Of a DNA stretch of 32,000 nt, positions 1 through 32,000 are shown in pieces. The stretch spans positions 3,630,001 to 3,662,000 of the forward strand of contig CP126532.1 in the NCBI GenBank assembly GCA_030167145.1, given 5' to 3'. The translations under genes were made by a program, and so were the position numbers. The notes beneath the pieces were generated by a model, which was not told the DNA's origin, made no database searches, and worked only from the letters and a program-made list of their open reading frames with translations. Source of the DNA: Ktedonobacterales bacterium (GTDB taxonomy: Bacteria; Chloroflexota; Ktedonobacteria; Ktedonobacterales; JADMIN01). Each line of letters begins with the position of its first letter. Positions within the stretch are counted from its first letter, which is position 1.

Positions 1-789
1 CTTCAGCCACCCCAACGCAGCGAAGTCCTGGACAAGTTCGCCGTGCATGGCCTGCCGCTCTACCTCCGGCTCGCCTTCGAGGAAGCGCGGCGCTGGCATT
101 CTTATGCGCCTGCGGAAAAGACCGTCCTGGACTCGGTTGAGATTCCTGGCATCATTCAGCAACTGTTCACCCGGCTGGGAGAGCCGGCCAACCACGGCGC
201 GGTGTTGGTGGCGCGCGGCCTGGGCTACCTGAGCGCGGCGAAGAACGGCCTCTCAGAAGATGAGCTGCTCGACGTCCTCTCCACCGACTCAGACGTGCTG
301 CACGACTTCCGCGCGCGCTCGCCCAACTCACCCCGCGCCGACCGGCTTCCCGTCGTGATCTGGTCGCGCCTGTACTTCGATTTGGAGCCGTATCTGACTG
401 AGCGCAGCGCCGAAGGCGCGACGACGCTGGCGTTTTACCACCGCGAACTCGGCGACGTAGTGCAAGCCGACTATCTCAGCGGCGAAAACGGCATCGCGCG
501 TCACGGTCACTTAGCGACCTACTTCGCCTGGCCGGACGGCGACGTGGACGGTGCAACAGCGCAGAACCTGCGCCGGATGGCCGAGCTTCCCTATCAGCAA
601 ACCATGGGCGAGCAATGGGACGCGGTATTCGCCACGCTGACCAACTTCCGCTTCCTGGAGCAGAAAGCGGCGCACCTGGGCGTCATGGAGCGCACCGACG
701 CGCAACGGCAGGTCATCAAGACCTACACCGGCGTCTACCTCCTACAAGATGACTACGACCTAGCCCTGCGGCAAATGCCACCGCAATGA
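1..789 (+). CDS. 3' part of a STAND/NACHT-family NTPase gene (helical arm after the NTPase core); 5' end lies outside the window
   Basis: Frame 1 is open from nt 1 (LQPPQRSEVLDKFAVHGLPLYLRLAFEEARRWHSY...) to TGA 787-789. The motifs PLYLRLAFEEARRW, GLSEDELLDVLS, RLPVVIWSRLYFDLEPYL and LAFYHRE match my recollection of the post-NACHT arm of NWD/TEP1-like NACHT-WD40 proteins. A WD40 gene follows directly. Confidence 0.6.
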   Translation, partial: LQPPQRSEVLDKFAVHGLPLYLRLAFEEARRWHSYAPAEKTVLDSVEIPGIIQQLFTRLGEPANHGAVLVARGLGYLSAAKNGLSEDELLDVLSTDSDVLHDFRARSPNSPRADRLPVVIWSRLYFDLEPYLTERSAEGATTLAFYHRELGDVVQADYLSGENGIARHGHLATYFAWPDGDVDGATAQNLRRMAELPYQQTMGEQWDAVFATLTNFRFLEQKAAHLGVMERTDAQRQVIKTYTGVYLLQDDYDLALRQMPPQ

Positions 790-859
790 GCATTGCCCAG
801 TGACCTGCCCCGCGAATCCAGGCGACGCATGCTATAGCTCGAAGATAGGAGAAGCGCCA

Positions 860-3109
860 ATGGCTGGGTCCGCTCAGAACAGCCCACTGACGCCCGCTAC
901 CCGCCGCGCGGCTCTCGCCGCCTTCGATAGGGCGCTCACCCGCGAGGCGCACGTGCTCGCCCGCCGCCCCGACCTGCTCTGGCCGCAGCTCTCCAACCGG
1001 CTGCAATGGGGCGATCCTGCCACTGCGGCGATGGTGCGTGCGGAGAGTGCGCGGCGCAGTTCGCAATCCTCACAGCCGTGGCTGCGGCTGGCGACCCCGC
1101 CATTCGAGTCGAACGCGCTCATCCGCACCTTCACCGGACACACACGCCTGCTGCGCGGTTGCGCCTTCAGCCCAGTTGGCAGCGCAGTCGTCTCGGCCAG
1201 CGCAGATCGCACGCTCAAACTATGGGATCCGGCGCGTGGGCAATTGCTCTCAACCCTTGAAGGGCACACCGATGTCGTCACCGCCTGCGCCTACACCCCC
1301 GATGGACGCACCATAGTCTCAGCCAGCCGCGACGCCACCATCAAGCTCTGGGACGCGCAAACCCATGCGTTGCGGGCAACCCTGCCGCGTCAGACCAGCC
1401 CGATCAACACCTGCTGTGTCGGACCAGATAGCCGCCTGGTCGCATCAGGCGGAGACGATGGCGCGCTCACCCTCTCCGACGCACTCTCCGGGCGCGAGCT
1501 TGCCCACTGGCAGAGCCACACTGCACCCGTGCGCGCCTGCGCCTTCAGCGCCAACGGCACGCTTCTCGCCTCGCTCGGCGCCGACGGCGTCCTCAGGCTT
1601 TGGGATGCGGCAGCGCAGCATGAACGCGCCGCGTATACCACTGGCGCTCTGCCAGCGATTGCCGGATGCGCCATCAGCCCCGATGGCCGCTACGTCGCCG
1701 CCGCAGCCGGATTTACCGTGACCGTCTGGGATATCGCCACTGGCCAGGCGCGCAGCGTAGAAGGCGACTATGCCCGCTACTTCTCCTCGTGCTCCTTTAG
1801 CCCCGATGGCGCGTTCCTGCTCGCGAGCAGTTGGGACCACACCGCCAAGATCTACGACACCGATACGCTGCGCCTGCGCACCGTCCTGACTGGCCACTCC
1901 AATCCAGTCGAAGCCTGCGCCTGGAGCCAGAATGGCGCGTCTATCGTCTCCGCCGGTGACGATGCCACGCTCAGGCTCTGGGACGTAAACCTGGCGCTAA
2001 CCCACGCCGCAGCAACTCAATCACAGCCATCCAGCTACGCCACGTCCATCGCGTGGACCTGCGCCTTCAGTCCCGACGGGCGCACCCTCGCGGCCAGCGC
2101 CGACAATGATCTCGTGCTCTGGGATACGACAACATGGCAAGCGCGAGCGCGGCTTGTGGGCCACACCAGCTTCATCACCACATGCGCGTGGAGTCCCGAC
2201 GGCAGCCTGCTACTGACCTCAGGCGACGATGGCGCGCTCACGCTCTGGGACGCGCGGACCGGTACAGCGCACGCCACACTAGCCGAGCAAGAGTCGAGCG
2301 CGGACTCTATCGCGGCTGTGCTGCTGCGCGCGACTGCGACGCTGAACGGCCAGACGACGGGCATCACCACCTGCGCTTGGAGTCCTGATGGCGCGATCAT
2401 CGCCGCCGCCAATCCAGATAACTCGCTTGGTCTGTGGGATGCGCGCACCGGGACGCTCCTCGCCACGCTCACTGGCCACACCAACGCCATCCACGCCTGC
2501 GCCTGGAGCCTGGACAGCCGGACTATCGTCACCGCCAGTTGGGATCAGACGCTGCGCCTCTGGGATCTCGCAACCCACACCACACGCGCTACCCTCACCG
2601 GCCACCAGGGCAACGTAAACGATTGCGCCTTCAGCCCCGATGGTGCGCACATCGTCTCCGCCAGCGACGATCACACCCTCAAGCTCTGGGACGCCCGTAC
2701 CGGCGCCGCGCTCGCCACATTGACACCGCAATTCGGCGCTCGGCCGTCCACTGTGAACGCCTGCGCCTTCTCCCCTGACGGCGCGTATATCGTTTCTGCC
2801 AGCGGCGATGGTACTATCACGCTCTGGGATAGCCAGACCCGGCGCGAGCTTGCCAGCGTCGTGGCGCATCCCGATGCGCTCTCTGTCGCACTCCATCCGC
2901 GCATGCCGCTCATTGCCGTGGGCATCGCCAGTGGCACTGCCCCGCTACGCCTGGAATCTGTTGGCATAGCCTGGTCGCCAGTCGCACCGATTCCAGCGCC
3001 CACACCAGCGCCGCAAATCGCATCCGTGCGCGAGCCATCTCCCGTCGCCCGGACCACCCGCCCCTGGTGGTGGCCATTCGGCAAGCGCCGCTCAGAGCGC
3101 CAGCCATGA
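860..3109 (+). CDS. WD40-repeat protein (about 13-14 repeats, probably two 7-bladed propellers) with an N-terminal STAND-linker-like segment
   Basis: AGGAGA at 847-852 lies 7 nt before ATG 860 (the ORF track starts at GTG 800). Repeated GH...(A/S)xDxTL(K/R)LWD units: LKLWD, IKLWD, LTLSD, LRLWD, VTVWD, AKIYD, LRLWD, LVLWD, LTLWD, LGLWD, LRLWD, LKLWD, ITLWD. N-terminal REAHVLARRPDLLWPQLSNRLQW is typical of the segment between NTPase and WD40 in fused homologues. Confidence 0.9.
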   Translation: MAGSAQNSPLTPATRRAALAAFDRALTREAHVLARRPDLLWPQLSNRLQWGDPATAAMVRAESARRSSQSSQPWLRLATPPFESNALIRTFTGHTRLLRGCAFSPVGSAVVSASADRTLKLWDPARGQLLSTLEGHTDVVTACAYTPDGRTIVSASRDATIKLWDAQTHALRATLPRQTSPINTCCVGPDSRLVASGGDDGALTLSDALSGRELAHWQSHTAPVRACAFSANGTLLASLGADGVLRLWDAAAQHERAAYTTGALPAIAGCAISPDGRYVAAAAGFTVTVWDIATGQARSVEGDYARYFSSCSFSPDGAFLLASSWDHTAKIYDTDTLRLRTVLTGHSNPVEACAWSQNGASIVSAGDDATLRLWDVNLALTHAAATQSQPSSYATSIAWTCAFSPDGRTLAASADNDLVLWDTTTWQARARLVGHTSFITTCAWSPDGSLLLTSGDDGALTLWDARTGTAHATLAEQESSADSIAAVLLRATATLNGQTTGITTCAWSPDGAIIAAANPDNSLGLWDARTGTLLATLTGHTNAIHACAWSLDSRTIVTASWDQTLRLWDLATHTTRATLTGHQGNVNDCAFSPDGAHIVSASDDHTLKLWDARTGAALATLTPQFGARPSTVNACAFSPDGAYIVSASGDGTITLWDSQTRRELASVVAHPDALSVALHPRMPLIAVGIASGTAPLRLESVGIAWSPVAPIPAPTPAPQIASVREPSPVARTTRPWWWPFGKRRSERQP

Positions 3110-3423
3110 TCGCGTATTTCTCAGCCGCGCTCATCCAGGCCCACAGCGAACCAGAAAGCACATCATGGTTCCCTCGTGGGAGATTGCTCTCTATGCACAC
3201 CCCCTAATCTTCTCTGTCCCCCTTGGCCTCGTTTCTGCAACAGAGGGAACGAACATGCCTGTACCTTTCGGAGTAGGAGTTTAGAGCGGGTGAGTTCCGT
3301 CGCCAACCAGTAGGCAGATCCCTCGCGATCTAGTCAGGACACACCAGGACGCGAATGGGAGAGAGAACCATAAGGACGATGCTCTCCGGATACTGCGGAA
3401 CCCGAAATGTTGAGCGAGCACGC

Positions 3424-3440
3424 CGTCACATGGTGTGACG
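3424..3440. promoter_or_regulatory. Perfect palindrome CGTCACA-TGG-TGTGACG upstream of the SDR/ndh/GMC/cydAB cluster; candidate operator
   Basis: 7-bp inverted half-sites with a 3-bp spacer read directly. It abuts a TATGCT -10-like hexamer (3441-3446) and lies 33 nt upstream of ATG 3473. No regulator identity can be assigned. Confidence 0.35.
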
Positions 3441-3472
3441 TATGCTATTCGCGGCAAAAGGAGCCAGGTGAG

Positions 3473-4240
3473 ATGCAACTCGACAACAAAGTGGCGATTG
3501 TCACCGGCGGCGACAGCGGCATCGGACACGCGATCAGCGTAGGTCTGGCTGATGCTGGCGCGGCTGTCACCGTAAACTACCACCGTAACCAGCCAGCGGC
3601 GGAGGCCACGGCACAGGCCATTCGCCAGCATGGTGGCAAGGTGCAGGTCATTCAGGGCGATGTCTCACAGGTCGCAGACATCCAAAAATTGATAGACCAG
3701 ACGGTGCAGGCGTTTGGCCGGCTCGACATCATGGTCAACAACGCGGGGATGGAAACCCGCACATCGGTCCTGGATACCACTGAGCGCCAGTTCGATCTGG
3801 TGATCGGCGTTGACCTCAAGAGCGCGTTCTTTGGTATCCAATGCGCGGCCAAGCAGATGATCAAACAGGGCGGCGGGGGACATATTATCAACATCTCCTC
3901 AGTCCATGAAGACTGGCCCATGCCCGGCAATACCGCCTACTGCTGCGCCAAGGGTGGTGTGCGCATGCTAACCCGGACCGCTGGAGTCGAGCTTGCGCCG
4001 CACGGCATTCTGGTGGTGAATGTCGGTCCTGGCGCCGTCAATACCCCCATAGATGCCGCCACACTCGCCAACCCACAGCAAAAGGCACGGCTCGACGCCG
4101 CCATTCCGCTGGGCCGCGTTGCCGAGCCTGCGGAGATCGCGGATCTGGTCGTCTGGCTCGCGTCAGGCCAGGCTAGCTATGCGACGGCAACCACGTATTT
4201 CATGGACGGCGGGCTGATGCAGGCCAGCGTCGGACTCTAG
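3473..4240 (+). CDS. Short-chain dehydrogenase/reductase, glucose 1-dehydrogenase-like
   Basis: AAAGGAG at 3457-3463, then ATG 3473. N-terminal Rossmann motif VAIVTGGDSGIG, NNAG motif, catalytic Ser (SSVHE) and YCCAK (YxxxK). Confidence 0.9.
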   Translation: MQLDNKVAIVTGGDSGIGHAISVGLADAGAAVTVNYHRNQPAAEATAQAIRQHGGKVQVIQGDVSQVADIQKLIDQTVQAFGRLDIMVNNAGMETRTSVLDTTERQFDLVIGVDLKSAFFGIQCAAKQMIKQGGGGHIINISSVHEDWPMPGNTAYCCAKGGVRMLTRTAGVELAPHGILVVNVGPGAVNTPIDAATLANPQQKARLDAAIPLGRVAEPAEIADLVVWLASGQASYATATTYFMDGGLMQASVGL

Positions 4241-4273
4241 CGCGTCTAGTGCCTCTAGCGAGGGAGCGAAACA

Positions 4274-5620
4274 ATGAAACGGATTGTCATCCTCGGCGGT
4301 GGATTTGGCGGCGTCGCCGCCGCCGCGTATTTGGATCGCGCGTTTCGCCACGACACCGCCGTCGAAATCGTCGTGATTAGCGATACCAACTTCATGGTCT
4401 ATACGCCCATGCTCGCCGAGGTCGCCGGTGGGACGATTGAGCCACGCCATGCCGTGCCGCCGATACGTTCTTTCCTGAAGAAGGCCCACTTTCGCGAGGC
4501 CGGAGTTCTGGCCATTGACCCCAAAAACCGAACGGTGCAGCTTGATCTTGGCAACGGCGCGCGCGGTCAACTCAGCTATGACTACCTGCTGATTGCCCTG
4601 GGCGCGGTCACCAACTTTGCCCATGCGACGGGCGCCGCCGAACACTGCACGGGCCTGAAAGATCTGTTCGATGCCTTCTTCATTCGCAACCGTGCCCTGA
4701 CGATGCTCGAACGCGCCGAGACGACCAACGATCCGCAACTGCGCCGCGAGCTACTGACCTTTGTGGTCGCGGGTGGGGGCTACTCAGGCGTCGAAGGCAT
4801 CGCCGCGCTCGAAGATCTGTTGCACGGGGCCTTACGCTTCTATCCAGGTATTCGGCCAAGCGAACTGCGGCTGATTCTCGCTCCCCACGGGCCGCGTCTG
4901 CTGGAAGAGATTGACCCGCGTCTGGGCGAGTATGTTGTCGAGAAGTTCCAGCGCCGCACCATTGACGTGCGCCTCGGCGTCGGCATCACCGCTGTCACCG
5001 AGCGGAGCGCGACCCTCACCACTGGTGAGGTGATTCCCAGCCGCACCGTCATCTGGACGGCTGGCATCAAGGTCAACCCGGTGCTGCATGGCGTCACTCT
5101 CCCCAAAAATAAACATGGCGCCCTGACCGTGAACGGCTACTTGCAGGTCACCGATCATCCCACCATCTTTGCGCTGGGCGACTGCACAGCGGTGCCGTTG
5201 CCAGAGGGGCAAGGCTTCTATGCCCCAACCGCGCAAAACGCGATTCGCGAGGGCGCGGTCGTTGGCAAAAATATCGCCAGGTTAGTTCGTAACAAGAGCC
5301 GCCTGCAAACCTTCACCTACAAGCCTATCGGCAGTATGGCGAGCCTGGGCCAGCGCCAGGCCGTCGCGCAGCTTGGCGGCCTACGCCTCTCAGGGTTGCC
5401 CGCATGGTTCGCCTGGCGCGGAGCCTATCTTGCCAAACTTCCCAACTGGAGTGACAGGATACGCATTGGGCTGGATTGGATCACGGATCTGTTCGCACCC
5501 GTGGACATCGTGCAGATTCCTGTGGATCGGAGATCTCGGCTAACCCCCTCGTTCACACCATCTTCGCCTCTCGCTGCCTCAGCGCCGGGGACAGGGAGTG
5601 GTGAGAAACAGCCATCGTAG
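4274..5620 (+). CDS. ndh: Type II NADH dehydrogenase (NDH-2) / FAD-dependent pyridine nucleotide-disulfide oxidoreductase
   Basis: GAGGGAG RBS. N-terminal MKRIVILGGGFGGV dinucleotide fold, a second fold VVAGGGYSGVE, and FALGDC near the C-terminal third, as in NDH-2 enzymes. Confidence 0.85.
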   Translation: MKRIVILGGGFGGVAAAAYLDRAFRHDTAVEIVVISDTNFMVYTPMLAEVAGGTIEPRHAVPPIRSFLKKAHFREAGVLAIDPKNRTVQLDLGNGARGQLSYDYLLIALGAVTNFAHATGAAEHCTGLKDLFDAFFIRNRALTMLERAETTNDPQLRRELLTFVVAGGGYSGVEGIAALEDLLHGALRFYPGIRPSELRLILAPHGPRLLEEIDPRLGEYVVEKFQRRTIDVRLGVGITAVTERSATLTTGEVIPSRTVIWTAGIKVNPVLHGVTLPKNKHGALTVNGYLQVTDHPTIFALGDCTAVPLPEGQGFYAPTAQNAIREGAVVGKNIARLVRNKSRLQTFTYKPIGSMASLGQRQAVAQLGGLRLSGLPAWFAWRGAYLAKLPNWSDRIRIGLDWITDLFAPVDIVQIPVDRRSRLTPSFTPSSPLAASAPGTGSGEKQPS

Positions 5621-5796
5621 GACGTGCGCCGATCACTATGCTCCGGGCGGATGCCAGCCTTGGCGCCGTCAGAGCGCACGGAAGGCGAGCGAAGGCGTGC
5701 GCGAAACCGCGTCGAGAAGTGTGAGCTGCTTGAATGCGGCACTGCCAATGAAGCGCGCACTGATGTCGCGAATACCCTCGTGGAAGGAGTACACAC

Positions 5797-7401
5797 ATGG
5801 CCCAGGACACGCAGTATGACGTCATCATCATCGGCACGGGCGCGGGCGGTGGGACGCTCGCCTACCACTTGGCGCCATCGGGCAAGCGCATCTTGTTGTT
5901 GGAGCGTGGCGATTACTTGCCCCGCGAGCTCCAGAACTGGGACGCTGATGAGGTGTTCGTCAAGAATCGCTACGTCTCGCCAGATACCTGGTACGACGCC
6001 GAGAACAGGCCCTTCCAGCCGCAGGTGCACTACGTGATTGGTGGCGCGACCAAGATGTACGGCGCTGCCCTCTATCGCCTGCGCAAGGAGGATTTTGGCG
6101 AGTTGCGCCACTACGACGGCGTCTCTCCGGCCTGGCCAATCAGCTACGATGATATGGAGCCGTACTATTCATATGCTGAGGAACTCTATCAGGTGCATGG
6201 CCACCGTGGCGAAGACCCGACGGACCCACCTGCCAGCGCTCCCTACCCGTTCCCTGCGGTCTCCAATGAGCCGCGCATACAGCAGTTGTACGACAGCCTG
6301 CGGGCCGCCGGCTACCATGCCTTCCACGCACCCTGCGGCATTATGCTGAATGAGCAGCATCGTGCCGCCAGCACCTGTATCCGCTGCCAGACGTGTGACG
6401 GCTACCCGTGCCTGGTGCATGCCAAGTCGGACGCCGAGGTAATCGCCGTGCGTCCCGCGCTGGAGTTTCCCAACGTCACCCTGCTTACGAATGCGCAGGC
6501 CGTAAAGCTCAATACCAGCGCATCCGGCCGCGACGTGACCGAGGTGGTGGTTGAGCACGACGGCGCACGTGAAGTGTATCGCGGGAACATCGTCGTCGTG
6601 TCGTGTGGCGCCGCCAACTCCGCAAAGCTGCTCTTGATGTCAGCGAACGACCGGCATCCTCATGGGCTGGCCAACGGCTCGGACCAGGTGGGGCGCAACT
6701 ACATGTTCCACAACAGCCGCGCCGTCCTGGCCGTCTCGACGGAGGCCAACGACACCATCTTCCAGAAGACGCTGGGCCTCAACGACTTCTACCTGAAGGG
6801 CGTGGACGGGTTTGAGTACCCAATGGGCAACATCCAGATGACGGGCAAGTCGGTCCCTGGGCAGTATCGCGGCGAGAAGCCACGACTGACCAAGCTCGCG
6901 CCGACCTGGAGCCTTACCGATGTGTCCCACCACGCCGTGGACTTCTGGCTCTCCACCGAGGATCTCCCCAGGCCGGACAACCGGGTGACGGTGGATGCAC
7001 AGGGCGCCATCAAACTCAGCTATACGCCCAACAACCAGGAGCCGTCGGAGCAACTGTACAAGAAGCTGAAATCAATGTTACCGCAACTGGGCATGAGTCC
7101 TCACCACCTGATCTCGCGCGACTTGTATATGGAGACTTCGATACCGGTTGCTGGTGTCGCGCACCAGTCGGGCACCTGCCGCTTCGGCGCCGATCCCAAG
7201 ACCTCCGTCCTGGACATCAACTGTCGCGCACATGAGGTGGACAACCTCTATGTGGTGGATACGAGCTTCTTCCCGAGCATTGGCGCGGTCAATCCCGCGC
7301 TCACCGCCATCGCCAACGCGGTACGTGTGGGCGACCACATCCTGCAGCGGCTCGGTGCGCCTACCACTGGACTCACAGTGAGTGGCAGTCAGGCTCGATA
7401 A
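5797..7401 (+). CDS. GMC-family FAD oxidoreductase
   Basis: GGAAGGAG RBS. YDVIIIGTGAGGG FAD fold. C-terminal GMC signature HQSGTCRFG...NLYVVDTSFFPSIGAVNPALT. Cys-rich CIRCQTCDGYPC...AK segment, which I recall from a subset of GMC flavoprotein dehydrogenases. Confidence 0.9.
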   Translation: MAQDTQYDVIIIGTGAGGGTLAYHLAPSGKRILLLERGDYLPRELQNWDADEVFVKNRYVSPDTWYDAENRPFQPQVHYVIGGATKMYGAALYRLRKEDFGELRHYDGVSPAWPISYDDMEPYYSYAEELYQVHGHRGEDPTDPPASAPYPFPAVSNEPRIQQLYDSLRAAGYHAFHAPCGIMLNEQHRAASTCIRCQTCDGYPCLVHAKSDAEVIAVRPALEFPNVTLLTNAQAVKLNTSASGRDVTEVVVEHDGAREVYRGNIVVVSCGAANSAKLLLMSANDRHPHGLANGSDQVGRNYMFHNSRAVLAVSTEANDTIFQKTLGLNDFYLKGVDGFEYPMGNIQMTGKSVPGQYRGEKPRLTKLAPTWSLTDVSHHAVDFWLSTEDLPRPDNRVTVDAQGAIKLSYTPNNQEPSEQLYKKLKSMLPQLGMSPHHLISRDLYMETSIPVAGVAHQSGTCRFGADPKTSVLDINCRAHEVDNLYVVDTSFFPSIGAVNPALTAIANAVRVGDHILQRLGAPTTGLTVSGSQAR

Positions 7402-7427
7402 CCTGCTCGCCACGCCTACAGAGCGGG

Positions 7428-7455
7428 GGCTGCTCCCGACTGGTTGGGAGCAGCC
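7428..7455 (+). terminator. Perfect 10-bp stem hairpin GGCTGCTCCC-gactggtt-GGGAGCAGCC between the GMC gene and cydA (terminator/attenuator or RNA processing site)
   Basis: Inverted repeat read directly, 27 nt after the GMC stop. No U-tract follows, so intrinsic-terminator function is uncertain. Confidence 0.4.
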
Positions 7456-7505
7456 GGAGCGGTGGCACGGACACCGCGCCAGCCGGAAAGAATGGAGTTG
7501 CGCCA

Positions 7506-8873
7506 ATGAGCTCCGATACAGCCGCGCGCGCATCGCTGGGCGTCTCGCTGGCGTTTCACATCGTCTTCGCGGCGGTGAGCATCGGCCTGCCGCTCATGTT
7601 CTGCATCGCCGAGGGCATCGGCCTGCGCAGACGCGACGCCACATGGTATATCCTGGCGCGGCGCTGGAGCAGAGCGTCGGGCATCCTGTTCGTCGTCGGC
7701 GCGGTTTCAGGAACGGCCCTATCCTTCGAATTTGGCCTGCTCTGGCCGCGCTTCATGGGGTTTGCCTCTGGTATTGTCGGGCTGATGTTCACGTTCGAGG
7801 GTGTCGCGTTCTTTATCGAAGCGATCTTTCTGGGCCTGTACCTGTACGGTTGGGACCGGCTGTCGCCGCGCACCCACTGGCTCTGCTCCATACCAGTGGT
7901 CATTTCCGCTGCCCTGGCCTCGCAGTTCATCGTCGCGGTGAACTCATGGATGAACACGCCCACTGGGTTTCAACTCGTCAACGGCAAGGCGGTCAACATT
8001 GATCCCTTTGCGGCGATGTTCAATCCCGCTGCCCCCGCCCAGGCGCTGCACATGCTGATCGCGGCGTATCAGGTGACTGGCTTCACTGTGGCGGCTGTCT
8101 ATGCGGTTGGGCTGTTGCGCAAGCGCAAGAATCCGTACCATATTCGTGGCGTGCAATTGGGCATGATCCTGGCGACGGTCATGGTGCCGCTGCAAGCGAT
8201 CGTTGGCTCCTGGATCGGCGAGATGATCGCACGGCAACAGCCGGAGAAACTGGCCGGCCTCGAAAGCCTTTTCCACACGACGACGGGCGCGCCCTTGACG
8301 CTCTTCGGCTGGCCCGACGCCTCCACCCAGCAAATATACTTTGGCATTGCCATCCCGAAGCTGCTCAGTCTGCTCTCGTTCAATAATCCCAATGCCACCG
8401 TCACCGGACTTGACGCCTATGCCCAGAATACCTGGCCCAGCCTCCCCATCACCCACCTGGCCTTCGACACCATGGCCACCCTTGGTGGCCTGTTCTTGCT
8501 GGTTCCCATCCTCTTCTGGGGCCTCTACTACTGGAAGAAGCGGACGGTTCCGACCGCGCGATGGTTCTTGTGGGTGCTGGTGATTTCCGGACCACTGACC
8601 TTCGTTGCTTTGGAGGCCGGTTGGGTTGCGGCTGAGCTGGGGCGCCAGCCCTGGGTCATCTACAACATCATGCGGACCAGCGACGGCTCGACCACCAATC
8701 CCGGTGTTGGCTTCTTCTTCTTCATCTTTCTGGCGATATATCTCGCTCTAGGCGTGGCCAGCGCCGGATTGCTGCTGCGGCTGGCGCGCGAACGAAAGAC
8801 CTTTGTCCCTGAGAAAAGCAGCTTGGAGACAAGCCAGCCAGTCAGCGGTGAGCCAGTCGGTGTTGAGTCATAG
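7506..8873 (+). CDS. cydA: Cytochrome bd ubiquinol oxidase subunit I
   Basis: GGAG RBS. The N-terminus LSLAFHIVFAAVSIGLPLMF..., multiple TM helices, and WVAAELGRQPWVIY near the C-terminus are characteristic of CydA (short Q-loop type, 455 aa). Confidence 0.9.
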   Translation: MSSDTAARASLGVSLAFHIVFAAVSIGLPLMFCIAEGIGLRRRDATWYILARRWSRASGILFVVGAVSGTALSFEFGLLWPRFMGFASGIVGLMFTFEGVAFFIEAIFLGLYLYGWDRLSPRTHWLCSIPVVISAALASQFIVAVNSWMNTPTGFQLVNGKAVNIDPFAAMFNPAAPAQALHMLIAAYQVTGFTVAAVYAVGLLRKRKNPYHIRGVQLGMILATVMVPLQAIVGSWIGEMIARQQPEKLAGLESLFHTTTGAPLTLFGWPDASTQQIYFGIAIPKLLSLLSFNNPNATVTGLDAYAQNTWPSLPITHLAFDTMATLGGLFLLVPILFWGLYYWKKRTVPTARWFLWVLVISGPLTFVALEAGWVAAELGRQPWVIYNIMRTSDGSTTNPGVGFFFFIFLAIYLALGVASAGLLLRLARERKTFVPEKSSLETSQPVSGEPVGVES

Positions 8874-9030
8874 ACCCATGGCGAAAGCCAGGGGCTTGCA
8901 GCTACCCCGCGCGGGGTGCCACGTCTGGCGGTATGACTGCCGCCCGGCGGCCAATATTGACCGCCGCGTTCAGGTCGGCATGGGCGGAGAACCCACACAC
9001 GACACAGAGGAACTTGGCTTGCGACTTCCG
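8845..9030 (-). ncRNA. Predicted omega RNA (reRNA) of TnpB: scaffold overlapping the tnpB 3' end and RE, with the guide read from flanking cydA sequence
   Basis: By analogy with characterised TnpB systems (e.g. ISDra2), where the omega RNA derives from the tnpB 3' end through the RE plus about 16-20 nt of flank. GC-rich palindrome ACCCCGCGCGGGGT at 8904-8917 plus the RE hairpin. Boundaries are not determinable from sequence alone. Confidence 0.3.
8875..8894 (-). repeat. Candidate right-end (RE) subterminal hairpin of the IS
   Basis: Plus strand CCCATGGCGAAAGCCAGGGG: 7-bp stem, GAAA loop, one bulged A (T on the tnpB strand). 16/20 identical to the LE hairpin, with a compensatory G-C/C-G swap in the inner stem. 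It starts 2 nt after the cydA stop codon. Confidence 0.6.
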
Positions 9031-10020
9031 ATTCGCTTTCTCACAATGCCCACAGTGGCTACACGTGCGGCTGGTGTTGCGCGGGTCCACCAAGACCACG
9101 CGCACGCCTGCCAGTTGCGCCTTGTAGGCAATGAAGGCGCGCAACTGCGCGAAAGCCCAGGAATGCAGCACTCTCCGTTGGCGTTTGCCCGTAACCGTTT
9201 GCTTCGCGCGGATCCGTTCGCGGATGTGCTTGAGGTCTTCAAGCGCAATCCCACGCGAAGTGCCTTTTGCCGTGCTGACCATGGCCTTCGAGAGACAATG
9301 ATTCACATCCTTGACGAAGCGCCGTTCGCGTCCGCTGCGCTTCTTGAGCAGCCGTTTCGCGCTCTTGGTGCCCTTCTTTTGGAGCTTGGCGCGGAAGCGG
9401 CTGTAGCGGGCGCGGACCTGATTGACATGGGCGTGCTTGGGACCGGTGGAGTAGTTCAAGAACTCGCCATCACTGGTGGCCGCCAGGGCGATGATGCCCA
9501 AATCTATGCCCAGGTAGTCTGCTGGTTCCTCTGGTGTCGGCTCAGGCGCATCCACTGTCACAGACAGAAAGAAGGTGGCGCTGCGCTTGCAATACAACAG
9601 GTCCGCTTGCCCGCGCATGCGTTCCAACCGGCCAGCAGCATACGCGCCGAAGCGGAACGGAATGTCCGCCCGCCCGTCCAGTGTCAAGAGCGAGATGCGG
9701 CCTGGCCCCGTAAAGCGGCAAATACGCTCGTCATAGACCATGGCGCCGTGCGGGCGAAAGTGCGGTTGTATCGTCCGGTCGCGCTTGTACGCTTCCACCA
9801 CTTTGGCGATGGCGCGAATGGTCATCTGCGACGACAAGCCGAACCGCTCGCGGATGTCATAGTAGACCAGTTTTTGCAGGTCCACTTTGTTGGCGCACTG
9901 CTCGGCAAACGCGGTGGCCGCCATGTCATTGCAGGCGGCGTTGAATGTTTCCAGCGTCCGCACCAGCGCAGCGCGCTGTTCGGGCGTCGGGGTGAGTTTG
10001 ACGAGCAGCGTTTGTTTCAT
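8902..10020 (-). CDS. tnpB: TnpB (OrfB) RNA-guided endonuclease of an IS200/IS605-family element
   Basis: Start taken at ATG 10020 (MKQTLLVKLTPTPEQ..., typical TnpB N-terminus; the track ORF extends to 10173). RuvC triad candidates are GIDLGI (D), IALEDL (E) and SAHADLNAAVNI (D). Zn finger CSHCGHC...CVVCG. Confidence 0.9.
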   Translation of the reverse strand: MKQTLLVKLTPTPEQRAALVRTLETFNAACNDMAATAFAEQCANKVDLQKLVYYDIRERFGLSSQMTIRAIAKVVEAYKRDRTIQPHFRPHGAMVYDERICRFTGPGRISLLTLDGRADIPFRFGAYAAGRLERMRGQADLLYCKRSATFFLSVTVDAPEPTPEEPADYLGIDLGIIALAATSDGEFLNYSTGPKHAHVNQVRARYSRFRAKLQKKGTKSAKRLLKKRSGRERRFVKDVNHCLSKAMVSTAKGTSRGIALEDLKHIRERIRAKQTVTGKRQRRVLHSWAFAQLRAFIAYKAQLAGVRVVLVDPRNTSRTCSHCGHCEKANRKSQAKFLCVVCGFSAHADLNAAVNIGRRAAVIPPDVAPRAG

Positions 10021-10069
10021 ACAGGCAGTGTACCATAGATTGAGGATACACGTCAGTTGGATCGTATCG

Positions 10070-10093
10070 CCTGTCGGCCTGTCGGCCTGTCGG
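10070..10093. repeat. Tandem 8-mer CCTGTCGG x3 inside the IS left end, between the LE hairpin and the tnpB start
   Basis: Three perfect consecutive copies read directly (10070-77, 10078-85, 10086-93). Confidence 0.9.
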
Positions 10094-10107
10094 CGGGGCG
10101 CATTCCC

Positions 10108-10128
10108 CCCCATGCCTGAAGGCAGGGG
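10108..10128 (-). repeat. Candidate left-end (LE) subterminal hairpin of the IS
   Basis: Plus strand CCCCATGCCTGAAGGCAGGGG: 8-bp stem, TGAA loop, bulged A at 10112. Same orientation and architecture as the 8875-8894 hairpin, as expected for IS200/IS605 ends. Confidence 0.6.
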
Positions 10129-10209
10129 CATCCTGCGCCATTTCTGGTGAACGAGTACACACGAGGGAATCACGTGTGCCTAGGAGCGTTGCAGAGTCGG
10201 AGGAGACGC

Positions 10210-11505
10210 ATGTCACAACTCACCTTGGCTACGTTGGCCGCGCTGCTCGGCTGGATTGCCCTCATTGCTTACGCCGTCCTCGGTGGCGCGGACTTCGGCG
10301 GTGGCATCTGGGATCTCTTCGCCCGTGGAAGAACCGCCGCCCGCGAGCGCAGCGCCATTGCCGGCGCCATGGGTCCGGTGTGGGAATCGAATAACATCTG
10401 GCTCATCTTTGTGCTCGTCATCACCTGGACCGCCTTCCCCATCGTCTACGCCAGCGTTTCAACAGCCCTCTTCATTCCGATCACCTTTGCGCTCATCGGC
10501 ATTGTGCTGCGCGGCGCGTCGTTCAGTTTTCGCTCCCATTACGGCATGCGTGTGGGGGCTGGCGTGGCATGGGGGCACGTCTTCAGCACGGCAAGCATCA
10601 TCACACCGTTTCTGCTCGGCACAGTGGCGGGTGCGCTGGCCGGTGGGATGATCCACGTGTCAGGCTCTCCCGCCCAGGTGCAAGCAAACCTCTGGACCAC
10701 CTGGACCACGCCTTTTGCGCTCGCCTGCGGGGCCTTCGCGGTTGCGCTCTGCGCGGTACTTGCCGCCACCTATCTGACGGTAGACAGCCACAACAATGGC
10801 GACCTGCTCCTGGCTGAGCGTTTTCGGCAGCGCGCCATCATCGCGGGCGCCGTGACGGCGGCTGTGGGGGTGCTGGCGGCAGTGCTGTCGAGCTTCCAGG
10901 CGCCAGTGCTCTGGCATGGGTTGATTGGCAAGGCGCTCCCGTTCTCGTTGGGCGCGATCCTGCTCGGTCTGGCGACTGCCGTGGCGCTGCTGCGCAATGC
11001 CTATGCGGCGGCTCGCATACTGGTGGCTGCGGGGACCGTGTTCATTTTCGCTGCCTGGGGTGTGGCCCAGTGGCCGTACTTCATCGTACCAGATGTGACC
11101 GTAGACAACGCCGCCAGCCCTTCATCGGTGCTGGGGCCACTGTTGATCGTCGCCCTGCTGGGTTTGATCCTGGTGCTGCCTGTGCTCTGGTATCTGTTCT
11201 CCATCTTCAAAGGCCCTGGCACACGCACTGGGCCAGCCACCGGCCCCCACGCTACGACGGCATCCTTCGTGGCATCGCTGCAACCCGCGAGCACATCCGA
11301 CCAGCCAAGCACGAGCGCCATGTCAGCCGCGCCAGTGCAGCCGTCCTCGGTCTCAGGCGGAGCAGTGCGCCAACAAGTGATACCAGTGCTCGCCTTCTCG
11401 CTCGCCGTCGCCGCCGCGACATTCATCACCGCTCTCTATGATGCCGTGCGCAATCGCGCCGGGTCGCGCTCGCGACACAGCCGCACGGAAGCGCCTTCTC
11501 CCTGA
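10210..11505 (+). CDS. cydB: Cytochrome bd ubiquinol oxidase subunit II with a roughly 95-aa C-terminal extension
   Basis: GGAGGAG at 10199-10205, then ATG 10210 (the track ORF starts at 10147). N-terminus LIAYAVLGGADFGGGIWDL is typical of CydB, with about 8-9 TM helices. The core ends near YLFSIFKG; a low-complexity linker and one extra predicted TM helix follow. Confidence 0.9.
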   Translation: MSQLTLATLAALLGWIALIAYAVLGGADFGGGIWDLFARGRTAARERSAIAGAMGPVWESNNIWLIFVLVITWTAFPIVYASVSTALFIPITFALIGIVLRGASFSFRSHYGMRVGAGVAWGHVFSTASIITPFLLGTVAGALAGGMIHVSGSPAQVQANLWTTWTTPFALACGAFAVALCAVLAATYLTVDSHNNGDLLLAERFRQRAIIAGAVTAAVGVLAAVLSSFQAPVLWHGLIGKALPFSLGAILLGLATAVALLRNAYAAARILVAAGTVFIFAAWGVAQWPYFIVPDVTVDNAASPSSVLGPLLIVALLGLILVLPVLWYLFSIFKGPGTRTGPATGPHATTASFVASLQPASTSDQPSTSAMSAAPVQPSSVSGGAVRQQVIPVLAFSLAVAAATFITALYDAVRNRAGSRSRHSRTEAPSP

Positions 11506-11545
11506 GGGCGTATCTTCAACTAGCTAAGACGAGGTGCGAACAGTC

Positions 11546-12505
11546 ATGAATCAACAGCAAACGGGCCAGAAGCGCGACCACCAAATTGCAGTCAGCGCCG
11601 ACGAATTCAACGCTCTTTTCGCGACCGTGTCGCGCTGGGGGCGGTGGGGTGAGCACGATCAGCGTGGTGCGCTGCACTATCTCACATCCGGCAGTATGCT
11701 CGCGGCGATTCGGCTCGTTCGTGAGGGGGTGAGCATCTCGCTGAGCCTGCCGCTGAATACGCATCCTGCCGCCGACAATCCTGATCCTGCCGTCCACTAT
11801 ATGACGATGCTCAGCGACACTGATATTGGCTCAGGATCGCTGCGTTTTGCCAAAGACTACGTTGGCGTGGACTACCACAACGACGGCCACACGCACATTG
11901 ACGCCTTGTGTCACGTGGCCTATCGGGGGTCACTGTACAACGCCAGGTCAGAGGGGAGCGTTACATCGCAGGGAGCGACGATCAATACGATTGGCGCCCT
12001 CAAAGATGGCCTTATTGGACGAGGCGTCTTGCTCGACATTCCGCGCTTGCGCGGTGTGCGCTGGCTTGAGCCTGGCGAGCACATCTTTCGAGAGGACTTC
12101 GAAGCAGCAGAGCGTGAGCAAGGGGTTACGGTCGGTGAAGGCGACATCTTGCTGGTGCGCACTGGACATGCCCAACGCCTTCACGAGCTTGGGCCATGGG
12201 ACACCGCGAACGCCAAGGCGGGTCTGCATCCCAGTGCCATGCCATTCATCGCTGAGCGCAGCGTCGCTGCGCTCGGCTCGGACGGAAACAGTGATACCGC
12301 GCCCAGCAGCACTGTAGGCGTCACGTTCCCCATCCATGTCCTGGCTATCAACGCGATGGGTGTCCACTTGTTGGACTATTTGCAGTTTGAGGAACTCCGA
12401 GTGGCATGTGAACGGGCCAAACGCTGGGAGTTTTTCTTCGTCTCCGCGCCGCTACGTATTGTCGGGGGAACTGGCTCCCCCATCAACCCAATCGCGATTC
12501 TGTGA
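11546..12505 (+). CDS. Cyclase-family protein (kynurenine formamidase-like, PF04199-type)
   Basis: GAGG at 11531-11534 and ATG 11546 (alternative GTG 11534). Metal-binding motif HNDGHTHIDALCH and the later GSDGNSD are consistent with the putative-cyclase family. Confidence 0.8.
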   Translation: MNQQQTGQKRDHQIAVSADEFNALFATVSRWGRWGEHDQRGALHYLTSGSMLAAIRLVREGVSISLSLPLNTHPAADNPDPAVHYMTMLSDTDIGSGSLRFAKDYVGVDYHNDGHTHIDALCHVAYRGSLYNARSEGSVTSQGATINTIGALKDGLIGRGVLLDIPRLRGVRWLEPGEHIFREDFEAAEREQGVTVGEGDILLVRTGHAQRLHELGPWDTANAKAGLHPSAMPFIAERSVAALGSDGNSDTAPSSTVGVTFPIHVLAINAMGVHLLDYLQFEELRVACERAKRWEFFFVSAPLRIVGGTGSPINPIAIL

Positions 12506-12506
12506 C

Positions 12507-13415
12507 TTAGCTCCCCACGCGCTGCGCGCGCCAGTAGCGCCGGTTGCCCAGTGCGTCCCCCGGCTCATTGGCCGAGGTCACGACCCAGCCCGCGTGGTGC
12601 AAATGATTCAGCGCCTCCAGCACCAGGAATGGCCGCGCCGCCTCGACGGCATCCGGGAAGCGTGCGCGCAACATCTCCTGCACCTCGCTGAGCGTCAGGC
12701 CACCCGCTTCCGGCAGCACCGCATAGACCTGATCGGCCAGCCAGTGCTGCGCCTCCCAGCGCCCCTCCTGTTCGGGCGCGGGCTGCGATGGCATCGGCCC
12801 CTGCGACATGCGCGCCGTCGTGGGTGCGCCCGGATGCGGTGACGACACTAGCGGCGTAGATGGATGCACGAAGCGAATCGCAAACGTACAAACCGCATCG
12901 CCGCGCTTCATGCACGTTTGCTCGCTCACCAGCACACGCTCCCCGTAGCGAATCCCCGCCCCCTCAATCGCGCCATGCAGCAGCGAGCAGAGCTTGCGCG
13001 GGCTATCGTAATACAAATACATCCCCGTGGGATCGCCTGTCGTCTCTCCATACCCGAAGAGCGGCGGCCTGATACCCTCGCTCGCCTGGCTCATCTGCTC
13101 ATGCGCCTGGCTCATCATCAGCAACAGATCGCGTCCCCCATGCACCTGGTTCAGCAGATACATGCAGAGGCGGCTCGTCAGCCCATTGAGGATGAAATAG
13201 CGGCCATACTCTAGCAACAGCGTATCCACATCGGCCCGTGTGAGGCGGCTGGCCACCGCGACACCCGCCAGCAGGCGCTCATCTTCGTACACGCGGCTCG
13301 CCAGGGGCGCGTCCGACGCCGATTCGCCGATCCGCTGGCGATAGTCGGCGAGCAGCGACGTCCCAAAACGCTCAGCCAGATACTTCTCCCACGTGACGAA
13401 GACGAGTCCGTGCAT
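12507..13415 (-). CDS. H-NOX (haem NO/O2-binding) domain protein with Pro-rich linker and C-terminal winged-helix-like domain
   Basis: Aligns by eye to Tt H-NOX and sGC beta1. N-terminal MHGLVFVTWEKYL (Trp9). LLLMMSQAHEQM with His105 (codon 13101-13103). GIRPPLF. Y136-D-S138-P-R140 (YxSxR haem-propionate motif). LHGAIEG. Residues about 215-302 (LTLSEVQEML...LEALNHLHHAGWVVTSANEPGDALGNRRYW) look like a winged helix. Confidence 0.85.
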   Translation of the reverse strand: MHGLVFVTWEKYLAERFGTSLLADYRQRIGESASDAPLASRVYEDERLLAGVAVASRLTRADVDTLLLEYGRYFILNGLTSRLCMYLLNQVHGGRDLLLMMSQAHEQMSQASEGIRPPLFGYGETTGDPTGMYLYYDSPRKLCSLLHGAIEGAGIRYGERVLVSEQTCMKRGDAVCTFAIRFVHPSTPLVSSPHPGAPTTARMSQGPMPSQPAPEQEGRWEAQHWLADQVYAVLPEAGGLTLSEVQEMLRARFPDAVEAARPFLVLEALNHLHHAGWVVTSANEPGDALGNRRYWRAQRVGS

Positions 13416-13625
13416 GTGTTCTCCCCCGACATCATCTCTACACGAGGACTCCTATCCCCTCCCACAAAATCCTTGGCTAACACTATCGCACTACGATGCG
13501 CAACACAGCAATTTCATCCCCCAAAATGGAGGGGTATGAGGCAAATAAAGCCCCTTGTTGGCCACCACGAATGAGCGGTAGAGTGCGAAAGCGCATCGGA
13601 ACATACCCTGAGAAACGGAACTGAT

Positions 13626-13820
13626 ATGCGACTAACGGTTGTGCTTGAGCCAAGCGACGAGGGCGGCTACACGGTCTATGTGCCCGTGCTGCCCGGCTGT
13701 ATTAGCGAGGGTGAGACAGCCGAAGAAGCCCTGCAGAATATTCGCGAAGCCATAGACCTCTACTTGGAGCCATCAGTGCGCCATGAAATCGCGCCAGAAG
13801 ATGAACACCCGCTCGCGTAG
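13626..13820 (+). CDS. HicB-like (UPF0150) antitoxin-family small protein, no HicA partner seen
   Basis: MRLTVVLEPSDEGGYTVYVPVLPGCISEGETAEEALQNIREAIDLYLE matches the HicB N-terminal domain consensus as I recall it. The 3' 48 nt overlap the convergent recG end. Confidence 0.65.
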   Translation: MRLTVVLEPSDEGGYTVYVPVLPGCISEGETAEEALQNIREAIDLYLEPSVRHEIAPEDEHPLA

Positions 13821-16544
13821 CGGCGCATGCTCCAGCTTCTTCAGATATGGATCCTGCGACCACAGCCATTCCGCCTGCTCGCGCGCCTCGCTCAGCAGAT
13901 GCGTATCCGCCAGCCGCGCCACCTTTAGCTCCGGCAGACCGCTCTGGCGCGTGCCGAAGAAGTCGCCCGGACCGCGCATTTGCAGGTCCGCGTCGGCCAG
14001 CTCGAATCCGTCCGTTGTCCGCTCCATCACGCTCAGCCGCTCGCGTGCCACCGCGCTCGCCTCCTGGCTCAGTAGATAGCAGTACGATTGCTGCTGTCCG
14101 CGCCCCACGCGCCCGCGGAACTGGTGCATCTGCGACAACCCGAAGCGGTCCGCATCCTCGATCAGCATCACCGTCGCATTCGGCACATCCACACCCACCT
14201 CCACCACCGCCGTCGCCACCAGCACATCAATCTCGCCATCGCGGAAGGCGCGCATCACGCGGTCCTTCTCGGCGGGCTTGAGTTGCCCATGTACCAGCCC
14301 TAGGCGCAGATCAGGGAAGACCTCAGCCTTCAGCCGCTCATACTCCTTCACCGCCGATTTCGCCTCCAATGCCTCCGATTCCTCCACCAGCGGGCAGATG
14401 ATATACGCCTGCCGTCCGTTCGCCACCTCTTCGGCCACCAGCCGGTACGCCTCTTGCCGCTGCGTGCCCGCCCGCCAGCGCGTCACAATTGGCTGCCGTC
14501 CGGCGGGCAACTCATCCAAAATCGAGACATCCAGATCGCCATAGAGCGTCAGCGCCAACGTGCGCGGAATCGGCGTCGCCGTCATCACCAGCATGTGCGG
14601 GCTGTAGCCCTTCTGCCGCAACGCCTCACGCTGCTCCACCCCGAAGCGGTGCTGCTCATCCACCACCGCCAGCGCCAATTCCTTGAACTCCACACCCTCT
14701 TGCAGCAGCGCATGCGTGCCGATGGCCACCGCCGCCTCGCCGCTGGCCAGCGCGTCACGTGCGGCAGTTCGCTCTTTGGCCTTCTGGCTCCCCGTCAGCA
14801 ACACTACTTTCAGCCCAAACGGCGCCAGCAGCGCGCTCAAGCCGCGATAATGCTGCTCCGCGAGAATCTCCGTGGGGGCCAGCAGCGCGCCCTGGTAGCC
14901 ATTGGCGGCCGCCGCCAGCAGCGCCGCGCCCGCCACCACCGTCTTGCCGGAGCCGACATCGCCCTGCAGCAGGCGGCTCATCGGCTTGCGCTCCGCCATA
15001 TCCTTCAGTATCTGCCCAATCGCCCGGCGCTGTGCCTTGGTGAACGAGAACGGTAGTGTCCGCTCGAAACACGTCGCCGTCAGCGGCCACAGTCCCCCGC
15101 CCAGGGCCGTGCCAGCCACACCAGCGCCATCCGTCCCCTCTGTCGCAGGCGCATCAGCGAAGATCAGCGACGCGGGCGCGGGCAGCGCGGGCGCGGGCGG
15201 GCCATCGCGCCAGTTCGCGCGGCGCGTCAGCATCCCCATCTGGATCAAGAACAACTCGTCGAAGGCGAGACGCCGCCGCGCGGCATCTAACTCGCGCTCG
15301 CTATCGGGATAGTGCATCTGCGCCACCGCTTCGGGCAGCGGCTCCAGCTTGGCGCGCGAGCGCAGCAGCACCGGCAGGTGGTCGGGGATGAACGCCGAGC
15401 AGCGGTCCACGGCCCACTTGGTGAAGCGCCGCATCGCCTTGGGATGCAGCCCCTCCGTCAGGCCATACACCGGAACCAGCCGTCCTGTATTCAGCAGATC
15501 GCCCTGTTCCGGCAACTCGTGGCTGCGCACCCCGAACTCCACCCGGTTGCCGAAACGCTGCTTCACGCCCGTCGCCACAATAGACGCCCCGCGCGGCAAC
15601 TGCTTCAGCAGATACGGCTGGTTGAACCACGTCAGGCGGATCGCCCCCGTTTCGTCGCTGATCTGCGCGATGGTGCGCGTGCGCCCATTGCCGGTGCGCC
15701 GGTTCTCCACCTCCCAGATCCGCCCCAATATCGTGCTGACCTCGTCGAACGGCAGCGTGCCGATTTTGGCAAGTTTGCTGTAATCCCGATGCTCGCGCGG
15801 AAAGGTGAAGAGCAGATCGCGCACCGTCTCGATACCCAGCTTACGCAGGCGTTCAGCCTGGGTTGGCCCCACGCCCTGCACTGCCGTCACCGGCGCGGCG
15901 AGCAGATATTCGTCTTCAGGGCGCGGCGCTGGCCGGGGACTGACTTGTATCACCGCGCCCGCCGGATCGCTCGCGTCGCCGCCTGCTCGCGTCTGTGCCG
16001 CAGTCGCGGCCTCCGCCAGCGGCCAGCGCTCCTCGCGCGCTGGCGCAGCGTGCGTTCGCCCGGCTGAACCCGTGGGCGGACGTACCCCTGATGCTTCGGC
16101 GGCGCGCCCTCCTGCCGGTCGCGCAGGAGCGGGCACGGACGGCGATGTGGAAGGTGACACGGCGGGCCGTGTCGGGGCAGTATGCGCCCGCACCTTGATC
16201 GCTTCGATCAACGCCAGCGCAGCGCGAACTTTTGCCCCGCGCTGCATCGGATCGAGCGCGCGATACCCCGCGAAGAGCCGCGCGATAGCGTCTTCGGGCG
16301 GCGGACCAGACGAGCGCCCCGGCTCATTGGCAATGGTCCCCCGCGTCCGCGCCGCACGCACCTCAGCAGACCACCGACTCACGAACGCTTCGAGTCCCCC
16401 CGGCTTCACGGCGCTATCCTCGTGGCCCATGCGCTGCTCGTGCAGCAGCACCCGCCGCGCCCGTTCGATGAGCGCCCGCGCCACATCCGTATCCTGCGCT
16501 GTTCCGCTTGTCGCGCGTGTGTCTGCCACTGGCCCGCCTCGCAT
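13773..16544 (-). CDS. recG: ATP-dependent DNA helicase RecG (start uncertain; long N-terminal extension)
   Basis: HhH-like GVGPTQAERLRKLGIETVRDLLFTFPREHRDY. Walker A GDVGSGKT. DEQHRFG. TATPIPRT. QLHQ-like MHQFRGRVGRG. Start placed at ATG 16544, because the track ORF start 16700 would overlap the upstream kinase gene. Confidence 0.9.
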   Translation of the reverse strand: MRGGPVADTRATSGTAQDTDVARALIERARRVLLHEQRMGHEDSAVKPGGLEAFVSRWSAEVRAARTRGTIANEPGRSSGPPPEDAIARLFAGYRALDPMQRGAKVRAALALIEAIKVRAHTAPTRPAVSPSTSPSVPAPARPAGGRAAEASGVRPPTGSAGRTHAAPAREERWPLAEAATAAQTRAGGDASDPAGAVIQVSPRPAPRPEDEYLLAAPVTAVQGVGPTQAERLRKLGIETVRDLLFTFPREHRDYSKLAKIGTLPFDEVSTILGRIWEVENRRTGNGRTRTIAQISDETGAIRLTWFNQPYLLKQLPRGASIVATGVKQRFGNRVEFGVRSHELPEQGDLLNTGRLVPVYGLTEGLHPKAMRRFTKWAVDRCSAFIPDHLPVLLRSRAKLEPLPEAVAQMHYPDSERELDAARRRLAFDELFLIQMGMLTRRANWRDGPPAPALPAPASLIFADAPATEGTDGAGVAGTALGGGLWPLTATCFERTLPFSFTKAQRRAIGQILKDMAERKPMSRLLQGDVGSGKTVVAGAALLAAAANGYQGALLAPTEILAEQHYRGLSALLAPFGLKVVLLTGSQKAKERTAARDALASGEAAVAIGTHALLQEGVEFKELALAVVDEQHRFGVEQREALRQKGYSPHMLVMTATPIPRTLALTLYGDLDVSILDELPAGRQPIVTRWRAGTQRQEAYRLVAEEVANGRQAYIICPLVEESEALEAKSAVKEYERLKAEVFPDLRLGLVHGQLKPAEKDRVMRAFRDGEIDVLVATAVVEVGVDVPNATVMLIEDADRFGLSQMHQFRGRVGRGQQQSYCYLLSQEASAVARERLSVMERTTDGFELADADLQMRGPGDFFGTRQSGLPELKVARLADTHLLSEAREQAEWLWSQDPYLKKLEHAPLRERVFIFWRDFMAH

Positions 16545-16671
16545 GATCTGATCGCTTCGTCTGTGCTGGTCCCGCCAGCACGCCCGTTCACTCAGTATAG
16601 CGCGCCAACAGCGCCCGCTCAACTTTCGCGGCAATCGGCATAGCCCACCGCCATAGCATGCGCCGCGGCAT

Positions 16672-18270
16672 TCATGCCCCCGCGTCGGTGCTCCGGCCAT
16701 TCATGGCCGAGGCTGCCTCTTGCTCGCCCGCCACCGGCAGCGTGAACCAGAACGTCGCCCCAGCCCCCGGCGCGCCCTCACATCCCACCTGGCCACCATG
16801 CAGCTCGATAATCGTCTTGCTGATGTACAGCCCCAGCCCCAGCCCCACGCCAGAACCGCTCTGCACCGCGCTCCCCGGCGCCTGGTAGAACCGCTCCCAG
16901 ATGTGCTCCTGCTCAGCCGCCGAAAATCCCACCCCTTCATCCCGCACACTCACCCGCACCATCCGCTCGCCTTCCTTCACCACCGCCACGTGAACCGGCT
17001 GCTCCGGGCGCGAGTACTTCAGCGCATTCGTCAGGTAATTCGTCAGCGTCTGCCGGATGCGATCCGCATCTGCCAGCACTTCCACCGCGCGCGTCTCCTC
17101 CTCCGCTGCCACCACGACACTCCGCTCAGGATGCTCCAGTCGTTGCTCCTCCACACAGTCGCGCACCAGCGCGATCAGGTCAAAGTGCGCGGGACGTAGC
17201 AGCAGTTTGCCCCCCTGGATGCGCGACAAATCCAGCAGATCATTGACCAGCCGTTCCAGCCGGTTCGTCCCCGCCACCGTGCGATCAATCGCTGGCAGCA
17301 ATGGCTCCACTATATCCAACGCCCGCATTTCGCCTTGCTGTTCCGCGCTCACCACCCGCCGCAACTGCCGCGCAATCAACTGCAGATTGCCCTTCATCGC
17401 CGTCAGCGGCGTCTTGAGTTCATGGCTGGCGATGCCAATATAGTCATCCATCCGCCTGGTCGTCTCTTGCAGCACTCGCACCTGCGTCTGTGCCTCCGCC
17501 TGTGCCATCTCCCGCGCCACCCGCTCGCGCAGCGCCGCCGTCCGCCAGAGCAGCGCGAAGGCCAGCGCCAGCAACAGGAGATTCCCCGCCAACATCGCCA
17601 GGAATATCTCCAATGCGGATCGCGATACCCCCGCCGCACTTGTCTTCTGGTCGCTCAGCATGCGATTCTCCGCGCCTTCGATCTGTCCGATCTCCGCGCG
17701 CAATTGGCTCAGCGCCGGCTGCGCTTCGCTCGAACCTAGCAAGTTCAGCGCCTCAGCGGTCTGCCCCGTCTGCCGCAGCGTGATGAGCTTCTGCATGTCA
17801 TCCAGTTTCGATATCGCCTGCTGTTGTATCGCATCCACTTGTTGCTTCTGCGCCGTGCTATCTACTGACACCCGCAATTGCCGCATCTCCACGACTACTT
17901 GCGAGCGCGCGCTGAGATAGAGTTGCAGGTACTCGCGATCTCCGCTCAGCACGTAGCGCAGCATCCCTACCTCTGCCTCATCCAGGTTCGTCATCACGCC
18001 ATGTACCTGCGTCAGCGTCGCCTCCGTCTGCGACACCGCCTGCTCCTGTTTGCTCACAGCCTGCACATTCCACAGTGTTGCCAGCACATTCGCCAGCAGC
18101 CCCAACGCCAGCAGTGTCGCCACCACGGCGAATCCATAGCGACGTAACGCTGCCCCGCGCTGCTTCTTATTCTTCCCATCATTCTTCCCATCGTGCCCCG
18201 CACGCCACCGCGATCCCCGGCCTCGTATCCCCGCGCCATGTGTTGCCGAAATTGCGCCGTCTGCCGCCAT
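16672..18270 (-). CDS. Sensor histidine kinase with extracytoplasmic CHASE3 domain
   Basis: GGAGGA 5 nt upstream of ATG 18270. TM helix, then the CHASE3-like LDEAEVGMLRYVLSGDREYLQLYLSA, then a second TM. H-box IASHELKTPL, N-box LTNALKYS, G1 VRDEGVGF, G2 GSGVGLGLGLYIS. Confidence 0.85.
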   Translation of the reverse strand: MAADGAISATHGAGIRGRGSRWRAGHDGKNDGKNKKQRGAALRRYGFAVVATLLALGLLANVLATLWNVQAVSKQEQAVSQTEATLTQVHGVMTNLDEAEVGMLRYVLSGDREYLQLYLSARSQVVVEMRQLRVSVDSTAQKQQVDAIQQQAISKLDDMQKLITLRQTGQTAEALNLLGSSEAQPALSQLRAEIGQIEGAENRMLSDQKTSAAGVSRSALEIFLAMLAGNLLLLALAFALLWRTAALRERVAREMAQAEAQTQVRVLQETTRRMDDYIGIASHELKTPLTAMKGNLQLIARQLRRVVSAEQQGEMRALDIVEPLLPAIDRTVAGTNRLERLVNDLLDLSRIQGGKLLLRPAHFDLIALVRDCVEEQRLEHPERSVVVAAEEETRAVEVLADADRIRQTLTNYLTNALKYSRPEQPVHVAVVKEGERMVRVSVRDEGVGFSAAEQEHIWERFYQAPGSAVQSGSGVGLGLGLYISKTIIELHGGQVGCEGAPGAGATFWFTLPVAGEQEAASAMNGRSTDAGA

Positions 18271-18395
18271 TACATTCCTCCATCGCATCACCGGCGATCT
18301 CCGTGGCGCTATTGGCCCGCGTCTATGCTGCGCGTCTACCCGCCTCGCTCTCCAACTCTTCTTGCAGAACATGTGCCGCACGCCTGGATGCTCAC

Positions 18396-19076
18396 CTAAT
18401 CGAGCAGCCCGCTCGCGCCATTCCAGATCAAAAAACCGCCCACCAACAGCGACACCGCAATCGTGATGAAGCGCCCACGCACCTTGATCCAACCGGACAA
18501 AACATCGAACCGCTCTGGCGCCCACCGGTTCACGAGAATCGGTGTCAGCAGCAGCGCTTCCGCTGCCAGCACATACAGCGCATAGGCGACAACACTGCCC
18601 ACCACGGCTGTCTCAGCCTGGCGAATCACCCCAAGCGCCGTCAGCGTGAAGAGCCACGCCCGCGCCGAGGTTGTCACCAGCAATGCCCCCAGCCCAAATG
18701 CCCTGATCGGCGTGAGCGCCGAGATCAGCGTGATCCATTTCGTGATCAGCCCGTCCGGTTCGTCTGGATCTCCGCGTGTAACGATCTGCTGCAGCGCCGC
18801 CGCCCACATCAGAATCCCGGCGACCAGTTTCAAGAGCGACACGATGATCTCGACTTCTCCCGGCCGGTGGGACACATCGGCCACGCTAATCAGCGCGCCG
18901 AACACGATGCCCTGCACCAAACGCACAGCCGTCACACCACCCGCGAACGCCGCCGCCCCCTTCTGGCCTTGCTCAGACCTCAGCAGCGAGAGGACCAGCA
19001 GGATCCAGGTGGGCATCATCATGCTGCCGATGGCATAGGGGAGCAACTGGATCAAGACATTCGCCAATGCAGCCAC
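18396..19076 (-). CDS. GAP-family (DUF2910/Sap-like) integral membrane protein; start uncertain
   Basis: Six or so hydrophobic helices (LLPYAIGSMMMPTWILLVLSLL ... ITIAVSLLVGGFLIWNGASGLL) resemble the GAP family. The upstream 100 aa of the track ORF are Arg/Cys-rich and overlap the opposite-strand gene, so the start is moved to GTG 19076. Confidence 0.55.
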   Translation of the reverse strand: MAALANVLIQLLPYAIGSMMMPTWILLVLSLLRSEQGQKGAAAFAGGVTAVRLVQGIVFGALISVADVSHRPGEVEIIVSLLKLVAGILMWAAALQQIVTRGDPDEPDGLITKWITLISALTPIRAFGLGALLVTTSARAWLFTLTALGVIRQAETAVVGSVVAYALYVLAAEALLLTPILVNRWAPERFDVLSGWIKVRGRFITIAVSLLVGGFLIWNGASGLLD

Positions 19077-19268
19077 CCTTCTGACTTGTCTGATGCTGGC
19101 ATGAGCCGCGCCATCACCTGGCCGCGCTCCCGACCACTCGCAGCACAACCGTAACCCACACTGATCGCACCGTTCGCACAGACGATGCCGCCGCTCCTTC
19201 TGGCTTGCCGCCCGGCGGCGCTGGTAGCATTGATATGCAAGTCGCGAGCAGAGTGAGAGGAACGCCGC

Positions 19269-20015
19269 ATGCGCATCGCCATCATCTCCGACATCCACGG
19301 CAACCTTATTGCCCTCAACGCCGTGCTGGACGACCTCGCCCGCGAACCGCTGGACCAGATCATCTGCCTGGGCGATGTAGCTTCCTTCGGCCCGCAACCC
19401 GCTGAGGTCGTTGCGCGCCTGCGCGCCGCCGGCTGCCCCGTAGTCATGGGCAATGCCGATGCCGAACTACTCACGCCGGGAGCGCCCGCCGCCGACGAGA
19501 CACTCCGCCGCTTACAGGAAATTGATGTCTGGTGCGCCGCGCAGCTCTCCACCGCTGATCGCGCCTACATTAGCTCCTTCCAACCAACCATCTCCGTCAC
19601 CCTCGATACCGGCGCTTCTCTGCTCTGCTATCACGGTTCGCCGCAATCCTTCAACGACCCGATCCGCACCACCACCAGCGATGACGACCTGGCGCGGTAC
19701 TTCTCCGGCTTCAGCGCCCAGCTCTTCGCGGGTGGGCATACCCACATCCAGATGCTGCGGCGCTACCGCGACGCCCTGGTGCTCAATCCCGGCAGCGTCG
19801 GCCTCGCCTATGACCGCGTGCCATCTCCCGGCGTCGCCGACGCCACGGTGCGCAACCCACCGTGGGCCGAATACGCCATCCTCACCGTCGCGGGCGGCCG
19901 CCTCGGCGTTGACCTGCGGCGCGTCCCCTTCGACGTTGCGGCGCTGCTGCGGGCGGCCCGCGCGAGCGGCATGCCCCACGCCGCGTGGTGGTGCGCCGAC
20001 TGGGACACGGCATAA
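19269..20015 (+). CDS. Metallophosphoesterase (YfcE/MJ0936-like), paralog A
   Basis: GAGAGGAA RBS. Motifs ISDIHGN, GDVASFG, GNAD, GGHTHIQ. 248 aa, the same length as the 30627-31373 paralog and colinear with it. Confidence 0.85.
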   Translation: MRIAIISDIHGNLIALNAVLDDLAREPLDQIICLGDVASFGPQPAEVVARLRAAGCPVVMGNADAELLTPGAPAADETLRRLQEIDVWCAAQLSTADRAYISSFQPTISVTLDTGASLLCYHGSPQSFNDPIRTTTSDDDLARYFSGFSAQLFAGGHTHIQMLRRYRDALVLNPGSVGLAYDRVPSPGVADATVRNPPWAEYAILTVAGGRLGVDLRRVPFDVAALLRAARASGMPHAAWWCADWDTA

Positions 20016-20234
20016 CCCTCGTTTCCGGCGTGCGTGCCAGATCGGGCAGTCTCCCACCATGCATTCCGATGGCTTATCATGTCCGCACGGTCCCCGCGTT
20101 GCCCACCGGCTGGCCCTCGCTATGGGACTAGTCGTGGCACTAACGATGCTGGTATGCGTCGCGTACAACACCGTTTACCCCGCCACGGTGGCGCTCGCCG
20201 CCGCAACGGCGATCACACGAAAGCAGGTCATAGC

Positions 20235-20606
20235 ATGGATTGGAAGCTCGAACTGGTGGTGATTCCCGTGTCGGATGTAGACCGCGCCAAAGCGTTCTAC
20301 ACCGAGCAGGTTGGATTCCATGCCGACCACGATCAGCGTGTAAGCGAGACCCTCCGTTTCGTGCAACTCACCCCTCCAGGGTCTGCCTGTTCGATAGCCA
20401 TCGGCGAAGACATCGTCTCTGGCGAACCCGGCTCGGTGAAGGGCCTGCAAATCGTCGTCCCTGATATCCACGCTGCCCACGCGCATCTCGTCGCGCATGG
20501 CGTCGCGGTCAGTGAGGTCCAGGTGTTAGCCTGGGGCTCCTTCGTCTTCTTCGACGACCCCGACGGCAACCACTGGGCTGTGCAGCAGTTGCCCCCGCGC
20601 AACTGA
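20235..20606 (+). CDS. VOC/glyoxalase-family protein
   Basis: Start at ATG 20235 (MDWKLELVVIPVSDVDRAKAFY...). The C-terminal FFDDPDGNHWAVQQ is typical of glyoxalase/bleomycin-resistance-fold proteins. The upstream part of the track ORF is Arg/Pro-rich junk. Confidence 0.8.
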   Translation: MDWKLELVVIPVSDVDRAKAFYTEQVGFHADHDQRVSETLRFVQLTPPGSACSIAIGEDIVSGEPGSVKGLQIVVPDIHAAHAHLVAHGVAVSEVQVLAWGSFVFFDDPDGNHWAVQQLPPRN

Positions 20607-20653
20607 CATACTTACTACATCGTTCCCTTCACCCGCATCGCCAGCGCTTCGTA

Positions 20654-20674
20654 GGGGCGTCCACTGGACGCCCC
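20654..20674. terminator. GTAGGGGCGTCC-act-GGACGCCCC hairpin between convergent genes (member of a dispersed hairpin family)
   Basis: 9-bp perfect stem read directly, located between the VOC stop (20606) and the SDR stop (20701). Confidence 0.5.
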
Positions 20675-20700
20675 TTGTGCGCTTTGACCCGCCTGCTCTG

Positions 20701-21528
20701 TCACGACAACAAATACCCGCCATCCACCACGATCACGTCGCCGGTGATGTAGTCAGCCGCCGCGCTCGCCAGGAACAGCGCCACGCGCGCAATATCATCT
20801 GGCTCGCCGCTACGGCCCAGCGGAATGCGCGCCGTGAAACTCTCGTTCGACATCTCCTCCACGCTCGCGTTTTCGGCACGCGCCAACGCTTCACCCGCCG
20901 AACGTGCCCCGGGAGTATTCACTGAGCCGGGTGCGATGGCGTTCACCGCGATCCCCCGGCGGCCAAACTCCAGCGCCAGCGCCTTCGTCAGCATCACCAT
21001 CCCGCCTTTAGAGGAATCATAATGCGCCAGATTGCCCGTCGGATGCAGCCCATCAATCGAGGCAATGTTGATGATCCGCCCGCCGTGGTCCCCGGCGACC
21101 ATCTGCCGCGCCGCCGCCTGGGCATAGAGGAATGCCCCCTTCAGATTCACATCGAGCACTTTGTCCCACTGCGCCTCCGTCATATCCAGCGCGGGCGCAA
21201 AGGGAAAGATCCCCGCGTTATTCACCAGAATGTCGAGCCGCCCGAAGGTGCGTACCGCCTCTTCCGCCACCGCGCGGGCATCGCTGGCGCTGGATGTATC
21301 GGCGCGGATTGCACCCGCTGTGCCACCACGCGCGGCAATCTGCGCCACTGTTTCGCGCGCCGCCTCGATGTTGATGTCGCTAATCAGTACCGCCGCGCCC
21401 GCCTCGGCCAGCCGGTACGCGATAGCCTGTCCGATGCCGAGCGCGCCGCCGGTGACGATAGCCACCTTGCCGTTGAGATCGAAGAGCTGCGCAATAGACG
21501 GTGTGGGGTTCGTAGCTGACGATGTCAT
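20701..21528 (-). CDS. SDR-family oxidoreductase (3-oxoacyl-ACP reductase-like)
   Basis: AAGGAG RBS, then ATG 21528 (MTSSATNPTPSIAQLFDLNGKVAIVTGGALGIGQA). NNAG motif and YDSSK (YxxxK). The longer track ORF (to 21921) reads through a tandem DNA repeat and is rejected. Confidence 0.9.
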   Translation of the reverse strand: MTSSATNPTPSIAQLFDLNGKVAIVTGGALGIGQAIAYRLAEAGAAVLISDINIEAARETVAQIAARGGTAGAIRADTSSASDARAVAEEAVRTFGRLDILVNNAGIFPFAPALDMTEAQWDKVLDVNLKGAFLYAQAAARQMVAGDHGGRIINIASIDGLHPTGNLAHYDSSKGGMVMLTKALALEFGRRGIAVNAIAPGSVNTPGARSAGEALARAENASVEEMSNESFTARIPLGRSGEPDDIARVALFLASAAADYITGDVIVVDGGYLLS

Positions 21529-21592
21529 GGTTTTCTCCTTCCCGTTATCGCTTGCCATACCGTACAGGATTACCCCCATCGTAGGGGCGTCC

Positions 21593-21754
21593 GGTGGACG
21601 CCCGTTGCATGGTGGACGCCCGTTGCATGGTGGACGCCCGTTGCATGGTGGACGCCCGTTGCATGGTGGACGCCCGTTGCATGGTGGACGCCCGTTGCAT
21701 GGTGGACGCCCGTTGCATGGTGGACGCCCGTTGCGTGGCGGACGCCGGGCCGCA
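21593..21754. repeat. 18-bp tandem array GGTGGACGCCCGTTGCAT: 7 perfect copies, 1 copy with one mismatch, 1 degenerate copy
   Basis: Copies counted base by base: 21593-21718 perfect x7; 21719-21736 has ...GCGT; 21737-21754 is degenerate. The array begins inside the right arm of a GGGCGTCC-ggt-GGACGCCC hairpin (21585-21603). Confidence 0.95.
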
Positions 21755-21924
21755 CGGCTCGTAGCGCCGCCCAACTCAGTATGTCGTATCACGGGGGCGT
21801 CCGGCGACCGCCCGCCGCACAGCCGCATCACAAATCGGAGGGTGGTATGATGCCAACAGAAAGCGGCACGAACGCGCTCCTTTCCCAACCCGCGCAGGCG
21901 GGTTTCGCGGCGGCACGCCATTGT

Positions 21925-22027
21925 AGGGCAAGGGGAGCGCAGCCCCTCTGAGCCGTTCCGAAGAGGGCAAGGGGAGCGCAGCCCCTCTGAGCCGTTCCGA
22001 AGAGGGGTTCCGAGGAGGGGCGCACGG
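21925..22027. repeat. 39-bp direct repeat x2 (AGGGCAAGGGGAGCGCAGCCCCTCTGAGCCGTTCCGAAG) plus a partial third unit
   Basis: Units at 21925-21963 and 21964-22002 are identical; 22003 onward (AGGGGTTCCGAGGAGGGGCGCACGG) is partial. Each unit can form AGGGG..CCCCT or CCCTCT..AGAGGG stems. Confidence 0.9.
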
Positions 22028-22071
22028 TTTCAACCGCCCGCTCGCCACATCTCAACGAGGAGGTACCGACA

Positions 22072-22863
22072 ATGACAGCAACCATGACCACCTACACCAC
22101 CATTCTGGTTCAGCGCGACGCGCCCATCGCCACCATCACCATGAACCAGCCAGAGCGCCGCAACGCCCTCACCACCCCGCTGATGCGCGAACTCACCGAC
22201 GCCTTCAAAACGCTGGGGCGCGAGAAAGACATACAGGCCATCATCCTGGCGGGCAACGGCCCCGCATTCTCAGCGGGCCACGACCTGCGTGAACTCGTCG
22301 GCGGCAACATCAACGCCTACCGCGAGGTCTTCGATGTCTGCACCGAACTGATGCTCACCATCCAGGCCATCCCACAGCCCGTCATCGCCCAGGTGCGCCG
22401 CCTCGCCACGGCCGCTGGCTGCCAGCTCGTCGCCACCTGCGATCTCGCCATCGCCTCAGAGGAGGCGCGCTTCGCCACCCCTGGCGTCAAGATTGGCCTC
22501 TTCTGCACCACACCCATGGTCGCCCTCAGCCGTGCTATCGGACGCAAACGCGCCCTGCAAATGCTGCTCACCGGCCAGCCGGTGGACGCCCATACCGCCG
22601 CCGATTGGGGCCTCGTCAACACCGTCGTGCCCGATGCCGAACTGGAGGAAGCCACCCGCGCCCTCGCCCAGTCCATCACCACCGCCAGCCCGCTCACCGT
22701 CGCGCTTGGCAAACAGGCGTTCTACAGCCAGATTGACCTCGACCAGCCCAAAGCCTACGCCTACGCCAAAGAAGTCATGACTATGAATGCCATGGCCGCC
22801 GACGCCCAGGAGGGCATGTGTGCCTTCCTTGAAAAGCGCTCGCCCACCTGGACCGGGCAATAG
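22072..22863 (+). CDS. Enoyl-CoA hydratase/isomerase (crotonase) family protein
   Basis: GAGGAGG RBS. ITMNQPERRNAL, GNGPAFSAGHDL and ATPGVKIGL are crotonase-fold motifs. Confidence 0.9.
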   Translation: MTATMTTYTTILVQRDAPIATITMNQPERRNALTTPLMRELTDAFKTLGREKDIQAIILAGNGPAFSAGHDLRELVGGNINAYREVFDVCTELMLTIQAIPQPVIAQVRRLATAAGCQLVATCDLAIASEEARFATPGVKIGLFCTTPMVALSRAIGRKRALQMLLTGQPVDAHTAADWGLVNTVVPDAELEEATRALAQSITTASPLTVALGKQAFYSQIDLDQPKAYAYAKEVMTMNAMAADAQEGMCAFLEKRSPTWTGQ

Positions 22864-22867
22864 CAGC

Positions 22868-23773
22868 ATGCCAGACACCGCGCTGGATGAAATCGTCCTC
22901 TCCCGCTTTCAAGCGCAGCCGCTGCTGGCCGCCCGCGCGGCGGTGGGCGAGGCAGGGAGCGAGGCAGGTCTCGCCTCTACGGTGGAGGTGTCGCTGGACC
23001 TGGGATTGACGCAAACTGACGTCGCGCTGACGCCGGAGGGAATCGTCTTCCCCAACGGTGCGCGGCTCTCATGGGAGCAGGTGGAGCGCATCCAACGCGC
23101 CGAAGACCAGTGCTTCGAGATTGCCGGGAGCGTAACCCACAGCGAAGCGCGTTCGATCCAGGTCTTTTCTGAGACGACCAACTGGCTCCGCAGCCTGATG
23201 CCCACCGGGCCTACCAGCGCGCCAACCATGCTCGTCGCGGGCTTCCCGATGCACCGCATCAAAGACACCGACCCCTGGCAAGACACGCTGAAGAAGGTCG
23301 CGGCGGCAGGGCCAATCACCGGCGCCGTGCTGGATACCGCCACTGGCCTGGGCTACACCGCCATCGCCGCCGCCCGCACCGCCAGCGCCGTCACCACCAT
23401 CGAGCTAGACCCCGCCGGGTTGGAGGTCGCGCGCCACAATCCCTGGTCCCGCGACCTCTTCGCCAATCCCAAGATTCACCAGATCACCGGCGACGCCTTC
23501 GCAGAGGTGCGCACACTTGGCGATAGCGCGTTTAGCGTGATCCTGCACGACCCACCCACCCTCAGCCTGGCAGGCGACCTCTACTCAGCGGCGTTCTACC
23601 GCGAGCTATGGCGTGTGCTGGCGCGTGGCGGACGGCTCTTCCACTACATCGGCGATCCCACCAGCGCCCTGGGCAAGCGCACCACCGCTGGCGTCACTCG
23701 TCGCCTGCACGACTCCGGGTTCCGCCGCATCATCCCCCACCCCGAAGCCTTCGGCCTCACCGCCATGAAGTAG
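22868..23773 (+). CDS. Class I SAM-dependent methyltransferase (COG2521-like) with an uncharacterised N-terminal domain
   Basis: ATG 22868 lies 5 nt after the crotonase stop. VLDTATGLGYTAI (motif I), TIELDP and ILHDPP (motif IV-like). Confidence 0.75.
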   Translation: MPDTALDEIVLSRFQAQPLLAARAAVGEAGSEAGLASTVEVSLDLGLTQTDVALTPEGIVFPNGARLSWEQVERIQRAEDQCFEIAGSVTHSEARSIQVFSETTNWLRSLMPTGPTSAPTMLVAGFPMHRIKDTDPWQDTLKKVAAAGPITGAVLDTATGLGYTAIAAARTASAVTTIELDPAGLEVARHNPWSRDLFANPKIHQITGDAFAEVRTLGDSAFSVILHDPPTLSLAGDLYSAAFYRELWRVLARGGRLFHYIGDPTSALGKRTTAGVTRRLHDSGFRRIIPHPEAFGLTAMK

Positions 23774-23835
23774 GGGCGTCCAGCGGACGCCCGTGGCACG
23801 GCGGACGCCCGTGTGTCGGTGGGGCGGACATTCCT
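23774..23835. repeat. GGGCGTCC-agc-GGACGCCC hairpin followed by 2 clear (plus 1 doubtful) diverged 18-bp units related to the 21593 array
   Basis: AGCGGACGCCCGTGGCAC (23782-23799), GGCGGACGCCCGTGTGTC (23800-23817), GGTGGGGCGGACATTCCT (23818-23835). The TAG of the GTAGGGGCG leader serves as the methyltransferase stop codon (23771-23773). Confidence 0.7.
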
Positions 23836-23910
23836 GTCTGCCTCTGCCGTTGCCCCTATGGCTGGCGTATGGCACTGGCATTCATGCCCTATCGTCTGTG
23901 CGTCAGCCAT

Positions 23911-25269
23911 TTATGGCCGCGAGGCTTCCTCCCTATCAGCGGCTGGCGCAGGGCGAATCAGCACCTTGTCAATCCGTCGTTCGTCCATATCCACCACCTC
24001 CAGGATCACGTTGCCCACGCGCACACTATCGCCCGCGTTGGGGATGCGCCCCAGCCGCGCCAGGATCACCCCCGCCAGACTGGTATATTCACCGCGCTCG
24101 CTGGCCCGCATCGGCGGCAGATCCTTCACCTGCTCGCGCACGCTCTCATACGCCTCCGTGCCATCCACCAGCCACGTGCCATCCTCGCGCCGCACGATGG
24201 CGCGTCCCTCCTCGACATCATGCTCGTCGGCAATATCGCCCACCAACTCTTCCAGCAAGTCCTCCAGCGTCACCAGCCCCGTCACCTGCCCATACTCATC
24301 GCTGACCAGCGCCATATGTGTACCTTCCATCTGAAAGGTTGCCAGCAGATCCGCGACCGGCTGATGTTCCAGCACAAACGGCGCTGGACGCACAATCTGG
24401 CGCAACGTGTTGGCGTCATCCGCGCCGGTATGCTGCTCCCGCGCCTGCAACAGGTCCTTGACATGCAGGAAGCCCAGCACTTGATCCAGGGTATCTTCAT
24501 AGACCGGCAGCCGCGAATAGCCTGACGCCAGCACCGTCTGGATCACCTCAGACATCGGCATGCTCACCTCTACGGCAACGATCTCACTGCGCGGCGTCAT
24601 CACCTGGCGCACGATACGGTCGGTGAAGCGAAACACTCGCCGGATGAGCTGCGCCTCTTCGGCCTCGACGGTCCCACTGCTCGCGCCTTCCTGGGTGATG
24701 TAGAGAATGTCTTCTTCGGTGACGGACACCGTGTCACTGGCCTGTTGCCGCAGCAGCCGCAATACCAGATTGCTCGACGCCGAGAGCAGCGCGATGATCG
24801 GGCGAGCGGTGCGCGCCAGCGCGCTCATGAACGGCGCGACACGCACAGCGATGTCTTCGGCATGCTGCAATCCCAGCCGCTTCGGCACCAACTCACCCAG
24901 GATCAGCGTGAAGTAGGTAATGAGCGTCACCACAATGGCAAACGAGATCGTGCCCACCAGCCCAGGATTGCCAGCGAACGCCGGGATGCCCATGAGTGCG
25001 GCAGTCAGCGACTCGCTGATGCGTGCGCCACCAAACGCGGCGGCGAGCGTGCTGATCAGCGTGATGCCAATCTGCACCGTCGCCAGAAAGCGATCGGGTT
25101 CCTCCGTGAGCGATAGCGCCTGCTGTGCGGCGCGCTTCCCAGCGTCGGCACGATGTTTCAGGCGCCCCCGCCGCGCCGAAACGATAGCGATCTCAGAGCC
25201 AGAGAAAAACCCGTTGGCAATGATGAGCAGCAGCGTGATGATGATTTCGATAGCCGTGGCGCCAGACAT
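23911..25269 (-). CDS. CNNM/HlyC/CorC-family membrane protein (DUF21-CBS pair-CorC_HlyC)
   Basis: AGGAG RBS, then ATG 25269. N-terminal IIITLLLIIANGFFSGSEIAIVSARR (DUF21). CBS region. C-terminal RIDKVLI transporter-associated domain. Confidence 0.9.
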   Translation of the reverse strand: MSGATAIEIIITLLLIIANGFFSGSEIAIVSARRGRLKHRADAGKRAAQQALSLTEEPDRFLATVQIGITLISTLAAAFGGARISESLTAALMGIPAFAGNPGLVGTISFAIVVTLITYFTLILGELVPKRLGLQHAEDIAVRVAPFMSALARTARPIIALLSASSNLVLRLLRQQASDTVSVTEEDILYITQEGASSGTVEAEEAQLIRRVFRFTDRIVRQVMTPRSEIVAVEVSMPMSEVIQTVLASGYSRLPVYEDTLDQVLGFLHVKDLLQAREQHTGADDANTLRQIVRPAPFVLEHQPVADLLATFQMEGTHMALVSDEYGQVTGLVTLEDLLEELVGDIADEHDVEEGRAIVRREDGTWLVDGTEAYESVREQVKDLPPMRASERGEYTSLAGVILARLGRIPNAGDSVRVGNVILEVVDMDERRIDKVLIRPAPAADREEASRP

Positions 25270-25413
25270 GGGAACACTCCTATCACACACAGGTCGCATA
25301 CGGTTAGTCGCACATTCAAGCCTGCGAGACGCCGTGCTACACACTATGGACGGGACGAAGAGGTAGTTATCCCTGTTCTGGCACATCCTACACCACCGCG
25401 CCTCACCAGTTCA

Positions 25414-26703
25414 TCACCACGCCGCAAGCACGCGCCTCCCCTTGATGGCAAGCTGGAGCGAGAGGCGCAGTTCTGGGTCGTCGAGGTCATGGCCCAGCAA
25501 CTCACGGGCGCGGTTCAGGCGATAGGTCAGCGAATTGCGGTGCAGGTTGAGCCGCGCGGCAGCCTGCGAGAGGTTGCCATTGCACGCAAAGAAAACCTCC
25601 AGCGTTTCGATGAACTCATCGCCGAGCCGCGCATCAGCCAGCAGTGGCGCGAGGGTCCGCTGAACAAATGGGGCGAGGCTGCCAGTCTCGCGCAGCGCCA
25701 GCAACAGCCGGTAGACACCCAGGTCATCGGGGCGGGCGATGCGGCGCGAACCCAGCACCGCGAGGCCGAAGCGAGCGGCGTCGTGCGCTTCGGTGGCGGC
25801 GCGGTGAATCTGCGCGGGCGCGGTCGCCGGTTCGCTCAGCCCAGCGGCCCACGGCACACTCGCATCCACCACCCGCGCCAGCAGGATGCCTGCACGCTCG
25901 GCTAGTTCGTCGAGGCCATGCTCACGTGCGGGGATGGTCAGCAGCGCCTCCACCTGATGCTCGCGCGCCCGCGCCCAGGCGCCCTGCGCGGCGGTGAACT
26001 CTTCGGCAAGCTGCGCGGCGGCGGGATCTGCCCCATGCGGACCGAGCGCGGCGGCGAGCGGCGGCGCGCTGGGGGCCAGGTCTACGACCAGCACCGCATG
26101 CGGCTGAGCCAGGTCGTAGCCAAGCTGTGCGGCACGGGCGCGCATCGCGGCCTCGCCAGCGTAGGTGCCGGTGAGCAACGCTTCCAGGGCTTCGCTGCGC
26201 AGGCTCTCGCGCAGCCGCGCGGTTTCGATGGGATCGGGCGCCGTGACGGCCTGGGGTTGGCGGTCGCGCCGCGCGATGAGATAGGTGATGATGTCGTGCT
26301 CAAGCTCGGCGAGATAGGTTGCGGGGAGCGCCAGCAGCGGCAGCGCCAAGTTGTCCGCTAGCGCCTGCGCTTCTTCTAGTGCGTGCGTCTCATCGGCAGG
26401 CAGGGGCCGCTCGTCGCTGATGCCGCCCAGGATGACGCCAGAGACACCACGTTCGCTCAATTGATGCAAGGCGCCAGGCAGTGTCAGCGTCACCACCTGC
26501 GAGCGCAGCGCACGGAGGGCGGGCAGCGAGATGAGGGCCAGCTCATTGCCCTTGAACGACTCGAAGGCAGGCGGGCGGGCGCGCATCGCACTGACCCAGG
26601 TGACCGGGCGCGCAAGGCCAGCTTCGCCCGCCAGCACGCGCATCTGCCAGCGATGGAGCATGCCGAGCAGTTCACGCACCGTCACCGGGCCATCCGCGTT
26701 CAC
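25414..26703 (-). CDS. PucR/CdaR-family transcriptional regulator (start uncertain)
   Basis: The N-terminal VTVRELLGML...RVLAGEAGLARPVTWVS is PucR N-domain-like. C-terminal HTH NGNLSQAAARLNLHRNSLTYRLNRARELLG. Start guessed at GTG 26703. Confidence 0.85.
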   Translation of the reverse strand: MNADGPVTVRELLGMLHRWQMRVLAGEAGLARPVTWVSAMRARPPAFESFKGNELALISLPALRALRSQVVTLTLPGALHQLSERGVSGVILGGISDERPLPADETHALEEAQALADNLALPLLALPATYLAELEHDIITYLIARRDRQPQAVTAPDPIETARLRESLRSEALEALLTGTYAGEAAMRARAAQLGYDLAQPHAVLVVDLAPSAPPLAAALGPHGADPAAAQLAEEFTAAQGAWARAREHQVEALLTIPAREHGLDELAERAGILLARVVDASVPWAAGLSEPATAPAQIHRAATEAHDAARFGLAVLGSRRIARPDDLGVYRLLLALRETGSLAPFVQRTLAPLLADARLGDEFIETLEVFFACNGNLSQAAARLNLHRNSLTYRLNRARELLGHDLDDPELRLSLQLAIKGRRVLAAW

Positions 26704-26846
26704 GCGCCACACCTCCGAATCGAAACGGCAAAGGAATCCGCGACACCTCAGTATATCGCGCCACATACACGACGCCACCCAATCGGGCGCGAGCCGTCGT
26801 GGGTGGCGTGCTACGTGGTGAATGAAAGGTCAACAGGTAGAGTGGG

Positions 26847-26969
26847 CTAGCGGCGCGGGGTAGTCTGGCGAGCGGGCGCCTGGGTGACGCGCTCGGCGCG
26901 CTTGCGCTCCTTGGCCTTGCGGGCTTTCTTGAGATGTTTGTGCCAGGCGACCCGCTTTGCTTTGTTCAT
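26847..26969 (-). CDS. Unannotated 40-aa highly basic small protein (MNKAKRVAWHKHLKKARKAKERKRAERVTQAPARQTTPRR)
   Basis: Below the ORF-track size cut-off; translated by hand. GGGGAG Shine-Dalgarno about 7 nt upstream of ATG 26969. 32 of 39 codons end in G/C, matching the coding bias of neighbouring genes. 16 of 40 residues are Lys/Arg. Confidence 0.5.
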   Translation of the reverse strand: MNKAKRVAWHKHLKKARKAKERKRAERVTQAPARQTTPRR

Positions 26970-27026
26970 GCAAATCTCCCCTCTCACACATGCTATGGTG
27001 ACAATCGCGCGCTGGGCAGACCCCGA

Positions 27027-27049
27027 CCCCTTCCCTCGTAGGGAAGGGG
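27027..27049. terminator. 10-bp perfect hairpin CCCCTTCCCT-cgt-AGGGAAGGGG between the TPR gene and the small basic ORF
   Basis: Read directly. It contains the GTAGGG leader also seen in the dispersed hairpin family. No U-tract. Confidence 0.45.
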
Positions 27050-27071
27050 CGTATGCTGGGCAGGGCGGTGG

Positions 27072-27878
27072 CTATTCCTCTGGCTCGCGGAACTCCGGCT
27101 CCTCGAACTCAGGCTCGGCGGCCTCTTCTTCGCCATCTTCGTCCTCGTCCTCGTCCTCGTCACCCTCATCGGCTCCGTAATGGATCAGCGAATCGCGCGT
27201 GTAGCCGCGCACCGTCTCGCCGCCTTTGGCGGGGAAACTGACCTTGCCGAACATGTCGGGGTGCTGGAAGGTTTCGCGGATGATGACGCGCACCTCTTTG
27301 TCGCCTAGCTCGGTGATGCCAGCGGCGTATTGATTGCCACTATCCATGAACTTGATCAGCCGGCTGGCTAGCCGTGGCTCGATGCGCCCGATGCGGTCGC
27401 CATTGGCATTGCGCACATACAGCGCGACGCCCTCGCGCTCCAGATAAACCTGGTCGCCTGCGGTGAGGCGTGCGCGGATGGCCCGTGGGGCGAGGTCAAT
27501 CAAGTTCGTGAAGCCCGTCTTGCCAGTCTCTTCGATGAAGAGGCGCGGGTCAATGCGTTCGTGCTTGCCGCGGTTGGTGGCGTCGCTCTCATCAAGCTGC
27601 GAGAGGCGGTCAATGTTCTTGCGGGCGATATTGTTGGTGGGGTCAATCTCCAGTGCCTCGCTATACGCCTGGCGCGCTTCGCTGTAGCGCCCTACTTCGC
27701 TGAGCGCTTTGCCCAGGCGGTTGAGCGTGCTTAGGTCACGTGGCGCGAGTACGAGAAGTCGCTGATTCGCGTCAACGGCTTCTTCCCACTTGCTTTCGAG
27801 CGCCAGCTTAATGGCCTGATCGTAGAGCAGACGGCGCTGGCGCTCCCGCTCTTCTGGCTGATACGCGGTTTGGGTCAT
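27072..27878 (-). CDS. TPR-repeat protein with an uncharacterised beta-rich middle domain and a poly-acidic C-terminal tail
   Basis: GAGGAGAGGA RBS. The N-terminal approximately 95 aa are TPR-like (AIKLALESKWEEAVDANQRLL..., YSEARQAYSEALEIDPTN). The tail is GADEGDEDEDEDEDGEEEAAEPEFEEPEFREPEE. Confidence 0.75.
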   Translation of the reverse strand: MTQTAYQPEERERQRRLLYDQAIKLALESKWEEAVDANQRLLVLAPRDLSTLNRLGKALSEVGRYSEARQAYSEALEIDPTNNIARKNIDRLSQLDESDATNRGKHERIDPRLFIEETGKTGFTNLIDLAPRAIRARLTAGDQVYLEREGVALYVRNANGDRIGRIEPRLASRLIKFMDSGNQYAAGITELGDKEVRVIIRETFQHPDMFGKVSFPAKGGETVRGYTRDSLIHYGADEGDEDEDEDEDGEEEAAEPEFEEPEFREPEE

Positions 27879-27934
27879 CTCGGCGGTGTCCTCTCCTCAG
27901 TGAGCGCCTGATCGCGTGGCGCCAATCGCATATA

Positions 27935-29488
27935 CTATCGCGAGATGAGACGGCCCTGCAACGACCACGGCGTCGTCTTCTCTATCTGTACTATCACCAG
28001 GTCGCCAGGGCGAACCTCGTTGCCCGATGCCCGTCCATCCGATGTCCCCACCGTGCCGGGTTTGACGGCGGGGAAGAAGACGAGCTTGTTGGTGCGGTTG
28101 CGTCCGCGCCATTGATGCTCGCCGTTGGTGACGTGGTGGGATTCGACGAGCACTTCTTCCGCGCGGCCCTGGCTCGCCGCGTTCAGTTCGGTGGCGATGC
28201 GCTCCTGCACGCGCTCGACGGCATGCAGCCGTTCGCGCTTAATATCCAGCGGCACATCGTCTTCCCATTTGAACGAGAGCGTGCCGGGGCGCGGAGAATA
28301 TGCGGCGACATGGACGACATCGAAGCGGATCTCTTCGATCAAGTCAAGGGTATGCTGGAATTCCTCCTCGGTCTCGCCGCAGAAACCGACGATGACATCG
28401 GTGGAGAGCGAGACGCCAGGCCACCAGGCGCGCAGCCGCTCGATCAGCCCGCGATATTCGGTGAGCGTGTAGCCCCGGCGCATGCGCTGGAGCATCGCGT
28501 CGTCGCCATGCTGCACAGGGATGTTGACGTGCTCGCAGACCTTGGGCAGCGCGGCCATCTGCTGGATGATCTTATCGGTCATATGGCGCGGATACGAGGT
28601 CATGAAGCGGATGCGCTCCAAGCCGTCAATCTCGCTGAGGCGCGCCATCAGGTCGCCAAGGTCGGCGTGCTGGTCGGGCAGGTCCAGGCCGTAGGCTTCG
28701 ACGGTCTGGCCGAGCAAGGTCAGTTCGCGTGCGCCAGTCTCGACCAGTTCGTGCGCTTCGATCAGCAGTTCTTCGACGGGGCGGCTGCGCTCACGTCCCC
28801 GGCGCGACGGCACGATGCAGTACGAACAGACTTTATTGCAGCCGAGGATGACCGGCAGCCACGCGGTTGGCTGCGGCGCTTTGCCGCCGCCAACCTGGAT
28901 CGTGGTGGGATAGTGTAGCTCGCGTGCGCCAGGGCGGAAGTTGACCGCCATCGCTTCGTGGTGGCCGTTGCCGCTGGACGTAGGCGCGAGGTCGTGCGCG
29001 CTCACCGTAGGGATCGGCTCCGGTGGCATCGGCAGCACGGGCAGTCGGTCGGAGACGCCGATGGTGCGCGGCGCGCCGAGGTCCGCGAAGTCTATGCAGC
29101 CCTCACCGGCGATGGGCGTCCAGCGGTCTTCCAGGAAGTGCGGCAGGATGTCGGCCTGCTCCACCTTGAAGAAGAGGTCCACCACGGGATAGCGGCGCTT
29201 GAGGTCGTCTACGGTGCGCTGGTTACCGATCATGCAGCCCATCATGGCGACGAGCAGGTCTTCGCGGCGCTTCTTGGCGTGGCCGAGCAACGAGAGTTGG
29301 CCGTGGGCGCGGCGCTCTGGCTGCTCGCGGACACTGCACGTGTTGAGCACGACGAGGTTGGCGGCGTCCATCGCCGGGGTCTCTTCCCAGCCCAGGCGGT
29401 CGAGGATGCTGGCGACGCGCTGCGAGTCGGCCTGGTTCATCTGGCAGCCGACGGTCCAGATGTGATATTTGCCTTTGGCGACGCTCAT
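27935..29488 (-). CDS. miaB: tRNA-i6A37 methylthiotransferase MiaB (radical SAM)
   Basis: N-terminal YHIWTVGCQMNQADS (UPF0004 domain), radical-SAM CNKVCSYCIVP, and a C-terminal TRAM-like GDLVIVQIEK. Confidence 0.9.
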   Translation of the reverse strand: MSVAKGKYHIWTVGCQMNQADSQRVASILDRLGWEETPAMDAANLVVLNTCSVREQPERRAHGQLSLLGHAKKRREDLLVAMMGCMIGNQRTVDDLKRRYPVVDLFFKVEQADILPHFLEDRWTPIAGEGCIDFADLGAPRTIGVSDRLPVLPMPPEPIPTVSAHDLAPTSSGNGHHEAMAVNFRPGARELHYPTTIQVGGGKAPQPTAWLPVILGCNKVCSYCIVPSRRGRERSRPVEELLIEAHELVETGARELTLLGQTVEAYGLDLPDQHADLGDLMARLSEIDGLERIRFMTSYPRHMTDKIIQQMAALPKVCEHVNIPVQHGDDAMLQRMRRGYTLTEYRGLIERLRAWWPGVSLSTDVIVGFCGETEEEFQHTLDLIEEIRFDVVHVAAYSPRPGTLSFKWEDDVPLDIKRERLHAVERVQERIATELNAASQGRAEEVLVESHHVTNGEHQWRGRNRTNKLVFFPAVKPGTVGTSDGRASGNEVRPGDLVIVQIEKTTPWSLQGRLISR

Positions 29489-30117
29489 GAGGCGCCTCCC
29501 GCTGCTTTGGCGGCAGTGACCGGTTTTGCCGGTTTCGCGATAGTGGCTGGGCGCTCATGATGTTCAGCCGTGGCGGATGTGCCATTCTTGCCGTCTTTCG
29601 AGCGCCGTGCTGTTGTCTTTTCGACTTCAGCCTCTTCGATGATCTCATCAGGTTCGACATCGCGCACCTTGTCAGGTGGAATGTGATCTATGAAGAGGAT
29701 GCCGTCGAGGTGGTCAATCTCGTGTTGCAACACGCGGGCGAACCAGCCTTCGGCCTTGACGCGAATCTCTTTGCCCTTGGGGTCGCGCGCTTTGACGACC
29801 ACGGAAGCGGCGCGTGGCACATCGTCGCCAACCACGCCAGGGATGCTGAGGCAGCCTTCCGTGCCGAGCAGTATCTCGTCGCTCTTCTTCAGGATTTCAG
29901 GGTTGACGAGCGCGACATGCTCATCTTCGTATTCGGCGACAAGCACGCGAATGGATTCGCCAATCTGCGGCGCGGCGAGGCCAACGCCAGGGGCGGCGCG
30001 CATCGTTTCCCACATATCATTGACGAGACGTTCGATGTAGGCGTCGAAGCGAGAAACCTTCTTCGCTTTCCTGCGAAGGGCGGGATGCTCCATTGTGTGG
30101 ATTTTTCGTAGTGCCAT
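29485..30117 (-). CDS. def: Peptide deformylase with a roughly 40-aa basic/Ala-rich C-terminal extension
   Basis: GVGLAAPQIG, EGCLSIPG and HEIDHLDG motifs. The stop overlaps the miaB ATG in an ATGA (29485-29488). Confidence 0.9.
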   Translation of the reverse strand: MALRKIHTMEHPALRRKAKKVSRFDAYIERLVNDMWETMRAAPGVGLAAPQIGESIRVLVAEYEDEHVALVNPEILKKSDEILLGTEGCLSIPGVVGDDVPRAASVVVKARDPKGKEIRVKAEGWFARVLQHEIDHLDGILFIDHIPPDKVRDVEPDEIIEEAEVEKTTARRSKDGKNGTSATAEHHERPATIAKPAKPVTAAKAAGGAS

Positions 30118-30573
30118 ATGCCGACCCCACTGCTTGTCGCTAGCCTGTTGCGGCTCACTCTATCGCCGCCCAGATAAGAGATATACGTGCCGGATAGACG
30201 CGCATGCGTCAACACATCGCGGCTTGGGCGCTTCGTCCGTGCGTCCCGCCTGATAGAGTCCGTGCTGTGGCGCGCTGGTCGCAGAGGCGTTCGCTGCCGG
30301 AAAATTGCGGGCAAAATGCCTTGAATCGCCCACGTACTATAGACATGGAAGCGCGATGATGTCAAGCGAATTGCCGGGTTACGCGAGGCTCAGAATTTCT
30401 GCGCCGCCACCTGATGGAAGCGCGCACCGCACTCCACTGCTCGCTTGCCACACAGAGTGTCCGCTTGGCAACGAGGAGATAGATTCGACTATACTCATCT
30501 CTGGGCGCAGGTCACTCGTAGTGTTCGAGATGGCGCACGTGCGAATCCGTGCGGCGGCATGAATCCATTGTAG

Positions 30574-30592
30574 GGGCGCATGGTGTGCGCCC
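30574..30592. repeat. Variant member of the GTAGGGGCG hairpin family: GGGCGCA-tggtg-TGCGCCC
   Basis: TTGTAGGGGCGCATGGTGTGCGCCC read directly, 35 nt upstream of the paralog-B start codon. Confidence 0.5.
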
Positions 30593-30626
30593 GTCTCGCG
30601 GTCTCATTCCCAAGGAGCTGAACACG

Positions 30627-31373
30627 ATGCGCATCCTGGTCATTTCCGACATGCACGGCAACTGTCTGGCGCTCGACACGGTGCTGAGCGATATCGCGGG
30701 CGAGCGCTTCGACGCCACCGTATGCCTGGGCGATACAGTGCAGGGCGGCCCGCAGCCCCACGAGGTGATTGCGCGGCTGCGGGACCTCAATTGTCCCGTG
30801 GTGATGGGCAACGCGGACGACTGGATGCTCACCGGGCACGACACCGGCGCGGAGGAGATCACGCCGGAGCGGCGGCAGAAGATGGACGCCGTGCGGGAGT
30901 GGTCGCTGGCGCAACTCTCGCCCGACGACGTCGCGTTCATCCAAGCATACCAACCGACGGTGCGCATGCCCCTGGGCGACGGCCTCACCCTGGTCTGCTC
31001 GCACGGCTCGCCCAAATCGTACGATGACCTCATCCTGCCCACCACCACCGACGAGGAACTCCAGCAACTGCTCCAACCCGAAGACGGCGCGATTTACTGC
31101 GGCGGGCATACCCACGTGCAATTCGTGCGCCACCTGCGCCAGACGTTCCATTTCAACCCCGGCAGCGCGGGCTTCGCCTATCGCCACGACCAGGATGACG
31201 ACCACTTCAAGGCGGACCCGTTTGCCGAATACGCCGTGCTGACCTCTGCGAACGGGAGCCTACGCCTGGAATTCCGCCGCGTCCCCTTCGATGCCGAGCA
31301 ACTCATCGCGATCTACCGCAGCAGTGGCCGGCCCTACGCCGAGGAAGCCGCCGCGCAGTACATTCCGGCATAG
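30627..31373 (+). CDS. Metallophosphoesterase (YfcE/MJ0936-like), paralog B
   Basis: AAGGAG at 30612-30617, then ATG 30627. ISDMHGN, GDTVQGG, GNAD, GGHTHVQ. 248 aa. Confidence 0.85.
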   Translation: MRILVISDMHGNCLALDTVLSDIAGERFDATVCLGDTVQGGPQPHEVIARLRDLNCPVVMGNADDWMLTGHDTGAEEITPERRQKMDAVREWSLAQLSPDDVAFIQAYQPTVRMPLGDGLTLVCSHGSPKSYDDLILPTTTDEELQQLLQPEDGAIYCGGHTHVQFVRHLRQTFHFNPGSAGFAYRHDQDDDHFKADPFAEYAVLTSANGSLRLEFRRVPFDAEQLIAIYRSSGRPYAEEAAAQYIPA

Positions 31374-31383
31374 CATGTGTTTT

Positions 31384-31881
31384 TCATGGCGCGGTAGCTT
31401 CAATGACCTTCGCGCCAGTCACGGCCAGCAGATCAGCGACGCGCAGGTGCAGGTTGATGCCGCGCTGGCCGCCGTTGATGTAGAGCGTATCGAGGTCCGC
31501 GCCAGGGGCATCCAGGTACACCTCGAAGCGTTTGTCGAGCAGGGCCAGCGGCGAAATACCACCGACTTTGAGGCCGGTCAGCCGTTCGGCGTCGCGTTGT
31601 AGCGCCATGTGCGCGGACTTCGCGCCAACAGCTTTGGCGACGCGGCGCAGATCCAACTCGCGGTCGCCGGGCGTGACGACGAGCAGATGCCGCGTGTCAT
31701 CGGCGATGACCACCAACGTCTTGAAGACCTGTGCGGCGGGGATGCCGAGCAGCACGGCCACCTCTTCAGCCGAGTGAATCGTATCGGCGTAGGTGAAGGT
31801 ATCGTAGGGGATGTGGCGCACGTCGAGCGCCCGCATGGCGTTGGTTTTGGGGGTGGCGTGTTTCTGCTTTGGCATGCGCAT
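31384..31881 (-). CDS. ybaK: Cys-tRNA(Pro)/Cys-tRNA(Cys) deacylase YbaK
   Basis: Colinear by eye with E. coli YbaK (FKTLVV, LDLRRVAKAVGAK, GLKVGGISPL, YINGGQRG). The start is ATG 31881 or ATG 31875. Confidence 0.8.
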   Translation of the reverse strand: MRMPKQKHATPKTNAMRALDVRHIPYDTFTYADTIHSAEEVAVLLGIPAAQVFKTLVVIADDTRHLLVVTPGDRELDLRRVAKAVGAKSAHMALQRDAERLTGLKVGGISPLALLDKRFEVYLDAPGADLDTLYINGGQRGINLHLRVADLLAVTGAKVIEATAP

Positions 31882-32000
31882 CAACCTTTGTTAGAACAAT
31901 CGCGCGACTGCTCCCGACGCGAATGGTGGAAGCGACTCGATGCGGGCAATAGCCCGAAAGACCGCATCCCAATCAGTTGGCTCGCGCGGGGAAGCCGCCT

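Follow-up and report, generated by a model that had tools for sequence, protein, structure and literature searches.

The cytochrome bd genes cydA and cydB of this Ktedonobacterales genome are separated by 1336 nt (10210-8873-1), which raises the question of what occupies the interval, how it came to lie there and what it has done to the genes on either side. The initial annotation of the window, by which we mean the whole 32,000-nt stretch of DNA analysed, described the gap as filled by an antisense tnpB and both cyd genes as intact, cydB with a GGAGGAG ribosome binding site. Coordinates and Pfam matches agree with this description (Table 1). CydA matches Cyt_bd_oxida_I (PF01654) at 7.5e-134 over positions 2-416 of the 418-position profile, and CydB matches Cyt_bd_oxida_II (PF02322) at 8.8e-64 with all 302 profile positions covered; the CydB N-terminus, MSQLTLA, is kept in relatives. 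The downstream cyclase-family gene is, like cydA and cydB, full-length. Two GTG-started open reading frames, 8902-10173 on the minus strand and 10147-11505 on the plus strand, were considered as genes and rejected, since homologs, JGI gene calls and N-termini favor the ATG at 10020 and at 10210, respectively.

The antisense gene encodes a TnpB that matches OrfB_IS605 (PF01385, 7.7e-10) and Cas12f1-like_TNB (PF07282, 1.1e-22), both past the cut-offs, and scores 186 bits against the NCBIfam guided_TnpB profile NF040570 (cut-off 100). The RuvC motifs GIDLG (D173), ALEDL (E261) and HADLNAA (D349) are intact, as is the zinc finger CSHC...CVVC (C320/C323/C339/C342). These residues are common to all six close copies of the element, and the motifs align with their counterparts in solved Cas12f/TnpB chains, which bears out the earlier reading of an intact D/E/D triad and zinc finger. 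Judged by this motif content, the protein is predicted to be nuclease-competent. Comparison with five other copies gave a dN/dS of ~0.16-0.20, indicating purifying selection, and at E<=1e-20 the TnpB branch numbers over 7,500 relatives.

The ends of the element were set from an alignment of six close independent copies, in which similarity stops exactly at the boundaries. Homology among these copies starts directly after [T/A]TCAC and stops at ...(A/T)TGAC, and the flanking sequences are unrelated. The alignment narrows the span from 8865-10147, as first proposed, to 8867-10146, and it places the TAM, previously guessed as TTCA(C) near 10147-10152 of the minus strand, at TTCAC. The consensus [T/A]TCAC holds for the six close copies and for a distant copy, L178 (ATCAC), in which the left end is similar and the right-end tip differs. 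Past the right end the flank reads TCAAC... instead of repeating the TAM, and there is no target-site duplication. IS608 of Helicobacter pylori, whose geometry serves as the reference for the family, likewise inserts on the 3' side of a short motif and does not duplicate its target; it targets TTAC and carries a tnpA. Its left-end hairpin lies ~19 nt from the tip, compared with 18 nt here, and its right-end tip ~10 nt past the hairpin, a spacing that the initial annotation had assumed for this element and that measures 8 nt.

Table 1. Coordinates of the cydAB genes and of the features of the inserted element within the window
Feature	Position	Strand	Description
cydA (cytochrome bd subunit I)	7506..8873	+	455 aa; Pfam PF01654
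Predicted omegaRNA guide	8851..8866	-	5'-UCAACACCGACUGGCU-3'; flank 3' of right end, antisense to last cydA codons
Predicted omegaRNA scaffold	8867..9073	-	tnpB 3' end plus right end; 5' limit approximate
tnpB-only IS200/IS605-type element	8867..10146	-	complete, non-autonomous; 1280 bp; ends by copy alignment
TEM ATGAC	8871->8867	-	right-end tip; copy alignment
Right-end subterminal imperfect hairpin	8875..8894	-	followed by TCTATGAC on minus strand
tnpB	8902..10020	-	antisense to cydAB; 372 aa, full-length; Pfam, NCBIfam
tnpB promoter-like element	10027..10056	-	-35 CTGACG (10056->10051), 18-nt spacer, -10 TACACT (10032->10027)
Tandem array, 8-nt unit	10069..10094		left end; three overlapping 10-nt GCCTGTCGGC copies, 8 nt apart
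Left-end subterminal imperfect hairpin	10109..10128	-	18 nt inside left-end tip
TAM TTCAC	10147..10151, read 10151->10147	-	GTGAA on + strand; TAM shared by other copies
cydB Shine-Dalgarno GGAGGAG	10199..10205	+	4 nt upstream of ATG; direct sequence reading
cydB (cytochrome bd subunit II)	10210..11505	+	431 aa, intact; ATG at 10210; Pfam PF02322

Both ends carry subterminal palindromes on the same strand, without terminal inverted repeats, at positions kept in five other copies. The right-end hairpin begins, as had been noted, 2 nt after the cydA stop. Together the two hairpins make up a direct repeat of 28 nt with 75% identity. The differences between their stems are compensatory (GGC/GCC vs GCC/GGC), and compensatory changes are also found among copies of the right-end hairpin. 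Within the window the hairpin motif occurs at these two sites only, with 0.00 occurrences expected from 100 shuffles. When the TAM and TEM were compared with the nucleotides 5' of the hairpins, one position co-varied consistently between the ends (C:G vs G:C); a simple pairing rule of the IS608 TnpA type was rejected, as the second apparent pair breaks in copies L002, L164 and L165. The TnpB profiles, the hairpins and the TAM all fit the proposed tnpB-only IS200/IS605 element lying antisense to cydAB.

A member of a repeated family could in principle have been mis-joined into cydAB during assembly. Both junctions coincide exactly with the TAM and TEM, one 5.07-Mb contig carries the same protein in the same context, and essentially the same contig is recorded under a second source (5,069,607 bp). 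The window copy differs substantially from its sole close paralog (87% protein identity) and is therefore not a collapsed repeat. We give an assembly artefact next to no credence, and consider it highly probable that a non-autonomous IS200/IS605 element inserted on the minus strand, 3' of a TTCAC that overlaps the cydA TGA.

This insertion would have altered the end of cydA. The last seven bases of the gene, 8867-8873, belong to the IS: they supply the final Glu codon with its third base and add Ser and TAG. Removal of the IS in silico yields a cydA ending in ...Gly-Val-Glu-TGA and a spacer of 59 nt, widened by the insertion to the present 1336 nt, with the presumptive ancestral TGA at 10148-10150, within the TAM complement; the predicted IS-free junction joins ...GGTGTTGA to GTGAACGAG.... 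With Glu-TGA restored by excision, these seven bases, the new stop among them, can be assigned to the IS. The earlier proposal that the last two codons and the stop are IS-derived thus holds for Ser and TAG, and for Glu in the third base only. Orthologs of cydA typically end in ...E*, and the reconstructed ancestral end is ...Val-Glu-TGA, changed here to ...Val-Glu-Ser-stop. The exact 24-mer of the predicted IS-free allele was absent from the metagenome contig collection searched.

The predicted guide was placed from the right-end boundary and from the geometry known for TnpB and its omegaRNA (Meers et al., 10.1101/2023.03.14.532601). The predicted omegaRNA scaffold consists of a series of conserved stem-loops and has a single-sequence fold z of -2.4, and RNAalifold, run on the six copies only, gave 55 pairs, 10 of them with compensatory double changes. 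The sole Rfam match in 8000-11000 at E<=1 was a spurious eukaryotic lncRNA; without a genuine match, no curated omegaRNA family applies. The -10 of the promoter-like element ends 6 nt before the tnpB ATG, a distance that suggests a leaderless or near-leaderless mRNA. Other copies have TTGA(C/T/A)G-N17-18-TAC(A/G/C)C at this position, and the window -35, CTGACG vs TTGACG in other copies, is weakened. A consensus promoter scan of 7200-10400 on both strands returned nothing, the promoter-like element of the window falling under the threshold. In the paralog L002 the 8-nt unit that forms an array at the left end occurs once. The weak -35 and this repeat expansion may represent decay of left-end regulatory sequence in the window copy.

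We considered whether this TnpB could be a fixed, host-recruited RNA-guided regulator of cytochrome bd expression similar to TldR, a TnpB-family protein whose guide likewise matches adjacent host DNA. The predicted complementarity to the cydA 3' end would suit such a role, as would the occurrence of the element in a single copy in its exact form and the lack of a nearby tnpA in the 32-kb window. However, TldRs are nuclease-dead whereas the RuvC triad is intact here, and both transposon ends, together with the TAM and TEM, are intact and common to copies at unrelated sites. There is also no conserved association with a neighbor gene. The tnpB is missing from the cydA-cydB junction of all ~140 other cydAB loci, including at least 17 syntenic Ktedonobacterales orthologs, and this absence therefore indicates a lineage-specific insertion rather than domestication, an alternative that the initial annotation had tied to finding the same gene fixed at orthologous junctions. 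From these sequence comparisons domestication appears already largely refuted, and we regard it as extremely unlikely.

The order NDH2-GMC oxidoreductase-cydA-cydB is kept in relatives without the IS. The premise that cydA and cydB are normally adjacent or overlapping should be relaxed: in this clade they do not overlap, and the spacer is normally 29-239 nt. Palindromic inserts lengthen it to 135-239 nt in some relatives, and in one relative a 1.48-kb transporter gene sits between the two genes. Comparison with these IS-free loci, as the initial annotation had suggested for the ancestral terminus and the ends, gave relatives ending in ...E-stop and spacer lengths that fit the reconstruction. 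The closest cydA orthologs are 80-84% identical, all without the IS, with best identities of <=76% in GTDB genomes, <=80% in JGI metagenomes and <=84% in a 5.8-billion-protein database; at these identities there is no near-isogenic IS-free allele to compare.

A search for further genomic copies found the paralog L002 elsewhere in the same 5.07-Mb genome (87% protein identity, dS ~0.5), in addition to the other copies used to fix the ends. Viral contigs held only two distant tnpB relatives, at 56% and 51% identity, one of them L178. The window copy is unique in its exact form, and with the nearest paralog 87% identical nothing points to recent transposition. As proposed, no tnpA accompanies the element: there was no Y1_Tnp match among non-overlapping ORFs of at least 80 aa in the 32-kb window, and the interior has room for tnpB only. 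These observations, together with the mutated -35 and the expanded left-end repeat, could mean that the element is a stranded relic, immobile for want of a cognate TnpA in the genome, degenerating at its left end and persisting passively. Against this, tnpB keeps an intact reading frame that is under purifying selection, the two hairpins are preserved along with the TAM and TEM, and a 200-nt tract identical between the window copy and the paralog shows recent exchange between copies; the tnpA search covered the 32-kb window of a 5.07-Mb genome. We regard a stranded relic as possible but doubtful.

Under the favored reading of a non-autonomous insertion, the element would have arrived by single-strand 'peel-and-paste' transposition, landing directly 3' of the minus-strand TTCAC. 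From its own left-end promoter tnpB would be transcribed antisense to the operon, and the 3' part of the transcript and the right end would fold into an omegaRNA carrying 16-20 nt of flanking cydA antisense as guide. TnpB-omegaRNA would cut the IS-free allele (TTCAC followed by TCAACACCGACTGGCT) and homologous repair would restore the element, while the occupied locus would escape cutting because ATGAC stands where the TAM would be; TnpB is described in the literature as promoting element retention. To move, the element would depend on a Y1 TnpA provided in trans; the literature describes most tnpB genes as having no tnpA close by and as presumably mobilised in this way. The cydB gene and the downstream cyclase-family gene would most likely be expressed by read-through across the element, which is the weakest step. 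We infer the guide and transcription steps, the trans-acting TnpA and the read-through from the established mechanism of the family.

If read-through failed, the antisense IS would act as a polar insertion that blocks cydB and the cyclase-family gene, leaving a non-functional cytochrome bd whose ORFs have not yet decayed. Between cydA and cydB lie 1.28 kb of convergently transcribed DNA and two GC-rich hairpins, and the consensus scan gave no sigma-70-like promoter upstream of cydB on the plus strand. No second cydA (at least 51% identity) from the same genome appears among the best 120 homologs, and nothing argues that redundancy is required. However, none of the three genes, cydA, cydB and the cyclase-family gene, is truncated, the cydB N-terminus is conserved and its RBS is strong. 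The IS contains no convincing plus-strand intrinsic terminator (3 terminator-like matches vs 2.8 expected), and the relative with the 1.48-kb gene tolerates it at the same position. Polar inactivation thus seems unlikely to us. We consider it very unlikely that the insertion is non-neutral in another sense, in which convergent transcription from the tnpB promoter, or binding of a TnpB-omegaRNA matching the cydA 3' end, would uncouple the CydA:CydB ratio or make it conditional, as an early host co-option of a nuclease-competent TnpB.

Among known systems, the element resembles the IS1341-type ISGst elements of Geobacillus stearothermophilus. In both, tnpB stands alone between subterminal hairpins that lie on the same strand; a 5-nt TAM borders the left end on its 5' side, and the right end finishes in a TEM that is related to the TAM but not identical with it. 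The omegaRNA, predicted in the present case, extends over the 3' end of tnpB and the right end, and with no tnpA in either element mobilisation in trans is presumed. The present element differs in its host phylum, here Chloroflexota (Ktedonobacterales), and in belonging to a branch known from sequence alone. TTCAC, the TAM here, is the TEM of ISGst2 (Meers et al. 2023, 10.1101/2023.03.14.532601). The nearest solved structures for the RuvC/TNB half are Cas12f (9NZQ, 8HR5; E = 2.7e-27), with which the catalytic and zinc motifs align; unlike Cas12f, the TnpB of this locus has a shorter N-terminal half, no CRISPR array and a transposon rather than defence-locus context. ISDra2 TnpB of Deinococcus radiodurans (PDB 8H1J, 8EXA), a TAM-dependent RNA-guided nuclease, belongs to the same protein family and shares the RuvC and zinc-finger architecture, but it is a distant match only (E = 3e-6 over residues 162-362) and its solved chain is 408 aa vs 372 aa here. 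ISDra2 is autonomous, with its own tnpA, and its TAM is TTGAT.

Taken together, the insertion is neatly resolved but ordinary: elements of this kind are very common, and a routine IS insertion of this sort holds nothing surprising to specialists. Its importance lies mostly in annotation: the last two cydA codons are in part transposon-derived, and the 1.3-kb operon 'gap' is an IS, neither a misassembly nor a new gene. It also provides a natural case of cytochrome bd genes held more than 1 kb apart by antisense DNA. The occurrence of an IS, a transporter gene and palindromic inserts at the same spot suggests that tight coupling of cydA and cydB is not required in this clade. For the very large Ktedonobacterales TnpB branch, the TAM [T/A]TCAC, the TEM, the ends and a candidate omegaRNA are now defined, and these data could help in mining compact (372-aa) RNA-guided nucleases.

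The tnpB element at the cydA-cydB junction is real, and the interpretation given in the initial annotation is supported by our analysis. As had been described there, 1336 nt separate the two cyd genes, GGAGGAG stands 4 nt ahead of the cydB ATG, and a hairpin starts at 8875. The window derives from a 5.07-Mb contig (JGI 3300045419, Ga0494333_323), whose proteins carry the label "Ktedonobacterales bacterium" in public sources; feature coordinates, all counted in the window, are collected in the table. The ORF filling the gap matches the NCBIfam "RNA-guided endonuclease TnpB family" (186 bits, cut-off 100). Over 7,500 relatives of its product match at E ≤ 1e-20, and where a host is named it belongs to Ktedonobacterales. 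The protein retains D173, E261, D349 and a CxxC...CxxC finger, and these align with the catalytic motifs in Cas12f/TnpB chains of solved structure.

Features of the window
Feature	Position	Strand	Remark
NWD1-like winged-helix ORF	43-789	+	
WD40-repeat ORF, 769 aa	to 3109	+	10 nt after NWD1-like ORF
NDH-2-type oxidoreductase	4274-5620	+	respiratory cluster
GMC oxidoreductase	5797-7401	+	respiratory cluster
cydA	7506-8873	+	respiratory cluster
IS element, 1280 bp	8867-10146		ends from aligned copies
tnpB, 372-aa ORF	8902-10020	-	between cydA and cydB; Pfam OrfB_IS605 + Cas12f1-like_TNB
TAM TTCAC	10151->10147	-	adjoins left end
cydB	10210-11505	+	intact, respiratory cluster
Cyclase-family gene (PF04199)	11534-12505	+	respiratory cluster; directly downstream of cydB, intact
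H-NOX (haem-NO-binding, PF07700) protein gene	12507-13415	-	downstream of cydB

For end mapping, the DNA of five further independent close copies was retrieved and their flanks aligned: an 87%-identical paralog (L002) of this genome, at a distance of 1.75 Mb, and, in other assemblies, four copies (L163, L164, L165 and L166) that are 77-78% identical. Similarity starts directly after (T/A)TCAC (TTCAC in four copies, ATCAC in two) and stops at ...(A/T)TGAC, with unrelated outer flanks. A distant copy (L178, 56% identity) has ATCAC adjoining a similar left end, and its right-end tip differs. A 28-nt direct repeat lies at both ends (8875-8902 and 10109-10136), its core forming an imperfect hairpin (CCCATGGC-GAAA-GCCAGGGG versus CCCATGCC-TGAA-GGCAGGGG) with compensatory differences in the stem; this motif has no further occurrence in the window (0.00 expected from shuffling). 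The left-end hairpin is 18 nt inward of the left tip, and the right end stops 8 nt past its own hairpin (TCTATGAC). Target duplication is absent.

In-silico deletion of the element leaves ...GGT GTT GAG TGA ACG..., so that cydA ends in Gly-Val-Glu-stop in the reconstruction, and the TAM complement (GTGAA) therefore held the original TGA stop. Terminal Glu is present in 8 of the 10 closest CydA proteins (79-84% identity) and in the majority of those orthologs of 75-80% identity whose DNA was inspected, and the reconstructed spacer of 59 nt compares with 29-239 nt in related Ktedonobacterales. The element supplies the G of the final GAG, the TCA (Ser) codon and the TAG stop. The earlier proposal that Glu-Ser-stop is IS-derived holds in substance for Ser and the stop, but Glu is unchanged and one Ser was added. 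The 24-mer predicted for the empty site was not found in the metagenome collection, nor was a cydA ortholog closer than 84% in any collection searched. A second case of the element rewriting a host gene terminus is seen in L165, where the IS-family copy runs into the annotated 3' end of a DoxX_3-family gene (491-569): the final ~26 codons of that ORF and its stop fall inside the IS left end.

We compared ~140 other cydAB loci from genomes and metagenomes and searched their junctions for tnpB (tblastn, E ≤ 1e-8). The cydA-cydB spacer is -23 to ~240 nt in nearly all, and a tnpB homolog is present at none. The upstream order NDH2-GMC-cydA-cydB is common to the closest relatives, which are therefore positional orthologs, and the absence of tnpB from these syntenic loci argues against a domesticated, nuclease-dead repressor of the TldR type. 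So do the catalytic residues and finger, kept in six of six copies, and a dN/dS of 0.16-0.20 between the window tnpB and each other copy. These comparisons argue that a functional selfish element inserted here in this lineage specifically.

Stem-loops over the last ~200 nt of tnpB and the right end are conserved across the six copies, with compensatory double changes in 10 of 55 pairs. Following established family behaviour (Meers et al. 2023, 10.1101/2023.03.14.532601; Altae-Tran et al. 2023), the 3' transcript would give rise to an omegaRNA whose predicted guide is the flank 8866->8851 (UCAACACCGACUGGCU). TnpB-omegaRNA would then cut the IS-free allele, in which TTCAC is followed by exactly this sequence, and recombinational repair would put the element back; the occupied site would be spared because ATGAC stands in place of the TAM. 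The cydA C-terminal tail is formed by a 15-nt tandem near-repeat at 8836-8865 (AGCCAGTCAGCGGTG / AGCCAGTCGGTGTTG, 80% identical), which stops 1 nt short of the insertion point, so that the predicted guide also partially matches the neighbouring repeat unit; this tail is ~8-11 aa longer than those of relatives. No Y1 transposase was found in any ORF of at least 80 aa in the window, in agreement with the initial report of a missing tnpA, and mobilisation would require TnpA in trans. Since tnpA is nearby for only ~25% of tnpB genes (Meers et al. 2023), this arrangement is the norm.

A conserved promoter-like motif of the left end, TTGACG-N18-TACACT, stands 6 nt ahead of the tnpB start codon and suggests a leaderless tnpB mRNA; the copy in the window, with CTGACG, scores under the cut-off of the consensus promoter scan. 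A terminator-like hairpin followed by CTTTTCTC (8819-8836, minus strand), 31 nt past the right end and inside cydA antisense, could terminate the tnpB/omegaRNA transcript, but matches of this kind are at chance frequency in the region.

The two IS copies in this genome are mosaic: window positions 9179-9378 form a 200-nt tract 100% identical to L002, and dS between the two tnpB genes falls from 0.89 over the first 200 codons to 0.19 over the remainder. The pattern suggests recent gene conversion or recombination between them. At the left end (10069-10094), an 8-nt unit within GCCTGTCGGC occurs three times, and once in L002; its expansion breaks a small conserved hairpin (CCGCC-N4-GGCGG in other copies).

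The consensus scan found no sigma-70-like promoter on the plus strand upstream of cydB, as would fit a polar, inactivating insertion. We consider this improbable, as cydB and the gene downstream are intact, cydB keeps its conserved N-terminus and strong RBS, terminator-like hairpins occur at chance frequency in the scanned region, and relatives tolerate other material in the same spacer. In a related Ktedonobacterales MAG (L009, 5364-6581), an SBF-like transporter gene of 405 codons (matching PF13593 at 2.9e-10) in the orientation of cydA and cydB extends the spacer to 1479 nt. Two other relatives (L004, 5354-5531; L086, 3259-3436) carry a ~180-nt nested, MITE-like inverted repeat, and another (L176, 3836-4050) carries REP-like palindromic repeats. 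Small elements seem to land in this spacer repeatedly. Given the intact genes and these tolerated inserts, expression of cydB by read-through across the IS is favoured. Unusually long gaps also occur in three distant loci: two Poribacteria MAGs (L031, 5296-6660, 1363 nt, with two minus-strand ORFs, 194 and 152 codons long; L061, 5287-5748, 460 nt) and a metagenome contig (L133, 3461-3923, 461 nt), which looks like a partial cydA duplication.

Elsewhere in the window, the H-NOX and cyclase-family genes beside the bd oxidase may reflect a functional link to gas sensing. Taken together, the NWD1-like and WD40 ORFs (43-3109, plus strand) look like the C-terminal portion of a STAND/NLR-like protein that may be split or may extend upstream of the window.

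Among prokaryotic mobile genes, tnpB is of the most abundant kind, and the cydA-cydB case is an ordinary insertion. Its value lies in accurate annotation and in a defined TAM and defined ends for this Ktedonobacterales TnpB branch.

Follow-up and report, generated by a model that had tools for sequence, protein, structure and literature searches.

The window under study (the whole stretch of DNA analysed, 32,000 nucleotides in length, from a soil bacterium of the class Ktedonobacteria) carries a complete gene whose product combines an H-NOX (haem NO/O2-binding) domain, a Pro-rich linker and a winged-helix domain. The features of this gene, hereafter called H-NOX-WH, are collected in Table 1. 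The product is 100% identical to P0001, a 'hypothetical protein' from a Ktedonobacterales MAG.

Table 1. Positions in the window of the H-NOX-WH gene, of the domains and residues that it encodes, and of its upstream region.
Feature	Coordinates	Strand	Details and basis
H-NOX + winged-helix gene	12507..13415	(-)	302 aa, complete; stop codon 12507-12509; ORF listing and translation
H-NOX domain	12864..13415	(-)	Residues 1-184; Pfam HNOB, PDB sequences, AF2 model
His105, predicted proximal haem ligand	13101..13103	(-)	Aligned to So H-NOX His103; invariant, 34 homologues
Y136-x-S138-x-R140, haem-propionate motif	12996..13010	(-)	Aligned to So H-NOX YxSxR; invariant
Leu145, distal-pocket position	12981..12983	(-)	Ungapped register Y136+9; equivalent to Tt Tyr140
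C143, E165, C168, C176	12888..12989	(-)	Counterpart of the 3-Cys + His/Gln zinc/redox site of So/Vc/Cc H-NOX
Pro-rich flexible linker	12777..12863	(-)	Residues 185-213; pLDDT <50 in full-length model
Family-specific winged-helix domain	12510..12776	(-)	Residues 214-302; AF2 model, Foldseek
Predicted recognition helix H3, P262-H274	12594..12632	(-)	Helix 262-274 in model; R261 just before
Beta-hairpin wing with RRYWR motif (R292-R296)	12528..12584	(-)	Strands 278-280 and 294-296 in model
RBS GGGGGAG	13421-13427	(-)	Within the upstream intergenic region
Upstream intergenic region, presumed promoter	13416..13625	(-)	Contains the RBS and the block TTTTGGGGGAT; basis, sequence

The gene lies tail-to-tail with a 'putative cyclase' gene of Pfam family PF04199, which is not a nucleotide-cyclase family, and is divergent from a HicB-like ORF. 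Neither a histidine kinase nor a GGDEF/EAL/HD-GYP gene adjoins it, its neighbours being the PF04199 gene, the HicB-like ORF and recG. The nearest kinase, a CHASE3 histidine kinase, is 3.3 kb off, beyond recG. Hence, the statement of the initial annotation that the gene has no adjacent kinase or cyclase partner held. The same annotation had pointed to an adjoining cytochrome bd/NDH-2 island. We rejected this context as a functional clue: the proximity is not conserved in any relative, and in 65 other loci, those of the closest subfamily included, none of the neighbours found in the window recurs beside the gene. No specific kinase partner adjoining the gene was conserved across the 65 clustered loci, nor was any kinase, cyclase or MCP partner conserved beside it in relatives. 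Two side observations can be recorded: one generic His-kinase/response-regulator cluster is found at about 2 kb in 13 of the 65 clustered loci, and the subfamily to which the window gene belongs includes four loci with a DJ-1/PfpI gene as neighbour.

Inspection of the upstream intergenic region (13416-13625) for a sigma-70 consensus and for an operator-like palindrome or inverted repeat yielded nothing convincing, and no Rfam family was found in the window. A short block, TTTTGGGGGAT, at 13516-13526 is common to the window and three close relatives (L039, L004 and L005), and is present as a single copy in the window.

Assignment of the N-terminal half to the H-NOX family rests on sequence and structural evidence. 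The Pfam profile HNOB (PF07700) matches residues 2-164 with E = 3.3e-19 and 69.8 bits, against a curated cut-off of 25.5 bits, and the match spans profile positions 1-162 of 163. H-NOX sequences in the PDB, from Shewanella, Nostoc and Caldanaerobacter tengcongensis (formerly Thermoanaerobacter), are matched at E = 6e-6 to 1e-4. The full-length AF2 model aligns with So and Ns H-NOX structures (4u99, 4u9b, 2o09) with target-normalised TM-scores of 0.81-0.84 and E ~1e-10. Furthermore, Trp9, His105, Y136, S138 and R140 are all invariant in 34 homologues.

In the distal pocket, the counterpart of Leu145 in Tt H-NOX is Tyr140 (Y131+9). Members of the family carry L or V at this position, and no distal Tyr was found in any relative examined. 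According to the rule for the distal tyrosine and O2 binding stated in PMC8738867, absence of this residue predicts that a stable O2 complex is not formed. The domain is thus expected to bind NO and not O2; it must be kept in mind, however, that both haem binding and NO selectivity are inferred.

One might consider instead that the N-terminal domain is a haem-free, V4R-like binder of small molecules ('hydrocarbons'), or else an O2 sensor. In favour of the former, Pfam V4R weakly matches residues 136-181 at a sub-threshold E of 1e-4, annotations from JGI include 'predicted hydrocarbon binding protein', and Bet3/TRAPP folds are present among the distant structural matches. However, the HNOB match covers the whole profile (E = 3e-19), the proximal His and the YxSxR motif do not vary, and the V4R match is confined to the C-terminal part of the H-NOX domain, as would fit distant fold relatedness; V4R and H-NOX share a superfold. 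An O2 sensor is, in turn, disfavoured by the missing distal Tyr. We consider both possibilities very unlikely.

A further feature of the H-NOX half is the retention of a cysteine site. In the alignment, C143, E165, C168 and C176 occupy the positions of So C139, H161, C164 and C172, and all four are invariant. The function of this zinc/redox site in H-NOX proteins has been described (PMC12329717): Vc and Cc H-NOX become active when Cys is oxidised, and in Caulobacter, an obligate aerobe, the NO-bound form is inactive and the signal is transmitted via Cys oxidation only. Because Glu replaces His/Gln, zinc binding by the family described here is unproven. The conserved three-Cys motif makes it possible, nonetheless, that an oxidant signal acts in place of NO or alongside it.

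The linker is 28% Pro, and its length in family members ranges between about 12 and about 60 residues. Beyond it, the C-terminal 85 residues were modelled with confidence by AF2 (pLDDT 89, pTM 0.78), with the topology H1-beta-H2-H3-beta-wing-beta, which was also obtained in the full-length model. DSSP analysis of the pLDDT-89 model places helices at 3-22, 31-41 and 51-63, a bridge at 29, and strands at 67-69 and 83-85 in the numbering of that model. Ten positions of this region (L234, P235, G239, P262, L272, G276, D287, R292, W295 and R296) are invariant, indicating that it is a real conserved domain. Within the predicted recognition helix and just before it, P262 is invariant and R261 nearly so; in the wing, R292, W295 and R296 are invariant while conservation of R293 and Y294 is 90% or higher.

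When the C-terminal model was compared with the PDB using Foldseek, the top 50 matches were all winged-helix domains, with query-normalised TM-scores of 0.5-0.66 and probabilities of 0.85-1.0; the E-values were only 0.03-0.25. Around 80% of these matches are DNA-binding winged helices. The best ones include AlkX/YcaQ, Fur/PerR/Zur, ORC/Cdc6, forkhead, H1, PadR/LmrR and MarR, and none of the best is a dedicated protein-interaction module. Winged helices that do not bind DNA are also found among the structural neighbours (cullin WHB, the N-terminal domains of O-methyltransferases, and LACTB2). No Pfam or NCBIfam family matches the domain, and the sub-threshold Pfam matches fall on wHTH families only (MCM4_WHD, Rrf2, MarR, PadR and Crp HTH). 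A library-wide search with the profile of the C-terminal domain finds a PadR-like protein, P0177 (E = 7e-6), which in turn matches Pfam PadR at E = 3.5e-5. A bridging PadR profile could not be built through P0177, which has a single relative. Similarity to DNA-binding winged helices is predicted by the model and at the level of the fold only.

As regards the initial annotation, its alignment of residues 1-185 with H-NOX domains held, as did its calls of Trp9, His105, the Y136-S138-R140 motif, Leu145 at the Tt Tyr140 position and the Pro-rich linker. Its prediction of an NO-selective sensor that excludes O2 is consistent with Leu145. The claim that the last 85 or so residues form a winged helix held at the fold level, DNA binding being inferred. 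The annotation would have been refuted if the C-terminal region had lacked a winged-helix fold or had matched a known interaction module; both conditions could be checked in silico, and neither was the case.

Homologues of the protein form at least 615 clusters at 90% identity. Among 120 of these clusters, nearly all are about 280-330 amino acids long and cover 98-100% of the query. The fusion was located in 68 genome loci, all in Ktedonobacteria, and the H-NOX-winged-helix architecture is conserved across this class. A search of 1.84 billion representatives with an HMM of the C-terminal domain gave 63 matches. All 16 full-length matches that were retrieved are H-NOX fusions, and most of the short ones are fragments of such fusions; four have unrelated N-termini. 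The domain occurs almost nowhere outside the H-NOX fusion.

Two subfamilies can be distinguished. The copy in the window belongs to a diverged subfamily with a long Pro-rich linker and a winged helix that is net acidic (net charge -3, pI 5.7). Its sister, the major subfamily, is that of the Ktedonobacteraceae, in which the gene can have the genomic and promoter context described below and the winged helix is basic (+2 to +6). Loci L061 and L065 were considered as members of the window subfamily; L061 was rejected, as its winged helix is basic and its linker short.

In relatives, the H-NOX-WH gene is linked to genes for a nitric oxide synthase (NOS) oxygenase and a PPOX-type flavoprotein. The NOS oxygenase gene, whose identity is supported by a Pfam match at E ~1e-157 and by a match to eNOS at E = 3e-122, is co-oriented and inside the cluster in 11 loci; the PPOX-type flavoprotein gene is so in 13 loci. 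Altogether, one or both are co-oriented with the H-NOX-WH gene in 22 of 67 loci, which are scattered over the tree. A sequence search of the PDB with the PPOX-like neighbour gave no match, and neither NOS nor PPOX genes are found within the 32 kb of the window. Because the operon is linked to an NO synthase, NO is favoured as the input.

The possibility that the protein is a transcription factor whose input is an oxidant or thiol redox change at Cys143/Cys168/Cys176 (with Glu165), rather than NO, is less likely but cannot be discarded. It is supported by the invariance of the three Cys and the fourth position, aligned with the So site, and by the precedent of Vc and Cc H-NOX, both of which are activated by Cys oxidation and the latter not by NO (PMC12329717). 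Ktedonobacteria are aerobes, a point in its favour, as is the DJ-1/PfpI gene that four loci of the window subfamily have as a neighbour. Against it, the fourth ligand is Glu and not His/Gln, with zinc binding unproven; the haem ligands are just as invariant; and operon linkage to NO synthase favours NO. Thiol and NO inputs are not, in any case, mutually exclusive.

In the sister subfamily, a box, CTAAAAGTACYATT, is found upstream of the gene, in phase with a -10 element and centred at about -55 or -45. The form CTAAAAGTACTATT is seen, for instance, at L060:7868 and L012:6724. Inspection of single sites revealed the box, and held-out loci then confirmed it: of 48 such loci, 14 exceeded the 95th percentile of the controls (Mann-Whitney p = 6.7e-5). 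Fifteen of 45 box matches fall in the 400-nt sense-strand upstream zone, where about 0.6 would be expected by our own arithmetic, given that this zone makes up about 1.4% of the search space. A -10 hexamer with at least 5/6 matches to TATAAT accompanies 21 of 27 boxes, compared with 9% of controls, and the spacings between box and hexamer cluster at 42-45 nt or 32-34 nt. The left half of the box is stronger than the right half. No exact palindrome is shared upstream of the gene in relatives, and a generic EM motif search rose only marginally above shuffles. Upstream of the window gene, the AAAAGTAC box is absent at up to 2 mismatches, the best PWM score reaching the 88th percentile.

The box and its phasing with the -10 element are observations; the identity of the protein that binds it is an inference, and a factor other than H-NOX-WH may do so. 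Comparison of box presence with the residues of helix 3 and the wing was uninformative as a covariation test because these segments are nearly invariant. A site at L061:15823 was examined as a second regulon member and rejected, as it has no clear downstream gene and the assembly is rich in frameshifts.

These data bear on a further rival hypothesis, which concerns the output: the winged helix might be a module for protein-protein interaction or dimerisation and not a DNA binder. The protein would then be an adaptor whose H-NOX domain passes the NO signal on to an unlinked partner, for example RNA polymerase, a kinase or an enzyme. We consider this less likely but still possible, especially for the acidic subfamily of the window. 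It is supported by the net acidity of the winged helix in that subfamily, by the presence of non-DNA-binding winged helices among the structural matches, by the lack of an operator or box upstream of the gene in the window, and by the lack of a match to any curated DNA-binding family. However, basic residues R250/R252, R261 and R292-R296 are conserved in both subfamilies and sit together where wHTH proteins contact DNA; the majority of structural neighbours bind DNA; in the sister subfamily, a basic winged helix goes together with an operon-specific, promoter-phased box; and no conserved partner gene lies nearby. Sequence-specific DNA binding is, all in all, an inference with indirect support only, that of the promoter-phased box of orthologous operons.

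We thus incline, by a modest margin, to the view that H-NOX-WH is a one-component NO-responsive transcription factor, possibly responsive to thiol redox as well. The initial annotation had proposed a one-component NO-responsive regulator. The proposal is supported, with haem binding, NO selectivity and DNA binding all inferred, and the relatives add independent support in the form of the NOS operon linkage and the promoter-phased box of the sister subfamily. A limit is set by the window's own subfamily, which lacks the NOS/PPOX/box context and has a net acidic winged helix. The transcription factor model has no experimental support.

Under the transcription factor model, H-NOX-WH would be a cytoplasmic signal transducer made of three parts. 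The N-terminal H-NOX domain would bind haem via His105 and the Y-S-R motif, and the winged helix would bind DNA via helix 3 (from R261/P262 onward) and the basic RRYWR wing, acting as a tethered partner of H-NOX in the way that stand-alone H-NOX proteins engage kinases and cyclases in trans. Binding of NO would rupture the Fe-His bond and relax the haem, altering the H-NOX surface; the altered surface might then release or re-orient the winged helix, or change dimerisation, so that promoter occupancy changes. It counts against the model that the long linker is disordered and differs in length between members, so that a rigid allosteric path is lacking. In the Ktedonobacteraceae subfamily, the likely target would be the protein's own operon, often with the NOS oxygenase and the PPOX-type flavoprotein. 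Control would be exerted via the CTAAAAGTACYATT box at around -55 or -45, a location that would suit an activator (the direction of regulation is inferred), and would couple endogenous NO synthesis to transcription in a direct feedback.

A bolder reading is that Ktedonobacteria possess a self-contained NO circuit in which NOS makes NO and H-NOX-WH senses it and activates the same operon through the box at about -55. The PPOX-type flavoprotein might be the redox partner of the NOS oxygenase. We regard this circuit as a speculation that is slightly more doubtful than not.

No H-NOX-DNA-binding fusion was found in full-text searches or in a 2022 review, where bacterial H-NOX proteins are stand-alone or fused to MCPs; the initial annotation had likewise known of none. 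The stand-alone proteins (Shewanella oneidensis HnoX, that of Vibrio cholerae, and Nostoc Alr2278) share with the protein described here the domain family, the fold, the proximal His, the YxSxR motif, the three Cys positions and the lack of a distal Tyr. However, they are single-domain proteins of about 180 amino acids that signal in trans to an adjacent partner, be it a histidine kinase, a diguanylate cyclase/phosphodiesterase or a quorum-sensing kinase (PMC8738867), while H-NOX-WH has its effector, the winged helix, fused in cis. The H-NOX-MCP fusions of obligate anaerobes, such as Tar4 H-NOX of Caldanaerobacter (Thermoanaerobacter) tengcongensis, are alike in that H-NOX is covalently joined to an output domain. 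They differ in having a distal Tyr, O2 binding, membrane location and chemotaxis as output (PMC8738867), whereas H-NOX-WH has a distal Leu, is soluble and ends in a winged helix.

Other one-component regulators offer parallels of design. CooA (CO), DNR (NO) and RcoM (CO) combine a haem sensor and a DNA-binding domain in one polypeptide, and the gas alters promoter binding. Their sensors (cNMP-binding-like in CooA and DNR, PAS in RcoM) are, however, unrelated to H-NOX, and their DNA-binding domains (CRP-type wHTH, LytTR) belong to curated families, unlike the family-specific winged helix of H-NOX-WH. NsrR (Rrf2, Fe-S) and NorR (non-haem Fe GAF + AAA+ + HTH) convey NO directly to transcription, with different cofactors and folds; Rrf2 was matched below threshold in 2 of 23 members of the family. 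MsvR (wHTH + V4R) and XylR/DmpR (V4R) join a DNA-binding output to a sensor faintly similar to the C-terminal part of H-NOX. The NCBIfam MsvR model (NF053755) matches residues 140-180 only faintly (E = 0.057; 13.1 bits against a cut-off of 220), and MsvR has its wHTH at the N-terminus and no haem ligands; H-NOX-WH is not a member.

A comparison with the PadR family of winged-helix regulators can also be made. The helix-3 pattern L..L...G(L/W)V and a basic aromatic wing comparable to RRYWR suggest a likeness, which is an inference; the transitive link via P0177 and the presence of LmrR and PadR among the structural matches point the same way. However, Pfam PadR (PF03551) does not match the window protein, and 1 of 23 members matches at E = 0.099. 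In addition, PadR has a C-terminal dimerisation helix, while the window protein ends 6 residues past the wing without one. Lastly, Silicibacter sp. TrichCH4B is a bacterium that both makes NO with NOS and senses it with H-NOX (PMC4436077). There, H-NOX is stand-alone, lies beside a histidine kinase and leads to c-di-GMP, and NOS has a fused reductase (PMC4436077); in Ktedonobacteria, the NOS oxygenase and H-NOX-WH genes are co-oriented in a single cluster.

Bacterial H-NOX signalling is currently described only via separate partner enzymes or MCP fusions. If the bolder reading above is correct, H-NOX-WH would be the first case of an H-NOX protein acting as a transcription factor in its own right. 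A direct H-NOX-DNA-binding fusion would constitute a new output class, with the shortest possible pathway from NO to gene and conservation throughout a bacterial class. What NOS-derived NO signals to in bacteria has been stated as an open question (PMC4436077), and the NOS operon linkage bears on it. Under the bolder reading, a direct transcriptional response to NOS-derived NO would be without precedent in bacteria. The system is testable, as cultured strains of Ktedonobacter and Dictyobacter carry the fusion and a candidate operator has been defined, and an NO switch of only two domains, once its DNA site is known, would make an attractive genetically encoded NO biosensor.

The gene for the H-NOX-WH protein (an H-NOX domain followed by a C-terminal winged helix) has, on sequence inspection, GGGGGAG before its ATG. 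Because all homologues begin with MHGL or MQGL, the start codon is sound. The product is 100% identical to an unannotated 'hypothetical protein' of a Ktedonobacterales (Chloroflexota) MAG. The initial annotation had proposed such a fusion, and this observation held: it is supported by the Pfam HNOB match, by sequence and structure matches in the PDB and by an AF2 model of the winged helix.

Residues 2-164 match HNOB end to end (E=3.3e-19). Among solved H-NOX proteins, that of Shewanella (4u9b) gave the best sequence match (E=6e-6), followed by those of Nostoc and Thermoanaerobacter tengcongensis (Tt) and, weakly, by sGC beta-1; the full-length AF2 model matched 4u99, 4u9b and 2o09 with TM 0.81-0.84. 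His105 aligns with the proximal His103 of Shewanella oneidensis (So) H-NOX, and Y136/S138/R140 with the YxSxR motif. Across 34 homologues (54-71% identity) these residues do not vary, nor do Trp9, Asn77 and Pro117-Pro118. In Tt H-NOX the position nine residues past the motif Tyr is Tyr140, where the window protein has Leu145 and the aligned family L or V. As this residue is Leu and not Tyr, the distal-pocket rule for O2 versus NO binding summarised in PMC8738867 predicts an NO-binding, O2-excluding sensor. A non-haem or O2-binding sensor, a possibility that the invariant proximal His and the distal Leu speak against, is very unlikely. The alignments confirm every residue call of the initial annotation (His105, Y136-S138-R140, Trp9 and Leu145), and we consider the N-terminal half an NO-sensing H-NOX domain, its NO selectivity being predicted from residues.

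An oxidant or thiol input through a cysteine site is a rival explanation, compatible with the NO reading. C143, E165, C168 and C176 align with So C139, H161, C164 and C172. Oxidation of this '3 Cys + His/Gln' zinc site activates the Vibrio and Caulobacter H-NOX proteins, and in Caulobacter it is the sole activating signal (PMC12329717). In favour of this rival, C143, C168 and C176 are invariant and aligned with the So zinc-site cysteines; against it, the fourth ligand is Glu instead of His/Gln, which makes zinc binding by the window H-NOX uncertain. We regard the rival as unlikely; the four residues may nevertheless form a variant metal or redox site, and one cannot dismiss a thiol-redox input.

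The last ~85 residues are strongly conserved in the family alignment. Modelled alone (AF2, 23-sequence alignment), they adopt an H1-beta-H2-H3-beta-wing-beta arrangement (pLDDT 89, pTM 0.78), and Foldseek against the PDB returned winged-helix domains exclusively, including AlkX/YcaQ, Fur/PerR/Zur/Nur, the ORC/Cdc6 WHD, forkhead, histone H1/H5, PadR/LmrR, MarR and SSV1 F-93. These matches reach no further than fold level (TM 0.5-0.66, E 0.03-0.25). No Pfam or NCBIfam model was matched by the domain; sub-threshold Pfam matches of 23 members were mainly, not exclusively, to wHTH families.

A HMMER profile of the domain retrieved only 63 proteins from 1.84 billion representatives. All 16 full-length matches retrieved (272-317 aa) were the same H-NOX fusion, and most short matches among the 44 sequences retrieved were pieces of such fusions. 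Four of the 44 (P0126, P0127, P0160 and P0168) carry unrelated N-terminal regions and are possibly chimaeric or mis-called ORFs. The single clear outsider is P0177, a metagenomic, stand-alone PadR-like protein of 118 aa (C-terminal profile E=7e-6, Pfam PadR E=3.5e-5). It hints that the domain may descend from a distant PadR ancestor, a possibility that could not be firmed up.

One might argue that the winged helix binds protein and not DNA, since a minority of the Foldseek matches (cullin WHB, O-methyltransferase N-domains and LACTB2) do not bind DNA. However, invariant basic residues in the last part of H2, in the first position of H3 (R261) and in an RRYWR wing lie where wHTH domains touch DNA, and we consider this rival unlikely. 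The winged helix called in the initial annotation held as a fold: the C-terminal half is a real, family-specific winged helix, with the fold predicted by model and DNA binding remaining an inference.

Clustered at 90% identity, the homologues make up 615 clusters or more; in the 120 listed, nearly all proteins are ~280-330 aa with query coverage of 98-100%. When a single genome was scanned for each GTDB species, 68 loci were found, all in the class Ktedonobacteria, to which the fusion is confined in this survey. Cultured carriers include Ktedonobacter, Dictyobacter, Tengunoibacter, Ktedonospora and Ktedonosporobacter, and some genomes have two paralogues. Alignment A2 separates two subfamilies. 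In the larger, of Ktedonobacteraceae, the linker is ~12 residues long and the winged helix is basic (net +2 to +6, pI 9-11), whereas the window subfamily (the window copy, L004-L011 and L039) has a Pro/Ser/Ala-rich linker of ~29-60 residues and an acidic winged helix (net -3, pI ~5.7) with 'RPF.VLEALNHLHHAGW'. L061 was rejected as a bridging case, its winged helix being of the basic type.

When the ORFs of all loci were clustered to find recurrent neighbours, two were found, each co-oriented with the H-NOX-WH gene within one cluster: an NOS oxygenase and a PPOX flavoprotein. The former (Pfam NO_synthase E~1e-157, eNOS haem domain E=3e-122, B. subtilis NOS E=3e-114) occurs in 11 loci (L015, L018, L038, L041, L042, L044, L046, L049, L050, L055 and L065), on either side of the H-NOX-WH gene and in most cases immediately beside it; L044 has the PPOX gene in between. 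The NOS product lacks a fused reductase domain. The latter, a PPOX/PNPOx-type FMN flavoprotein of ~350 aa, is TIGR04025-like in two stretches, has no sequence relative in the PDB and is co-oriented in the cluster in 13 loci. Loci with this flavoprotein are L012, L018, L019, L022, L023, L029, L030, L044, L051, L056, L061, L066, L069 and L001-L003. Its function is unknown; it might be a redox partner of NOS or an NO- or haem-handling enzyme.

Both genes occur in two loci, and at least one of them in 22/67. Such loci lie dispersed across the protein tree, a pattern that would fit an old linkage repeatedly broken. The presence of NOS plus H-NOX within one bacterium has been described as exceptional in Silicibacter (PMC4436077); in Ktedonobacteria the two genes share one apparent operon. 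Separately, a ChrB_N/PaaX-like gene is found repeatedly in one clade (L012, L020, L024, L029, L033, L034, L040 and L056), lying 0.1-4 kb downstream of H-NOX-WH.

Inspection of upstream regions revealed a box, CTAAAAGTAC(T/C)ATT (also written CTAAAAGTACYATT), with the palindromic core AGTACT. With at most one mismatch allowed, both strands of 0.94 Mb gave 45 matches, of which 15 fall in the sense-strand 400 nt preceding an H-NOX-WH gene, where ~0.6 would be expected by chance. PPOX or NOS genes that head operons are preceded by additional copies, at distances of 106-240 nt. Flanks of the box cannot be aligned between lineages. A PWM built from 17 sites was tested on 48 loci left out of its building and on 910 control windows: 14 of the 48 exceeded the 95th control percentile, versus 2.4 expected (Mann-Whitney p=6.7e-5).

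Of 27 boxes, 21 are followed by a -10 hexamer that agrees with TATAAT in at least 5/6 positions, compared with 9% of random positions. Box centre and -10 are separated by 42-45 nt in 12 sites and by 32-34 nt in 5. These spacings put the centre at about -55 or -45, two positions that differ by one helical turn and both lie upstream of -35. Activator sites typically have this geometry. In several promoters AGTAC occurs a second time, direct or inverted. Among candidate DNA-binding proteins, only the H-NOX-WH protein is always encoded in box-bearing operons, and we infer, without binding data, that the box is its operator.

Coordinates of features in the window and of examples in genome loci of relatives (L numbers; positions within the locus)
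Feature	Position	Strand	Remark
H-NOX-WH ORF	12507-13415	minus	302 codons; ATG start
C143/E165/C168/C176	12888-12989	minus	counterpart of So/Vibrio/Caulobacter zinc/redox site; all four invariant
cydA	7506-8873		neighbour of H-NOX-WH gene
TnpB/Cas12f-like gene (OrfB_IS605; IS200/605-type)	8902-10173	minus	strand opposite cydA/cydB, between them
cydB	10147-11505		neighbour of H-NOX-WH gene
Upstream block	13516-13526	minus	~100-115 nt before start codon
HicB-like antitoxin ORF	13626-13820	plus	64 aa; divergent from H-NOX gene; shorter than Pfam model
recG	13773-16700	minus	3' end overlapped by HicB-like ORF
CHASE3-HisKA-HATPase histidine kinase	16672-18525	minus	same strand as H-NOX gene, 3.3 kb upstream, beyond recG
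NOS gene	L041:6804-7988
NOS gene	L015:2942-4261
PPOX gene	L022:4080-5141
ChrB_N/PaaX-like gene	L024:9181-9876
Box	L060:7868
Box	L016:7889
Box	L012:6724
Box	L061:6763-6776
Box	L046, around 6691

The NOS, PPOX and box evidence rests on the Ktedonobacteraceae subfamily. In the window subfamily no NOS or PPOX gene was found near the gene, no box upstream of it and no informative neighbour conserved across the members. An upstream block, CCATTTGGGGGAT / CCATTT(T)GGGGGAT, is common to the window copy, L039, L004 and L005, and may just mirror the kinship of these four close members. In the window, a PF04199 cyclase-family gene is convergent with the H-NOX-WH gene, their stop codons lying 1 nt apart. 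The tnpB gene sits amid cydA and cydB, apparently splitting a cydAB operon. None of the window's neighbouring genes recurs beside the H-NOX-WH gene in other loci, and the CHASE3 kinase is not kept there in relatives, save as a generic kinase family. The cytochrome bd/NDH-2 context pointed out in the initial annotation is not conserved, and its proximity is therefore probably coincidental.

No H-NOX-DNA-binding fusion is described in the literature searched, and a 2022 review lists no routes for bacterial H-NOX beyond those through kinases, c-di-GMP, quorum sensing and MCPs (PMC8738867). Judged by this literature, the protein is a new domain architecture made from known types of part, its DNA-binding output being inferred; the lineage-restricted winged-helix family is new and the NOS-H-NOX operon unreported.

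A one-component NO-responsive transcription factor, as initially proposed, remains the best-supported interpretation, and we lean towards it, albeit without experimental support. The window copy is the least well-supported member: the model reaches it by homology, at reduced confidence, because its winged helix is acidic and box, NOS/PPOX and informative conserved neighbours are lacking. Its Pro-rich linker (residues 185-213, 28% Pro) has pLDDT <50 in the full-length model, and linkers span 12-60 residues across the aligned family; being long, disordered and variable in length, they disfavour rigid allostery. The winged helix would instead be a tethered partner of the H-NOX surface. Once NO ruptured the Fe-His bond, the winged helix would be freed or re-oriented, or dimerisation would shift, and promoter occupancy would be altered. 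As the position of the box suggests operon activation, feedback on NOS expression may be inferred.
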